The notes beneath the pieces are model-generated. The model searched no databases, was not told where the DNA came from, and saw nothing but the letters and a program-made list of their open reading frames with translations. Shown here piece by piece: positions 1-64,000 of a DNA stretch of 64,000 nt (position 1 is its first letter; every line of letters starts with the position of its first letter). The stretch is from Syntrophales bacterium. Lineage in GTDB: Bacteria; Desulfobacterota; Syntrophia; Syntrophales; UBA2210. The translations under genes and the position numbers were made by a program. The DNA lies in assembly GCA_963662405.2 (NCBI GenBank), contig CAXXKT010000002.1, forward strand, positions 352,001-416,000, written 5' to 3'.

Positions 1-255
1 ATGGACAGAACAGGTAACTGTTTCGCATTCGCGGACAAGATCCCGATTTCCTCCCATACATTGAAGACAGAAGGCCCGAAAGACTTTGACGGAGATTCGC
101 TTCCCGAGCCGATACGGGAACAAGGAACATGGCCCGGTGTATGCTTGATCACCCTGGCAGTTCCTGACCACCTCTTTGTTAAATTGCTTCATTCCAAGGC
201 AGTACGTACAATATGCACGGATGGTTTCTTTCGGTGTGAGTTTATCCGCGATCAT
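1..255 (-). CDS. Cys-rich phage/satellite-type protein (partial, runs off window)
   Basis: My translation: MIADKLTPKETIRAYCTYCLGMKQ...NCQG...CSLFPYRLGKRISVKVFRAFCLQCMGGNRDLVRECETVTCSVH; two CxxC-xG repeats; ATG overlaps the upstream TAA (TAATG). Absent from the ORF track. Confidence 0.75.
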   Translation of the reverse strand, partial: MIADKLTPKETIRAYCTYCLGMKQFNKEVVRNCQGDQAYTGPCSLFPYRLGKRISVKVFRAFCLQCMGGNRDLVRECETVTCSVH

Positions 256-458
256 TAACGCGCCTCTAGGAGACGTTTGATTTCTTCCACGGGCCACAGT
301 AAACGTCCGTTGGGTAGCTTCAGGGGCTTGATGCCCATATAAGCACCATCGACACAGTAACCGCGGCGCATAGTTTGAGGCTTCACACCCAGACACGGAG
401 CCGCCGCATCGGTCGTGAGCCCTTGTTTTACTTCAATTTTTTCGTGATTTTCTGTCAT
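255..458 (-). CDS. Small HTH DNA-binding protein, excisionase/AlpA-like
   Basis: 67 aa, LTTDAAAPCLGVKPQTMRR...LPNGRLLWP winged-HTH pattern; near an integrase. Confidence 0.7.
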   Translation of the reverse strand: MTENHEKIEVKQGLTTDAAAPCLGVKPQTMRRGYCVDGAYMGIKPLKLPNGRLLWPVEEIKRLLEAR

Positions 459-562
459 TAGCCTAACCCCCCTTGTTGGTGAATTCCGTTCGATGGATCT
501 AGGCTACGACACAATTGATTTGAAAGTCGTTTGCCGAGTAAATGCCTTTCCCGGCAAAAAGG

Positions 563-1408
563 CTATACTCTTGATTGTTTTATGATTTTGGATATACGGT
601 CTTTTTTGTCTTTGTGGCGGTAATAAGCCTTTGTGACGACTTCATATGAAGTGTTGAAATGAAGTTTCATTCCAGCCTCAGCAATAATCCTGAAGCATTC
701 ATAGAGGGGTACATTAAACCGCTGGCTCAAGAAATCAGTAAGATGTGCATACCGCACATCAATGAAAAAGTTTTTGTATGGTGATGGCCCCTTTCGAGTT
801 GGTTGTTTCGTCTTCCCTTCCATGACAGAGCCAGCATACGCCCGAAACGGGTTTGGAACAGGTTTTCCATTGCCCACATATGCACTTGATATTTCCATGA
901 TGGCACGATGTGCCGCGGGATCGCCCAACTCTTTGGTGTCCAACAAGAGACACTGACGATAGAAGTGCGGCCGGTGCCGTCCTGTTATCGATATCATTTT
1001 GTCGGTTACGCGGGAGCTTGTCACTATAAAGAATTTCGAAGGATCGGAAAGGACTGTTTCAAGGTCTGAGGAAGTTAGCGCCTCATTGAGTTCAGCTGTT
1101 TCTCCCTTTTCTCTGATGTCTTCCTCAGCGTCGGTCTTGGCGTAATCGTAAATAAACTCCCATTTCCATCGACCATCTTTCGGTAAGTAGCACCTGATCT
1201 CTCGCAAATAGGCGCAAAGATAATCGGTATTTATCGACTCATCATCGTGCAAAGAGTAGCCAGCAAGAATTTTGTGAATGTTCACCTGAATCAGGTGGGG
1301 ATCATCTTGCTGTGCTTCCCAACTCTTCAGAAAGAAAAAATTGCCCTCGCCTTTCAAAGCCATCCGCAAGTATCCGACAGCACATTTCAATGCCTCTTCT
1401 CTGCTCAT
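563..1408 (-). CDS. Hypothetical protein of the integrative element
   Basis: 281-aa ORF whose start overlaps the integrase stop (ATGA); no recognised motif. Confidence 0.65.
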   Translation of the reverse strand: MSREEALKCAVGYLRMALKGEGNFFFLKSWEAQQDDPHLIQVNIHKILAGYSLHDDESINTDYLCAYLREIRCYLPKDGRWKWEFIYDYAKTDAEEDIREKGETAELNEALTSSDLETVLSDPSKFFIVTSSRVTDKMISITGRHRPHFYRQCLLLDTKELGDPAAHRAIMEISSAYVGNGKPVPNPFRAYAGSVMEGKTKQPTRKGPSPYKNFFIDVRYAHLTDFLSQRFNVPLYECFRIIAEAGMKLHFNTSYEVVTKAYYRHKDKKDRISKIIKQSRV

Positions 1409-2721
1409 CGGCGCGCTCCCTTCGCCTCTGTGATCGGGATCACCTTCTTTTCTTCATCACCGCTTGTGATTCGTTTCAAGTGTTGTTCCCACTTCACAAG
1501 AGTTGATCGCTTCTCTTTTGTATATGCGTAACGGTCGTAGTGGGCGGCTTGCACTCCTGAAATACCGTGGGAGAGCAACTGGGCACGGATGTCACGACTC
1601 ACCCCAAGCTCTGCCAGCATGGTTTCACAAGTCCGACGTACATCCCGAAGGTCGAAGGCTTCACCGTCCATCGTACCGGCAATTTCGGTCACCCGCGGTC
1701 CCGGTACGCTTATATGCAGCGGGGTTTTCAGGGTACCTGAAGGGAAAAGAAAAGGTGTCTTTGCCTCATCTGATCTCTTTATGAGTTCGTTAACGGTCGA
1801 AGCGGCAACCGGCGCGAGGGGGAGAAGATGTTCCCGCGGTTCCGACCGTTTCCCTTTTGGGTCTGTTAGGCGGAGGGTTTTTGTCTCGGGTGTCCAGTCT
1901 GAGACCTCGGCTCTTAATATCTGCGCCATTCTCTGCCCCCCTGCATACAGGGCAAGTTTCAGGGCAAGGTCGACCGTACTATCTCCCAGGGATTGGATGT
2001 ACTCCTTCAGTTCTTCACGGTTCAAAGTCCGGTTACGAGCCTTCACGGGTATGGTCGGGATAAGGTCAACAGGATTCGTTTCAATGTTGAAGTCGATAAA
2101 GGCTTTCGGGAGGGTTCCATCAAACGGCGCTCGCCTCGCACAGCTGTAAGCCGCGGCCAAACTGCTCCTGAAAATCCCCGCCGTTCTCTCTTTGCCTTTT
2201 TGGGTGATACTTCTGACAAGACCCGCGATATCGTGGGGGGTCACTTGTCGCGCTGGTTTTTCTGAAAGTTCCGGCTCCACTTCCACCAGGTGAACCTTCA
2301 CAACCGACCGGACCCCCGCCGCGGTCCTATTCTTCCCCCGTGCATCAAGGTAGTCGGCGTAAGTATCCAGGAGCGTTTTCAGGGTATACCTCTTGACCGC
2401 TTCCGCCTCCTTTTTGGCTCTTTCTCTGGCCTCTCTCTGCGCCTTTTTTTCGGCTCTGGGATCAATGCCCCTGTCTACCAGACCTTGAAGTCGCCGTGCC
2501 TCTTTTCGTGCATCTTCAATAATCCAATCGGAACATTTCCCGATTGTCAAACGTATGGTTGTACGATCAAGTTTCCCCTCGAACACATAGGATTTGACAC
2601 CGGAGACCGTGACTCTCACCGCAAGCCTTTGAACGTCCGTATCCCAGGTAAACGACTGTTCTTTTCCTTTAGGACATTCCAGGCGTCTGATACGATCATT
2701 TGTGAGCCTGACTCGTTCCAT
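1405..2721 (-). CDS. P4-like tyrosine integrase with N-terminal arm-binding domain
   Basis: N-term WDTDVQRLAVRVTVSGVKSY; catalytic GQR, DLRDVRR, LLSH...HYDRY. Confidence 0.92.
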   Translation of the reverse strand: MERVRLTNDRIRRLECPKGKEQSFTWDTDVQRLAVRVTVSGVKSYVFEGKLDRTTIRLTIGKCSDWIIEDARKEARRLQGLVDRGIDPRAEKKAQREARERAKKEAEAVKRYTLKTLLDTYADYLDARGKNRTAAGVRSVVKVHLVEVEPELSEKPARQVTPHDIAGLVRSITQKGKERTAGIFRSSLAAAYSCARRAPFDGTLPKAFIDFNIETNPVDLIPTIPVKARNRTLNREELKEYIQSLGDSTVDLALKLALYAGGQRMAQILRAEVSDWTPETKTLRLTDPKGKRSEPREHLLPLAPVAASTVNELIKRSDEAKTPFLFPSGTLKTPLHISVPGPRVTEIAGTMDGEAFDLRDVRRTCETMLAELGVSRDIRAQLLSHGISGVQAAHYDRYAYTKEKRSTLVKWEQHLKRITSGDEEKKVIPITEAKGARR

Positions 2722-2789
2722 TTTTTGCCCCTCCCATGTGTTAATCAGTAGGTCATTTTTGACATACTGATTCTATGTCAGTAGATGCT

Positions 2790-2890
2790 ATGTAGCCACC
2801 ATGTAGCCAAATTCTTACAATATGGTTCAACGTAAGTCAATAGGCGAAAATAGATTTGTATTGAATATAGGATGGTTTTAGGTGGCTACA
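2790..2890. repeat. Putative integrase arm-type sites (TGTAGCCA x3)
   Basis: ATGTAGCCA at 2790 and 2801; inverted GGTGGCTACA at 2881-2890. Confidence 0.6.
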
Positions 2891-2925
2891 CAATATCCTT
2901 CAATCTTGTTCAATATTCCCCAAAA

Positions 2926-2974
2926 CTGACTCTTAATCAGTAGGTCGTCGGTTCGAACCCGACAGGGCCCACCA
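2926..2974 (+). other. att site: 3' half of tRNA-Lys(CTT), not a full tRNA
   Basis: CTGACTCTTAATCAG anticodon arm, GGTTCGAACCC T-loop, CCA end; no D-arm or 5' acceptor strand upstream. Confidence 0.88.
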
Positions 2975-2981
2975 TGAATTC

Positions 2982-3010
2982 AAGGGGTTACGATTTTTCG
3001 TAACCCCTTT
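2982..3010 (+). terminator. Intrinsic terminator (original tRNA terminator)
   Basis: AAGGGGTTACG/CGTAACCCCTT stem followed by T run. Confidence 0.75.
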
Positions 3011-3496
3011 CTATTCTGGAACCGTATGAATCTTCCGGAAAGTGAAAGAATCAAAATTGACGACTTCGTAAAAAGTTAGACTCCGCAAATGCGTCATCCC
3101 GACCATAGGGAGCCATAGCACCCGTTAGGGTTAAATGTAATATTCTTAAAGTTTTAGAGATTACACTTTTTCTTTTCACTCAAAATGACAAGTTGTTGAT
3201 ATGTGAGGCTTTCAACCAGCAACCGTTTCTTCTTTTCTAACACGATTTTCAGTGCTTGAGATATTCCCCCCTGTCGTATCGAATGGCAGCATCGATAATG
3301 TCATCTTTCGTGAACCCCAATAACAACACCTTAGATAAGGACAAACTTTTATCAACGAATACCTCTTCGGTAAAAAGAGTTAAAGTTTCAATGAGATTTT
3401 GTCGAATATCACATCGAGCACTTTCCGCCATTCATGCATGTTGGTGAAAAAGCTCAATGAATTTGAGATTCATTTTCAAGAAGGAGCGACGCATCT

Positions 3497-4549
3497 ATGG
3501 ATAATGAAAGGTATAAGGCGATTCCCCTCTGTGCCATTATTCCGGGGACCTTACCGGATTTTCAGATCTATATTCGCACGTCTGAAGGAAGATTTATCCT
3601 CTGGACCGTACAAGGAAACAAGGTCAAGGCAGAACAGCTCGGCAGGCTTTCGCGAGGCGGCCACATGGAGGTCTTTATCGATATTGAAGACGAGTTTAAG
3701 TATGATCAGCATCTTGAGGCCAACCTGGGGGATATTCTTGAGAATGAATATGCATCGGATATCGATAAATCTTCGATATTCACGAAAGTTTCAACCAATA
3801 TCGTCAAAAGTTCCGTAGAGGCATCCATGGGAATGGGCACCATGGATGCCGATGCCATCCAACGAACAAGGAGCATGGTCGATAGTGCCATGAGATTCAT
3901 TACCGCCTCAAAATCACTCCACGCCCTGGTAAAACTAACCGGTCATGACTACCAGACATATGAACATGCCACTAAAGTCCTCTGGTTTACCGTGGCATTC
4001 CTCTGGAACTACCCGGACATCTTGGATCAGATCAACCCGGATCGTGAAACTGTTAACGACGAGCAACGAATGGAGATCCTGAAACAATGCGGTGTCGGCG
4101 CCCTCCTGCATGATATCGGCAAGGCACTCATTGCTCCGAGTATACTCAACAAGAATGGGCCTCTCACAGAAGTCGAGTGGGAAATCGTCAAACGCCATCC
4201 TCTCTCGAGTCTGGCGATGCTGGTCGATTCGGATCTCCCTATATTTGTTAAAAAAGGGATCCTTCATCATCACGAAAATTATCACGGGGGAGGATATCCC
4301 ATGGGACTTGAGGGAGAGAGCATCACCATACTGGCACGCGTATTGAGGATCATCGATGTCTTTGAGGCTATGACGTCCCGCCGACCGTACAAGAAGGCTT
4401 TCTCCCCTTTGAAAGCACTTCAGATCATGATGGGAAAACAGGAAAGTGACAAAGACCAGCAGCTTGACGAACGTGACAATGGAATGACACAGTGTTTCGA
4501 CGAAGATTTACTGCGGAAATTTGTCGCCTTTCTCGGCATGGTCAAGTGA
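3497..4549 (+). CDS. HD-GYP domain phosphodiesterase
   Basis: HDIGK, HHENYHGGGYP, RPYK motifs; AAGGAG RBS. Confidence 0.9.
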   Translation: MDNERYKAIPLCAIIPGTLPDFQIYIRTSEGRFILWTVQGNKVKAEQLGRLSRGGHMEVFIDIEDEFKYDQHLEANLGDILENEYASDIDKSSIFTKVSTNIVKSSVEASMGMGTMDADAIQRTRSMVDSAMRFITASKSLHALVKLTGHDYQTYEHATKVLWFTVAFLWNYPDILDQINPDRETVNDEQRMEILKQCGVGALLHDIGKALIAPSILNKNGPLTEVEWEIVKRHPLSSLAMLVDSDLPIFVKKGILHHHENYHGGGYPMGLEGESITILARVLRIIDVFEAMTSRRPYKKAFSPLKALQIMMGKQESDKDQQLDERDNGMTQCFDEDLLRKFVAFLGMVK

Positions 4550-5079
4550 AGCATTATTGCACCGGTGAATGAATAGTTCTATTTTTAATATCATGCATTC
4601 CGCTCTCTGTGTGAAAAAGACAGAGGCACGTAAACTCAATCAAAACGTACCGGATACCCTGCGCAAGAGGATCGTTCGACTTCGGAAGGAGCAGAAGCGA
4701 CCATAACCGGGAGAAGACACGTACACCACTCGGCGGGGTGCATATACGGCATGATGGATCTGTTCGACCAAAGGTCAATCTTACTCGATGGCTATCCATA
4801 AAGCTTTCATGAGGGAAATCGCACCACCCTTGCCTCTGTTCCGCATTTATCCCCGTCCACAGGACGGGGTATTCTGAAGGGTGTTCTATAAACAATACCA
4901 AAGTGCGGATCGGTAGATATCACGGCTTGCTCGGGCATGCTTTTCGCGCGGTATCTTTGCAGGCCATTTTGTGCCCCCTCCTCTTACAACCGAAAGCGAC
5001 TTGACAGGAGCATTATTATCCCTTAGAAGCATATTCATCCTGTGTCGAGGGTCCATCTGCGACCGGAGAGGTGCACTTT

Positions 5080-5970
5080 ATGAAACGAGAGCAGACCGGA
5101 AAGATATGCGACGGGCTCTACGCTCCGGGTTACCACTTCATCCCCGCCTTTCTCCTGGCGAGCCCGACCCCTGTACTCTTCGACGCGGGGGTAGCGGCCA
5201 TGGGGCCATACTATCTCAAAGAGCTCGAGACCTATCTGGGAACGGCGGAAGCCTTGAAATATCTTTTCTTGACGCATTCGCACTACGACCACTGCGGGGC
5301 GGCCCCCTTCCTCAAGGAGCGGATACCAAATCTCAGGATCGGGGCGGATGCCCACGCCGCAGAGGTACTCCGGAAACCAAACGCCGTCGCCCTGATCCGC
5401 GCCCTCAACCGGAACTTCGTGAAGGTCTTCGGAGAGGTCTTCGGGGAAAATGAGATTCCTTTCGACCCGGTTGAGGTCGATCCGATCCTGAAGGACGGCG
5501 ATGTGGTGGACTGCGGCGGAGGGTGGACGGTGTGCGTCATCGAGACACCGGGGCACACGAACGACTCGCTCTCCTACTACATTCCAAAGATCAAAGCCCT
5601 GATACCGGGGGAGTCGGTCGGGGTCTTCCACAACGACGCCGTGCACCCGGAGTTTTCGTCGGGGTACAACGACTATGTCGCCTCTCTGGAAAGACTCGCA
5701 GCTCTCGATGTTGAGATCCTCCCCCTGGCACACCGGTATGTCCTGACGGGAGAGGACGCCGTTCGGTATTTGGAGACTTCACTCGCGGCTACGGTCTCCT
5801 TCAAGGAGCGGATTGAGAAATACCTCGACCGGTTCAACGGTGACCGGGAGCGAGTGGTTCAGAGGATCCTTGGAGAGGATTACGACGACACGGTCCTGAT
5901 GCAGCAGGACAAGAAGTCCTTCACACTGAACCTGGAGGCGCAAGTACGGGTCGTCGCCGAGGGGAAGTAA
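5080..5970 (+). CDS. MBL-fold metallo-hydrolase
   Basis: THSHYDHCG and TPGHT motifs; GAGG RBS before ATG 5080. Confidence 0.88.
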   Translation: MKREQTGKICDGLYAPGYHFIPAFLLASPTPVLFDAGVAAMGPYYLKELETYLGTAEALKYLFLTHSHYDHCGAAPFLKERIPNLRIGADAHAAEVLRKPNAVALIRALNRNFVKVFGEVFGENEIPFDPVEVDPILKDGDVVDCGGGWTVCVIETPGHTNDSLSYYIPKIKALIPGESVGVFHNDAVHPEFSSGYNDYVASLERLAALDVEILPLAHRYVLTGEDAVRYLETSLAATVSFKERIEKYLDRFNGDRERVVQRILGEDYDDTVLMQQDKKSFTLNLEAQVRVVAEGK

Positions 5971-6090
5971 TTTTTATCCTTGCCATAAAGGTGATAATCC
6001 CCTATAAGGGTGCTGCCCGGGAAGGACGGACCGGGGATCTGTCAAAAACAGACTCTCAGTACCTGAGTCTCAGTGAAAGGAGATGGTAGA

Positions 6091-6756
6091 GTGAACATTC
6101 TGATCTTTGGACCCAACGGAAGCGGCAAGGGCACGCAGGGCGCGATCGTCCAGAAAAAGTTTAACGTACCTCACATCGAGACGGGTGTGATCTTCAGGGA
6201 TAACATCTCGCAAGGAACGGACCTCGGCAAACAGGCAAAGGCGTACATCGATAGAGGAGATCTGGTCCCGGACGAGATCACCGTCCCCATGATACTCAAC
6301 CGGCTGAAAGGTGAAAAGGACGGCTGGCTCCTGGACGGCTTCCCGCGGAACCTGGCCCAGGCGAAAGCGTTGTATACGGCTTTGGAACAGGAGGGAATCA
6401 AGCTGGACTACGTCATCGAGATCATCCTCGACCGGCAGACATCCAAAAACCGGATCATGGGCCGAAGGCTCTGCGCGAACGACAACAATCATCCGAATAA
6501 CATCTATATCGAAGCCATCAAACCGGCCGAGAAGGACGGCGGTTTTGTCTGCCGCGTCTGCGGCGGTGAGCTGAGTGCCCGCGCCGACGATCAGGACGAG
6601 GCGGCGATCGGCAAGCGGCACGACATCTACTACGACGACAAGACGGGAACCACCGCCGGTATCAACTACTTCAAGGAACGGGTCACGGTGATCGGGGTCG
6701 ATGGCCTTCCCGGTGTCCAGGAAGTCAGCGAGGAACTCCTCAAAAAATTGGGATAG
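6091..6756 (+). CDS. adk: Adenylate kinase
   Basis: GPNGSGKGT, LDGFPR; LID C-x5-H...CxxC of Desulfovibrio type; GTG start after AAGGAG. Confidence 0.96.
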   Translation: MNILIFGPNGSGKGTQGAIVQKKFNVPHIETGVIFRDNISQGTDLGKQAKAYIDRGDLVPDEITVPMILNRLKGEKDGWLLDGFPRNLAQAKALYTALEQEGIKLDYVIEIILDRQTSKNRIMGRRLCANDNNHPNNIYIEAIKPAEKDGGFVCRVCGGELSARADDQDEAAIGKRHDIYYDDKTGTTAGINYFKERVTVIGVDGLPGVQEVSEELLKKLG

Positions 6757-6820
6757 CAAAAACCCCGAGAAGATTGTATAAAAGCCTTCCTGTTTTTGAC
6801 GGGGAGGCTTTTTGATTACT

Positions 6821-8617
6821 ATGAAGAATACACGCAATTTCAGCATCATAGCCCATATCGATCACGGCAAGTCCACCCTGGCCGACCGGATGATCCAGCA
6901 CAGCGGCGTGATCGACGCCCGCAGCTTCAAGGATCAGATCCTCGACAACATGGACATCGAGCGCGAACGGGGGATCACCATCAAGAGCCAGGCCATTACC
7001 CTCCCCTACCGGAGTCGAGACGGGAAAGAATACTCCCTCAACCTGATCGACACCCCCGGGCACGTGGATTTTTCTTACGAGGTCTCGCGATCACTCGCGT
7101 CCTGCGAGGGTGTCCTCCTCCTGATCGACGCCGTCCAAGGGGTTCAGGCGCAGACCGTGGCAAACCTGTACATGGCGATGGAACACGACCTGGAGATCAT
7201 ACCCGTCATCAACAAGATCGACCTCCCCGCCGCTGATGTCGATCGGGTCATGGAACAGATCGACACGGAACTCGGCCTCGACCCCTACACGAGCCTCGCC
7301 TGTTCGGCAAAGGATGGAACGGGGGTGGAGGAGATCATGGAGGCAATCGTTGAGCGGATCCCGCCGCCGAAAGGCGACCCGGATGCCGCACTGGCCACCA
7401 CAATCTTCGACGCAAAATACGACCCCTTCCGGGGTACCATCATCCATTGCCGGATCATCGACGGCACCATACGGGGCGGCGATACCATTCGCCTCATGCA
7501 CGGCGAGACCATCCACCGGGTCGAGGAGGTGGGGCACTTCCTCCTCCCGCGCCAGAAGGCAGCCAACCTCTCGGCGGGGGATGTGGGATATATCATCGCC
7601 GGGATCAAGACCGTTTCGGACGTCCAGATCGGTGACACGATTACCTCCGAAAAGCGCCCCTGCGCGCAGCCTCTCCCCGGCTTCAAAGAATCGAAGCCGG
7701 TCGTCTTTGCCTCGATCTATCCCATCGCCTCCGACGACTACGAAGAGCTGGCGGTAGGACTCGAAAAATACAAGCTGAACGACGCCTCCTTCGTCTACCA
7801 GAAAGATTCCTCCGTCGCCCTCGGACAGGGGTTCCGATGCGGTTTCCTGGGGCTCCTGCATCTGGAGATCGTCCAGGAGCGGCTGGAGCGGGAGTACGAC
7901 CTGTCGATCATCCTCTCCGTCCCCAGCGTCCGGTACCGTTTCACGCTGACCGACGGGACGGTTCTGTATGTGGACAACCCGGCGCACTACCCCGATTCCG
8001 TCTCGATCGTCAGGAGTGAAGAGCCGTATATACGTGCCTCTATGATGTTCCCGGAGCGATACATGGGGGCCGTAATGAAGCTGTGCAAGGAAAAACGGGG
8101 CGAGAACTCAGTCCTCAGCTATCCTTCACCGGGGCGCATTGAGCTTTCGATCGAGATGCCTCTCGCCGAGGTGATCTACGACTTCTACGACCGCCTGAAG
8201 TCGGTCACTCAGGGATACGGCTCCTTCGATTACGATATTATCGACTACCGGGACAGCACCCTTTCCCTTCTCGATATCCTGGTCAACGGCGAACGGGTTG
8301 ATGCCCTCTCCCAGATCGTCTTCCGTGGCTCAGCCCGCGAGCGCGGCCTGCGGGCATGCGAACGCTTGAAAGAGGAGATCCCCCGGCAGATGTTCAAGAT
8401 CGCCATCCAGGGGGCCATCGGCGGTGAGATCGTATCGCGCACCACGATCTCCCCGTTCCGGAAGGACGTCACCGCGAAGTGCTACGGCGGCGACATTACA
8501 CGCAAGAGAAAACTACTGGAAAAACAGAAGAAGGGGAAGAGGCGGATGAAGATGGTCGGATCGGTGGCAATCCCTCAGAGCGCCTTCGTCGCCGTCCTGA
8601 AATCGGAAAATACGTAG
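6821..8617 (+). CDS. lepA: Elongation factor 4
   Basis: IAHIDHGKSTLADR, GFLGLLH, KCYGGDITRKRKLL. Confidence 0.98.
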   Translation: MKNTRNFSIIAHIDHGKSTLADRMIQHSGVIDARSFKDQILDNMDIERERGITIKSQAITLPYRSRDGKEYSLNLIDTPGHVDFSYEVSRSLASCEGVLLLIDAVQGVQAQTVANLYMAMEHDLEIIPVINKIDLPAADVDRVMEQIDTELGLDPYTSLACSAKDGTGVEEIMEAIVERIPPPKGDPDAALATTIFDAKYDPFRGTIIHCRIIDGTIRGGDTIRLMHGETIHRVEEVGHFLLPRQKAANLSAGDVGYIIAGIKTVSDVQIGDTITSEKRPCAQPLPGFKESKPVVFASIYPIASDDYEELAVGLEKYKLNDASFVYQKDSSVALGQGFRCGFLGLLHLEIVQERLEREYDLSIILSVPSVRYRFTLTDGTVLYVDNPAHYPDSVSIVRSEEPYIRASMMFPERYMGAVMKLCKEKRGENSVLSYPSPGRIELSIEMPLAEVIYDFYDRLKSVTQGYGSFDYDIIDYRDSTLSLLDILVNGERVDALSQIVFRGSARERGLRACERLKEEIPRQMFKIAIQGAIGGEIVSRTTISPFRKDVTAKCYGGDITRKRKLLEKQKKGKRRMKMVGSVAIPQSAFVAVLKSENT

Positions 8618-8624
8618 GGAAACC

Positions 8625-9761
8625 GTGATGAGTGAGAGGGAAATGAAACCCGGTCTCTACGTACACATCCCCTTCTGCCTCACCAAGTGCGGCTACTGCG
8701 ACTTCTACTCCGTCACGCAGACAGAAAAAATCCCCCTTTTTATCGCGGCCCTCATCCGTGAGATGGCACTATACCGCGGTTTCGAGGGCCCATTCGACAC
8801 GATCTACCTGGGAGGCGGAACCCCCTCTCTCCTCGGTGCCAAGCACATAGAAACAATCCTCAACGCCATTCATCGGATCTTGCCCGTTACCGACGACCCT
8901 GAGATCACCTGCGAGGCGAATCCCGGGGACCTGAACCCGGATATGGCCGCGGCGCTCCGTGCGGCAGGGATCAACCGGATCAATGTCGGGGTCCAGTCCT
9001 TCGACGACGGGGTGCTCACCTTCCTTGGTCGCCGGCACAATGTGGCCGAAGCCGAGGCCGCAATCGACAGCGTACGGCGGGGAGGATTTACAAACGTGGG
9101 TTTCGACCTGATTTACGGGGTCCCCGGGCAGAAGCTCACCCTGTGGCTTGAAACATTGCGATACGCCCTGTCCTTCGCCCCGGAGCACCTCTCCTGCTAC
9201 CAGTTAACCCTGGAGCCCTCGACCCCCCTGGGGCTCCAATACCGAAAGGGAACGCTTGTTCCCCTCGACGACGACCGTCTCTACGATTTTTTTATGGAGA
9301 CCTCCCAAACACTGGAGGGAGCCGGGTATCTCCATTACGAGGTCTCGAACTTCGCCCGGAGCGAGAAATGGATGTCACGACACAACCATAAATACTGGAA
9401 CCACACCCCCTATCTCGGCCTCGGTCCCGCAGCGCACTCCTTCTCCGGCATCCGACGATGGTGGAATCACCGCTCCTTGAACAGCTACATTGAGGCGGCA
9501 GACCGTGGCCTTCATCTCATAGCAGGTTCCGAAATCCTAACCGACGAGCAATTGCGCCTGGAGGCCCTCTCCCTGGGGCTGCGCACCCAAGAGGGAATCG
9601 ACTTGGCCGCCTTCTCAGAGCGGTACGGATACGATCTGCTGCACGAAAAGGATGACCTGCTCCGCTCGATGGAGCGGGAAGGGCTCGTCACCATTTCCGG
9701 CAATCATCTCCGTCCAACCCGCGCCGGTCTCGCCGTCTCCGACAGCCTGCCACTCCTGTAG
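8625..9761 (+). CDS. hemW: Radical SAM heme chaperone HemW
   Basis: LYVHIPFCLTKCGYCDF, HYEVSNF, HNHKYW; follows lepA. Confidence 0.92.
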   Translation: MMSEREMKPGLYVHIPFCLTKCGYCDFYSVTQTEKIPLFIAALIREMALYRGFEGPFDTIYLGGGTPSLLGAKHIETILNAIHRILPVTDDPEITCEANPGDLNPDMAAALRAAGINRINVGVQSFDDGVLTFLGRRHNVAEAEAAIDSVRRGGFTNVGFDLIYGVPGQKLTLWLETLRYALSFAPEHLSCYQLTLEPSTPLGLQYRKGTLVPLDDDRLYDFFMETSQTLEGAGYLHYEVSNFARSEKWMSRHNHKYWNHTPYLGLGPAAHSFSGIRRWWNHRSLNSYIEAADRGLHLIAGSEILTDEQLRLEALSLGLRTQEGIDLAAFSERYGYDLLHEKDDLLRSMEREGLVTISGNHLRPTRAGLAVSDSLPLL

Positions 9762-9885
9762 CCTTCAAAAACAAACCATGGGGGTTGTGGGAACATGCAT
9801 TTTTCCTTTGACACCACGCGTATCTTGGATTATGGAGGGACTTGGTTTGGCTTCGCTTGCAGGGAAGCCTGCCTGTGGGGGGTGG

Positions 9886-9918
9886 AAGCCGTATAAAACA
9901 CGGCTTTCTTTTCTTCTT
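9886..9918 (+). terminator. Terminator-like hairpin in the leader of the mrp-type genes
   Basis: AAGCCGT/ACGGCTT stem plus pyrimidine tract. Confidence 0.55.
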
Positions 9919-9997
9919 GATCAGCACACCCGATAGACAGTTCAGGCATCCGGTTGATCCCAACGTGAATGCCGGATGCCGTATTCAGGAGCAGAGG

Positions 9998-10249
9998 ATG
10001 AAAAAGGAATTCGACTGGTTCGACAAACCCAGTAATATCGGAAAGTTACGGATTTTCAGCTACATTCTTCTTGCCGTGAGCGTCCTGGCGGAATTTCTTG
10101 TCCCCGCGCACGGCCCCCAGCACCCGTGGGACAAGATCCCGGGGTTTTATGCCCTCTTTGGGTTCGTCATCTGCATGGCAATGATCATCGTCTCCAAGCT
10201 GCTCGGACAGTACTGGCTGAAAAAGAGTGAGGATTATTATGACCGGTAG
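9998..10249 (+). CDS. Small membrane protein associated with Mrp-type antiporter clusters
   Basis: 83 aa, two hydrophobic helices, WFDKPSN...PGFYALFGF...EDYYD. Confidence 0.75.
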   Translation: MKKEFDWFDKPSNIGKLRIFSYILLAVSVLAEFLVPAHGPQHPWDKIPGFYALFGFVICMAMIIVSKLLGQYWLKKSEDYYDR

Positions 10250-11990
10250 CCTTCTGATTCCCGCATTCATATTCTTCATCGGCGCCCTGATCCTCCTCGC
10301 CGTCAGAGGAAAAGCGAAACAGCTCCTCATCCTCGCCATACCCGTAATCGGTTTTCTGTTCATCGCCCGGCTCAGTCCCGAGGCGACACTGACGCTTCCC
10401 TTCCTGCAGTATGAACTGAACCCGCTCCATGTGGACAAGCTCAGCAAGGTGTTCGGCTATATATTCTGCATCGCGGCCTTCGGGAGTTTCCTCTTCGCCC
10501 TCCACATCGAGGGAAAGCTGGAACATCTCTCAGCCCTCGTCTATGTCGGGAGCGCCCTGGGGGTGGTCTTCGCGGGTGACTTCTTCACCCTGTACATCTT
10601 CTGGGAGTTCATGGCCGTCGCGTCCGTGATGCTGATCTGGGCACGCAAGACCAAGCGGGCACTGGACGCCGGCTACCGGTACGTCCTCGTCCACATTGTA
10701 GGGGGGCTGATCCTCCTGGCAGGGATCCTGCTCCACGTCCACGAGACCGGTTCTCTGGAGGTCGGACGGATACAGACACAGAACATCTCGTCCTGGCTGA
10801 TCCTGATCGGCTTCATGCTGAACGCTGCGGTTCCTCCCCTCTCCGCGTGGCTCTCCGACGCCTACCCGGAAGGAACGGCCACCGGGAGTGTCTTCCTGAG
10901 CGCCTTTACCACCAAGACCGCCGTCTACACGATGATCCGCGTCTTCCCCGGGTGGGAGATCCTGATCTGGCTGGGGGCCATGATGACGATCTATGGGATT
11001 ATCTACGCCATCATGGAGAACGACAGCCGGAAGATCCTCGCCTACAGCATCATCAACCAGGTCGGCTTCATGGTCTGCGGGATCGGGATCGGGACGGCCA
11101 TGGCGATCAACGGCGCCGCGGCGCACGCCTTCGCCCACATTATCTATAAGGGGCTCCTCTGGATGTCGGCGGGATCGGTCCTCTACATGACGGGAAAGAC
11201 CAAGTGCACCGACCTGGGGGGACTGTACAAGACGATGCCCCTGACACTGATCTGCTGCTGCATAGCGGCCGCCTCGATCTCCGCCTTCCCGCTGACGAGC
11301 GGATTCACGACCAAGACGATGATCCTTCAGGCCGCCACCAGCCAGCACCTGACCATCATCTACTTCATGCTTGAGGCGGCCTCCGCTGGCGTCTTCCTGC
11401 ACGCGGGGATCAAATTCCCCTACTTCGTCTTCTTCGCCAAGGACAAGGGGCTCAGGGTATCGGATCCGAAATGGAACATGCAGTGGGCGATGGTCTTCTT
11501 CGCCTTCCTGTGCATCGCGATCGGCGTCTATCCCGAGCCGCTCTATAAGATCCTCCCCTACCCCGTGGAATACCACGCCTATACCGGGCTTCACGTGGTG
11601 CGGATGCTGCAGCTGCTCTTCTTCTCGGGGCTGGCCTTCTTCGTCTTCCTGAAGCTGCTGAAACGAACGGAGACGATCACCATCGACACGGACTGGATAT
11701 ACCGCAAGGGGTCACGGCTCGTGGTAAATGTCGTAACGGGGATAGCCGCCGGGATCGCCAGGCTGGGAGAATATCTCTTCATACAGCAACTCCCCCGCCT
11801 CCTTGCCGCCTTCGTCAAGCGGCCGATCGGGATCTTTATGGACGCCTACCGGAGACTCGGCGGGGCGAAGACCGGCGGAACCGCTGCGGAACCGGAGCTT
11901 GCCACGATTATCCCCGCGGGGGTCCCGGTCCTCTTCGCCGTCGGGTTTCTGTTCGTCCTCGCCTTTGTCTTTACGATGGTTTTCAAATAG
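10239..11990 (+). CDS. Na+/H+ antiporter subunit D-like (MrpD/NuoM family)
   Basis: FWEFMA, WLSDAYP, AFTTKT, LAYSIINQVG. Confidence 0.88.
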   Translation: MTGSLLIPAFIFFIGALILLAVRGKAKQLLILAIPVIGFLFIARLSPEATLTLPFLQYELNPLHVDKLSKVFGYIFCIAAFGSFLFALHIEGKLEHLSALVYVGSALGVVFAGDFFTLYIFWEFMAVASVMLIWARKTKRALDAGYRYVLVHIVGGLILLAGILLHVHETGSLEVGRIQTQNISSWLILIGFMLNAAVPPLSAWLSDAYPEGTATGSVFLSAFTTKTAVYTMIRVFPGWEILIWLGAMMTIYGIIYAIMENDSRKILAYSIINQVGFMVCGIGIGTAMAINGAAAHAFAHIIYKGLLWMSAGSVLYMTGKTKCTDLGGLYKTMPLTLICCCIAAASISAFPLTSGFTTKTMILQAATSQHLTIIYFMLEAASAGVFLHAGIKFPYFVFFAKDKGLRVSDPKWNMQWAMVFFAFLCIAIGVYPEPLYKILPYPVEYHAYTGLHVVRMLQLLFFSGLAFFVFLKLLKRTETITIDTDWIYRKGSRLVVNVVTGIAAGIARLGEYLFIQQLPRLLAAFVKRPIGIFMDAYRRLGGAKTGGTAAEPELATIIPAGVPVLFAVGFLFVLAFVFTMVFK

Positions 11991-12335
11991 CTTTGCCATA
12001 TCATAATCCTCAGCACGGAAAAGCCTCAATGAGATAGCTCTCTCCGAGACTTTTCCGGCTCTATCGTCGGCCATGGTTGTCACTATCGATCTTTGGTAAT
12101 TGATCCTGTCGCGACACCTGTGGTAAAGAGCATCCGCGCAGCAAACGAGGGCATCTGCTTTTTGTATACCGTTACAACCGCTAATCGAGAGCCCCACGTT
12201 TCGGAGCCAGGACTTACCCACCCTTGCATGAGAAGTACGGTGTCTGGAAAAACTGAGACTATTATGGAACAGCACCAACCCCTGCCTGGCACCGTCCCCT
12301 TGGCACCCCATGGATCGTCAGGAGAAACAAATGAC

Positions 12336-14168
12336 ATGTATTACAAAGAGATAGCAAAACGATACCCACCGGAATATCTCGTCGCCTTTGAAACCTCAAT
12401 ACAAGAAGCAATGGCGATTCTGCAGGACAACCGGCTGGATGCCATCCTTGTCGAGGATCCCGAGGGGAACCTCTCGGGATTCGTGACTCAAGACGAACTG
12501 ATTCAGGCCTATCGCACGGGTCTACCGGTTCACGACCCGGTGGGCAGCATCATGAATCGTTTCTTCGAGCTTATCGACGAAAACGAGCAGGTGGAACATA
12601 CCGTCTTGTCAAGGGCACCTTTTGTTGTGACAAAGAACGATGACAACGGCATCACGGGGATTGTATCCGAGAAGATCCTCTCGAAACAGCTGCTGCGATT
12701 ATCCGTGGAGAAGATAAAGAAAGAGGTAACAACAAAGAAGTTGCTACATCAGGATGCGGAGACTGATGTCGAACCCGGAGACGATGTTCCCAACAATCTT
12801 TTAGATCTGTATAACAGAATTAACAAACTGTTGTATGTAAATAAAGAACTATGGGATATCATAGAATATTCTTCCGACAGTATCTATGTGACTGATGGAA
12901 AGGGGATTACCGTATATGCCAATGATTCCTTCGAACGGATGACGGGCGCTCCTGTCAGCGATGTCATAGGGGCAAGTGTTTTTGAGATAGAGGCGAAGGG
13001 GATATACCGGCCTTCCATAAGCGCCATCGTACTGCGCGAGAAGCGACAGGTCACTCTTGTACAGCGTGGCTACAATGGCAAAGATCTGATCGTGACAGGA
13101 ACGCCTGTCTTTGATGATGCTGGCAATATCTACATGGTCATATGCAATAGCAAGGATATCGATGAACTGAGTATACTGAAAAATTACCTTTCAGATATCA
13201 AATCATCCTCGGTGCGGGTGGAAGATGCACCGAATAAGAACTCAAAGATTATATACACCAGCGAGCATATGATGGGTCTGATGAAGATGGTCAACAGGGT
13301 CACTCACGTGGATTCGACGGTGCTCCTGACAGGCGAATCCGGTACCGGGAAAGGGATGATTGCTCGATACATTCATGGGAACAGTGCCCGCGCCAACAAG
13401 AAATTGATAGAGATCAACTGCAGCGCCATCCCGGAAAGCCTCTTTGAATCGGAACTTTTCGGGTATGAGTCGGGAGCTTTCACCGGAGCCAAAGAGGGAG
13501 GCAAACCCGGCCTGATAGAAATGGCCAATCAAGGTACCCTCTTCCTCGACGAAATAGGCGATATGCCGATGCACATGCAGGTCAAGCTGCTGAAGGTGCT
13601 GCAAGACAGACAGGTCACGAGGGTTGGGTCCGTGAATCCCACCAATATCGATATCAGAATTATAGGTGCTACCAACAGGGACCTGAAACAACTGGTGGGA
13701 AAGGAACTCTTCAGGGCCGACCTCTACTACAGGCTCAATGTATTCCCCCTCCATATTGCTCCCTTACGCGAGAGGAAAGAGGACATACACATATTACTCC
13801 AACATTATCTTACCTATTACAATCAAGTGCACAATGGCAACGTCACACTGACCTATCGGGCGCAAGAAATGCTGTCCGGCTACAGTTGGCCTGGTAATGC
13901 CCGGGAACTCAATCACTATGTCGAACGATTGGTTCTCATCAAAGACGGTGTCGTCGATATCGAGCATCTAGAGATGGATTATGATACGAGCAAAACAGAA
14001 GCTGCCATAATCGTGAATAAATTATTGCCACTCAGAAAGGCCCTTGATGAAACCGAACGACAGCTGATCCATATCGCCACCGGGATCACACAAAACAGCT
14101 ACGGCGTCGCCGATCTCTTGGGAATAAGTCAGGCAAGCGCCTACCGGAAAATACAAAAACACAAATGA
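12336..14168 (+). CDS. Sigma54-dependent activator (CBS-PAS-AAA+-HTH)
   Basis: GESGTGKG, ESELFG, GAFTGA, LFLDEIG, WPGNAREL; start inferred from the GGAGA RBS. Confidence 0.9.
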   Translation: MYYKEIAKRYPPEYLVAFETSIQEAMAILQDNRLDAILVEDPEGNLSGFVTQDELIQAYRTGLPVHDPVGSIMNRFFELIDENEQVEHTVLSRAPFVVTKNDDNGITGIVSEKILSKQLLRLSVEKIKKEVTTKKLLHQDAETDVEPGDDVPNNLLDLYNRINKLLYVNKELWDIIEYSSDSIYVTDGKGITVYANDSFERMTGAPVSDVIGASVFEIEAKGIYRPSISAIVLREKRQVTLVQRGYNGKDLIVTGTPVFDDAGNIYMVICNSKDIDELSILKNYLSDIKSSSVRVEDAPNKNSKIIYTSEHMMGLMKMVNRVTHVDSTVLLTGESGTGKGMIARYIHGNSARANKKLIEINCSAIPESLFESELFGYESGAFTGAKEGGKPGLIEMANQGTLFLDEIGDMPMHMQVKLLKVLQDRQVTRVGSVNPTNIDIRIIGATNRDLKQLVGKELFRADLYYRLNVFPLHIAPLRERKEDIHILLQHYLTYYNQVHNGNVTLTYRAQEMLSGYSWPGNARELNHYVERLVLIKDGVVDIEHLEMDYDTSKTEAAIIVNKLLPLRKALDETERQLIHIATGITQNSYGVADLLGISQASAYRKIQKHK

Positions 14169-14320
14169 TTCATTTTATAATGAGATAATTCAAAAAAGAT
14201 TTAAATATTTTCTGCTAGTTGTAATATCGTAGATCCCTTTCCCATTCAAAATGTGTTTCTCAACAAGTTTTCCTTTTCACTTCCATCATAAAATTAATGT
14301 AAATTTAATGACTTATAATA

Positions 14321-14335
14321 TGGCACGATGATTGC
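14321..14335 (+). promoter_or_regulatory. Sigma54 -24/-12 promoter
   Basis: TGGCACGATGATTGC, a consensus match. Confidence 0.88.
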
Positions 14336-14385
14336 GATTTCTCACTGCATCTCAGATTCATCACCAAGAGAGGAGGTTAAAGCAC

Positions 14386-16152
14386 GTGACAATTCTTACA
14401 CTCAGCACTATCATTCTCATTATTTTAGTAATCGCCTTCATTGGCATGGGGCTGTGGTTCAAGAGACTGGTATCCACATCCGAAGATTTTCTGCTAGCCG
14501 GCAGAAACGCTCCCTTCTGGCTCATGGCAGCGGCATACCTGGGCGGCTATGTCGGCGGCGCCAGTGTATCGGGGTACGTAGCATACGGATTTAAAGGCGG
14601 GATATCTCAGATGTGGACAGCCATGTTCGTCGTCGCAGGTATCACGGTCTTTATTATCTTGTTTGCGAGGAGACTGAATTACTTCGGGCGCAAGACCGGT
14701 GCAGTTACATTGGCAGACTTTGTCTGTACACGATACGGCGAGTCCATGCGGTTGCCGATGGCGATATTCTCCATCCCCCGGCCGGCATTCCTGACGGGCA
14801 TGCAGATACTGTCCATCGCCATCGTGCTCAACGTCAACTTCGGCTGGGATATAAAGTACGGTGTATGGCTTTCCGCCATCATCATCTTGCTGTATATGAT
14901 TACCGCCGGACAGTACTCGGCCCTTATCACCCAGTGGTTCCAGAGCGTGTTGCAGTCAATCGGTATCGTGCTCTTCGCTATAATGGTTTTCAAACTGTTT
15001 CAATCACCGAATGCTGCCGTCGACGCGATATTCAAGGTGATGCCACAAGGCTCCGTCAGCCTCTGGAATGTGAGCATACCGGTATGGTCCATGTGGTTCC
15101 TAACACTCGGCCTTTTTTATCTTGTCGATCCGTGGATCTACATGTGGGCCTACATCGGGACGACCCCCCGGACCGCATCAAATGCCCAGTTGGCAATTCT
15201 GGGCGGGTCGTACTATAATGTTCTTCCCTTCATCGCGGGTCTCGCACTTGCCGCGGTGGGCGCGCTGGGGATTATGGCGGTCCCCGCCGGATTGAGCAGG
15301 GATGGTCTCTATGCATGGTTCTGCCTCAATAATATGCCGGTCGTCATCGGAACAATCGTTGTCGTCGGTCTCCTGATGACCATTATCTCCTGCGGTTCGT
15401 CTTTCGCCATGAACGGGGTCACCATATTGACCCGGGATATCTATCAGAAACTGATCAATAAGAACGCAACCGAAAAGCAATCGCTGCTCGCCAGCAGGCT
15501 CTCACTCCTCATCATCATGCTGATCGCCATCGTCAGTGCCCTGTGGCTGCCCATCCTGGTGCCTCTGTGGATCCTGGCACAGGCCATCGGTATTTCCGGA
15601 CTTTTCGCGCCGACCATATCGGCATGGTTCTGGAAACGATCCACAACAACGGGCGCCCTCGCTGCGGCATGGGGTGGAGGTATCGTCGCGCTGGCGTGGG
15701 CACTGTGGGTGTGGAGCACAACGGGAAACCCCGGTTCGCTGGTCCACGGCCTGCACGCGGCGCATGTTGGGCTTGCGGTCTCCCTCGTTCTGATGATCGT
15801 CGTATCGCTGGCAACCAAACCGGAATACGAGAAGGCACAGGTAACCAACTTCAAGACGCTGGGAGACGAAATGGTGGCAAACATCCCTGAGATCGCGACC
15901 GAAAAAGGAACGGGCATATTCGGCTGGTTGGGCGCGAAGAGCGGTGGAATCAAAGTATGCTGGACGGTTGTGGGTGTATTGTTTATCCTCCACTTTATCC
16001 TATCATTTGTCTTCCACGTCAAAGGTGCGGCACTGCTCATGACATGGGTATCGCTTATAACCGGTGTCTGCATGATCTTCCTCCTCTTCTTCCTCGGGCT
16101 GAAAGATGTCATCACTATGGTGAAAAACAGCAAATCGGCGAGCAGGAATTAA
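14386..16152 (+). CDS. Sodium:solute symporter family protein
   Basis: SEDFLLAGR, TILTRDIY, many TM segments; AGGAGG + GTG start. Confidence 0.9.
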   Translation: MTILTLSTIILIILVIAFIGMGLWFKRLVSTSEDFLLAGRNAPFWLMAAAYLGGYVGGASVSGYVAYGFKGGISQMWTAMFVVAGITVFIILFARRLNYFGRKTGAVTLADFVCTRYGESMRLPMAIFSIPRPAFLTGMQILSIAIVLNVNFGWDIKYGVWLSAIIILLYMITAGQYSALITQWFQSVLQSIGIVLFAIMVFKLFQSPNAAVDAIFKVMPQGSVSLWNVSIPVWSMWFLTLGLFYLVDPWIYMWAYIGTTPRTASNAQLAILGGSYYNVLPFIAGLALAAVGALGIMAVPAGLSRDGLYAWFCLNNMPVVIGTIVVVGLLMTIISCGSSFAMNGVTILTRDIYQKLINKNATEKQSLLASRLSLLIIMLIAIVSALWLPILVPLWILAQAIGISGLFAPTISAWFWKRSTTTGALAAAWGGGIVALAWALWVWSTTGNPGSLVHGLHAAHVGLAVSLVLMIVVSLATKPEYEKAQVTNFKTLGDEMVANIPEIATEKGTGIFGWLGAKSGGIKVCWTVVGVLFILHFILSFVFHVKGAALLMTWVSLITGVCMIFLLFFLGLKDVITMVKNSKSASRN

Positions 16153-16167
16153 TAAGAGAGGCATCGT

Positions 16168-17577
16168 ATGGATAATCAAGACATCAAGGCATTCATCAGC
16201 GAGTGGATCAAAGATCATAAGCAAGAATTCTATGATATCGCTGATTTTATCTGGGAAAACCCTGAGTTGGGTCTCGAGGAATACAAGGCATCCGAAAAAT
16301 TAACGGCCGTCCTGGCAAAACACGGTTTTACCGTGGAGAGGGGGCTGGCCAGGATGCCCACATCCTTCATAGCGACATACGGAGAAAGGGGACCCGTCGC
16401 CGGTATCAATGTCGAATATGACTGCCTCCCGGGACTGTCACAACAGGCAGAATGCCCTCAGAAGGCGCCCATCATAGAGGGCGCACCGGGGCAGGGTTGT
16501 GGGCATAATCTTCTCGGAACAACGGCGGTGCTCGCGGGTGTTGCCCTGCGGTACGCCCTTGAAAGATATGAGATAGACGCCATCGTCAAGATGTTTGGAT
16601 CGCCAGCAGAAGAACAGTGTATTGGCAAGACATTCATGGGAAGGGCCGGTTTGTACAATGATGTGGACTTCTTTCTGGACTGGCACCCTTGGAACTACAA
16701 CCGAGCTGACTACGATAATTGCAACGCCTATTTTAATATCAAGTATCACTACACAGGGAAAACCGCACACGGCAATGCCCCCTGGAACGGGAGAAGCGCT
16801 CTGGACGCTGCTCTGCTGAGTGCTCATGCCATCGAGATGCTCCGAGAGCATATCGAGCCGACCTCGGCGGACGCCGCACAGACCATCAATTACAGTTTTC
16901 CAGACGTGGGACCCGGATTCCCGAGTGTTGTTCCCGACAAGACGACAATGTGGGTAATCGGTAGATTGGCAACAACGGAACAGATGATGAATATTATCTC
17001 GAGAATTGACAAATGTGCCGATGCCGGTGCACTCGCAACTGAAACAACGGTCGAGAGGGAATTGATTACGGCAACGCACGAAAAGATCCCGAATAAGACC
17101 CTTGCGGAAGTGGTTCACAGAAACTTCAAGGCAATCGGACCTCTGGTTTTCTCTCAGGAAGAGCAGAATCTTGCAAGGGAAATGCAGAAATCGGACGGTA
17201 TCGAACCGACAGGGCTGGACGAAACCTTGAAGGAGTTTGGTCCAAGCGGCACGGCTCTGTGCGATACCTCCGAATTCAGTTGGAATGCGCCCTATGCGAC
17301 CTTCTGGCTCACGCTGGCACCGGCGGGCGGCTGGCACAACTGGATGGTAACCGCCTGCGCCCGCAGCAGCATCAGTAGAAAGGTCATGGATCATGCGTCA
17401 CGAATCATCGCTTCATCCGCCATGGATATCATCACCACACCCGATATCATACAAACGGCGAAGGAAGAACTGAAGAAGAGGCTCCATGGCCGGACATATC
17501 ACTGTCTGGTTCCGCAGGAAATCAACCCTCCCTTGGGACTGAATGCGGAGATCATGAACAGATATTGCACAAAATAA
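16168..17577 (+). CDS. M20 amidohydrolase, AbgB-like
   Basis: PELGLEE, EYDCLPGL, GCGHNLLG, PAEE, DWHP, HNW. Confidence 0.85.
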   Translation: MDNQDIKAFISEWIKDHKQEFYDIADFIWENPELGLEEYKASEKLTAVLAKHGFTVERGLARMPTSFIATYGERGPVAGINVEYDCLPGLSQQAECPQKAPIIEGAPGQGCGHNLLGTTAVLAGVALRYALERYEIDAIVKMFGSPAEEQCIGKTFMGRAGLYNDVDFFLDWHPWNYNRADYDNCNAYFNIKYHYTGKTAHGNAPWNGRSALDAALLSAHAIEMLREHIEPTSADAAQTINYSFPDVGPGFPSVVPDKTTMWVIGRLATTEQMMNIISRIDKCADAGALATETTVERELITATHEKIPNKTLAEVVHRNFKAIGPLVFSQEEQNLAREMQKSDGIEPTGLDETLKEFGPSGTALCDTSEFSWNAPYATFWLTLAPAGGWHNWMVTACARSSISRKVMDHASRIIASSAMDIITTPDIIQTAKEELKKRLHGRTYHCLVPQEINPPLGLNAEIMNRYCTK

Positions 17578-17594
17578 AGACAAGAGCCCAAAGT

Positions 17595-17638
17595 CAGAGC
17601 TTCCCATGCCTGCAGGGATGGGAGGCTCTGCTCTTTTT
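17595..17638 (+). terminator. Intrinsic terminator
   Basis: CAGAGCTTCCCAT...ATGGGAGGCTCTG stem plus T run. Confidence 0.7.
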
Positions 17639-17720
17639 CCGCTGATCAAACAAGAGCGAGAGGTCTTCGCACCAGTGTCTTAAAGACTATGCGGAACGAA
17701 CAGCGGTTACATCCCGACGG

Positions 17721-18594
17721 TCACTCCAATCTCATTGACTCAATCATCTCTTTCAGGTGAGTCACCTCTTCTTCACCCGGCGTTTCTCCTTCGGGGAACC
17801 CATAGGTGATTCCTAACTGGGCACTCTTTGACCGTCCTCCCTCATGGTACGGCAGCAGGGATACCTTTCGAACGCCGATCTCTTGGCCGAGCAAGGCTAT
17901 CTTCCTGATATGCCCCTCAGGAATCATTGAACCCACGAATAAGGGGAATACGCAGCCATACCTCTTTTATCTTTGCTGCTTTCTTTAGATTTTCCAAGAT
18001 TACATCGTTTCGGACACCGGTAGCCTTTCGATGTATGTCAGAATCAAGATGTTTGATATCATAGAGGATCAAGTCAACAAACGGCAGGACCGACTCCATC
18101 TGTTTCCACTGGGCATGACCGGAGGTGTCCAGTACGGTATGTAATCCCTCTTTCTTGCACGCAGCGAGAACTGCCTGCACAAACATACCCTGTGATAACG
18201 GCTCTCCCCCCCCGATACGGTAATCCCGCCTCCCGAGTTTTTATAGAAGATTCGATCCTGCAACACCTCGTCGAGCACCTCCTTGACCGTCATGTACGTT
18301 TCGCATCGAACCAGAGAACCGTACAGGCAGCTCTCAACACAGGCCAAGCATTGATCCCATTGATCCCTGTGTATTACCCTCCCTGTTTCTCCTGAAATAG
18401 ATATGGCCTCCTGAGGGCATGCCTCCACGCAAGCGCCACACCCCTTGCAATGAATATCCCGTACCATCAGCTCAGGTATACATTTCTTGGATTCCGGGTT
18501 GGAACACCATCCAATCCAATGGACACCCCTTTATAAATACCGTTGTCCTGATGCCGGGGCCATCATTGACACTGAATTTCTGGATGTTGAAGAC
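17721..18594 (-). pseudogene. Glycyl-radical enzyme activating enzyme, frameshifted and 5'-truncated
   Basis: [25 protein letters not shown], ferredoxin insert, GGITVSGGE, LYDIKH, LLPYH spread over four ORF pieces. Confidence 0.88.
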
Positions 18595-19781
18595 TGAAGT
18601 TCCCCCAAAATGATGGACACACCGAAAAGTTAGAGATAAAGGAAGAAGGACTTGGAGGTGTGCAGTGGGAAATAAGAGAGAGGGGAGCAGTTTTGACAAA
18701 GAATTCAAGAAGGAAGTAGTCCATTTAGTTACAGGAAGAGGACGGAAGGTTTTTTAGAAGTAGCGCGGGATTTAGATATCCACCCTAATGTGATACACCG
18801 ATGGAAGCGAGAGTGTCTGGAAGACATTGAGGATGCATTTCCTGGTAAAGGGCGTATGAAACCCGAAGGAGATGAGATGCGAAAGTTAAAGAAGACGCTG
18901 GCCGATGTGACGGAGGAGCGAGACATATTAAAAAAAGTGTTGGCCATCTTTTCAAAACACCCTCGATGAAATATCAGTTCATTGACAAATACCGCTCCGT
19001 ATATCGAGTGGGAAAGATGTGCCGGATATTGCAATATAGGCCGGAGCAGTTATTACGCATGGAAGAGGCGTCGCAAGAGCATGAGAGACGAGGAAAACGA
19101 GAGTCTTGTTTTTACGATCAGGCTGGTCCATGGAAAGAGTCACAAGGCCTATGGTAGCCCCAGAATTACCGCCCAATTGCGTGCACGAGGCATCAGGTGC
19201 GGTAAGAACCGTGTTGCCCGTCTTATGCGAGAGAACGGGATAATGGCAAAGACAAAGCGCAGATTTAAGATTACCACGGATTCAAAGCACAACTTGCCAA
19301 TAGCCGAAAACCTTCTTGGGCAGGATTTTACAGCAGATGCTCCGAGTAAAACATGGACGGGCGACATTACGTATGTGTGGACAAGGCAGGGTTGGATGTA
19401 TCTTGCTGTAGCATTAGATCTATTCAATCGTGAAATCGTAGGTTGGTCCATGAAAAAGAGGATAACAAAGGATGTCGTGACAAAAGCCCTTACCATGGCC
19501 ATACAGCGAAAGAGACCGCAGAAAGGGCTGATATTTCATTCAGACCGAGAAAGTCAGTACGCAAGTCATGAATGCAGAAAGCTTCTGGGAAAGCATCATT
19601 TTATCCAGAGCATGAGTGGTAAAGGAAATTGCTATGACAATGCTGTTACGGAAAGTTTCTTCCATATATTAAAAACGGAACTCATATACGGTGAAAAATA
19701 CAAAACTCGGACAGAAGCTCGTCAGAGCATCTTCGAATACATCGAGATATTCTACAATAGAATCAGGAGTCATTCATATTT
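18595..19781 (+). mobile_element. IS3-family element, degenerate and 3'-truncated by IS5
   Basis: IRL TGAAGTTCCCCCAAAATGATGGACAC; frameshifted orfA; orfB with WTGDITY, HSDR, NAVTESFF. Confidence 0.88.
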
Positions 19782-21545
19782 AGGGCCTTCTGAAGAAGTC
19801 ATTTATCTTGACAATACAAGGTGTTACGTGTATATTTTATGTAATTGGTGCCCGAAAAATGATCGATAGGTGCCAAAAACCGTGCACGTGGATGGGACGA
19901 TGTATAGACACAATGTGAGGCAACTTTCATTCGAGGAGTTCAATCTGCCCTTCAGGGGACATTTACGGGGAGACAACCGGTGGGTCATCTTATCCACATT
20001 GATTCCATGGGAGATGGTGGAAGAGATCTATACGTCACAATTGAGTTGTGATTATGGAGCCCCGGCCCATTCGGCCCGGATGGCCTTCGGTTCCCTGTTG
20101 ATCAAGGAGCGATTGCGACTGAGCGATGAAGAGACCGTGGCCCAGATCACGGAGAACCCCTATCTCCAGTACTTCATTGGGTTGCGGGACTTCCAGAAGG
20201 ATGCCCCCTTTGATCCGTCCCAGATGGTCTATTTTCGCAGGCGTTTTCCCGCCGAGGCGGTTGATCGGATCAATGAGGCGATAGCCGCCGCCCGGATTCG
20301 GGAAGATATGGACAAGACCTCAAAAGAACATTCATCCGATGATCCCCCACCGGGAGGCGGCAGTTCCGATCGGAGCAATGAATCGGCACAATCAAAAGAA
20401 CCCAAGGTAAAGAACCAGGGCAAGCTGATCGTTGATGCCACCTGCACCCCGCCGGATGTTGCCTACCCCACCGATCTGAACCTCTTGAACAAAGCGAGGG
20501 AGAAGGCTGAGAAGATCATCGACACCCTCCATGGCGCCCGTACGGACCGGGCACCCAAGCCGCGGACCTACCGGAAGAAAGCCCGCAAGGACTACCTGGC
20601 CGTAGCAAAAGCCAAGAGACCCGGACACAAGAAGATACGCAAAGCCATTGGGCAACAACTGCGATACCTCCGTCGAGACCTGGGACACATTGACACCTTG
20701 GCGGAGCAGGTATCTCTTTCGGTACTCTCCCCCCGTCACTATCGTGATCTACTGGTCATCCATGAGGTCTACCGGCAACAGAAGGCCATGTACGAGAGCA
20801 AGACCCATCGGATTGACGATCGGATCATCAGCATCTCCCAGCCGTACCTCCGTCCGATCAAACGGGGGAAGGTAACTGCGGAAACGGAGTTCGGGGCCAA
20901 GGTATCTATCAGTCTTGTCCGGGGCTATGCCTTTACCGAGCGTATCAGCTGGGACAACTTCAACGAAGGGATTGACCTGAAGGACATCATTGATCGGTAT
21001 CATACGAGGTTCGGTACCTATCCTGAATCGGTCCACGTGGATGCGATATACCGGAATCGCGAGAACCGGCGATATTGCCGGAAATACGGGATTCGTTTAT
21101 CAGGGCCACCGCTGGGTCGTCCCCGTACAAAGACCCCGGAGAACCAGGAAGAGATGAAGGCGGTCCAGCAACTAACCAGGCAAGACGAGTTGGATCGCAT
21201 TTCGGTGGAAGGGAAGTTCGGCCAGGGGAAACGGCGATTTGGTCTTAACCGTATCATGGCAAAACTGGCAGACACCAGTGCTACGGTGATTACCCTGACC
21301 ATCCTGGTCATGAACCTGGAGAAGCTGCTCAAGGCGGCTCTTTCTCCGCTTCTTTGTATCTTTTTTCTGTGTGAGCAATCTCTTCAGCGGCAATATAGGG
21401 CGATTCTCACTGTTGAAGTGCCATTATATCATCATCTGGTGACCTTCAGGCCTGATCAGAGGTGTTGCTGTTGATGCTTGGCACAACCAGTATCACGGGT
21501 AACTTTACGGTAAAATGAGAAATATTGCTTTTTTCAGGAAACCCT
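19782..21545 (+). mobile_element. IS5-family element
   Basis: Imperfect terminal IRs AGGGCCTTCTGAAGAAG / CTTTTTTCAGGAAACCCT. Confidence 0.82.
19900..21474 (+). CDS. IS5-family transposase
   Basis: DNRWV, ENPYLQYF, VDAT, EFGAK, VEGKFGQGKR. Confidence 0.92.
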   Translation: MYRHNVRQLSFEEFNLPFRGHLRGDNRWVILSTLIPWEMVEEIYTSQLSCDYGAPAHSARMAFGSLLIKERLRLSDEETVAQITENPYLQYFIGLRDFQKDAPFDPSQMVYFRRRFPAEAVDRINEAIAAARIREDMDKTSKEHSSDDPPPGGGSSDRSNESAQSKEPKVKNQGKLIVDATCTPPDVAYPTDLNLLNKAREKAEKIIDTLHGARTDRAPKPRTYRKKARKDYLAVAKAKRPGHKKIRKAIGQQLRYLRRDLGHIDTLAEQVSLSVLSPRHYRDLLVIHEVYRQQKAMYESKTHRIDDRIISISQPYLRPIKRGKVTAETEFGAKVSISLVRGYAFTERISWDNFNEGIDLKDIIDRYHTRFGTYPESVHVDAIYRNRENRRYCRKYGIRLSGPPLGRPRTKTPENQEEMKAVQQLTRQDELDRISVEGKFGQGKRRFGLNRIMAKLADTSATVITLTILVMNLEKLLKAALSPLLCIFFLCEQSLQRQYRAILTVEVPLYHHLVTFRPDQRCCC

Positions 21546-21668
21546 AATTAGTAGGTAGGTGTAACGATTGTCAAGGCCAAATTTTAATTCAAGGCAAGCA
21601 CAGGATCCTTGAGTGTGTCACTTATATGCTGGGCCTGTTTCCACCACTGAGCAGGGATGGTATATAAT

Positions 21669-22463
21669 CTATCTTCCGCGGAATACGGGTTTTCGTTTCT
21701 CCAGAAAAGCGCGTCGTCCCTCGATATAGTCCTCACTGGCGTAGCAGCGGGCGTCCAGATCCTCCATACGGGGAATATCAAGATTATCATCGTGTTTCAT
21801 GAGCTCGATAATGATGTTCTTCGCCGCCTGTATGGTCAGCGGGGCATTGCCGCCGATCATATCGCAATAGGCTTGGACGAAATCCGCCAGCTCGTCGTCA
21901 GCGACAACCCGGTTAACAAGCCCCATGCCGTGCGCCTCAGCGGCCGTAAAGGTACGGCCGGTAAAAAGGATCTCCCGGGCAAAGGCCGGCCCGGCAAGGT
22001 CGATGATCATCTTAAGGCCGGGCCAGCTGTAACCCAGCCCCAGCTTGGCCGCCGGGATACCGAAACGCGCGCTTGCCGCTGAGAGGCGCATATCGCAGGC
22101 CAGCGCAATGCCTATGCCGCCGCCCATACAAAAGCCCCGGATCATCGCGATGGTCGGTTTGTTGATCGTGTACAGCTTTCTTGACGCGGTTTCGCCGGTT
22201 TTGTTGTAGTACGCCACCTGCTCGGGTGTGGAGCGCACCGTGTCGAATTCTGAGACGTCGGCCCCGGCGGTAAAGGCCCTGTCTCCTGCCCCGGACACGA
22301 CGATCACCCGCACATCGGGATTTTCGGCATAGTGGTCGAGGACCGCATGCATGGCCTGCCACATTTCCAGAGTCACAGAATTGTTTCGCTCAGGCTGGTT
22401 GAAGATCAGCCAGCCGGTTGGACCTTCGATTCGGGCAATAACCCGTTCGCTGGGAGAAATCAT
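21669..22463 (-). CDS. Enoyl-CoA hydratase/isomerase family protein
   Basis: AFTAGADV, GFCMGGG, EGRRAFLEKRKPVF. Confidence 0.92.
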   Translation of the reverse strand: MISPSERVIARIEGPTGWLIFNQPERNNSVTLEMWQAMHAVLDHYAENPDVRVIVVSGAGDRAFTAGADVSEFDTVRSTPEQVAYYNKTGETASRKLYTINKPTIAMIRGFCMGGGIGIALACDMRLSAASARFGIPAAKLGLGYSWPGLKMIIDLAGPAFAREILFTGRTFTAAEAHGMGLVNRVVADDELADFVQAYCDMIGGNAPLTIQAAKNIIIELMKHDDNLDIPRMEDLDARCYASEDYIEGRRAFLEKRKPVFRGR

Positions 22464-22489
22464 ATACAGATCCTTTTCGTCATTGCCGC

Positions 22490-23662
22490 TTAAATAACTC
22501 CGCTGTCCCGGAATCCGGCAATGGCGTTGTCATCATAGCCGAGATTGAGCAAGATATCAACGGTATGTTCACCCCGTTCCGGCGTCGCCGAAACAAGCTG
22601 CGACGGCGTACGGCTGAGGATGACCGGCTGACCGATCAGGTCCAGCTGCCCCAGTGTGGGATGCGTGACGGGTTGCACAATCCCCATGTGCTTTACCTGC
22701 GGATCGTCGAAGACCTGATCCATCGTATAGGCCGGGCCACAGGGGACGCTTGCACCGTTAAATATCGCGATCCATTCCGAAGATGTCTTGTGCAGCAGGA
22801 GTTCACTGATCGCCGCATTGACCTTCTCGCGGTTATAGTAGCGGGAACGGGCGGTGGCAAAATCCGGTTCGTCGGCAAGGTGCTCCGCGCCCAAGGCGCG
22901 GCACAGGCGGCGATAGATCTCATCGCCAGTCACGGCAATATTGATGTGCCCGTCGCTGGTTTTGAAGAGGCCCGTGGGAACCGCCGTGGGATGATCGTTC
23001 CCCACCTGCGGGGGCACGATATGGTCGATCGTCCAGCGTGCCGCCTGAAAATCGAGCATGGAGATCTGAGCAGCCAGCAGCGATGACTGCACCCATTGCC
23101 CCTCCCCCGATTCCTCTCGTTCCAAGAGGGCAACCAGGATGCCCATGGCGGCAAAGATGCCCGCCGTCAGATCTGCAATCGGGATACCAACGCGGACGGG
23201 TCCCTGGCCGGGCAGGCCGGTGATCGACATGAGACCGCCCATCCCCTGAGCGATCTGATCCAGGCCGGGAAGGTCGCGATAGGGACCATCCTGGCCGAAG
23301 CCGGAGACACTGGCATAGACAAGGCGCGGATTGACCTTTTTGAGACTCTCATAGTCAATACCCAGCCGGTATTTCACATCGGGCCGGTAATTTTCCACAA
23401 ACACGTCAGCCGATTCGACCAGGCGTTTCATGATCGCCAGGCCTTCAGGCTGTTTCAGGTCCAGAGTCATGCTCCGCTTGTTGCGGTGAATGTTCTGAAA
23501 ATCAGATCCATGCCGGTCGCCACCCAGGGCCTTGTCCGGACCCGGCGCCTCAACCTTGATGACATCGGCACCCCAATCGGCCAGCTGCCGGACACAAGTG
23601 GGTCCGGCTCTGACATGCGCAACATCAATGACTCGAAATCGGGAAAGCGGCGGTTTGATCAT
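22490..23662 (-). CDS. Family III CoA-transferase (CaiB/BaiF)
   Basis: LADWGADVIKVE, HRNKRS, ENYRP, SGFGQDGP. Confidence 0.93.
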   Translation of the reverse strand: MIKPPLSRFRVIDVAHVRAGPTCVRQLADWGADVIKVEAPGPDKALGGDRHGSDFQNIHRNKRSMTLDLKQPEGLAIMKRLVESADVFVENYRPDVKYRLGIDYESLKKVNPRLVYASVSGFGQDGPYRDLPGLDQIAQGMGGLMSITGLPGQGPVRVGIPIADLTAGIFAAMGILVALLEREESGEGQWVQSSLLAAQISMLDFQAARWTIDHIVPPQVGNDHPTAVPTGLFKTSDGHINIAVTGDEIYRRLCRALGAEHLADEPDFATARSRYYNREKVNAAISELLLHKTSSEWIAIFNGASVPCGPAYTMDQVFDDPQVKHMGIVQPVTHPTLGQLDLIGQPVILSRTPSQLVSATPERGEHTVDILLNLGYDDNAIAGFRDSGVI

Positions 23663-23747
23663 AGGCTTCTTCTCCGGATGAAAATAGTTACTCTTTCTGT
23701 GCGTAAATATTTATATCTACTGTCATGTCCTCAATGAACCGCTGTTT

Positions 23748-23762
23748 GCAATTATGTTGCCA
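23748..23762 (-). promoter_or_regulatory. Sigma54 promoter of the CoA-transferase operon
   Basis: Minus strand TGGCAACATAATTGC (GG-N10-GC). Confidence 0.7.
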
Positions 23763-24076
23763 GAATTAATCCCACCCGGTCGCACATGAAGGATTCCTGT
23801 GAAAACGGAGTGATACCTTTTCCGGCACCCCCGAGAATTATGACAAGCCCCGCCTGCTATATCTGTAACTGACACTGTAGCGTTACAGTGCCTGTCACAT
23901 TCCTCATGGTAACAACGACTGCTGCAGAGGAAAGCTGTTCAGCGGATTGTCCTGCTTCCCACGTGCCTCCTGACAATACCGATCACGGCATTTCTTTTGT
24001 CATTCCAGCCATTCCATCTTGCATTTCATCCGACACAAGCAATGTTTTCGAGGCACAGAGGGCATGTGCTGTTTTT

Positions 24077-24092
24077 CGGCTCAAAATTTGCT
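24077..24092 (+). promoter_or_regulatory. Candidate sigma54 promoter of the UGSC gene
   Basis: CGGCTCAAAATTTGCT (GG-N10-GC). Confidence 0.5.
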
Positions 24093-24134
24093 TAGAAGAC
24101 GCTGCGCGTCCATAATCCGTGTAAGGAGAAAGAG

Positions 24135-25868
24135 ATGATCAAACTGGAGTTTTACGATCCATCCGGTAGTATCGAGGTCACGCAGTCCCATGCACTCAGG
24201 CTTGATTCGCTTTCCGGAAAATGTATCGCTTTGCTCAGCAACGAACAATGGCAGGCTCACCGTACGTTACCGCTGATCAAGACAATGCTGGAGGAGGATT
24301 TTCCGGACTGCTTCGTGCTGCCACCGGACACTTTTCCCCAGGGCCTTGCCGCCATTGCCAGTGAGGAAACCGCCCGGCTCGTGAAGGATAGAGGTGTCGA
24401 TGCGGTTATTATCGGTAACGCGGCCTGAGGATCGTGCGCTATAGCATGCGGCCGTGCAGCCGCAAGAATTGAAACTCAGGGTATTCCAACGGTCATCCTG
24501 ACCCGCGCTGATTTTGTGGGCGTCATGAAAAATGCCCTTTCGGGCCTGGGGCTTGCGCCGGAAGCGGCCATGGTCACGTTCCCGATGGATTTGTTTTTGC
24601 CCGACAGCGATATTGCACCGATTCGAAAACGTCGTCAGGAATTCTACGATGGTCTTACCCGATGGCAACCGGAATCGGTTTCGGACACATCGGCAACCGG
24701 CACACTGCTGAGTGTCGAGGGAAAAAATTATGAAGACGCTCTGGTCAAAGCCAATCATCTGTTCGTCACCAACTTATGGAGCGACGGCTTGCCTCTTTTG
24801 CCGGCAACCCGCGAGCGTGTAAACTGGATTTTACAAGGCGCTGCCCTGCCCCGCACCCATATCATCGGCACGTTTCCGCCGCGCGGCGCCGTCGTTACGG
24901 TTGAGTCCTGCGCGATTTCACTGGCCATGGCCGGGGGCAGGCCCGAATACCTGCCGGTGCTGATTGCCGGTGTGGAAGCCTTTCTCGATGCCCGCTCCGG
25001 CGCCGAGCACCTGCAGGCGGCTTCCGGCAGCGCCTTCCCCGTCATCATTGTCAACGGCCCGATCGGCACGCAGATCCGGCTCAGTTCTTCTTTCGGCTGC
25101 CTCGGACCGGATCCGCAAAGACCCGCCGGCGCCGGCATTGGACGTGCGCTACGTCTTATGCAGCAAAATCTGGGAGGGGCACTGCCCGGCACGGGAACCA
25201 TGGCTAACTTCGGCCCCATGCGTTACACGAATGTGATATTCGCCGAAGATGAAGAAGGCTTGCCCCAGGGCTGGTCGCCCCACGGAACGGAACGCCACGG
25301 CTATGCGCCGGGTACAAACTCGGTGTCGCTTGCCTTTGCCAACGGCGCCGCCAACATCAGGCGGCGCGGCGCAAGAAAAGAAACCCCGCAGGAAGAGGCC
25401 CTGCAGGGAATGCACCGCATGGCGGATTTCATGCGCACGCCCAATGTAGCCAACCTGCCCGGTTATGAAAACGGCACTCCCGGTATTCTCATGATTCCTC
25501 AGGTTGTTGCCCACATGATGACAACGCTGGGATGGACAAAGCGATCCATGCGCGAATTTCTGTGGGAACAGGCCAAGATACCGATGGAACATTTACAGCG
25601 CTCGGGCGCTCTTCAATGGATAGAAGTTGACGCCGGACCGGCTCAACTTGCCAGCCTGAATCTCGATCCCTGGCCGATCTGTGCCAGTCCCGACCAGATG
25701 ATTATTGTCTGCGCGGGTGGAAACCATCCGACCAACAGTTGCTGGCTGCAGGGGTACTGCCCGCGCGTTATCGGACGCGAGATTCGTGTCCCGGAGGAAT
25801 TTGATCATCTGCTTACGGCTGCCAATCGCGATTTGGGTTGCGGCGCGGACGCCTGCATGATCTACTAA
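24135..25868 (+). CDS. UGSC-motif selenoprotein (577 aa with Sec at TGA 24426-24428)
   Basis: ORFs 24135 and 24516 are in frame; readthrough gives IIGNAA-U-GSCAIACGRAAARIETQGIPTV; hairpin downstream. Confidence 0.85.
24429..24464 (+). promoter_or_regulatory. Putative bacterial SECIS element
   Basis: TGCGGC-CGTGCA-GCCGCA hairpin; loop starts 25 nt after the UGA with G at loop position 2. Confidence 0.65.
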
Positions 25869-25935
25869 TACAGCCACGTTTCAAAAGAGAATCGATCATC
25901 CATTATTGTGATATGACATAACCGGTAAGGGAAAC

Positions 25936-26286
25936 ATGATCAATTATTCTTCCATCTTTGTCGCTTTCATCATCGTGGGGTTCATTGCAACCGCATTTTT
26001 TGTTTCCGGTCGCAAGTCCAAACGGGCGGTCGGCGAGGTGCTCAGCATCTTCGAAAGGCACAACGCCATCGGAGTCCAAGAGGCCAAGATGGTAGACGAA
26101 CTGGGGTTAGCCTCTCCCACACTCGTAGCCAGCTTCAACAGCATGAGGGACTATAAACCCGGCGCTCTGAATACCCTGATACAGATGGATATCGTTCGCG
26201 TCACGGATGAAGGAAAGCTGTATGTTTCCGCGCGCAGTCTTGAGGAACGAAAAAAGAAAAGGAGGAATGATAAAAAGTCTTCATGA
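25936..26286 (+). CDS. Small membrane-anchored hypothetical protein; C-terminus supplied by IS110
   Basis: N-terminal TM helix, AAGGGA RBS; last codons lie within the inferred IS left end. Confidence 0.65.
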   Translation: MINYSSIFVAFIIVGFIATAFFVSGRKSKRAVGEVLSIFERHNAIGVQEAKMVDELGLASPTLVASFNSMRDYKPGALNTLIQMDIVRVTDEGKLYVSARSLEERKKKRRNDKKSS

Positions 26287-26289
26287 GCT

Positions 26290-26447
26290 GTGAATTGGGA
26301 TACACTGTTTGAAACTTTATAGTTTTGGGCAGCAAGGCTACTGTTCGACATGTTTACTGGTCTTCGAGACCGCAAAGGAGAATGAAGAGCTGTAGCCGCA
26401 ACATTCAATGATCTTCGAGATCGAATAGGAGATTGGGACCAATTCAC
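26290..26447 (+). ncRNA. Putative IS110 bridge RNA
   Basis: Closing stem GTGAATTGG/CCAATTCAC; two TCTTCGAGA hairpins, each followed by a 7-nt match to target or donor. Confidence 0.75.
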
Positions 26448-26483
26448 CTGACAGGCGCTGTCCAAGATGTGAGGAGGCGTTCT

Positions 26484-27596
26484 ATGAAGATGAGTATCGG
26501 GGTTGACCTTCACAAGACGCAGTTTACCGTTTGTTGTTTGAGTGAAGATCGGAGTGTTCAGGAGTCGGGCATCTACCCGACGACTGATCGAGGTTACCGG
26601 GCATTTATCATGAAGGTGTCCAACTGGAATGAGGGCGGTTACGAGGTCACGGCAGCGGTGGAATCAACAGGGAACACCCGACACTTTCGCAACCGGTTTT
26701 TGAAGGCGGGGATTGAGGTCAAGATAGTGAACACCTTGAAATTCAAGGTTGTAAATGAGTCAGTAAAAAAGACTGACAAGCATGATTCCCGCACATTGGC
26801 TGAGTTTCTTGAGAAAGATATGCTTCCCGAGTCCATTCTTTGTTCGCAGGAAAGCGAGGACATTCGAAGGCTTCTCAAGTCACGTTCTGTTCTGGTGAAA
26901 GCTTTGGTATCCTTGAAAAACCAGATACACGGTTTATTGCTTGGATATGGGATAGAGAGTCGGCGGGGACAGCTGCAGAGCAAAAAAGAAAGGCAGCGAA
27001 TCCTTGACGGTCTCGCGGACCATAGGAGTTACGGAAACGCTGCCCGAGCGGTAAAACCGCTTCTTGGTACAATAGACCAAATTGCATCCGAGGTCAAAGG
27101 ACTTGAGCGCGTATTATCTGATCTTGTTTCTGAAGACGAGGATGTTGCTCTGTTGCAAACGATTCCTGGCGTTGGAATAATAACAGCAGCGACGATTCGG
27201 GCTTATACCGATGACATCAACCGATATGAGAGCGCCAAGCAGTATGCTGCTCATGCCGGTTTGGTACCATGGGTTCAAAACTCCAACAAGACCATTCGCC
27301 ATGGTCATATTACCAAGCGAGGCCCCGTGGAACTGAGGACGGCTTTTGTGCAAATGGTAATGGGGATGCTACGGCTTCGGAATAAAACCGATGGATATTG
27401 GCTTATGTACAAATACAAAGCCATGAAAGAGAACAAGGGAACCGGGAAGAGCGTAATAGCGACGGCGCGAAAGATGAGCACTATTGTATATGCCATCTTG
27501 AAGAAGGGGGAGCTGTTTGATCCATCGAAAATGCTGCCAGACCCGAAATATGTAGAGATGAGTAAGGTTGCGAGGTGTTATGCTTTGGCCGTTTAA
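26484..27596 (+). CDS. IS110-family DEDD recombinase/transposase
   Basis: IGVDLHK, VESTG, KTDKHD, TIPGVG, AGLVP..QNS, ARK. Confidence 0.95.
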   Translation: MKMSIGVDLHKTQFTVCCLSEDRSVQESGIYPTTDRGYRAFIMKVSNWNEGGYEVTAAVESTGNTRHFRNRFLKAGIEVKIVNTLKFKVVNESVKKTDKHDSRTLAEFLEKDMLPESILCSQESEDIRRLLKSRSVLVKALVSLKNQIHGLLLGYGIESRRGQLQSKKERQRILDGLADHRSYGNAARAVKPLLGTIDQIASEVKGLERVLSDLVSEDEDVALLQTIPGVGIITAATIRAYTDDINRYESAKQYAAHAGLVPWVQNSNKTIRHGHITKRGPVELRTAFVQMVMGMLRLRNKTDGYWLMYKYKAMKENKGTGKSVIATARKMSTIVYAILKKGELFDPSKMLPDPKYVEMSKVARCYALAV

Positions 27597-27738
27597 ATTT
27601 TAACCATGGGCCTGTTTGACAGGCTCTCCATGAATTGACTTTTTATAGGAGTAATTCACGGTTGATTTTTGATTGATTGGAGCCGGAGACGATATCTATG
27701 TCCTCCAGCCCATGGCAGTCATGCACTTCAAGCAGTTC

Positions 27739-28524
27739 TTACCCCTCGCCGAGACCGGCCTTGACATGTTCCAGGACCCGCACCATCGACTCACCGGCAC
27801 CGGCGTTCAAGACGATCGAGGCCTCCGTATCCAGCGGTGTGGGATCGTTGTTGATGATGACCAGCCTGGCCCCGCTCCGGACGGCATGGATCGGCATGTA
27901 GGCGGCGGGATAGACAACCAGCGACGAACCGATGACGATACACAGGTCGCACCGGCGTGACCGTTCTTCGGCCTCCCGCGTCTCCTCGACCGGCATGGAC
28001 TGGCCGAAGGAGATAGTGGCCGACTTCATGATCCCCCCACAGGCGTCGCACAGGGGGATCTCCACACCGTCGTCAAGCCATCCTTCGATCTCCTCGCGGG
28101 TCCACCTTTTATTGCAGTCCAGACAGACCACGTAGCGTGTCGTCCCGTGGAGTTCGATCACCCGGTCCGGGGCATTCCCCGCCATCTGATGGAGACCGTC
28201 AATATTCTGTGTGATGACGCAGTCAAGTTTTCCCAGCTTTTCGAGTTCGGCTACCGCATAATGGGCACGGTTGGGCTTGACGTCCGACCAGGGTATGGCG
28301 CGGAAGAATTGCCAGGCGCGTCGACGCACCTCGATCTCTCCGACAAATCGCTGAAAGGTAAACTCCCGGGGATCAAACTTCGTCCAGATACCACCGGGGG
28401 AGCGAAAATCAGGAATTCCCGACTCGGTACTGATCCCCGCCCCGGTAAAGACCACGATCCTTCGAGCGTCAAGGATACGATCGGCTATCTCTCCGGCCTT
28501 CCGTTCGAGCACTTCGTTTTGCAT
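27739..28524 (-). CDS. cobB: NAD-dependent deacylase (sirtuin)
   Basis: TGAGISTESGIPDFR, TQNIDGLH, ELHG, GSSLVVYPA; start reassigned to MQNEV. Confidence 0.92.
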   Translation of the reverse strand: MQNEVLERKAGEIADRILDARRIVVFTGAGISTESGIPDFRSPGGIWTKFDPREFTFQRFVGEIEVRRRAWQFFRAIPWSDVKPNRAHYAVAELEKLGKLDCVITQNIDGLHQMAGNAPDRVIELHGTTRYVVCLDCNKRWTREEIEGWLDDGVEIPLCDACGGIMKSATISFGQSMPVEETREAEERSRRCDLCIVIGSSLVVYPAAYMPIHAVRSGARLVIINNDPTPLDTEASIVLNAGAGESMVRVLEHVKAGLGEG

Positions 28525-28749
28525 CGGCGCAACCCTCCCTGGAGTATCGTCACGGCTTATTAGTTCGCATACTGACCCGTCGTCTGTCAACACCGATTCA
28601 TCTCGCTCCATTGACGGGTTATTTTCCCCATATTTTTTTGATCCTCTATTAAAGATCCTTCTATAAATGCCGATATATGCGCTATATTCCTTCAAAAAAG
28701 TATCAGGCGGTATCAGCATTTCAAAACCGAGGAACAACGGAGGGGAGAT

Positions 28750-30036
28750 ATGCAACGCATGCAGCTCTTTATCGACTGGTTGATCCCCAGCGAGGTAAAA
28801 AAAGATGTCGACCTCTACATCCGATCGAAACAACTGGTCATCTTCTGCCTGATCAGTCCGGCATTCTTTATCCCGAATGCCCTCAAGTGGAAAAGTATCG
28901 GGAGCACGGGACTCGCCGTCAGCATGGGTGTGGTGATGCTCTTGATCGCCGGGATGCCCTTTTTTTTCAAATACTTGAAATCGCTCTCCATCTTCGCCAA
29001 TTGCACATTCGCCATCCTCGTGTGGCATTTTATCTTTCTCCCGTACTGTACCGGCGGGATACATTCCTCCGCCCTCACCTGGAACCTGGTGATTCCCGTC
29101 TTCGCTGCGGCATTTGCGGGGATACGAAGCTCCCTCTTCTGGTCCTCCATCATGCTTCTGGAGATCGGGACCTTTGCCTATTTTGAGTCTGCAGGTGTGG
29201 TGCTTCCGAAGATAGACATGACATCGGGGCAATTCCTGGAGGCGGAGATTGCCAATGCGGTCGGTCCCCTCCTGGCCGTGGTGCTGACCATGTTCTTCGC
29301 CGAACAGGGACGGAAACAGGCATTCGATGCCCAGAGACTCGCTCAGGATGCCGTGCTGGAGGCGGAAGAGCAGTCGAAGCGTGAAGCCGACCAGAGCACA
29401 GAAGAACTCCAGGAAATCTTCGACCGGGTTCGAAACAGCACCCAGAATCTGAACACTCAAGTCAACGAGATCTCCGATAAAATCAAACAGAATGCCAATC
29501 ACTCCGTGAAGGCCGATCAGGTGATGAAGGAGTCCGAACGAATCGTCACCTCGGCCCAGGACTCTATGAAGCAACTGATCGCCTCAATGGAAAAGATCGC
29601 CGCAGCCAGTGAAAACACATCCAAGATCATCAAGACCATCGATGAAATCGCTTTTCAGACAAATCTCCTGGCACTCAATGCCGCTGTCGAGTCGGCCCGC
29701 GCCGGTGAGGCGGGTGCGGGTTTTGCGGTCGTCGCGGAGGAGGTCAGGAACCTGGCGCTTCGCTCGGCCGAGGCCGCCCGGAATACGGCCGACCTGATCG
29801 CCGAGACGGGGAAAACCATCGGCGAGGGGACCGAACTGGTTTCCGGCACCGATACCGCCTTCCTCAATGTCGCCGACAGCGTGACCCAGGTTGTGGGTCT
29901 GATCGCCGATATCGCCGACTCATCAAACCACCAGGCGGAAGGGATCGAGCATATAAACCTGACCGTTGCCGAAATGGCCCAGATAGTGGAATCAAAGAAT
30001 GAGGTACACCAACACTACCAACTGATCGAGGCCTGA
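28750..30036 (+). CDS. Methyl-accepting chemotaxis protein with multi-TM N-terminus
   Basis: [37 protein letters not shown]. Confidence 0.93.
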
Positions 30037-30043
30037 GATGGGG

Positions 30044-30073
30044 GGGGACCGGGGAGAATCCCCGGTCCCCTTT
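30044..30073 (+). terminator. Intrinsic terminator
   Basis: GGGGACCGGGGA/TCCCCGGTCCCC plus TTT. Confidence 0.75.
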
Positions 30074-30236
30074 CTATCCGGCAGCATGACATCGCCGTTT
30101 CCCCCCGTATTTGCAACCTAAAATTCCTTGACAGAAAATTTTCACGGGATATGGTGTTTCTCTCAAACAGTGACATAATTGAGATGTCACGTCGAGCCCT
30201 TGCTGATTGATACAGGACACAAAGGAGATCTTCACG

Positions 30237-30653
30237 ATGGATTATACCCATATGACCGCTCCGTGCGGGCTGGCCTGTTTTAATTGTCCCCTTTATTTTG
30301 CCATCGAGAATGAATCACTCAGAGTAAAACTGGCGAAGCGCATGGATATCCCGATTGAGAAAATAGCCTGCCGGGGATGCCGGGACGAACAGGGCATCAT
30401 CCCCTATCTCGACATGACTGAACCCTGCAACGTCTATCGGTGCACCCGGGAGAAGGGAATCGACTTCTGCTGCGACTGCGGGGATTTCCCCTGTGATTAT
30501 CTGCACCCCTACGCGGACCGGGCGGACCGGATCCCGCACAATACGAAGATCTTCAACCTCTGTCTGATCAGGAAGATGGGCTTGGAAGAATGGGCACGAG
30601 AGAAGGCACGGGATGTTCAACAGACCTACTACCAGGGGAAGTGGAAGCTATAA
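30237..30653 (+). CDS. DUF3795-like Cys-rich protein
   Basis: APCGLACFNC, CRGCR, FCCDCGDFPC. Confidence 0.8.
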   Translation: MDYTHMTAPCGLACFNCPLYFAIENESLRVKLAKRMDIPIEKIACRGCRDEQGIIPYLDMTEPCNVYRCTREKGIDFCCDCGDFPCDYLHPYADRADRIPHNTKIFNLCLIRKMGLEEWAREKARDVQQTYYQGKWKL

Positions 30654-30772
30654 GGCAAGAGATCATTCTTCGTTGATAATCATTTTCGATCCGACGAGGA
30701 CCCCGGGCATACTTGATAGTCGGGGTCCTTTTCTTGATTTGACCGAGTGGGTGAAGCATTTTTCAGAGAGTC

Positions 30773-31035
30773 CTATACCGCAAGGAACTGTCTTCGGACC
30801 TCGTGGTGCTGTTCCAGCTCCCCGGCGCTTCCGCTGTAGACGATACGCCCCCTCCCCATCAGGGAGACCCGGTGGGCGATAGAGAGGGCCACCTTCAGAT
30901 TCTGCTCCACCCGCAGGATTGAAACACCCGTCTTCTCGTTGATCTCCGCCAGGACGTTCCGTACCTCCCGCACCATGATCGGCGCCAACCCCTCCGTCGG
31001 CTCATCAACCAGCAAAAGACCCGGATTCACCTCAA
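30773..31035 (-). pseudogene. C-terminal fragment of LivF-type ABC ATPase
   Basis: LLVDEPTEGLAP, VEQN present; Walker A missing. Confidence 0.78.
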
Positions 31036-31273
31036 CTGTTAGAATTTCTTCCGCCACGTCTTTTCTGCGATACATTCGGTTCCATCTTCGTCTCGCCGAG
31101 ATGTCTTCAGGGATAAACAGCCTAAAGATGTTTGAAAACACTCAAAAATCCTACTTTAGTAGTATTTACAATCCCCCCTCCTCCTGCCATTCTAAGAACC
31201 AAGAAAAGAGTACGAATCGACGTCCCGGTGACGGGGATACACGGCGATTCATTGGAGAGCACGGGGGTGCATC

Positions 31274-31909
31274 ATGAAAAAGATATTTATTACCGTGGTT
31301 ATTTTTCTATGCGTCGCAACCAGCAGTTGGGCGACCTACACGGGAAGCATCGTCGGAGGCAACACGCTGTTCGGAACGGACGGATGGAGTAGTGCCGTTC
31401 TGAGCTGGGATGTCAGTTTCGAGAATAATGCCTGGGTTTACAATTATACCTTTTCAGCTGCAGAGAAGGCGATCAGCCATCTGATTCTTGAGGTATCGGG
31501 CACCTTCACTTCCGATAACATCCTGGACGGAACCACCACCGGATACACGCTCGGCACGTATAGCGAAAGCAACGGGAATCCCGGCATGCTTGGTTCGATC
31601 ATCGGCCTGAAGTGGGATACGGACGGGATCGATACAACGGAGTCGATCACCATCGTATCCGACCGGGCCCCCATGTGGGGTGACTTCTACGCGAAAGACG
31701 GGGTCCAGGGCGGGGTTCTTGCCTACGCGTACAATACGCAATTCGGTTCCGATACCACCGCATCGATCGGCGAAGGCAACGCGGGCGGCTGGGTACTGGT
31801 CCCGGATACTCAGAGTTCGCCCCCCGTCCCCGAACCGGGGACCATGCTCCTCCTTGGGGCCGGCCTGATCGGTCTGGCAGGGGCAAGCAGAAAAAGGATC
31901 AGGAAATAA
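31274..31909 (+). CDS. PEP-CTERM sorting domain protein
   Basis: Signal peptide; VPEPGTMLLLGAGLIGLAG-ASRKRIRK. Confidence 0.93.
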   Translation: MKKIFITVVIFLCVATSSWATYTGSIVGGNTLFGTDGWSSAVLSWDVSFENNAWVYNYTFSAAEKAISHLILEVSGTFTSDNILDGTTTGYTLGTYSESNGNPGMLGSIIGLKWDTDGIDTTESITIVSDRAPMWGDFYAKDGVQGGVLAYAYNTQFGSDTTASIGEGNAGGWVLVPDTQSSPPVPEPGTMLLLGAGLIGLAGASRKRIRK

Positions 31910-31929
31910 CAACCGGAACGTAAGGTATA

Positions 31930-31974
31930 AAAAAGTCTTGGTGGTCCTGCGCGAAGGGACCGCCAAGACTTTTT
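31930..31974. terminator. Bidirectional terminator
   Basis: AAAAAGTCTTGGTGGTCC...GGACCGCCAAGACTTTTT between convergent genes. Confidence 0.8.
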
Positions 31975-32068
31975 CGGTTTGAGAAATCGACGTTCCAACA
32001 CGTTCGCCGTCTCCTTTTGTTCCAGTCCACTCGGCTGCACGGTTCAGGATATCCCTTCAATGTTCGCT

Positions 32069-33238
32069 CTAAAAGGGCGGGTGGACGGTCATGAAGGTAA
32101 AGACGCCCATCCCGTTCTGCTCCGGTTTTGTCGGTTCGCCGTTGATCACGCGGGTCATGAGATTAATCAGTTCATCTCTGAGCGTGTCAAGCGGCTTTCC
32201 CTCCACCAGCCCTCCCGCATTGATATCCATGTCGTCTTCCATGTCTACATAGAGCCGACTGTTGCTCGCCACCTTGATGACCGGGACCGTCGGAAAACCC
32301 GCCGGTGTTCCCCTCCCCGTTGAAAAGAGAATCAGTTGCGATCCGCTCGCCGCGAACCCCGCCATGGAATCGGCATCGTATCCCGGCCCGTCCTGCAGGA
32401 TCAGACCCTTTTCCAGGGGGGCAGCCGCGTAGTCCACTACTTCACTGATCGTCCCGGCCCCTCCCTTGACGATACACCCCATGGACTTCTCCGCGATGGT
32501 GCTCATCCCGCCATCCATGTTTCCCGGTGTAATCACCAGTCCGGCCAGTTCACCCATCACCGCGCGGGTTCGTTCCTCGGCACGATCCACCATCTCAGTA
32601 ATCTGTTTCGCCACCCCCGGATCCTTCGCTCGACGCGCAAGGACATGCGCCGTTCCGATCATTTCCGTGTTTTCACCGAACATCACCGTCGCCCCGCGGT
32701 CAACCAGCCAGTCCGCCACGGTTCCGATCGCCACGTTCGCCGTGACACCCGACAGGGCATCGGACCCCCCACATTCGATGGAAAGGAGAAGATCTCCCCA
32801 CGAGATCGGCTCACGCCTCCGTTCCCCCAGTTGCTCCAGATACCTTCGCGCGGCCTTGATCCCCTTCTCCGCCGTCTTCAAGGATCCCCCTTCATCCTGA
32901 ACGTTCAAAATCGTCAGAGGCTTGCCGATCTCCTCAAGCTGCGGCGCCAGGGCCCTGATATTGGAGATCTCACATCCAAGACCGATCAGGACGGCCGCCC
33001 CGACGTTGGGATTTCGTATCATCCCCGTCAAAACCCGAAAGAGGATCTCGATATCGCGGAGACCTCCCCGGCCGCATCCGTGGGCGTGAGTGACACAGAC
33101 CGCCTCGGGGACCTCTCGTGATATTCTGTTGATCACCCCGTTAACGCAGGAAACGGTTGGGATCACGAGGACATGGTTTCGAATACCAACTCGCCCGTCG
33201 CTCCGCCGGTATCCGCTGATCGCCGTTACTTCTTCCAT
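32069..33238 (-). CDS. UxaA/GarD/SuyB-family dehydratase or sulfo-lyase, large subunit
   Basis: GYRRSDGRVGIRNH, LGCE, ECGGSDA, FSTGRG. Confidence 0.9.
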   Translation of the reverse strand: MEEVTAISGYRRSDGRVGIRNHVLVIPTVSCVNGVINRISREVPEAVCVTHAHGCGRGGLRDIEILFRVLTGMIRNPNVGAAVLIGLGCEISNIRALAPQLEEIGKPLTILNVQDEGGSLKTAEKGIKAARRYLEQLGERRREPISWGDLLLSIECGGSDALSGVTANVAIGTVADWLVDRGATVMFGENTEMIGTAHVLARRAKDPGVAKQITEMVDRAEERTRAVMGELAGLVITPGNMDGGMSTIAEKSMGCIVKGGAGTISEVVDYAAAPLEKGLILQDGPGYDADSMAGFAASGSQLILFSTGRGTPAGFPTVPVIKVASNSRLYVDMEDDMDINAGGLVEGKPLDTLRDELINLMTRVINGEPTKPEQNGMGVFTFMTVHPPF

Positions 33239-33510
33239 CGTCCGCTCTCCACATTATGCGTGTGTATCCAGGCGCCACGTTCGATCTTCCGTGCGCTGAC
33301 CGCTACCACCTCCCCGTACTTGACGATCTCTTCTCCGGCATCGATATCCCGAAGGGCGATCTTGTGACTCGCCGGTATAGCCTCTTTGGCGATCAGATCC
33401 CCCACACCCTCGCACAGGATCCCCTCCCCGGCCGCCAGGTCGCGGAGGGCCACCCCGACGTTGTCTTCTGGGTCAATAATCATCATTTTGTGTTGCACGG
33501 GGCACCTCAT
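33226..33510 (-). CDS. SAF-domain small subunit (UxaA N-term/SuyA-like)
   Basis: DNVGVAL, HKIAL, KYG, HTHN. Confidence 0.88.
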   Translation of the reverse strand: MRCPVQHKMMIIDPEDNVGVALRDLAAGEGILCEGVGDLIAKEAIPASHKIALRDIDAGEEIVKYGEVVAVSARKIERGAWIHTHNVESGRWKK

Positions 33511-34760
33511 GCCTCCGGGGGCTTCATATACTGCATGGTCCCGTCCTGGATCACGGCGACCCGCGCTCCCTCGGGGTACTCCTTCTCCAGCAAGGTCAAC
33601 ACCTCCGGCCAGCTCTTGACGATGGTTGCATCATCGATATGACAGATCAAATCGAGCATTGTCCGGTCAGGATGGGGTGCCATAATGACGAGTCGCTTCA
33701 TGCCAGCCCGTATGAACCCCTGTCCCGCAATCTTGGGTTGAAAGTGACGGCCGCCGTAATCGGTCCCCCAGGCCCGCATGACGTAGTGAGGAACCTGCCC
33801 CTCCGGGGCGTCGGAGATGAGAACCGCCGTACCCGAACCGCCGGGTTTCAGCGCCATCAATGACAGAAGGAGGGAGATAGCCGATTCATTCGCCTTTCCA
33901 TAGGCGTTGCAGACGGCGATATCGTACCCGGTCGCGTGGGGAATACCGTAGTGTTCCCTCCCTTCCTCTCCCCCAGCCTGGTGGGTGGCCCTGAACGAGC
34001 CCGCATAGAGACTGGCGATCTCACCTCGTCGATTGATCAGACAATCTATCTTGAAGTCGAGTCCCGCCAGATCACCGGCGGCATCGCACTCGGCCCGCAT
34101 GATATTGTCGTCGAAACGACCGAGGCCGGTTCGGCCGGGATCACGATGCAACTGGTTGTGAAACTGGTTGATCGATTCGATCCCGGCGATCCCGGGGAGG
34201 ATGATCTTCGCGCCCCCGCCGAACCCAACGTGGACGTGGGCGGTGATACACCCGATCCCGATCCTCAGATCGCAATTCATGAACTCGCGATTGAGCCAGA
34301 CCTCTACCCCCGTCGGCGTTCGCCCCACCCGGACGGTGTTCTGAAAGGGATCGTGGTTGTAGACGGCATAGTTTTCGACGATATGATCCCCCAGCTTCTT
34401 TCGGGCATTGATCATATCGTAGGTACCGTGACTCCCCAGGGCCCAGATAAACCGGATCTGATCCCTCTCCATTCCACTCCGGTGGAGAGCGTCCAAGACA
34501 AAGGGGGCAACATCCTTGACCGGCGTGGGGCGGGTCATGTCGTCAAAGACGATGACCGCCTGTCTCTTCCCTTTAGCAAGCTCCTCAAGGGTCGGGCCTT
34601 CGATCGGCTGTTCAACCTTCCGACGTATCTCTTCCGGGGAAAGGCCGGGGTTATCAAAACCGGGAGAGGTCAGATCGTCCACCTCCCACCGGTCGGGGAA
34701 GGTCAGCTCCCTCTCCTCATTTTCGTACCAGAGACGTGACGGTATCGAGACCTTTTTCAT
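33507..34760 (-). CDS. LarA-family (nickel-pincer) racemase/epimerase
   Basis: DDMTRPTP, ALGSH, NHD, HVHVGFGGGAKIILPG. Confidence 0.88.
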   Translation of the reverse strand: MKKVSIPSRLWYENEERELTFPDRWEVDDLTSPGFDNPGLSPEEIRRKVEQPIEGPTLEELAKGKRQAVIVFDDMTRPTPVKDVAPFVLDALHRSGMERDQIRFIWALGSHGTYDMINARKKLGDHIVENYAVYNHDPFQNTVRVGRTPTGVEVWLNREFMNCDLRIGIGCITAHVHVGFGGGAKIILPGIAGIESINQFHNQLHRDPGRTGLGRFDDNIMRAECDAAGDLAGLDFKIDCLINRRGEIASLYAGSFRATHQAGGEEGREHYGIPHATGYDIAVCNAYGKANESAISLLLSLMALKPGGSGTAVLISDAPEGQVPHYVMRAWGTDYGGRHFQPKIAGQGFIRAGMKRLVIMAPHPDRTMLDLICHIDDATIVKSWPEVLTLLEKEYPEGARVAVIQDGTMQYMKPPEA

Positions 34761-34788
34761 CCCTTTATCCTTTCCTGCACACCGGTAT

Positions 34789-35460
34789 TTATCCGATCAG
34801 GATCACCACCAGCCGCCGCGGGCCGTGCATCCCCTTGAAGGGCCTCCCCTGGATATCCGCCGTCATGCTGGGCCCCGTGATAAAGCTGATCTGGGAAGGA
34901 GCATTTCCCGATCTTCCGTATAGCTGTTCGATCGCTTGCTCATACACCGCAACCATTCGATCAACGGGAACCACGGCAATGTGGAGGATGGGGGCAAGAG
35001 AGACAAGGCGCGGGTTATGCCTGTTATGCCCTATAACGAGCGTCCCTGTTTCGGCGACGGCGTAATCGACGCCGGTAATCCCGGCCTGGGCATCATCAAA
35101 GAGGGCATCACGATACGAATCACCGTCCCCGAAATCATCTGCGGAGTACACCGTGACTCCACGTTCTGTTCCCCAACCGGGCAGGTCGAGCGGCGCGACG
35201 ATCTCATCCGTCGATACCGCCACCCGCTGCAGCCCCTCCTCGGCGGCTATCACCGTGAGTTTGTCAAGCACATTGTCCTTGTCTCCGACCCGATATACGA
35301 CACCCTCCTCCGCCGTCAGTTTCTCGGTAAAGGTTGCAATCATCCCTTCCCGGTCAAGGGAAAGCTCCCTCAGGGGAGGCATCCCCGGCCGGGGGGACAC
35401 CCCACCTTTCGGTGCCCTCTTGAGCCTTTCCAGGATTTCTTCCCGCGCGTTTTGCTCCAC
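34789..35460 (-). CDS. lutC: LUD-domain protein LutC-like
   Basis: AVAETGT, ITGPSMTADI, GMHGP. Confidence 0.85.
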   Translation of the reverse strand: MEQNAREEILERLKRAPKGGVSPRPGMPPLRELSLDREGMIATFTEKLTAEEGVVYRVGDKDNVLDKLTVIAAEEGLQRVAVSTDEIVAPLDLPGWGTERGVTVYSADDFGDGDSYRDALFDDAQAGITGVDYAVAETGTLVIGHNRHNPRLVSLAPILHIAVVPVDRMVAVYEQAIEQLYGRSGNAPSQISFITGPSMTADIQGRPFKGMHGPRRLVVILIG

Positions 35461-35462
35461 AA

Positions 35463-36923
35463 TCAGGTCTCCTCGTCCGATCTCACGGTGATGGTTTCAC
35501 TCTTCAGCCGTTTCCAACGCTCATGAAAGGTCTCCCGGGCGACAGGGGGGAGGTTTCTGCTGTGGAACCACCCCCTGAAAAAAGGACCCATTCCCGCGAT
35601 CACGCCGCCATGAGCATATCTGTTGACGAGGGGACGGATCAGCTTGACCCCCATCTTCCAGAGGGCACTGTGCGTGACGACCCGCTGCCAGAGATCAAAA
35701 AAAAGCGATTCCAGCCGGAGACGTCTCTCCCCGTGTAATCCTCGATCTCCCTGCACATCCTTTGAACGGTAATAGAGAAAGAGAGAGGGATGATCGACCC
35801 CCGCGGGACATACCTCCCTGCAGGTACCGCACAGGGTGCAGGCCCGGTAGAGATCCTGCGTTCGGTCAAGGCCGAGGAGGAGGGGGGTGAGGACCTGCCC
35901 CATAGGTCCGGAATAGGCCCACCCGTAAGGATAGCCGCCGACCTTTGTGTAGACCGGGCAGAGATTGAGACATCCCCCGCAGCGGATACACCGCAGGGCC
36001 TCACGGGCTATCCAATCGGCGTAGATCTCCGACCGCCCGTTATCGACGATGACAATGAAAAGCTCCTCAGGCCCGTCGATCTCTCCCGTCCTTCGGGGTC
36101 CGTTGTCCATCGTCACATAGGCGGAGATCGCCTGCCCCGTGCAGCACCGCGACAGGAGACGCGTCAGATGCATGGCATCCGCCATCGTGGGGACTACCTT
36201 CTCGAGGCTCATGATCGCGACCAGCGTCCGGGGTGATGACTTATTGAACCGGATATTTCCTTCATTTTCCAGGTTGATGATCGTCCCCGTCTCGGCCACG
36301 GCCATGTTGATACCGGTAATCCCCATCGCGACATGGTGAAACTTGTCACGGAGGAAGATGCGCGCCGCGTATCCCAGCTCGGTGGGGTCGATGGTCGGTT
36401 CCACCATCCCCGCTTTCTCCATGAAGAGGTCGCAGACCTCTTCAACGGGGATGTTGATCGCCGGACCGACGATATGGAAGGGGGGACGTCCGAGCTGCTG
36501 TACGATAAACTCACCGAGGTCCGTCTCAAAGGGTTCGATCCCGTCCGCGGCGAAGGCGTCGTTCAGTCCCATCTCCTCCGTCACCATCGATTTTCCCTTC
36601 GTGACGTAGGTGACATTCCGTTCACGGGCAAGGGCGAGAACCAGTTCGTTGGCTTGCCGTGCATCACGTGCCCAGAGGACCTTTGCCCCCTGCGCCAGGG
36701 CGTTCTTCTCGAATTCTTCGAGGAGTTCGGGGAGCCGCGCCACGACCTCGGCGCGTATCGCCTGGCCGCCCGCCTGCGCCGCATCGGGATCGGGGAAGGT
36801 ACCCATGACACTCTTTCGCCGCGCCGCTATGACCGCGGGCATCGCCTTGAGAAAGAGGCGGGCGTAGGGGTTTTTGATTTCCTTTTCGGCAACCTCTTTG
36901 AAGAGGGAGGTCCTGATCTCCAT
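35463..36923 (-). CDS. lutB: Fe-S protein LutB-like
   Basis: KSMVTEE, ETDLGE, NEGN, CIRCGGCLNLCP; start reassigned to MEIRT. Confidence 0.9.
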   Translation of the reverse strand: MEIRTSLFKEVAEKEIKNPYARLFLKAMPAVIAARRKSVMGTFPDPDAAQAGGQAIRAEVVARLPELLEEFEKNALAQGAKVLWARDARQANELVLALARERNVTYVTKGKSMVTEEMGLNDAFAADGIEPFETDLGEFIVQQLGRPPFHIVGPAINIPVEEVCDLFMEKAGMVEPTIDPTELGYAARIFLRDKFHHVAMGITGINMAVAETGTIINLENEGNIRFNKSSPRTLVAIMSLEKVVPTMADAMHLTRLLSRCCTGQAISAYVTMDNGPRRTGEIDGPEELFIVIVDNGRSEIYADWIAREALRCIRCGGCLNLCPVYTKVGGYPYGWAYSGPMGQVLTPLLLGLDRTQDLYRACTLCGTCREVCPAGVDHPSLFLYYRSKDVQGDRGLHGERRLRLESLFFDLWQRVVTHSALWKMGVKLIRPLVNRYAHGGVIAGMGPFFRGWFHSRNLPPVARETFHERWKRLKSETITVRSDEET

Positions 36924-36924
36924 A

Positions 36925-37659
36925 TTACGCTCCCCGTCCGGTCCCGTCCAGAAAGCTGGCGATATGCATGGCCTTCTTTTCGGGATGGTTGCGGCTGAGA
37001 TATCCGTTGATATTGAGGAGACACCCCGGCTCACAGAGGACCAGGAGGTCGGCGCCACTCTCCAGATAATTTTCGACCTTTTCCTTGACCATCTCTTCGG
37101 AGATAAAGTGGTAGCTTTCGGCAAACTCGCCGCCGAAGCCACAGCACATATCGGCGGATGGAAGGGGGACAAATTCGACACCCCGTGTCCTTTGGATAAG
37201 CCGTTTCGGTTGCTCGGAGACACCGAGCCCCCGGAGGATATGACAGGATTCGTGATAGGTAACCGTCCCGTTGTATGCCGCGCCTGTATCTTCGACACCG
37301 AGGACATCGACGATATACTGTGAGATCTCGTATATCCGGCCCGAGAGTTCCTCGGCCCGCCTCAGCCATATCGGCTCATCACGGAAGAGGAGGGGGTAGT
37401 GGTATTTCACCATATGGACACACGAACCGGAGGGACTGACGATGACCTCGTCCTCTCCGAAGATGTCGATAAAGTGTTTCGCCGCCTCTGTGGCTTGTTT
37501 ACGGTACCCGCCATTCATCGCGGGCTGGCCGCAGCAGGTCTGAGCTTTGTGATAGACCGGATCCACTCCGAGCCGGCGAAGCACGCGAACGGTCGCCTCC
37601 CCGATCTCCGGAAGAAAGACATCCACGATGCAGGGGATAAAGAGAGATGCCTGTTTCAT
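36925..37659 (-). CDS. lutA: CCG-domain protein LutA-like
   Basis: QTCCGQP, SGSC, YHESCH, CCGFGG. Confidence 0.9.
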   Translation of the reverse strand: MKQASLFIPCIVDVFLPEIGEATVRVLRRLGVDPVYHKAQTCCGQPAMNGGYRKQATEAAKHFIDIFGEDEVIVSPSGSCVHMVKYHYPLLFRDEPIWLRRAEELSGRIYEISQYIVDVLGVEDTGAAYNGTVTYHESCHILRGLGVSEQPKRLIQRTRGVEFVPLPSADMCCGFGGEFAESYHFISEEMVKEKVENYLESGADLLVLCEPGCLLNINGYLSRNHPEKKAMHIASFLDGTGRGA

Positions 37660-37767
37660 GATCCCTCCATGAGCCATGGAATACGGTTAAACAGCAAGAA
37701 AGGGGCCGTAGATAATATCAACAACACCACCCTCGGCCGTGTATCCCCACGAAGGGCTATACCGGCT

Positions 37768-38679
37768 CTAGGCGTCGGCTGCTGCTGTTTTTGAATGGAG
37801 CATCCGCTCGATCTGACAGTCCTTCTCCTCCCACAGCTCGTTCAACCACTGGTGGAACCTTTCGCGATACTCGGAATCGTTGAAATAATCACCCAGCAGT
37901 TCACTGGTGAGCGGGTACGTCCTGACCCTGACCTTGACCTCGTCCACCTTCCCGCAGAGAAACTGCCAGAAACTCTTCTCTCCACCGGGGTATGCGATGG
38001 TAACATCCACGATGCGGTGCAATTGCTCACCCATGGCCTGGAAGACAAAGGCCATACCGCCGGCCTTCGGCCGGAGAAGATTCTTGTACGGGGACCGTTG
38101 CAGTTTGTGCTTCGTCGACATGAACCTCGTCCCCTCGACAAAGTTCATCACGGAAACGGGAATGGTCTTGAATTTTTCGCACGCCTTCTTGGTCGTCTCA
38201 AGATCCTTGCCTTTGAGGTGAGGATGCTTTTCGAGAAAGGCCTGGGAGTATCGTTTCATAAAGGGAAAATCGAGGGCCCACCACGCAAGTCCGATGACCG
38301 GAACCCATATCAATTCCTTCTTGAGAAAGAATTTCAGGAAGGGAATTTTTCGATGAAAGACCCGCTGCAGGACGAGGATATCGACCCAGGACTGGTGATT
38401 CGACAGGACCATATACCACTCGTTGCGCTTCAGACCTTCCAGTCCTTCCACATCCCAGCGGACCCTGGCGGTACACCGTTGGTTGAAATTATTGACCGCG
38501 ATCCAGTTATCCGCGATCCTGGAGAGCAGGATATCACAGATCTTGCGCCAACCCCGCAGGGGAATCAGCAGCTTCAATACAGCGATGAAAAATATTTGTG
38601 TTGCAGCAAAAACCGTATTGGCTGCATACAGCAAAAGGGATGCCACTCCCCTCATCAATCCTACAAAAGAACGAACCAT
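37768..38679 (-). CDS. Acyltransferase (YihG-like)
   Basis: SNHQSWVD, FFLKKEL, FVEGTR. Confidence 0.88.
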   Translation of the reverse strand: MVRSFVGLMRGVASLLLYAANTVFAATQIFFIAVLKLLIPLRGWRKICDILLSRIADNWIAVNNFNQRCTARVRWDVEGLEGLKRNEWYMVLSNHQSWVDILVLQRVFHRKIPFLKFFLKKELIWVPVIGLAWWALDFPFMKRYSQAFLEKHPHLKGKDLETTKKACEKFKTIPVSVMNFVEGTRFMSTKHKLQRSPYKNLLRPKAGGMAFVFQAMGEQLHRIVDVTIAYPGGEKSFWQFLCGKVDEVKVRVRTYPLTSELLGDYFNDSEYRERFHQWLNELWEEKDCQIERMLHSKTAAADA

Positions 38680-39006
38680 GAACTGCTCCTCCCATATCTC
38701 AAGCCATCAACCCCCTCCCCATAACACGTTCCACCTTCTTTTTCCAGTCAGGAGATACCACCAGATCAGATTTTGACCGTCGGATTCGGTTGAAATGGGT
38801 GGGGAAGCGATCACGATCCGCTATCTCCTTTGGGAAGAAAGGGGCTGCGAGGGAATCGGGGGAGGCTGTGGGAGGATGAATACGGTCAGTGCAAGGGCCA
38901 TCCGCATTTTCATGCCACGTCCCCTTCAAAAAAGATCTGCCTGAACGAATCTATCTCCGGAATAATATGCTTGTCGGGATACTTTTCAAGGAATTGGGGA
39001 AACCTG

Positions 39007-40356
39007 TCAGGACGATGTGAGGCGCTGTTCCCCAAACCGCCGGAGGAGCGTATAGATCGCCTCCGACCCAAAGGCCAGCCCTTCGACCGGTATCCGTTCA
39101 TCCGCCGCGTGGATCATGTGTATGAAATTGAAGTCCCTCGGGAGCTGCACCGGAAGGAACCCGTAAGTCTGAATCCCTAATCGCGAAAAATGACGGCCGT
39201 CCGTGGTGGCAGGCAGGAGAAGCGGAACAGGTGTCCCCTCCGGGTCCGCCTCTCTCAGGATGTCGGACAACGTATCGAAGAGTCCCATGTCCGGTTCGGC
39301 GGGGCCGGGAGAATAGTTCAGGACCTCAAGCTCCACTGCATCACCAACAAGTCCGCGGATCTCAGCGATCAGATCATCGGGTGAAAAACCGGGGAGCAAT
39401 CTACCATCCAGATCGACGGACACCTCGCTGGGGATCACGTTGATCGAGGAACTCCCCTGAAGGATCGTCGGGCTGACGGTATTATGCAGCATGGGATCGA
39501 AAAAAGCCCCGCGTTCGCTGAGGATCGTGAGGAGCGCATTCGTCAAAGCGGGATTCTTCAATCCACCAAGAACCAGGCCGGTCACCCCGCCGAGCGCCGA
39601 TGCGATTTCATCGATCATGTCCCGGGCGGTGGAGGTGACATGGACCGGAAGGCGGTTCCTGTCGAGTCTTCGAAGCACCTCAGAAAGCCGCGCCATGGCA
39701 CCGCCGCGCACGGGCATCGAACCGTGCCCCCCTTGTCCCCGGACGGTAGCCCTCACCGCACAGCGCTGTTTCTCGGCAACCATGATCGGATAGAAGCGAC
39801 GATTACCGCTGTAAAAGGTGAATCCGCCACACTCGCCGATCGCATATCGGACCCCTTCAAAAAGGTCCGGGTGATTCTCCACGAGGAATCGGGCTCCGAA
39901 TTCACCCGACGTCTCTTCATCGCTCACAACGGCGAATATCACATCTCCGGGGAGCGTTAGGTTCTCCGCCTTTGCTCGGAGAAAGGCGGAGAGCATCATC
40001 GCCACACCCCCCTTCATATCAAGGGCGCCGCGCCCCCACACGAAGCCGTCCGCAACGAGGCCCTCAAAGGGGGGGTATTGCCATTGCTGATTTTCCGTGG
40101 TGACCACATCCAGATGCCCGTACAACAGGAGGGGGGGTGCGTTTCCCTGGCCGGGCAACCGGGCAACCAGGTTGGGCCGTTGCGGGTTTCGACTCCGAAT
40201 GGTGGTTTCAATCCCCGCGTCCTTCAACAGACCATCGATGAATGAAACGCACTCCACCTCGTTTCCGGGCGGGTTGGTGGTGTCGAACCGGATCAGGTGC
40301 TGCAGCAGTTCCACGGAACGCCGATACGCGGGGACTCCGTCCTTCAGTAATTCCAT
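39007..40356 (-). CDS. M20/M25/M40 metallo-hydrolase
   Basis: GHLDVV, GRGALDMKG, DEE, HAADE. Confidence 0.9.
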   Translation of the reverse strand: MELLKDGVPAYRRSVELLQHLIRFDTTNPPGNEVECVSFIDGLLKDAGIETTIRSRNPQRPNLVARLPGQGNAPPLLLYGHLDVVTTENQQWQYPPFEGLVADGFVWGRGALDMKGGVAMMLSAFLRAKAENLTLPGDVIFAVVSDEETSGEFGARFLVENHPDLFEGVRYAIGECGGFTFYSGNRRFYPIMVAEKQRCAVRATVRGQGGHGSMPVRGGAMARLSEVLRRLDRNRLPVHVTSTARDMIDEIASALGGVTGLVLGGLKNPALTNALLTILSERGAFFDPMLHNTVSPTILQGSSSINVIPSEVSVDLDGRLLPGFSPDDLIAEIRGLVGDAVELEVLNYSPGPAEPDMGLFDTLSDILREADPEGTPVPLLLPATTDGRHFSRLGIQTYGFLPVQLPRDFNFIHMIHAADERIPVEGLAFGSEAIYTLLRRFGEQRLTSS

Positions 40357-40395
40357 ATGAATTTCCCTTTCTCACCCACGGCGTTCACCGCTTCG

Positions 40396-40701
40396 CTACG
40401 CCTCCCGCAGGATCCTGACGGAGACACCCTCCACCATGTCCTTGACCTTTTCCCGGTAAGCCAGCATATGGGGGGCCCCCATATGCCCCCGGAGAGCCTC
40501 GAGGCCTTCCCACTTTTCAACAACCGTGACAACATTCGCATCCAAGGTCTGCCCCGGTAGACCCGCCTCGACATCTACGGCCGGAAAATATTCGAGGCAC
40601 CCCTCCTCTTCCCGGACACGGGGGACATTGGCCTTAAAGATTTCGAGAAAATCCGGAATATTCTCCACCTTCACCTGTATCGACGCAAGAACCGTAATCA
40701 T
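40396..40701 (-). CDS. ABM (antibiotic biosynthesis monooxygenase) domain protein
   Basis: VREEEGCLEY, EKW, HM pattern. Confidence 0.82.
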   Translation of the reverse strand: MITVLASIQVKVENIPDFLEIFKANVPRVREEEGCLEYFPAVDVEAGLPGQTLDANVVTVVEKWEGLEALRGHMGAPHMLAYREKVKDMVEGVSVRILREA

Positions 40702-40747
40702 ATGTATCCTCCTCTTATCTTGATAAATCAATCGAGCACTTTCTTCG

Positions 40748-41200
40748 TCACACCCCGAGATCGTCTTTCTCCAAGGCCATGAAAGAGCGCCATGCTTCAT
40801 CCATAACTGGTAGCCACTCCCGGAGGACCGGCGATGTGGCCTCTTCTTCCGGGACTCCTCGAAACTGAGTCAAATAATGAAACATGAAGGCGGACACCCT
40901 GGCATTAACGGCACAGTGCACCCAGACCTTCTTCCCGCGCAGGACGGACATGATCCCGCAGAATATCTTCAGGTGCTGGGCTGTGGGCTTTTCGAAAGGA
41001 ACCGGGATATGGACGTATAACATCCCCCGGGCAGCAACAATACCCCCCTCATCCGGTATCGCGTTATCGGAGTCGTGCATGGCGAGATTCACCACCGCTT
41101 CATACCCCCTCCGCGCGATATCGGTCAACTGTTCCCTCGACGGTTGTCCTGACGTTGCGATCTGTTCGGTAATCCGGTAATAGTTGAGCGGTTCATCCAT
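40748..41200 (-). CDS. Protein-tyrosine-phosphatase-like protein
   Basis: TSGQP, HCAVNAR (HCx5R). Confidence 0.82.
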   Translation of the reverse strand: MDEPLNYYRITEQIATSGQPSREQLTDIARRGYEAVVNLAMHDSDNAIPDEGGIVAARGMLYVHIPVPFEKPTAQHLKIFCGIMSVLRGKKVWVHCAVNARVSAFMFHYLTQFRGVPEEEATSPVLREWLPVMDEAWRSFMALEKDDLGV

Positions 41201-41233
41201 GGGTAATTTCAGGACATCGGTCGACAGTTCCTG

Positions 41234-41443
41234 CTACTCCTCTGCTTTTTTGATGGTACTGAAACCAAAGAGGGTATACAGGGGGCAAAAACCGACGAAA
41301 CTGGTTATCAGAAAAATGACGGCAACGATCCCGAGAATGACGGCGGCGGTCCCGGTAATCGCGCCGGTCATGTACAGCGCCACCACGACTAATGCCAATA
41401 TCGTTCTGATACTACGGTCAAGTGTTCCCATATTTCTTTTCAT
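41234..41443 (-). CDS. DUF2892 small membrane protein
   Basis: NMGTLDR...GFCPLY. Confidence 0.85.
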   Translation of the reverse strand: MKRNMGTLDRSIRTILALVVVALYMTGAITGTAAVILGIVAVIFLITSFVGFCPLYTLFGFSTIKKAEE

Positions 41444-41511
41444 CTCACACCCCCATTTTTTCTGAGCGGGCACGGTTGCCCACACAGTGAAAACAGAATC
41501 ATTCACGTGGC

Positions 41512-42045
41512 CTACCAACGCTGTTCACTCCTGAAAACAGAACGCTTTCGGCGAAAACGGAACAGCCGTGAGAAGGCCATCATCGACAGTTCTATCACCA
41601 TCAGCACAAAAACCGCTGATACAGCACCTGCCGACACAGCCTCTCTATTCAGTGGAAGCGTGAATGAATAGTTTACATATGTCTCGTGGATCAATACCCT
41701 GTCCCCCCTTAACGCGATAAAGGCAACCTGGCGAGCCAAACCGGCGTCAAGACCCCGCTGCTCATCACTGAACCTCAGGTATCGCTCGAACATGAGCCTG
41801 ATTGGCCGGGCTTCTTCCCTGGACACTCTATCTTCACTCGTCTCGTGCTTTTTTATCAATGCCGATATTGAACCGTCATAATGCCGATTCGCTATTTCCT
41901 GATATCCCCGGAGATTGCCCTCTACTTCGAGGAGATGGGCATCCACTCTTTTATCGTACTGATCGACAAAATTAGGTATCTGTATTCCGAGCAAGACAGC
42001 CGTACAGGCAACCAGAATAAGAAAATAACGATACAAAACCTTCAT
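41512..42045 (-). CDS. DUF2937-like membrane protein
   Basis: GIQIPNFVDQY..RVDAHL. Confidence 0.75.
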   Translation of the reverse strand: MKVLYRYFLILVACTAVLLGIQIPNFVDQYDKRVDAHLLEVEGNLRGYQEIANRHYDGSISALIKKHETSEDRVSREEARPIRLMFERYLRFSDEQRGLDAGLARQVAFIALRGDRVLIHETYVNYSFTLPLNREAVSAGAVSAVFVLMVIELSMMAFSRLFRFRRKRSVFRSEQRW

Positions 42046-42456
42046 GCTCCCCCCCTCTCAGCACTCTGGTTCGGGCAAATCTTCCAGCCTCCAGCCCCCC
42101 GATATACTTCATGAAGAACCGATCGTATCCAAAGACACACAGCCCCCCTTCTCATGGAGAGACGGGGCTGTAGTATGATCCGGCCATGATTTCCTCTTTG
42201 TGGGGTCAAGCGAAACGAACTTCGTCCATGAACCGTTCGAAACCATACCTGAGAATAATACGCCCACGGGGATAATTGTCAAGGGATTTCAGGTAAAACG
42301 CGGAAGGCAATCCCTTTCCCCGGCAGGGAGCTGTTTCCGCCCGATTCTTTGGTACGGTATCGCCGGACGGAGTGAAAAAGTCTCTTGAAGGTATCGAAAG
42401 TGAAATGGTATATGGGCGCTGTTTGTACGAGAAGCCTTTTACTCAGGGATAATGCA

Positions 42457-43026
42457 ATGGAAACAATCGGCATACTCAACCTTTCCGGTGTCGGCCCCGT
42501 CCATCTTCGCAGGAGTACCAGGGCAAAGCGCATGTCAATCTCCATGACCGCTTCCGGCGAGGTACATGCCACCCTCCCGTTGCACGGGACAGTCCGTCAG
42601 GCGAAGGCATTCCTCTGTGAAAAATCAGACTGGATAACGGGCCACCGCCGGAAGGCGTGCCTCCTCCGCCTCCATCACAAAAAACTCGCCGTGTCCCGAA
42701 AGTGTATGTCCCGGAGACAGGCTGAGGTTTTTCTCCGGGAACGCATCGACCGACTTGCTCGGGAATACGGCTTTTCCTTCAACAGGGTTTCCGTCCGCAA
42801 TCAGAAGACCCGCTGGGGGAGCTGCTCGGCGAACAACAATATCAGCCTCAACGAGAAACTCACCCGGCTCCCCGATCGACTGATCGATTTTGTCCTCCTC
42901 CACGAACTGGTCCACACTCGGGTGAAGAACCACGGCAGGGACTTCTGGATGGAACTCGGAAAATATGTGGATAATGTGGAGGCCCTTCGGAAGGAATTCC
43001 GGCAGTACCGTCTGGATCTCCTCTGA
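42457..43026 (+). CDS. YgjP/DUF45 (M48-like) metal-dependent hydrolase
   Basis: KTRWGSC, HELVH...NH...FW. Confidence 0.88.
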   Translation: METIGILNLSGVGPVHLRRSTRAKRMSISMTASGEVHATLPLHGTVRQAKAFLCEKSDWITGHRRKACLLRLHHKKLAVSRKCMSRRQAEVFLRERIDRLAREYGFSFNRVSVRNQKTRWGSCSANNNISLNEKLTRLPDRLIDFVLLHELVHTRVKNHGRDFWMELGKYVDNVEALRKEFRQYRLDLL

Positions 43027-43090
43027 AACAGCGCGCGCCTCATGGAGGGAACTCGTATCTTTGGCAGCTCCCTCGATCTTTCTCCCGTTC

Positions 43091-44380
43091 CTATCCCCGC
43101 TCTTCAATCGGCACGTAGCTTCGCTCCCTGTGCCCCGTGTAGACCTGCCGCGGGCGATACAACTTCCACTTTGGATCATCGATACTCTCCCACCACTGGC
43201 TGATCCACCCCGGCAGCCGTCCGATGGCGAACATGACGGGAAACATGTTCAAGGGAATCCCGATCGTCCTCAGCACGATACCACTGTAAAAATCCACGTT
43301 GGGATAGAGGTTGTGATCGAGAAAATAGGAATCATGCGTCGCGATCTCTTCCAGATTGAGGGCGATATCGAGGAGGGGATCAGTGGTGCCGAACTTTGTC
43401 AGGAGTTTGTTACAGACATCCTTGAGAATGGGAACCCGCGGGTCATAAGTTCGGTAGACCCGGTGTCCGAACCCCATAAGACGGAAGGGGTCATTCTTGT
43501 CCTTGGCCCGGGCGATGAACGGTGTCGGATCGCCGCCATTGTCATATATCTGCTGCAACATCTCGATCACCGCCTGGTTCGCCCCTCCGTGCAGGGGACC
43601 CCAAAGGGCACAGATTCCCGCTGAGATTGCGGCGTACAGATTGACCCGCGCGCTCCCCACATGCCGGACCGCCGAGGTTGAACAGTTCTGCTCATGATCG
43701 GCATGGAGAACAAAAAAGACGTCAAGGGCCCGTACCACATCCGGGTCAATGGCATACGGATGAACGGGCGAATCGAACATCATATTGAGGAAATTCGCGC
43801 AATACCCCAGCTTATGGGAGGGATAAATCACCCGGTGGCCGCGGGATATCTGGTACGACATGGCGGCGAGCGTCCTGAGCTTTGAGATGAGCCTCGTCAC
43901 CGTGATATTGATCTCTTCTTCCTCCGATCTCTCAGGAACGGCCGGATAAAAAGCCCTGAGGGCGTTTACCATGGACGAGAGGATCCCCATCGGGTGCGCC
44001 CCCCGGGGGTATTTCTCAAAAAAGGCGCGCATATCCTCATGGACCAGGGAATGGGAGTTCAGCAGACCGGAGAACTTTTTCAACTGGTTGCCCGTGGGAA
44101 GTTCACCGTTGATAAGGAGATAGGCGACCTCGGTAAAGGATGCCCGTTCAGCCAGCTCTTCAATGGGAATCCCCCGGTATCTGAGGGTACCTGTTTTCCC
44201 ATCCATATAGGTAATCGAGCTGACGCAGCTTCCCGTATTCCCATAGCCGGGATCAAGGGTGATGCACCCTGTTTCCTTCAGGAGATTCGATATATCGATC
44301 GCCTTCTCCCCCTCGGAACCCGTCACAACCGGGAACTCGTATGTCTTTCCTCCAACCGTCAGTTTGGCCGTTTCGCCCAT
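43091..44380 (-). CDS. gltA: Citrate synthase
   Basis: HADHEQNCST, GPLHGGAN, GFGHRVY, YPNVDFYSG. Confidence 0.96.
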   Translation of the reverse strand: MGETAKLTVGGKTYEFPVVTGSEGEKAIDISNLLKETGCITLDPGYGNTGSCVSSITYMDGKTGTLRYRGIPIEELAERASFTEVAYLLINGELPTGNQLKKFSGLLNSHSLVHEDMRAFFEKYPRGAHPMGILSSMVNALRAFYPAVPERSEEEEINITVTRLISKLRTLAAMSYQISRGHRVIYPSHKLGYCANFLNMMFDSPVHPYAIDPDVVRALDVFFVLHADHEQNCSTSAVRHVGSARVNLYAAISAGICALWGPLHGGANQAVIEMLQQIYDNGGDPTPFIARAKDKNDPFRLMGFGHRVYRTYDPRVPILKDVCNKLLTKFGTTDPLLDIALNLEEIATHDSYFLDHNLYPNVDFYSGIVLRTIGIPLNMFPVMFAIGRLPGWISQWWESIDDPKWKLYRPRQVYTGHRERSYVPIEERG

Positions 44381-44678
44381 ATAGCAACCCCTCTGAGTAA
44401 AATGAACTGCTCTATATAGCAAACTTGGAGGGTCTTTACCAGCAGCGAGTGATCTTCGAGCAGAAGACACCGTATGATCGGGACGGGAAACATCCGAGAC
44501 ACAGCCGCGATTTATGTGCCAAAGCCTACCTCAGACCCGAGCCTCGAATCATCGTCAGATCAACTCAACCCACCGAAACCGACGCAATGATTCTCTCCCC
44601 ATGTGTAACAAATAATTTACGTCCGGCGGATTCCATGATACAGAAAAACCATACCGCCGAGGATCGAGGGACTGCTCT

Positions 44679-45374
44679 ATGACGGATCTTGAAACGCGGA
44701 TTATCCCCCTATTAGCCCGGTTACGCGACATGCGCATTGTCTGGGATCTGATGGGCTCGTTCTATAACCGGCGCATACCCGATCTCATCACCGAACTCTA
44801 TGAACATATAGCCGGAGAGCTTACGACAGACAATCACGCACAGATCCTCGACGCGGGTGCGGGTCGCGGGTACCTGTCATTGCTTCTGGCATCCCGAAAT
44901 CCGGATGCCCATGTGACGGGAATCGATTATTCCCTGATGCAGGTACTCAGGGCAAGAAGCTACCGCCGGCAGAGAAGAATACGGAACTGTTCGTTCCGGC
45001 AGAGCAATATCTTGTCTCTCCCGTTTACAGACGCCCTCTTTGACGCGGTGGTCAGCGTGGGATCGATAAAACACTGGCCCGATCCTCAGCGGGGGCTCAT
45101 GGAACTGCGACGGGTCATCAAGCCCGGCGGCGCCCTGATCATTGCGGAAACAAACCGGGATGCGCCGGATGATGCCCTCCGAGCAATAGCCAGACGTTTT
45201 CACATCCCCTTCATACCGGAAGATCTCCTTTTCTGGGGACACCGCCACGTGGTCTTCGGGCAGAGTTATTCGGAAACAACGCTGGCGGACATCGTCCGTA
45301 AAGCGGGGTTTCGCCGTATTGATCACCAGCACGTGCCCGCCTGCCCTTACGTCATTGTCAAAGCGTTGAGCTAA
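44679..45374 (+). CDS. Class I SAM-dependent methyltransferase
   Basis: LDAGAGRG, LPF..FDAV, KPGG. Confidence 0.88.
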   Translation: MTDLETRIIPLLARLRDMRIVWDLMGSFYNRRIPDLITELYEHIAGELTTDNHAQILDAGAGRGYLSLLLASRNPDAHVTGIDYSLMQVLRARSYRRQRRIRNCSFRQSNILSLPFTDALFDAVVSVGSIKHWPDPQRGLMELRRVIKPGGALIIAETNRDAPDDALRAIARRFHIPFIPEDLLFWGHRHVVFGQSYSETTLADIVRKAGFRRIDHQHVPACPYVIVKALS

Positions 45375-45498
45375 GAACGATACCTCCACGTCCACTGCTG
45401 GTAAATGGTTATTGGCCCCCGAAGCAGACCCCACTAAATCCTGATCTCCCCCTCAATTTCAAAAGGCCCAGGAGTTTTCTCCTGCGGTGTTCTTTCTG
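45364..45498 (+). repeat. ~135-bp direct repeat, copy 1
   Basis: Near-identical to 48065-48199 (about 5 substitutions by eye). Confidence 0.92.
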
Positions 45499-45724
45499 TA
45501 CGTAATAAGACCAGAGCAATACAGGCATCCACACTTTCAAACACAAGGGTGCAGGTCGGATCTCCTGATCGGTTTATTGAATACGGGCAGAAACACACAG
45601 AGGTAAAAGAGGTAGAGGAAGAGATTGCCGAATGCTTCATGGCTGATCATATCCTTGCGCATAGGGATGTTGTTGCCATTGCCCGGCATTGCATTTCCTT
45701 TGAACGCGATACTCGAGGGACTTA

Positions 45725-45931
45725 TTAATAATGAGGAGGTTTCTCATTCAGCGGGGGCTTCTCTCCGATGGCCTCCGGCAGATCCTTTATCTGACTCTCA
45801 AACACCTTACAGACCAACTCCAACTGATCGATCTGCTTTTGCTGCTCGCAGACCACACTGTTTAATTCCTTTATGGTTTCCTCCTGATAGAAAAGTTTTA
45901 TCTCGATGTCCACTAAGCGATTCTCAATCAT
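45725..45931 (-). CDS. slyX: SlyX family protein
   Basis: RLVDIEIKLFYQEETIKELN...EKPPHY. Confidence 0.88.
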   Translation of the reverse strand: MIENRLVDIEIKLFYQEETIKELNSVVCEQQKQIDQLELVCKVFESQIKDLPEAIGEKPPLNEKPPHY

Positions 45932-45994
45932 TACGTCTGCTCCTCCTCTGGGGAATGGCAAGTTTATTGTCCCCGGCTACAATATTCATGATGA

Positions 45995-47821
45995 CTATTC
46001 TTTCGAAATATTCTGTTCTTCCGTGCCGTGCAGATACCGCCGTATCTCAGCAAGAAATTTCTCCCCGTAGCGTTCGAGCTTATGGGTCCCAACGCCATGT
46101 ACATTCAGGAATGCCTCGTCATCCGTGGGCAGCGCGGCGGCCATCCCGACCAGAGATTTATCGCTGAAGATGACAAACGGCGGCACCTCAGCGGCATCGG
46201 CCAACGTTTTTCGCAGACTCCGGAGTCTCTTGAAGATCTCCTCATTGTAATCAGTATCGACGTCCTTCCGGCGAGTCGATTTCGTTGTGCCGGCCGGCTT
46301 TACACGCGGCGCCGCCATGGTCACGGTCTGTTCCCCCCGCAAGACAGGCCGAGCCGCATCAGTCAGAGTGAGTACCGAATAATTGCCCACATCCTGCTGG
46401 AGAAAGCCCCTGTAGACGAGATGGTGGAGAAGTCCACCCCAGTACTCCTGGCTCTTGTCGGCACCGATCCCGTAAGTTGAGAGGCCGTCGTGTCTAAGTT
46501 GCATTATCCGTTCCTTTTTGGAGCCACGCAGTACATCAATCACATGGCCCATACCGAAACGCTGATCCACACGGTAGACACAGGACAGGGCCTTCCGGGC
46601 ATCTTCCGTTACATCGATCATTTCCGGCGGGTGGAGGCAGGTATCGCAGTTGCCACAATCCTCTTCCATCCGTTCATCAAAATAGCCAAGGAGGATCCGG
46701 CGTCGGCAGCTTGAGGCCTCGGCGAAGGCAACCATGGCATTGAGTTTATGAAGCTCGATCCGCTTCCGCTCTTGATTGTGCGTATTTTCGATCAAGCTTC
46801 GCGCAATGGCAATATCGCCATACCCGAAGAGAAGCAGGGCCTCCGCCGCCAAGTCATCGCGACCGGCGCGACCCGTTTCCTGGTAGTAGCTTTCGATGTT
46901 TTTCGGGAGATCGTAATGGACAACGAACCGGATGTTGGATTTATCGATCCCCATACCGAAAGCCACCGTCGCCACCATAATCAGGACATCGTCCCGCAGA
47001 AATTCTTCCTGTACCCTTTGTCTCTCTTTCGCAGACAGTCCTGCATGATAGGGAGCCGCATTGAACCCAGCCGACTTCAGCTTTGCAGCCAGGCTGTCCA
47101 CGCGTTTGCGGCTGAGACAGTAAACAATACCGGCCTCGCCCGTGCGGTTTTTCAGAAAGCCCGTGAGCTGCGAAAAAGGCTTGATCTTATCGAGAACGGT
47201 GTAGCGGATATTGGGGCGGTCAAAGCTCGAAACATAACACCGGGCCTGCCTTAGGTTGAGCCGGTCAAGGATGTCCAAGCGGGTGTGAGACTCTGCCGTA
47301 GCCGTCAGGGCAATCATTGGTATTGTGGGGAATACATTGCGCAGGCGGCCAAGCTGGCTGTATTCGGGCCGGAAATCATGGCCCCACTGAGAAATACAGT
47401 GTGCCTCGTCAATCGCGAAAAGGGAGATGGGGATATCCTGAAGACGCTGGAGGAACTCCTCGCCGATCAATCTTTCGGGAGCGATATAGAGGAGGTCCAG
47501 TTTTCCAGTATGGAGCATGGCCAGAACCCGGCGGGCCTCGGTGCCCTTTAATGAAGAATTGTAAAAGGCCGCTTTGACCCCGCAGGTTTGGAGCGCATCG
47601 ACCTGGTCCTTCATCAGCGAGATAAGGGGAGAAACAACAATTCCGACACCCGGGCGATGAAGGGCGGGGATCTGATAACAGAGAGATTTCCCCCCTCCCG
47701 TAGGCATCAGGACAAAGGCGTCCTCGCCTTGGATCAGGCCCTCGATAATTTCCTGCTGCTGTGGCCGATAGGTTTCGTACCCGAAGATATTTTTAAGGCT
47801 TTCAAGTGGGCTTCCGATCAT
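45995..47821 (-). CDS. recQ: DNA helicase RecQ
   Basis: PTGGGKS, DEAHCISQWGHDFRP, QETGRAGRD, RQC and HRDC regions. Confidence 0.97.
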   Translation of the reverse strand: MIGSPLESLKNIFGYETYRPQQQEIIEGLIQGEDAFVLMPTGGGKSLCYQIPALHRPGVGIVVSPLISLMKDQVDALQTCGVKAAFYNSSLKGTEARRVLAMLHTGKLDLLYIAPERLIGEEFLQRLQDIPISLFAIDEAHCISQWGHDFRPEYSQLGRLRNVFPTIPMIALTATAESHTRLDILDRLNLRQARCYVSSFDRPNIRYTVLDKIKPFSQLTGFLKNRTGEAGIVYCLSRKRVDSLAAKLKSAGFNAAPYHAGLSAKERQRVQEEFLRDDVLIMVATVAFGMGIDKSNIRFVVHYDLPKNIESYYQETGRAGRDDLAAEALLLFGYGDIAIARSLIENTHNQERKRIELHKLNAMVAFAEASSCRRRILLGYFDERMEEDCGNCDTCLHPPEMIDVTEDARKALSCVYRVDQRFGMGHVIDVLRGSKKERIMQLRHDGLSTYGIGADKSQEYWGGLLHHLVYRGFLQQDVGNYSVLTLTDAARPVLRGEQTVTMAAPRVKPAGTTKSTRRKDVDTDYNEEIFKRLRSLRKTLADAAEVPPFVIFSDKSLVGMAAALPTDDEAFLNVHGVGTHKLERYGEKFLAEIRRYLHGTEEQNISKE

Positions 47822-48064
47822 GGATACAAATCCAACTCTGCTTCTTCGTAATCAAAAATACAGCCGTCGCGGGCTTACCTTACCCTTCCATGAAGCCCCA
47901 AGACGGTGGACGGGCCCAAGAAAAAGCCGAGGCGGATTTTTGCTCGGGCAGGGGAGCTCTTAACTCTTTTTTTACATTCGTGTCTACAAATGAATTATTG
48001 AAACCCCCTCCAGCTTCCTGCACCGCAAGCTCACTTTTTCAAAAGCTCAACTGCAAATACAAGA

Positions 48065-48199
48065 CGTTGAGCTAAGAACGATACCTCCACGTCCACTGCT
48101 GGTAAATGGTTATTGGCCCCCGAAGCAGACCCGAGTAAATCCTGATCTCCCCTTCAATTTCAAAAGACCCAGGAGTTTTCTCCTGCGGTGTTCTTCCTG
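48065..48199 (+). repeat. ~135-bp direct repeat, copy 2
   Basis: Matches 45364-45498. Confidence 0.92.
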
Positions 48200-48458
48200 A
48201 AGTTGATAAAGTCATGCATGATTGATTAGTTGTAGATTTCTTTTCGAAAAGATCAGCTTACCCGTGATCCTTTACTTATTTCGAAATAAGATGGCATGTG
48301 AAAAAATTTTCTGCTGTTCCTATTGTTTGCTATTATTAATAGTAAGTCAAAAGCAGACTTGATAATCATATTTATTGGAGTTATCTTTGTCATTAAGGCA
48401 AATAGGGGTATCAACGTCAACAAAGTCATCAACCATCACCATCAGGATGGAGGAAATC

Positions 48459-48797
48459 ATGAAAAGCAAGAACAGATTTCGCGGAATGATGTTTTTTCTG
48501 GCCGGTCTTCTCACCGCTTCAATCTTTCAGTTCAGCTTTCCAGACCAACAGGAGGTCCTGGCGGATCAGTACTGGTGCATTCGGCATGATCTGGATGCAC
48601 AAGGTATGACCGGAAACATTCCTGACCCCGAATTCACCATCACCTACGATGTTCCCACGTGCTATGGTAATAATGGTTACCACGTTGAGAGAGTCTACAT
48701 GTACGGTAACCAGGTTGCTGTACATTATAAAAACCCAAATGCCGTAATGCCTAGCTTCAAAGGTCTACAAGGAGGAGGATTTAGCACCATTCCTTGA
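48459..48797 (+). CDS. Unknown small secreted protein, paralog A
   Basis: GGAGG RBS, signal-like N-terminus; 42/56 aa identical to the core of 57862-58146. Confidence 0.8.
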   Translation: MKSKNRFRGMMFFLAGLLTASIFQFSFPDQQEVLADQYWCIRHDLDAQGMTGNIPDPEFTITYDVPTCYGNNGYHVERVYMYGNQVAVHYKNPNAVMPSFKGLQGGGFSTIP

Positions 48798-49242
48798 CAA
48801 CCTTGCAACTGCGAGATCGGTTGAAAATGGGTCAGATCTTTCTGTTTTTATCCAGAGTTCTCCACTTCAGATACCCGCTAAAACCGTTCAGAGAGCTTTT
48901 GGATTGAGGGGGTCTATGGGTGTAAAAAATATTGCGTCGGAAAAATGAGGAACACTTCCTTCCTGTTATCCACAAATCGTCAGCCTTGGCAAAAATGCTA
49001 GACTTCAATCCGTAATCAACTGAACAACCAAGAACCGAGCGCTGGCATGAAGGCTGTATGGATAATCTACGCAGTATTGCTCAACATAATTGCGGCATTT
49101 ATAGATTACTTTGTAGCCAAGAAGAAATGGATTTTTTGTAGGTACAGGAAACAATGAGAATAACATTTCCAAAGCTACACTACTGTACCTTTTATAAACT
49201 CTCACTATATAGATTGCAGTGTTAGGTAGGCTGGATCTTTTT

Positions 49243-49734
49243 CTATCTGTAAAAATCTCGCAAGCCTCGAGTTGAGACGACATCATCTAAAACAGCATCT
49301 ACCCATCCAGATGTAGCATTTTCTCTCGAATCAAATCTCTTTATGTAAGGTTTAATGTCGAGCAACGGTGTACCATCCAATATATCAACATTCTTAACAT
49401 AAAGGATATTCTTTTCAATTTTCTCCAACCGCACAAGGCTCATGCCTAATTTGTTGGGACGATACGGAGCACGGGTAGCAAAAATGCCATGTTCTTCATC
49501 CGAAAGATAAGTCTTTAAGCGAAGATAGGTATCTTCGGATCGGTTGAAACAGTAAAGCAAGTAAATGTGAGAGAAGCCCGCTAAACCCTTCAAGCCATCA
49601 ATATATGGGGTATCCAATATAACCGTACCCTCAATATTCTCGCATAAAATAGGTTGGATCGGAATCTCTGACAGTTTTTTATGGGGTGAGCTTATAACTC
49701 CTATCGGTTGGAAATTAAAAGTGTGACCATTCAT
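49243..49734 (-). CDS. tsaA: tRNA t6A37 N6-methyltransferase TrmO/TsaA
   Basis: PIGVISS, GIFATRAPYRPN, DGTPLLDIKPY. Confidence 0.88.
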   Translation of the reverse strand: MNGHTFNFQPIGVISSPHKKLSEIPIQPILCENIEGTVILDTPYIDGLKGLAGFSHIYLLYCFNRSEDTYLRLKTYLSDEEHGIFATRAPYRPNKLGMSLVRLEKIEKNILYVKNVDILDGTPLLDIKPYIKRFDSRENATSGWVDAVLDDVVSTRGLRDFYR

Positions 49735-50467
49735 CGTAGCATCCTTTATGAAAACAATTTTAACAAGTAATATACATGGATTTTGTGAGCTTTCCCCCTT
49801 CCAACAAAGGCACCATTACTTATTCCCAAAGCCGGATCTAGTGTCTATCATATTTACCCCACGGTCAGGTATTCAAAAGTACATACGATATTCTCAGTCC
49901 GTCAAACCGGTAACTTATTAACCCCATGGCGGAGCATGTCAAGGAATAATCACTTGGTGGTGGGCAACGGAAGACGGCAACTCATTTTTGTTTGTCTCTT
50001 CCTGTACTAGATAAAATGGAGATCGATATGGGTTTCACACTTCAAATACAAAGCTTCAGTGGGGCTGATCAGTCTAGATCATTGAATGCGGGATGAAAGG
50101 TGCGTTTTTAGGAGGGCCATTTTTCTGATGATCGGGGCTGTTTGTAACTTCCTGAAATCACTAAGACGTCAGTTTTGATAAAAATGCATCCTTTTAAACG
50201 GTAAGCAGCGTTTGATTGACTATATCCCACGTTGACATTTCAACAGTTATCATGTAAATTTTACAGAGTTTTTTCATATCAGCTTGGCTATTTTTGTTTT
50301 CGGATCATCCCTTTTGCTACAACGTTAGGGGTAATATGCGAAATTCATCCAGAATAAATCAAGACCCATATTATTTTACCACAGCGGCGATTTATCAGGA
50401 GTAAATAGGACTTCTGCACATTTGTGCAGACTGTCCGTTTCCTATCCAGATTTTAGCAGGTGACCTT

Positions 50468-52663
50468 ATGAAGGATGCCAATAAGATAAAGAGTCGTCTC
50501 GTACATGAACTGAGTGAATTGCGGTTACAAAAGGGCGAGGAGATATCGGCCAGGCTTGTTGCCGAGGAGGCTCTTCGCTATGTCGAAAGCATCGTGGAAA
50601 CTGTTCGAGAGCCCCTTCTGGTTCTGAATGCGGATCTGAAGATAATCTCGACGAACCGTAATTTTTACAAAACATTTGAAGTAACTCCTGGTGAAACAAT
50701 TGGGAATTTCATCTTTGACCTTGGAAACAAACAATGGGACATCCCCAAACTTCGTGAGATTCTCGAAGAAATCCTTCAGGAAAAACAAGAGTTCCATAAT
50801 TTCGAGGTTACCCACGATTTCCAAGTCATCGGTCATAAAACCATGCTGCTCAATGCCCGCCAGATATATCGGAAAGAGGTCGGCCCAAAGATGATCCTTG
50901 TCGCCATTGAGGACATCACCGAGCGCAAACGAGAGAAATACCTATTAATGGAGGCTGAAGAGCTTTACCGGCGTGTCTTTGAGACCGCAAGCGACGGGAT
51001 ACTGCTTTTTGAAAAGAGCTTAGGGAAGATTACCCACGCCAACCCAGCCACCAAAAGGATGTTGGGCTATACCGCAGATGAGATCATCGGGAATAAGCTT
51101 CCGGACATCGGTGTTGTGCTCGACGCAAGTGATTTCCAAACGACAATGAAAGATTTAAATGAAAAAGGCATTATTCAATACAATGATGTCCCGGTAAGAA
51201 CCAAATCCGAGCAGTATATCAGTACTGATATATGCCTTGTCGACAGGGCAAAGGTGGTACAATGCAATATTCGCGATATTGCCGATCGCAAGAAGGCGGA
51301 GGCTGAAATTGAGGAAAGCGAAGAACGGTTTCGTGTCATTTTCGAACGCACCACTATCGGCAAGTCTCTGACGAAGCCGGATGGAAGTCTCCTGCAGGTG
51401 AACAGGGCCTTTGCCGACATGCTGGGTTATAGTATCGAGAAACTCCAACAATTCAATTTCGAGCACATCACCCATCCGGACGACGTAGCGGAAAGCCAGG
51501 AATATATCCGTTCCCTCGTAGCCGGTGAGCAGACCGATTGTCGATTTGAAAAGCGATACCTCCACAAAAACGGCGATACCGTCTGGGCAGATGTCAGCAC
51601 CACGTTACAGCGTAATGCGCAAGGAATCCCCCTTTACCTTATTACCAGTATCGTGGATATCACCGAGCGCAAGCGGGTGGAGGAGGCTTTAAGGGAAAGC
51701 GAATTGCTTTTCAGAAAAGTATTTGAAGACCATGCAGCAGTTAAGATGATCTTAGATCCGGATACTGGGGATATCCTTGATGTCAACAGGGCAGCGGTGA
51801 AATTTTATGGATGGTCGCGTGTACAACTCACGCAGATGAAGATTCAAGAGATCAACACCCTTTCGCCTGAAGAGATCAAAAAGGAGATGGAGGAGGCCAG
51901 AAGCAATAAAAAAGTGCATTTCGAGTTTCGCCACAGGCGGGCCGACGGCTCAGTTCGAGATGTGGGGGCGTTCAGCAGCAAAATCAAAGTCAATAACAAG
52001 GATCTCCTTCATTCCATCATTTTTGACATCTCTGTTCGCAAACAGGCGGAGAAGGACCTCGTCAATACCCTCGAGCTTCTCAGGCATGCCGTCAACGCTA
52101 CTATTCAGGTCATAGTATCCACGGTTGAAGCCAGAGACCCCTATACTGCCAATCACCAGCTCCGCGTTGCGATCCTTGCCCGTGCTATCGCCACAGAGAT
52201 GAAGCTTCCCCAAAACATGATTGAAGGTTTCTATATAGTCGGTTCCATTCATGATCTCGGAAAACTATCCGTTCCCGCAGAGATATTGTCCAAACCAGGA
52301 AAGCTGACGGAGACCGAGTTTTCCCTGATCAAGGAACATGCCCAGAAAGGCTACGACATCCTGAAGAATGTGGAATCTTCCTGGCCGCTGGCGGAGATCG
52401 TCTACCAGCACCATGAACGGATGGACGGTTCGGGCTATCCGAGAAACCTGAAGGGGGATGAGATCCTCCTGGAGGCCCGTATCCTGGCCGTCTGTGACGT
52501 GGTCGAATCGATGGCCTCCCACCGTCCCTACCGCGCCGCCCTGGGTATCGACGCGGCCCTGAAAGAGATCGAGGACAACCGGGGGGTTCTGTACGACGCG
52601 GATGCGGTGGACGCCTGCCTGAGATTATTTCGGGAGAAAGGTTTTACATTAGAAAAGACTTGA
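50468..52663 (+). CDS. Multi-PAS HD-GYP phosphodiesterase
   Basis: Four PAS/PAC-like repeats; RDPYT, HDLGK, HHERMDGSGYP, HRPYR. Confidence 0.92.
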   Translation: MKDANKIKSRLVHELSELRLQKGEEISARLVAEEALRYVESIVETVREPLLVLNADLKIISTNRNFYKTFEVTPGETIGNFIFDLGNKQWDIPKLREILEEILQEKQEFHNFEVTHDFQVIGHKTMLLNARQIYRKEVGPKMILVAIEDITERKREKYLLMEAEELYRRVFETASDGILLFEKSLGKITHANPATKRMLGYTADEIIGNKLPDIGVVLDASDFQTTMKDLNEKGIIQYNDVPVRTKSEQYISTDICLVDRAKVVQCNIRDIADRKKAEAEIEESEERFRVIFERTTIGKSLTKPDGSLLQVNRAFADMLGYSIEKLQQFNFEHITHPDDVAESQEYIRSLVAGEQTDCRFEKRYLHKNGDTVWADVSTTLQRNAQGIPLYLITSIVDITERKRVEEALRESELLFRKVFEDHAAVKMILDPDTGDILDVNRAAVKFYGWSRVQLTQMKIQEINTLSPEEIKKEMEEARSNKKVHFEFRHRRADGSVRDVGAFSSKIKVNNKDLLHSIIFDISVRKQAEKDLVNTLELLRHAVNATIQVIVSTVEARDPYTANHQLRVAILARAIATEMKLPQNMIEGFYIVGSIHDLGKLSVPAEILSKPGKLTETEFSLIKEHAQKGYDILKNVESSWPLAEIVYQHHERMDGSGYPRNLKGDEILLEARILAVCDVVESMASHRPYRAALGIDAALKEIEDNRGVLYDADAVDACLRLFREKGFTLEKT

Positions 52664-52828
52664 TTATAAGTGGTAATGCTTACTTCAATTCCAAACCGAA
52701 AGGTATGGACTTGTAGGTGCTTTTGAGACGGGTTGTATCTCATTAATTCTTCCTGCCTTTATCCCTCACAATGTCTTATAACCTCCAAACCCCAAAGACC
52801 TCGCAAAGAAACGTTATGGAGGTGTTCC

Positions 52829-53668
52829 ATGATAACGAAAGAAGCAATAACTCTGTTCAAATATTATCTTCAATCGAACCATAAACAGAGAACCATCGAA
52901 AGTTATGCTCTCCTTCTTGAGAGGTTCGAGGCACAGTACTCGGACAGAGCTATAGAAGGCATCAGTCCCGATGAGATTTTTCATTTCCTGGAAGATCTCA
53001 CGAAGAATCTGGCCAGATCAACACGCAGATTGCGCTATGCCCAGTTGAAAGCATTTTACAACTTCATCATCGACCGCTGTTCCTTGAATATGAAGAATCC
53101 CTGTAATGCATCGTTGCTGAGCAAGTCATTCAAGGCGCCCAAACAGCTCCCCCGCAAGATACTGGATCGAGAAACCGTGGATGAAATGATCTACAGAACA
53201 AAGAGCCGACGGGATCGTTTGATTGTAGAGCTTCAAGCACGATGTGGGTTGAGAATAGGTGAATTGCTTAATATCAGGGTGTCAGATGTCTCAGATAGAA
53301 CCATTACCCTCAGGGAACCCAAATCAGGGAAAGAGGCGGAGATAGCATACATGCCTGAGAATGTATCGAGAAAGCTGGCTGAATACATCACTCAGCACGC
53401 CTTGCACGGAGAAGATCGGGTGTTTCCCATGTGCTATTCAACAGCACGATCTCTTATCAGAGGGCTGGGAGCGAAACTGAATGTCCAGGTATCGCCACAT
53501 GATCTCCGGAGATATTCAGCCACGTATGCAAGCAGAAATGGTATTCCCTTGGAAGTAATATCAAAGGTAATCTTGAGACATCAGGATTTGAAGACAACCC
53601 AGGTCTATCTCGGTAAGATATCAGACCAAGAGGCAATCCGGTGGATGGACATTCTCCACGGGAAATAG
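52829..53668 (+). CDS. Stand-alone Xer-like tyrosine recombinase (279 aa)
   Basis: GLRIGE, PKSG, HDLRR, LRH...TTQVY; no arm-binding domain; GGAGG RBS. Confidence 0.92.
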   Translation: MITKEAITLFKYYLQSNHKQRTIESYALLLERFEAQYSDRAIEGISPDEIFHFLEDLTKNLARSTRRLRYAQLKAFYNFIIDRCSLNMKNPCNASLLSKSFKAPKQLPRKILDRETVDEMIYRTKSRRDRLIVELQARCGLRIGELLNIRVSDVSDRTITLREPKSGKEAEIAYMPENVSRKLAEYITQHALHGEDRVFPMCYSTARSLIRGLGAKLNVQVSPHDLRRYSATYASRNGIPLEVISKVILRHQDLKTTQVYLGKISDQEAIRWMDILHGK

Positions 53669-53969
53669 GATTGCTTGAACATTACCCCTTAAAACAAAGA
53701 GGTCTTTGGGTTTACTCTGTACAACGATGATATGGCTACCACGATGGGCTGAACTCAAAGGTTATTATGTTGCTTCCTCCTGAAACAAATAAACCTTACA
53801 TTGGATTGTTTGTTGTAAATTACGATTGGCAATCAGCAACAAGAGTCAATGGCAACCGTGATCCCAGTATGTACTTGTCAATAATTAAGTATTGTGAACC
53901 TTCCCCAGTTTAACGGACACTTCAAAAAGTATCCGGATGCGTATACAATGGAGAAGAAAGGAGTGTCCG

Positions 53970-54275
53970 ATGAGAGGGAAGCGACAGGCATTTAGCCGGG
54001 AGTTTAAGCTTGAAGCAGTGCGATTGATGGACGAGGGGAAAAAGCCACCTGCTGAACTGGCCCGTGAGTTGGGGATACGAAGGAACCAGTTGTATAAGTG
54101 GAAAGAGACGGTGGATAGAGCGGGTGGCGGTGCGTTTCCCGGATCCGGACGACGCCCAGCAAGCGGGACCGCAGCGGACGAGACCCGTCGATTACGGCAT
54201 GAGTTAGCCAAAGTAAAGGAAGAGAATGAAATCTTAAAAAAAGCCGCAGCGTTCTTTGCGCGCGAGTTGAAGTAA
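53970..54275 (+). CDS. IS3 OrfA
   Basis: FSREFKLEAV, ARELGI, ENEILKKA; A7G slippery site near the end. Confidence 0.9.
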   Translation: MRGKRQAFSREFKLEAVRLMDEGKKPPAELARELGIRRNQLYKWKETVDRAGGGAFPGSGRRPASGTAADETRRLRHELAKVKEENEILKKAAAFFARELK

Positions 54276-54313
54276 AGTATCAGTTTATTCGGTCGCAGAG
54301 AACGCATTTCAGT

Positions 54314-55135
54314 GTGGCGGTGATGTGTCGGGTTCTGGAGGTATCCCGGAGTGGCTATTATGGTTGGTTGGGTCGTCCGGAGAGTTTACGAACAAAGCGA
54401 CACCGGGATTTGCTGGTGAAGATAAGGCGGGCGCATATAGCCAGCAGGAAGATATACGGCTCGCCACGGATTCATGGGGAGTTGGTTGATCAAGGCGAAA
54501 GAGTCGGTAGAAACACCGTGGCTTTTTTGATGCGCAAAGCCGATATTCAATCGAAGGTTCATAAGCGCTTTGTCGTTACAACCGATTCAAGGAGGACGAA
54601 AAGACCGGCTGAGAACATACTGGGAAGGATATTTTCTTCAGAGAAGCCGAATCAGAAGTGGGTATCCGATGTGACCTTTAGACCCACTCGCAAAGGCTGG
54701 TTGTATGTGTCAGCGATTATGGATCTGTATTCCCGAATGATTGTAGGTTGGTCGATGGGAGACAGAAATAGTGCACAACTCGCCGTAGACGCATTAAAGA
54801 TGGCGGCTGCTCATCGGGGAGATATCCAGGGGGTGCTTTTACATTCCGATCAGGGTGCGCAATATGCTTCGACATCGTATCAGTACCTACTGAACAATTT
54901 GGGTGTCATCTGCAGTATGAGCCGGAGAGGCAACTGTTGGGATAACGCACCGATGGAAAGTTTCTTTCATTCTTTGAAGACCGAGTGGGTTGGTTTTGAG
55001 GATTACAAAACACGATCGGAAGCTAGAACGAGCCTTTTTGATTATATTGAGCTGTTTTATAATCGCACGCGCAGACATTCTGCGTTAAAGTACAGAAGCC
55101 CCCTGGCATTTGAAAACGCCGGGGTTGTCCCCTAA
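54314..55135 (+). CDS. IS3 OrfB (DDE), likely expressed by -1 frameshift
   Basis: WVSDVT, HSDQGAQY, DNAPMESFF. Confidence 0.9.
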   Translation: MAVMCRVLEVSRSGYYGWLGRPESLRTKRHRDLLVKIRRAHIASRKIYGSPRIHGELVDQGERVGRNTVAFLMRKADIQSKVHKRFVVTTDSRRTKRPAENILGRIFSSEKPNQKWVSDVTFRPTRKGWLYVSAIMDLYSRMIVGWSMGDRNSAQLAVDALKMAAAHRGDIQGVLLHSDQGAQYASTSYQYLLNNLGVICSMSRRGNCWDNAPMESFFHSLKTEWVGFEDYKTRSEARTSLFDYIELFYNRTRRHSALKYRSPLAFENAGVVP

Positions 55136-55331
55136 CCTAGGTGTCCGTTTTTCTGGGGGAAGATCAAGCTGTCCCCAGATTTCCCCAGATTTCACCTATA
55201 GAATCAATAGGCAAATCAGAATATAGTACGTAGAGCTTCCTGTAAACAAGCAGATCTTGCGTGAGCTTTTTTGTTACAGCTTTCTTTTTGTAATCAATAA
55301 AAAAGAGAGGGGCAAGGGCACACACAACCCT

Positions 55332-56468
55332 TTATGACGCCTCTTTATTTCTTTTTGATACCCTATAGCTTGATGCTTGGCAGTTCATCGGTCCATGAAT
55401 TTTTCCGTTATCCTCTAAGACAGGATCAATAAGCACCAATTGATTTTCTTTTCTGAATGCATCGATTAATCCCACAAGTGGTGGGCTCTCTCTCCGACCA
55501 AAGGCAAGGCTTTGTTTTTTACACTTTTCTATGCATTCTCCGCACGCGATACACTCGGTACTGCTGTATGGCTGTCCTTTATCAGTAGCCTGCATTTTAC
55601 ACGCTGAGACACAGCGACCACAGCCATTACACGAATTATCTTTGCTTATCAGCGAAGCCTTCGGGAGTTTACTGATCAATCCGGTTAAAAGACCCACCGG
55701 GCACACGGAACGGCAGAAGGGACGATAGATGAAGAGTGAAGCGATAATCAATATACCCAGGAGCACCCATGAGATCGTGCTGGATGACAGCATGTTGAAG
55801 GCTGTTTTAAACGGATCGATATGACAGAACACGTTCTCCTTCGTGACGATAAGCTGTGTCATCAGGGCGAAGAAGATAACATATCGGACCCTGTACATGA
55901 TTTTCTGTGTTCTTGGACTTTTTAAAAACTGGATCTTGTTGGTCTTGAAGATGAATTCCTGAAAAGCCCCCAGATGGCATATCCATCCACACCATATCCG
56001 TCCAAAGAAATAGACCGATAGGAGTACAACCAGAAACCACAACACGTTGACGACTTTGACTTCCATCCCCATCCCCAGGAGAACCAGATTCTGGAAACCC
56101 GAAATAATACAGGGGCAACCCCCGTTATAGAACCCGAAATAAACGAGGGAGGCCAACAGAAAAAGATGCCGTGTGAAACGAAGTCTTTCGTGCCTTACCG
56201 CTAGAGCGGCCAGGAATATTCCCACAACAGAAATCAGGGGGACCATGAAGGATCCCGGTTTTTTCCCATCCCCATTCAGACTTTCCAGCCCCGTTGAGAA
56301 TTCGGTCTTTTGCAGCAGCTGGAAGTTCGCTGAATCAAGCGGCAAGAATGCCGGTTCGCTATCTGCTCCAGGGCTTGTTGCCGGAACAAGCAAGAGGAAC
56401 AGAAATACCAAAAGGACCGCATAATATCCCCCTGATTTTATATGTGTTTTATTCATAGCTCTCATCAT
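55332..56468 (-). CDS. Membrane 4Fe-4S binding protein (NapH/NosR C-terminal-like)
   Basis: GRIWCGWICHLG, RPFCRSVCPVG, two CxxCxxCxxxC. Confidence 0.85.
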   Translation of the reverse strand: MMRAMNKTHIKSGGYYAVLLVFLFLLLVPATSPGADSEPAFLPLDSANFQLLQKTEFSTGLESLNGDGKKPGSFMVPLISVVGIFLAALAVRHERLRFTRHLFLLASLVYFGFYNGGCPCIISGFQNLVLLGMGMEVKVVNVLWFLVVLLSVYFFGRIWCGWICHLGAFQEFIFKTNKIQFLKSPRTQKIMYRVRYVIFFALMTQLIVTKENVFCHIDPFKTAFNMLSSSTISWVLLGILIIASLFIYRPFCRSVCPVGLLTGLISKLPKASLISKDNSCNGCGRCVSACKMQATDKGQPYSSTECIACGECIEKCKKQSLAFGRRESPPLVGLIDAFRKENQLVLIDPVLEDNGKIHGPMNCQASSYRVSKRNKEAS

Positions 56469-56721
56469 ACGTTGCTGTCACTCACTACCGGGCATCTTCG
56501 GTTTACACAGTTGAATCCACAACAATTTTCAGTGAATTGTATCCGCCTTCCTTGTCGCATGTCCTCAGCACATGAAAAACGGAGGCCCCGCTTTCCGAGT
56601 CGATAATTTTCACCTTGACCAAGCGTTCAAAGTAGTTGGCAGATTTTTCCTCCCAATTTGTCGCCCCTATGACCTCCATATTTTCCACCTTGTATGTGGT
56701 GGCATCGATGCCTTCGGGGCA

Positions 56722-57800
56722 GTTCCGGTGAGATAGGCATGACCTCGTAGATGGCAATCCGTCCCTTGAAGCCCGTACCGTTGCATACCTCGCACCCTTC
56801 CCCGCGCATGAAACGGGCGCCGTCCAGGTCGAACCCTTTATTGCGGAGGATACCGAGTTCCAGGTCCGTCGGGATGGTTTTCACCCGGCATTTTGTGCAA
56901 TTTTTTCGAACCAGCTGCTGCGCGACAATCAGATTCAGCGAAGAGGCAATAATGTAAGGTTCGATGCCGATGTTGAGCAGCCTCGTGATTGTTTCGGGGG
57001 CGCTGTTGGTATGGAGGGTGCTCAGGACGAGGTGGCCGGTCAGGGCCGCCTTGAAGGCGATCTCCGCCGTTTCATAATCCCTGATTTCCCCGACCATGAT
57101 GATGTCGGGGTCCTGCCTCAAAAACGACCTGAGGGCGCGGGGAAAATCCAGGCCTATCTTGGTAATCATCTGAAACTGGTCAATACCTTTCAAGTTGTAT
57201 TCGATAGGGTCCTCGGCGGTGGAGATATTGAGGGTTCCGTCATTGAGCTTGCGCAGAATGGAATAGAGCGTCGTTGTCTTCCCGCTCCCCGTGGGCCCGG
57301 TCGCCAGGATCATCCCTTTGGTCTTGTAGATACTCGACAGGATGATCGACAAATCAGCTTTGCTGAAGCCCAGTTTGTTCAAATCCCATAACAGGTTGGA
57401 ATCATCCAGAAGCCGCGGGACGATCTTTTCGCCAAAGATTCCCGGAAATGTGGAAACACGGAAATCGATGTATTTCCCTTCCCACCGCACCTTGAACCTG
57501 CCGTCCTGGGGGAGTCGTTTTTCGGAGATGTCCAGACCCGACATGATCTTGATCCGCGAAGACAGGCCCTTGGCATAGCTTTTCGAGGGGGTCAGCACGG
57601 GGATCAGGCTCCCATCAATCCGGAGGCGGATCCGCAATTCGTTTTCATACGGTTCGATATGGATATCGCTGACGTTCTGTTTGATGGCTTCGTTCAGGAT
57701 GACGTTGGCCAGCTTGATGATCGGCGTGTCCGAATCTTTGAGCTCCTCGGAATATACGGCGGCTTTTCGGCCTTCCTCGATGAGAATGGGGTCCTGAGAA
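56722..57800 (-). pseudogene. Internal fragment of PilB/GspE ATPase
   Basis: SDIHIEP, GPTGSGKTT, LRQDPD, TLHTN; no start codon, N-domain absent, frame diverges after YEVMPISPEL. Confidence 0.82.
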
Positions 57801-57861
57801 GTTGGCAGGGTTCTGCAGTAACTTTGTTTGGCGTGGCGAACGCAGTTGAGAGGAGAAAGAG

Positions 57862-58146
57862 ATGAAGGCGATAAGACGATTTCGGGGAATCAGGTATTTC
57901 CTGGCCGGGGCGCTTAGTGCATCAATTCTGATACTCGGGTTTATCAGCATTCAAAACGCCATCGCGGATCAATATGCCTGTATCCGCACGGATCTTGATG
58001 CCCAGGGCATGACCGAGAATATCCCCGATCTCGAATTTACGACCACCTATGACATTCCCCAGTGCTATGCAAACAACAATTATGCCGCACAAAGGGTTTA
58101 CATGTACGGGGACCAGGTTGCTGCCCACTATGCAAAAGTTGATTAA
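57862..58146 (+). CDS. Unknown small secreted protein, paralog B
   Basis: AGGAG RBS; signal peptide ending AIA; paralog of 48459-48797. Confidence 0.8.
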   Translation: MKAIRRFRGIRYFLAGALSASILILGFISIQNAIADQYACIRTDLDAQGMTENIPDLEFTTTYDIPQCYANNNYAAQRVYMYGDQVAAHYAKVD

Positions 58147-58284
58147 CCCAGATGCCGCCGCAGATTGTAGATGCAATACCGGTTCATCTGAGAGAAAATC
58201 AAGATACGTGAAGGGAACAGACCGCTCATTGCATCGGCCACGGGATGAAATGAGGCGTTATGTTTCCATAACAAAACACAACAT

Positions 58285-58617
58285 TTATCTGATCTTTTCC
58301 GGTGAGCGCCGTTCAGGGACATAGGAACGGGGTATCTTTTCTTCAAGCCATTCCCTGGAGACGTAGAGATTGCAGTAGCAGCTGCCGTATTCCTTCACGT
58401 CTTGTTCCCGGTAGACACAGGGACAGATGATGTCTTTGTCGCTCTCCCGATCGCCTGAGGCGAGCCGGCAGGGACAGGTCATGTAGCCGTACCGGCTTTT
58501 ATTAGCAATGAGGGCCTCAATCAGATCGAGGGTGCGCTCCCTGTCGCTGTTGAAATAGTACCCCTTCGGTTCCTGAACCTTTCTCAGCATCTCATAGAGT
58601 CGCTCCGTTTCAGTCAT
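58285..58617 (-). CDS. Ferredoxin:thioredoxin reductase catalytic subunit-like
   Basis: CPCR, CPC, CYC motifs; start reassigned to MTETE. Confidence 0.9.
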   Translation of the reverse strand: MTETERLYEMLRKVQEPKGYYFNSDRERTLDLIEALIANKSRYGYMTCPCRLASGDRESDKDIICPCVYREQDVKEYGSCYCNLYVSREWLEEKIPRSYVPERRSPEKIR

Positions 58618-58868
58618 AACCCCAGGGCCTCCCGTATCTGTTCTTCCCTGAACCCCACGATGATCGTATCGCCGATGATAATCGTGGGGAAGGAACAATC
58701 GGGGTTGATCCCCCTGAGCTCCTCAATCGCCGCCTGCCGCTCCTCCCCCTTCAACAGATCCACATCGGTACAGTCATACACAATTCCACAATCACCCAGA
58801 AACCGTTTCGCGGCCTTGCAGTGGCTACAGGTACTCAGTGTGTACAGTTTGACACCCTTTTCAGGCAT
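58614..58868 (-). CDS. Glutaredoxin/NrdH-like protein
   Basis: TCSHC, SFPTI, IVGF. Confidence 0.88.
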   Translation of the reverse strand: MPEKGVKLYTLSTCSHCKAAKRFLGDCGIVYDCTDVDLLKGEERQAAIEELRGINPDCSFPTIIIGDTIIVGFREEQIREALGL

Positions 58869-59967
58869 AATGGCTGCTCCTTTTCAGATTTTCCCTCTCC
58901 TCTTCAAAATCGGCATGTTCATAGCCGATCTGCCGGAAGGTGTCCTCAATCTCCAGGAATGCCTCAACCATATCCGGGTCAAAATGTTTCCCCTTCCCTT
59001 CGGTGATAATCGCCACCGCTTTTTCATGGGGGAATGGCGGCTTGTAGACCCGTCTGCTGACCAGGGCATCATAGACATCGGCAATGGCCATGAGGCGTCC
59101 TTCAACGGGGATGTCATCCCCGGCAAGACCATCGGGATAGCCGGACCCGTCCCATTTCTCGTGGTGGGACCCCGCTATTTTTCTGGCATGGTGCAAGAAT
59201 GAGTTCACCCCCAGCTTTTTCTCCTGCATGGCGAGGACATCCCTCCCATAGGCGGCGTGCTCCTTCATTTCCTCGAACTCCTCATCGGTGATCTTGCCCG
59301 GTTTCAAGAGGATACTGTCCCTGACCCCGACCTTGCCGATGTCATGGAGCGGCGCCGATTTATAGAGCAGATCAACCACGAAATCTGTCAGAAATTCCTT
59401 AAATTTTGGGTGGTTTTGCAGATGTTTTGCGAGAGCCTTCACATAGAGTTGGGTCCGCTTGATATGACCGCCGGTTTCCGGGTCGCGATACTCCGCCAGT
59501 GACCCCATCGACTCGATGGTCACCTCCTGCGTCAGTTCAAGCTCTTTTGTTCGCTCCGCCACCATCTCTTCGAGATGATCGCGATGCATCTTCAGATCAA
59601 GCTGGTTCTTTACCCTGGCCTTCACGAGATCGGGATTGAAAGGCTTCGTGATATAGTCAACCGCCCCCAGTGCCAACCCCTTCGCCTCATCCTGGTCTTC
59701 GGTCATGGCGGTCAGAAAGATGATGGGGATATGACTGGTTTCCTGATCTTCCTTTAATCTCTTGCAGACCTCGTAGCCGTCCATTCCCGGCATTATAATG
59801 TCGAGGAGGATAAGATCGGGACGCTGTTCAGCTACCGTTTCCAATGCGCTTTCGCCGTCCATCGCCACACTGACATCATACTCATTCTCGAGGGCGTTCA
59901 GCAGGATGTCTATGTTTGCTTCGGCATCATCCACGACAAGTATGGTACGATGTGAGAAATTATTCAT
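58861..59967 (-). CDS. REC-HD-GYP response regulator (RpfG-like)
   Basis: Receiver domain plus HDIGK, HHEKWDGSGYP, RVYK. Confidence 0.93.
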   Translation of the reverse strand: MNNFSHRTILVVDDAEANIDILLNALENEYDVSVAMDGESALETVAEQRPDLILLDIIMPGMDGYEVCKRLKEDQETSHIPIIFLTAMTEDQDEAKGLALGAVDYITKPFNPDLVKARVKNQLDLKMHRDHLEEMVAERTKELELTQEVTIESMGSLAEYRDPETGGHIKRTQLYVKALAKHLQNHPKFKEFLTDFVVDLLYKSAPLHDIGKVGVRDSILLKPGKITDEEFEEMKEHAAYGRDVLAMQEKKLGVNSFLHHARKIAGSHHEKWDGSGYPDGLAGDDIPVEGRLMAIADVYDALVSRRVYKPPFPHEKAVAIITEGKGKHFDPDMVEAFLEIEDTFRQIGYEHADFEEERENLKRSSHYA

Positions 59968-60373
59968 AATTCCTCCCGCCTGTATTTCCTGAAAGTGTTT
60001 TCATGAGACAACTCTTCACCTTCTCTTGAATCTCCACCATATCGATCGGCTTGGTGATAAAATCAACCGCGCCCAGGGACAACGCCCTTTTTTGCTCCCT
60101 ATCCTCCGCATGAGCGGAGAGAAACATAATCGGGATATCTTTCGTCGTCTCATCTGCCTTGAGACGCTCGCAGACCTCGAATCCATCCATACCGGGCATC
60201 ATGATGTCGAGGAGAATGAGATCAGGCGCTTCAGCCGTCGCAACTTCCAGGGCGGTTTCTCCGTCCATTGCCACCATGATATCGTAATCATTTCCCAGCA
60301 CATACATCAAGATATCGATATTGGCCTCCGTATCATCAACGATGAGAACCGTACATTCTGACAGATCTTTCAT
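59960..60373 (-). CDS. Single-domain response regulator
   Basis: IVDD, LLDIMMP, KP. Confidence 0.92.
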   Translation of the reverse strand: MKDLSECTVLIVDDTEANIDILMYVLGNDYDIMVAMDGETALEVATAEAPDLILLDIMMPGMDGFEVCERLKADETTKDIPIMFLSAHAEDREQKRALSLGAVDFITKPIDMVEIQEKVKSCLMKTLSGNTGGRNYE

Positions 60374-63300
60374 TTGTTCTCCTTGCCCAACTGTCCGAGG
60401 AGTGACTCTACGACATGCTGGCCTTCTTTGAACTTATATTTTTTGATCAGCGTGAGGAGTTGCTCGATATCTGCCATCAGCTCTTCAGGCCATGCATATC
60501 GGTCGATTTCAGACAGCATCTCCATGCATGGTTTCGGTCTCCTTTTCCCAATGAAGCTCTGAAGTTTTTCGAGTAACTCCCCAAGAGTTTCAACATCCCC
60601 GGTTTCTTTGTCTTCCCTTTTTTTCTCGCCACGGTCTTCTTCCGCATTAACAAAGCCCTTTAATCCGTTCATTACCGAACGGATCGTGTGTTCAAAGAGG
60701 TCTAATCGTTCTGTAATGGTGTCCGGGTCGCCGCCTTTGATCGCCGTCTCCAGGTCCGCACTGGCCTCCTGCAGAACCTGTGCGCCAAGGTTGCCGGCGA
60801 CACCCTTGACCGTATGAGCGAGACGAGACCCCAATTGCATGTCCTTTTGAGCGATGGAATCTCTGATCTGTTCCGGTGTACCGGAATATTCCTCATAAAA
60901 CTTCACAAGCAGGCTCTTGTACAGTTTTTCATTGCCTCCCACCCGCAAAAGACCCGCCGGTATATCTATGTCCGGAATGTGAGGGAAACCCTCGCTTCCC
61001 GGATGATTCTGTTCAATCGACCCTTTTTTCTGGAGCTCTCGGGGAATATCTCTTTCCCCCGGTTTGACCCATTGAACAAGAGTTTCGAACAATTGACCCG
61101 GAACGATGGGTTTTGTCACGTGATCATTCATCCCCGCCTCGATACTCTTTTCCCGATCACCCGCCATGGCATGGGCGGTCATGGCGATAATGGGCACTTC
61201 CCCGGCCACGGAACCGCTGTTCCGTATGGCTGCAGTCGCCTCGATCCCGCCCATCTCCGGCATCTGAATATCCATGAGGATGGCATCATACTGATTTTTC
61301 TGCGCCATCTCCACGGCCTCCCTCCCGTTGCCGGCTATCTCGACAACAAAGCCCGCCTGCTCAAGTATCTCACGGGCTACCTGCTGGTTGATCTCGTTAT
61401 CCTCCGCCAAAAGGATACGGGCACCCCGGATATTCTCCAGTCCGGAGGACTTCCCGACATCCGCACCTCCTGCATCACGGCCCCGTGTCCGTTCCCGACC
61501 GAATGCCTCCATGGTGGTATCAAAAAGGAGGGACCTGCTCACCGGTTTGACGAGGAACCCGTCCAAGTTGAGACTCTCGGCCTGCTTCATGATCTCCTCC
61601 CGACCAAAGGCCGTCACCATGATGATCTTGGGCCGCAGAGAGAGGTCCAATCCTTTGATCTTCCTGGCGGCGGTGATCCCGTTCATGCCGGGCATCTGCC
61701 AGTCCATGTAAACGATTTCAAAAGGCGCTCCTTTTTTATCGGCCCGGAGGATATCGTCAAGGGCCCTTTCTCCGGATGTTGACAGAGAAACGACAAACGA
61801 CATGCTCTCCAGCGTGTTTTGCAATATCTCGCGGGAGACCTGGTTGTCGTCGACAACCAGGACCTGTTTGCCGCGAAGATCCGGTGCAGGGAGCAGAGGG
61901 AGACTCTTTGCCGTGTGCAGACCGAATACAGCCGTGAAAATAAAGGTGCTTCCCTTCCCCGGAGCACTTTCAACGCCGATCGTACCCCCCATCATCTCAC
62001 ACAGCTTCTTCGAGATGGCCAATCCCAGACCGGTCCCGCCGTATTTACGGGTAATAGACGCATCTCCTTGAGAGAAGGATTGAAAGAGTTTGTCTTGCTG
62101 GTCTTTGGTGAGACCGACACCCGAATCCTCAACGGAAAAGCGCAGCTTCACCGATGTGGTGTTTTTTTCAACGATTGATATATCGACAATGATCTCGCCT
62201 TTCTCGGAAAACTTAACGGCATTGTTGCAGAGATTGATCAGGATCTGACCGAGACGCAGGGGATCACCGACCAGACCGGTCGGCACATCCTTGCCGACCC
62301 GGAAGAGCAGTTCCAGCCCTTTTTCTTCCGCTTTGATACCGATAAGATTACTCAGGTTGTCGAGCACATCGTCAAGATGAAACTGAGTAGATTCTATATC
62401 GAGTTTTCCGGCCTCTATCTTTGAAAAATCCAGTATGTCGTTGATGATCCCGAGCAGCGTGTTGGCCGATAGCTGTATCTTGCTGACGTAATCATGCTGC
62501 TTTGGGGTAAGATCGGTCTTCAGGGCCAGGTGACTCATGCCGATGATGGCGTTCATGGGGGTGCGGATCTCATGGCTCATATTGGCCAGAAAATCGCTCT
62601 TTGCCTGTGTTGCCGCTTCCGCAACTTCCTTGGCCTCAGCCAGGGCCTGTTCCGCCTCTATGTGTTCGGTGATATCGCGGATAGAAGTTACGGCCATCAT
62701 GGTCTGGTTCGTCTGAATGAGGCTCACCGTAATTTCTACGGGAATCAATGTGCCGTCCGCATGGCGGGCCTGAACGGCCCCCAAGCCCATTGGTCCGCTT
62801 GCGGGATGGCGAAAGAATTTGTCACACAGGGCCACATGTTTATCCTTCAAGTGAATCGGCAGGAGCATGCCCAACGGGCTGCCGATCATCTCTTCTTTCG
62901 TATACCCGAACAGTTTTTCGGCCTGAGCATTGGCCAGGGTCAATACGCCATTGACGTCAACTGTAATAAACGGATCCGGGGCGGCTTCGAGGAGTTGCTG
63001 AAAGTGTTCCTGGGCTTCCTTGAGCCTGGCGGTATGTTCTTCAATGCTGCCCGCCATGGAATTGAACGCCAGGGCCAGTGCACCAACCTCATCCGGGGTG
63101 TTGATGTCGATGTGATGTGAATACGTACCCTCCCTGATTGCCTGAGTTCCTTCCTCAAGCAACGCCAGGGGATGAATGATCCGTCGCTTCAACAGGAAAA
63201 ACACACATACGGCAAAACCGATGGTGATAAATGTCAAAACCGTAATGATCACAATGATAGCCTGAAATCGGCCATGGACAAGGTTGAGCTCGTTGGCGGT

Positions 63301-63999
63301 TCGCCATTCCAGGAGGGCAAAAAACTCGTCAAGCGATTTCATGATCGTGGATTTTGACTTATGATACGTCTCCCCGTGCAGAAGGTTTCGTGCCATCCCA
63401 GGGTCCGGTTCGCCCTCAATGGTAAAATTGCCGTTCACATCCCGATAGAGACCTTTGAGAGCGTTCATGGCAATAGCTTCAATGTGGGTCAGCTTATCGG
63501 ATTCTTTATTTGCCTCGGCCAGTTTGTCCTTCTCCTTTTCCGATATCCCCAGTTCAAACATCTTTTCTTCTATACCGTAAGTTTCCCCGTCTTCATCCAG
63601 GGGCATGATACCGGCGATCACATGGTCCCAATAGGTACGGCTGAAGGACTTCGGGTGAGCACGTTTCCCATCACGGATTGCACGAGCGATTCTGAAATAT
63701 TGTTCGTATCGGGAATCGCCTGTTGCAACGAACATTCGTGCAAACCGTGTCAAGTCATCGGATGATTGTTTGAGTTCAAAGGCGAGGTTCAAGGAATCGG
63801 CCTTCCGACTCTCGATCCGAGAGATATCGACCTCAGCTTTTAAAAGTGTGCTTGCGAATACGGCAATGGCGACAAACAATCCGGCAAAAATGAAGGAGAC
63901 CAGAAAGAGCGTCTCACGAATGGTCAGACGTGTTGGCCGCCCCCTTGAGAACCAGATTAGGACAATAATTACCAACAGAGCAAGAAAGACAATGGCGAT
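60370..63999 (-). CDS. Hybrid sensor kinase (HAMP-PAS-HisKA-HATPase-REC-REC-HPt), 5' partial
   Basis: SHEIRTPMN, GGTGLGL, two receivers, AHTVKG; frame stays open to the window end. Confidence 0.93.
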   Translation of the reverse strand: MAIVFLALLVIIVLIWFSRGRPTRLTIRETLFLVSFIFAGLFVAIAVFASTLLKAEVDISRIESRKADSLNLAFELKQSSDDLTRFARMFVATGDSRYEQYFRIARAIRDGKRAHPKSFSRTYWDHVIAGIMPLDEDGETYGIEEKMFELGISEKEKDKLAEANKESDKLTHIEAIAMNALKGLYRDVNGNFTIEGEPDPGMARNLLHGETYHKSKSTIMKSLDEFFALLEWRTANELNLVHGRFQAIIVIITVLTFITIGFAVCVFFLLKRRIIHPLALLEEGTQAIREGTYSHHIDINTPDEVGALALAFNSMAGSIEEHTARLKEAQEHFQQLLEAAPDPFITVDVNGVLTLANAQAEKLFGYTKEEMIGSPLGMLLPIHLKDKHVALCDKFFRHPASGPMGLGAVQARHADGTLIPVEITVSLIQTNQTMMAVTSIRDITEHIEAEQALAEAKEVAEAATQAKSDFLANMSHEIRTPMNAIIGMSHLALKTDLTPKQHDYVSKIQLSANTLLGIINDILDFSKIEAGKLDIESTQFHLDDVLDNLSNLIGIKAEEKGLELLFRVGKDVPTGLVGDPLRLGQILINLCNNAVKFSEKGEIIVDISIVEKNTTSVKLRFSVEDSGVGLTKDQQDKLFQSFSQGDASITRKYGGTGLGLAISKKLCEMMGGTIGVESAPGKGSTFIFTAVFGLHTAKSLPLLPAPDLRGKQVLVVDDNQVSREILQNTLESMSFVVSLSTSGERALDDILRADKKGAPFEIVYMDWQMPGMNGITAARKIKGLDLSLRPKIIMVTAFGREEIMKQAESLNLDGFLVKPVSRSLLFDTTMEAFGRERTRGRDAGGADVGKSSGLENIRGARILLAEDNEINQQVAREILEQAGFVVEIAGNGREAVEMAQKNQYDAILMDIQMPEMGGIEATAAIRNSGSVAGEVPIIAMTAHAMAGDREKSIEAGMNDHVTKPIVPGQLFETLVQWVKPGERDIPRELQKKGSIEQNHPGSEGFPHIPDIDIPAGLLRVGGNEKLYKSLLVKFYEEYSGTPEQIRDSIAQKDMQLGSRLAHTVKGVAGNLGAQVLQEASADLETAIKGGDPDTITERLDLFEHTIRSVMNGLKGFVNAEEDRGEKKREDKETGDVETLGELLEKLQSFIGKRRPKPCMEMLSEIDRYAWPEELMADIEQLLTLIKKYKFKEGQHVVESLLGQLGKENK

Positions 64000-64000
64000 A

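What the first reader, a model, noticed from the sequence alone, without database searches (positions are those of the whole stretch)
26260..27660. IS110 with a readable bridge-RNA-like guide pair matching its own target and donor
Seen: AGGAG occurs at both junctions (26260, 27647). The left end has a closing stem (26290-98/26439-47) around two similar hairpins, GGTCTTCGAGACC (26359) and GATCTTCGAGATC (26410). Two nt after the first is AAAGGAG, identical to the left target flank. Two nt after the second is ATAGGAG, identical to the element's right end (donor). On the 5' sides, TTACT (26354) complements the target AGTAA and CATTC (26402) complements the donor GAATG, though these two short matches are in different registers. 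Known: IS110 recombinases use bispecific bridge RNAs (IS621). Inference: this is a programmable bridge system in which the same-sense guides lie 3' of each hairpin, which looks reversed relative to IS621 as I recall it and may be a distinct architecture.
Basis: partly seen in the sequence, partly recalled or inferred. Interest (0 to 1): 0.85.

Follow-up and report, generated by a model that had tools for sequence, protein, structure and literature searches.

The report
RNA-guided insertion sequence targeting ribosome-binding sites
This is an active jumping gene of a known RNA-guided class whose own guide RNA steers it into the ribosome-binding site in front of host genes and rebuilds that site behind itself; its guide layout is the one already described for the IS1111 branch, not a new design.

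Summary
The element (window 26265-27651) is an IS110-family insertion sequence with nine near-identical copies in this genome. The 7-mer after hairpin 1 (AAAGGAG) tracks the left target flank across 43 related elements. CAUUC before hairpin 2 tracks the element's first bases (GAATG) across 47. The stems show compensatory changes.

The "sense" guides do lie 3' of each hairpin, the opposite of IS621. That order (top-strand match first) was published for IS1111-family seekRNAs in 2024. This element also has the IS1111 end geometry: a 10-bp subterminal inverted repeat and 7+3 terminal extensions. The atypical feature is that the RNA lies upstream of the transposase gene.

Right flanks differ among the nine copies. 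The one genomic site that matches both target guides fully is occupied, so a weak right guide remains possible.

The whole clade, across several phyla, inserts at AGGAG Shine-Dalgarno sites 3-9 nt before a start codon. No RNA data exist. Earlier notes of this scan report the same kind of element in other genomes. Verdict: real, a new member of a known kind.

The parts
26260..26264 (+). Left junction AGGAG: target left flank plus the shared core. By IS1111 convention the element would begin at 26263.
   Evidence: 8 of 9 copies have AAAGGAG here and 1 has TAAGGAG.
26265..27651 (+). The insertion sequence, 1387 bp when the shared AGGAG is counted at the right end.
   Evidence: Nine copies, 1 SNP (27514 T here, C in the other 8). 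Depth about 41 against about 3 in the flanks.
26265..26269 (+). GAATG: left terminal extension (right donor arm), read by the donor R guide.
   Evidence: Covaries with 26402-06.
26268..26276 (+). TGaTAAAAA: extended -10 of a promoter completed only in the circular form.
   Evidence: Read from the sequence. GATAAAA is invariant in 25 of 25 aligned relatives. Function is inferred.
26270..26279 (+). Left subterminal inverted repeat ATAAAAAGTC.
   Evidence: Reverse complement of 27637-46.
26283..26470 (+). Predicted bridge/seek RNA. The ends are approximate and the RNA has not been observed.
   Evidence: Structure and covariation. Invariant U.G pairs fit only the + strand.
26290..26298 (+). Closing stem, 5' arm (pairs with 26439-47).
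   Evidence: Kept in 49 of 49 relatives with 44 different arms.
26305..26332 (+). 5' stem-loop. Its 3' half can alternatively pair with 26461-70.
26336..26346 (+). Basal stem of the target loop, 5' arm (pairs with 26387-97).
   Evidence: Helix 1: 96% paired, 3 pairs with a change on both sides.
26349..26357 (+). Target loop 5' strand CAUGUUUAC: conserved CAU plus a hypervariable hexamer. Possible right target guide.
   Evidence: No positional covariation. Weak overall excess of cognate fit. A 10-bp match to the occupied site L002 only.
26358..26372 (+). Hairpin 1 with its closing U.G pair.
   Evidence: Helix 2.
26374..26380 (+). Left target guide AAAGGAG (same sense as the target top strand).
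   Evidence: z = 5.0 to 8.2 across 43 elements.
26402..26406 (+). Right donor guide CAUUC (complement of GAATG).
   Evidence: z = 4.2 to 6.8 across 47 elements.
26409..26423 (+). Hairpin 2 with its closing U.G pair.
   Evidence: Helix 3: 100% paired, 12 and 10 compensatory cells.
26425..26431 (+). Left donor guide AUAGGAG (same sense as the right end).
   Evidence: Identical to 27645-51. Both are near-invariant in relatives, so covariation cannot be tested.
26439..26447 (+). Closing stem, 3' arm.
26484..27596 (+). Transposase/recombinase gene, 370 aa, with RBS GAGGAGG at 26472-78.
   Evidence: PF01548 at 8e-19 and PF02371 at 3.2e-20. Aligns to IS621 through the KTDxxD and GLxPxxxxS motifs.
27635..27640 (+). 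TTGACT: the -35 hexamer, 17 nt from TAAAAA once the ends are joined.
   Evidence: Counted on the sequence. The right end TTGACTTTTTATAGGAG is shared by most relatives.
27637..27646 (+). Right subterminal inverted repeat GACTTTTTAT.
27645..27651 (+). ATAGGAG: left donor arm plus core. It regenerates a Shine-Dalgarno motif for whatever lies downstream.

Best explanation
This is an active IS110-superfamily insertion sequence with IS1111-type ends and an IS1111-type bridge (seek) RNA, but the RNA is encoded in the left end, upstream of the recombinase gene.

Proposed cycle (inferred by analogy with IS621 and ISEc11):
1. The element leaves as a circle in which the right and left ends abut.
2. The junction creates a promoter: TTGACT, 17 nt, TGaTAAAAA.
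3. That promoter drives a roughly 165-190 nt RNA and then the recombinase gene.

The RNA has a closing stem, a 5' hairpin, a target loop (an internal loop around hairpin 1) and a donor module (hairpin 2 with single strands in the multiloop). The proposed pairings are:
- Donor module, 3' strand AUAGGAG: does the same on the element's right end.
- Target loop, 5' strand: probably a weak right target guide that is often mismatched.

Strand exchange falls within the last three bases of AGGAG, most likely at an AG core.

Because the left guide spells a Shine-Dalgarno motif, copies land 3-9 nt ahead of start codons, co-oriented with the gene. The right end supplies a new AGGAG for that gene.

Shown here: the matches, their covariation, the stems, the copy number and the target pattern. 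Inferred: that the RNA is made, the junction promoter, the cleavage position, and any benefit of rebuilding the ribosome-binding site.
For: Recombinase:
- Both Pfam domains are present.
- The catalytic motifs align with IS621.
- Nine copies with one SNP indicate recent activity.

Guides:
- Left target guide against the left flank: identity 0.75 to 1.0, z = 5.7, 8.2, 5.0, 7.0 in 43 elements. The first data set alone gave z = 5.2 to 5.7 in 23 elements.
- Examples of the left guide tracking its flank: UUUAGGAG with TTTAGGAG (L014), CAGGAG with CAGGAG (L087), CACAGAG with CACAGAG (L129).
- Right donor guide against the first bases of the element: z = 6.0, 4.2, 6.8 in 47 elements.
- Examples of the right donor guide: CAUAC with GTATG, CAUGC with GCATG, CGUGC with GCACG, CACUC with GAGTG.
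- Duplex energy for the donor guide is -6.24 cognate against -4.19 non-cognate, p = 8.6e-5.

Structure:
- 97.1% of cells are paired, against 22-44% when the partners are slid. There are 46 compensatory cells, reached by 0 of 500 shuffles.
- The closing stem is kept in 49 of 49 elements.
- The U.G closing pairs are invariant (24 of 25 and 25 of 25), which fits only a + strand RNA.

Targets:
- 45 of 47 sites in 20 element families have an ATG 3-9 nt after AGGAG, with the mode at 6 nt in 24 sites.
- 45 of 53 sites open an ORF of at least 50 aa, or one running to the locus end.
- In this genome 8 of 9 occupied sites have an ATG at 5-9 nt, against 25% of 917 free AAAGGAG sites.

IS1111-type features:
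- A 10-bp perfect subterminal inverted repeat, with 10 nt between the arms in the joined form, which equals the published 7+3 extensions (PMC11187229 introduction passage).
- The top-strand match lies 5' of the bottom-strand match.
- The donor nucleotides sit in a multiloop, as noted for many IS1111 RNAs (PMC11208160 section 12).
Against: - No RNA evidence. No RNA run is listed, and Rfam gives only chance-level hits at E = 1.3 and 5.4.
- The single-sequence fold is only modestly better than shuffles (z = -1.91; 5 of 200 shuffles fold as well).
- The left donor guide and the right end are invariant, so that pairing rests on identity alone.
- The right target guide shows no positional covariation, whether anchored at the junction or at the ATG. 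Right flanks differ in all nine copies. Half of the canonical four-guide scheme for the target is therefore unproven.
- Neither R guide pairs with the presumed AG core, unlike IS621.
- The non-coding RNA region is upstream, which is not the IS1111 rule.
- The recombinase is about equally distant from IS1111 and IS110 references in phmmer bits: 76-78 to ISEc11, 60-62 to IS4321, 63-66 to an IS621-like protein of the same genome, 64.5 to IS621.
- The 16-row tree puts this clade with the IS1111 references (94/94), but the program flags long branches.
- Enrichment at gene starts could come from loss of gene-breaking insertions rather than from recognition.
Confidence: 0.85

Rival explanations
1. 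The target is read by the left guide alone (a half-site). The hypervariable 5' strand of the target loop is a spacer with no guide role. Its conserved CAU is structural, pairing with AUG at 26382-84.
For: - No positional covariation with right flanks in 37-39 elements.
- Nine different right flanks in one genome.
- The C:G and A:U pairs between CAU and AUG are kept in 24 of 25 sequences.
- Half-matched recombination is reported for IS621, but in a different sense: donor-arm recognition alone, independent of target complementarity (10.64898/2026.08.31.748434, abstract read).
Against: - Cognate 5' strands fit their own right flanks slightly better than other families' strands. Longest run is 4.35 against 3.94, p = 0.0046 in 37 families; the metagenome set alone gives p = 0.15.
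- At sites with a 5-nt spacer, 7 of 7 families score above non-cognate, 3.93 against 2.90 of 6 positions. This subset was chosen after seeing the data.
- In this genome the only site matching AGGAG-NAAA[CT]ATG is occupied. None of 2573 free ANAGGAG sites has an 8-base run, against 1 of 9 occupied sites.
Confidence: 0.35
2. The recombinase protein, not an RNA, recognises AGGAG sites. The matching 7-mers in the left end are recombination-site remnants or ribosome-binding-like motifs that drift along with the target.
For: - No RNA has been observed.
- The constant AGGAG could be a protein-read motif.
- The guide-coding DNA itself behaves as a recombination site in degenerate copies (L063, L064).
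Against: - The variable bases left of AGGAG change in step with the flank in 43 elements, and they sit at a fixed place in a conserved fold.
- The same fold carries an antisense match to the element's own first bases, and that match covaries too.
- The family mechanism has been shown experimentally in relatives (PMC11208160, PMC11187229).
Confidence: 0.05
3. It is a canonical IS621-type bridge RNA with the left guides on the 5' side of each loop, and the first reader picked the wrong segments.
For: The RNA lies in the left end, as in the IS110 group, and the same genome carries a true IS621-like element (284 bits to IS621).
Against: - The 5' strands (GACAUGUUUACU, GCAACAUUCAAU) have no same-sense match to the left target or left donor arm.
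- Covariation places the sense guide 3' and the antisense donor guide 5'.
Confidence: 0.02

Closest known systems
IS1111-family elements with seekRNA (ISEc11, ISPa11, ISKpn4; Siddiquee et al. 2024, PMC11187229)
   Same: - DEDD recombinase.
- Subterminal inverted repeats with asymmetric terminal extensions summing to 10 bp.
- A circular intermediate whose junction forms a promoter.
- The RNA segment complementary to the top strand lies 5' of the one complementary to the bottom strand.
- No target duplication beyond a shared short core.
   Different: - Here the non-coding RNA region is upstream of the gene, where the family rule is downstream. The paper names ISMtsp17 as an upstream exception but, in the sections I read, does not describe its RNA.
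- The inverted repeat is 10 bp, against the usual 11-13.
- The protein has 370 aa, against about 340.
- Protein similarity to ISEc11 and IS4321 is only 60-78 bits.
- The target is a Shine-Dalgarno motif, whereas the reported ISEc11 target is GTGAAAATACTG.
IS621 bridge RNA and recombinase (IS110 group; Durrant 2024 PMC11208160; Hiraizumi 2024 PMC11208158)
   Same: - The RNA is encoded in the left end and driven by a junction promoter.
- Two pseudo-symmetric modules, one for the target and one for the donor.
- L guides are same-sense and end on the core.
- An R guide is antisense to the right arm.
- The catalytic DEDD and Ser motifs align.
   Different: - The guide order within each module is swapped (R then L).
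- The donor module sits in a multiloop, not an internal loop.
- The R guides do not cover the core.
- No handshake-type covariation was found.
- The effective left target guide has only 7 positions, 4 of them variable.
- The N-terminal domain aligns only weakly (5-8 bits).
IS900/IS901/IS902 of Mycobacterium avium (IS110 family)
   Same: Recalled from memory, not verified in any call: these insert in one orientation between a ribosome-binding site and the start codon.
   Different: As recalled, their transposase gene is opposite to the target gene; here it is co-oriented.

Membership tests
IS110 superfamily DEDD recombinase | DEDD_Tnp_IS110 (PF01548) followed by Transposase_20 (PF02371) | tested here: met
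   E = 8e-19 and 3.2e-20, both above the curated cut-offs.
IS110 superfamily DEDD recombinase | Catalytic D, E, D, D and the C-terminal Ser in a G..P....S motif | tested here: met
   Alignment to IS621 and ISCro4 chains: IGVDLHK, KTDKHDSR and AGLVPWVQNS align with the corresponding motifs. The residue after Ser is N, not G. The E position was read by eye only.
Bridge/seek-RNA-guided IS | A non-coding end holding a structured RNA whose loops match the target and the joined ends, with covariation | tested here: met
   The left donor guide is untestable because it is invariant.
Bridge/seek-RNA-guided IS | The RNA is made and bound by the recombinase | not testable with these tools
   No RNA run is listed for this DNA.
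Bridge/seek-RNA-guided IS | A promoter formed at the circle junction | tested here: inconclusive
   TTGACT, 17 nt, TGaTAAAAA, read from the two ends and conserved in relatives. No circle junction has been observed, and one search found no joints.
IS1111 group | Subterminal inverted repeats, usually 11-13 bp | tested here: met
   10 bp perfect (26270-79 with 27637-46), continuing imperfectly (TTCATG) after a 2-nt offset. This is one base short of the usual range.
IS1111 group | Terminal extensions of 7 bp on the left and 3 bp on the right | tested here: met
   10 nt (AGGAG+GAATG) separate the repeat arms in the joined form. The 7+3 split holds if exchange is before the final AG. Variants L059 and L129 limit the exchange to the last 3 bases.
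IS1111 group | Top-strand match 5' of the bottom-strand match in the RNA | tested here: met
   The donor module is shown by covariation. In the target module only the bottom-strand (sense) guide is shown, and it lies 3'.
IS1111 group | Long non-coding region downstream of the transposase gene | tested here: not met
   219 nt upstream (26265-26483) against 55 nt downstream (27597-27651).
IS1111 group | The transposase clusters with IS1111-family transposases | tested here: inconclusive
   In the 16-row tree the clade groups with IS4321 and ISEc11, away from the IS621-like protein and a 400-aa IS110 type (94/94), but long branches are flagged. Bit scores to the two groups are similar.
IS110 group (IS621 type) | Left guides 5' of the stem loop and right guides 3' | tested here: not met
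   The order is the reverse (against PMC11208158 passages).
IS110 group (IS621 type) | Bridge RNA in the left end | tested here: met

The most novel reading that the evidence does not exclude
This clade, found in several phyla, may be a separate lineage between the IS110 and IS1111 groups. It would keep IS1111-type ends and guide order but carry the RNA in the left end. Its target loop may read a whole translation-initiation region: a 7-nt sense guide for the Shine-Dalgarno motif plus an antisense guide of about 10 nt running from the AG core through a 5-nt spacer to a conserved anti-start-codon CAU. Most natural copies would then be half-matched insertions, made through the left guide alone or through the donor loop, as in the 9 of 15 ATAGGAG left flanks of one family.
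Probability: 0.25. Interest if true: 0.5.

Novelty: new member of a known kind. Interest (0 to 1): 0.33.

Why it matters
- It adds a well-supported natural example of an IS1111-type guide order encoded in the left end. This bears on how the RNA moved between element ends during evolution, a translocation proposed in PMC11208160 section 12.
- It shows a clade whose guide is aimed at a universal motif, the Shine-Dalgarno sequence. An insertion there should be transcribed from the host's 5' UTR, and the gene keeps a ribosome-binding site.
- The effective target guide is short, with about 4 variable positions. That makes these elements poor templates for specific genome editing, but a natural case for studying tolerance to half-matched sites.
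- None of this changes the known principle.

Tried and rejected
- **Rfam**: only two chance-level hits (E = 1.3 and 5.4). This is no evidence either way, since I do not know whether the library holds a bridge-RNA family.
- **RNA runs**: no RNA holder is listed. The three holders are contigs from a single study.
- **Laying those contigs**: no joints, no empty site and no circle junction. The call only confirmed the ends and the multi-copy depth.
- **Right-flank covariation**: anchored at the junction and at the ATG, no signal.
- **RNA-DNA duplex energies for the right flank**: -4.03 against -2.94, p = 0.18.
- **Gapped matching over all spacers**: p = 0.20. With a 6-nt spacer: p = 0.58.
- **Handshake-type covariation** between each loop and the non-cognate DNA: nothing consistent. 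The few extra hits trace to the two AGAG-target families or to single variants.
- **AAUGA after the left target guide**: it resembles the element's first bases but does not covary with them, so I read it as structural.
- **Small ORF from AGGAGAATG**: rejected because the ATG is lost in relatives, which have ACUG or AUUG.
- **Canonical-order control on the IS621-like element of the same genome**: failed. I could not delimit its ends, because the copies sit in a repeated context.
- **Literature for the IS900 target site**: the statement was not retrieved.
- **Rows dropped** before the covariation counts, as degenerate or misparsed: L033, L058, L060, L063, L077, L079, L085, L133.
Full report
**Observation.**
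- AGGAG at 26260-64 and 27647-51.
- The closing stem, 26290-98 with 26439-47.
- The two hairpins at 26359-71 and 26410-22.
- AAAGGAG at 26374-80 and ATAGGAG at 26425-31.
- TTACT at 26354-58 and CATTC at 26402-06.

The ORF 26484-27596 encodes a 370-aa protein with DEDD_Tnp_IS110 and Transposase_20. Its catalytic motifs align with the solved IS621 and ISCro4 recombinases.

**Ends and copies.** The same genome holds nine copies. They differ by one base, 27514, which is T here and C in the other eight. Identity to the window stops at 26256-59 on the left and 27651-54 on the right. Public contigs of the organism show loose ends at the same places, and depth is about 41 on the element against about 3 beside it.
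- Left flanks: AAAGGAG in 8 of 9 copies and TAAGGAG in 1.
- Right flanks: all nine differ.

**Relatives and target.** A protein-guided scan of one genome per species gave 77 loci at 31-90% identity. They come from Desulfobacterales, Spirochaetia, Treponema, Leptospira, Dehalococcoidales, Lentisphaeria and others. By my parsing, 23 of them also held a left end, and one of those (L133) was a misparse.
- Nearly all relatives end in TTGACTTTTTATAGGAG.
- In 20 element families, 45 of 47 sites have an ATG 3-9 nt after AGGAG. The spacer is 6 nt in 24 sites, 5 in 9 and 7 in 6.
- Of 53 sites with enough flank, 45 open an ORF of at least 50 aa, or one running to the locus end.
- In this genome 8 of 9 copies have an ATG at 5-9 nt and 7 of 9 open such an ORF. 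The window copy is the exception: it sits in the 3' end of ORF 25936-26286.
- Only 25% of the 917 free AAAGGAG sites in this genome have an ATG at 4-9 nt.

Occupied sites are therefore enriched for true gene starts. Recognition, or loss of gene-breaking insertions, could each explain this.

**Structure.** On 25 distinct relatives, the basal stem of loop 1 and both hairpins are 97.1% paired, against 22-44% when the partners are slid. They carry 46 compensatory cells, a count reached by none of 500 shuffles. The closing stem is kept in 49 of 49 elements with 44 different 5' arms, at mean -15.1 kcal/mol against -10.9 with arms from other elements.

The bases flanking each hairpin form an invariant U.G pair, in 24 of 25 and 25 of 25 sequences. 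That would be a C-A mismatch on the other strand, so the RNA is read from the + strand.

The single-sequence fold alone is weak evidence (z = -1.91).

**Guides.** I paired each distinct RNA with its own flanks and compared this with shuffled pairings. Dropped rows are listed under Tried and rejected.
- Left target guide: positions 3-6 of the strand after hairpin 1 (the AAAG of GCAAAGGAG) equal left-flank positions -6 to -3. Identity is 0.75, 0.95, 0.95 and 1.0, with z = 5.7, 8.2, 5.0 and 7.0 in 43 elements (first set alone).
- Right donor guide: CAUUC before hairpin 2 is complementary to the first bases of the element. Complementarity is 0.98 to 1.0, with z = 6.0, 4.2 and 6.8 in 47 elements. 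Variants such as CAUAC with GTATG, CGUGC with GCACG and CACUC with GAGTG show the compensation.
- Left donor guide: AUAGGAG after hairpin 2 is identical to the right end, but both are invariant, so covariation cannot speak.

Two families whose targets read AGAG instead of AGGAG carry GAGAG and CAGAG in the guide (L059, L129). Their left junctions keep the target's version while the right end keeps AGGAG. This places strand exchange within the last three bases, and an AG core is the natural reading.

**The fourth guide.** The strand before hairpin 1 has the form G-N-CAU-NNNNNN-U, with a hypervariable hexamer.

Against a guide role:
- No positional covariation with right flanks, whether anchored at the junction or at the ATG.
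- Duplex energies are not significantly better for cognate pairs (p = 0.18).

For a guide role:
- Cognate strands fit their own flanks slightly better overall: p = 0.0046 in 37 families, but p = 0.15 in the independent metagenome set.
- At 5-nt-spacer sites, all 7 families beat non-cognate strands. This subset was chosen post hoc.
- In this genome the one site that matches AGGAG-NAAA[CT]ATG is occupied (copy L002, 10 pairs including one G.T).
- No free ANAGGAG site, of 2573, has an 8-base run.

I leave a weak right target guide at roughly even odds.

**Comparison with what is known.**
- IS621. The left guides lie 5' of each stem loop, and the right guides plus handshake bases lie 3' (PMC11208158, passages; PMC11208160, passages).
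- IS1111 seekRNAs. Siddiquee et al. report that these carry the top-strand match 5' of the bottom-strand match, and that the order is reversed in IS110 types (PMC11187229; abstract and sections 9 and 12).
- IS1111 ends. They define IS1111 elements by subterminal inverted repeats, usually 11-13 bp, with 7-bp left and 3-bp right extensions (introduction passage).
- IS1111 RNA fold. Durrant et al. note that many IS1111 RNAs hold their donor-binding bases in a multiloop (section 12).

This element has a 10-bp perfect subterminal repeat, exactly 10 nt between the arms in the joined form, the IS1111 order and a multiloop donor module.

It departs from the IS1111 rule in having its RNA upstream. The paper lists upstream cases as rare exceptions, for example ISMtsp17 (section 6).

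**Protein placement.** This is unresolved. phmmer bits from this protein:

| Compared protein | Bits |
|---|---|
| ISEc11 | 76-78 |
| IS4321 | 60-62 |
| 322-aa protein of the same genome | 63-66 |
| IS621 | 64.5 |

The 322-aa protein itself scores 284 bits to IS621. A 16-row tree groups the clade with the IS1111 references at 94/94, but with flagged long branches.

A 2026 preprint reports many bridge-RNA models that deviate from the IS621 fold (10.64898/2026.10.21.760802, section 8). Diversity of this kind is therefore expected.

**Mechanism.** The junction promoter (TTGACT 27635-40, 17 nt, TGaTAAAAA 26268-76) is read from the sequence and conserved in relatives, but no circle was observed. 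Because every insertion lies in a 5' UTR and is co-oriented with the gene, host transcription should also run into the RNA and the recombinase gene. The right end then supplies AGGAG at the original distance from the start codon. Both points are inference.

**Verdict.** The 'new architecture' is the published IS1111 order in an unusual location. Earlier notes of this scan describe the same kind of Shine-Dalgarno-targeting element in other genomes, none of them similar in sequence to this one. I rate it a new member of a known kind, of moderate interest.

Noticed in passing
L018:1175-1287, L019:1140-1287, L025:1142-1287; also L096 and L130 (about the last 150-175 nt before the right-end motif): There are miniature elements of about 110-175 nt. 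They keep the element's first bases (GAATGATAAAA, then a hairpin) and its right end (...CTTTTTATAGGAG) but have no gene and no guide RNA. Three of them sit directly in front of a full-length copy. They are probably mobilised in trans, and their right end then serves as a target.
   Followed up: partly
L013-L028 (one Spirochaetia chromosome, 15 copies with the same RNA): 9 of 15 left flanks read ATAGGAG, which matches the donor guide and the element's own right end. Only 4 of 15 read TTAGGAG, which matches the target guide UUUAGGAG. This may reflect insertion next to mini-element ends, or donor-loop-directed (half-match) insertion.
   Followed up: partly
window 26321-26332 with 26461-26470 (alignment A1 columns 78-85 with 216-223): RNAalifold prefers pairing the 3' half of the 5' stem-loop with a stretch just upstream of the transposase RBS. 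Eight pairs are predicted, with up to 10 sequences changed on both sides at one pair. This pairing crosses the closing stem, so it is either a pseudoknot or an alternative fold that could couple RNA folding to transposase translation.
   Followed up: no
L063 (left end), L064 (left boundary), L061 (left end): Degenerate copies are rearranged exactly at the guide-coding AGGAG motifs. L063 lacks the DNA between the two motifs, L064 is truncated at the first, and L061 has a 12-nt duplication there. The element's own guide-coding DNA seems to act as a recombination site, a hazard of such a short guide.
   Followed up: no
L048:2621-2678: The last 29 nt of the right end are duplicated in tandem (two copies of ...GACTTTTTATAGGAG).
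   Followed up: no
own genome, outside the window: G000:C1:164559-164999 and four more places; G000:C1:128997-129464 and one more: The genome carries two other IS110-family elements. One is an IS621-like type (322 aa, 284 bits to IS621, 5 copies). The other has a 400-aa ORF (2 copies).
   Followed up: partly
window 26294-26267, minus strand: A promoter-like site (TTCACA, 16 nt, TATCAT; 10 of 12 matches) points outward from the left end. In the whole region 4 such sites were found against 1.8 expected, so it may be chance.
   Followed up: no
L067-L083, L073-L078 (Lentisphaeria/Victivallales clade, 31-36% identity): Even this distant clade ends in ...ATCATAGGAG, sits before start codons, and has AAAGGAG and AUAGGAG in its upstream non-coding region. 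The Shine-Dalgarno habit therefore looks old. I did not work out its RNA fold.
   Followed up: no
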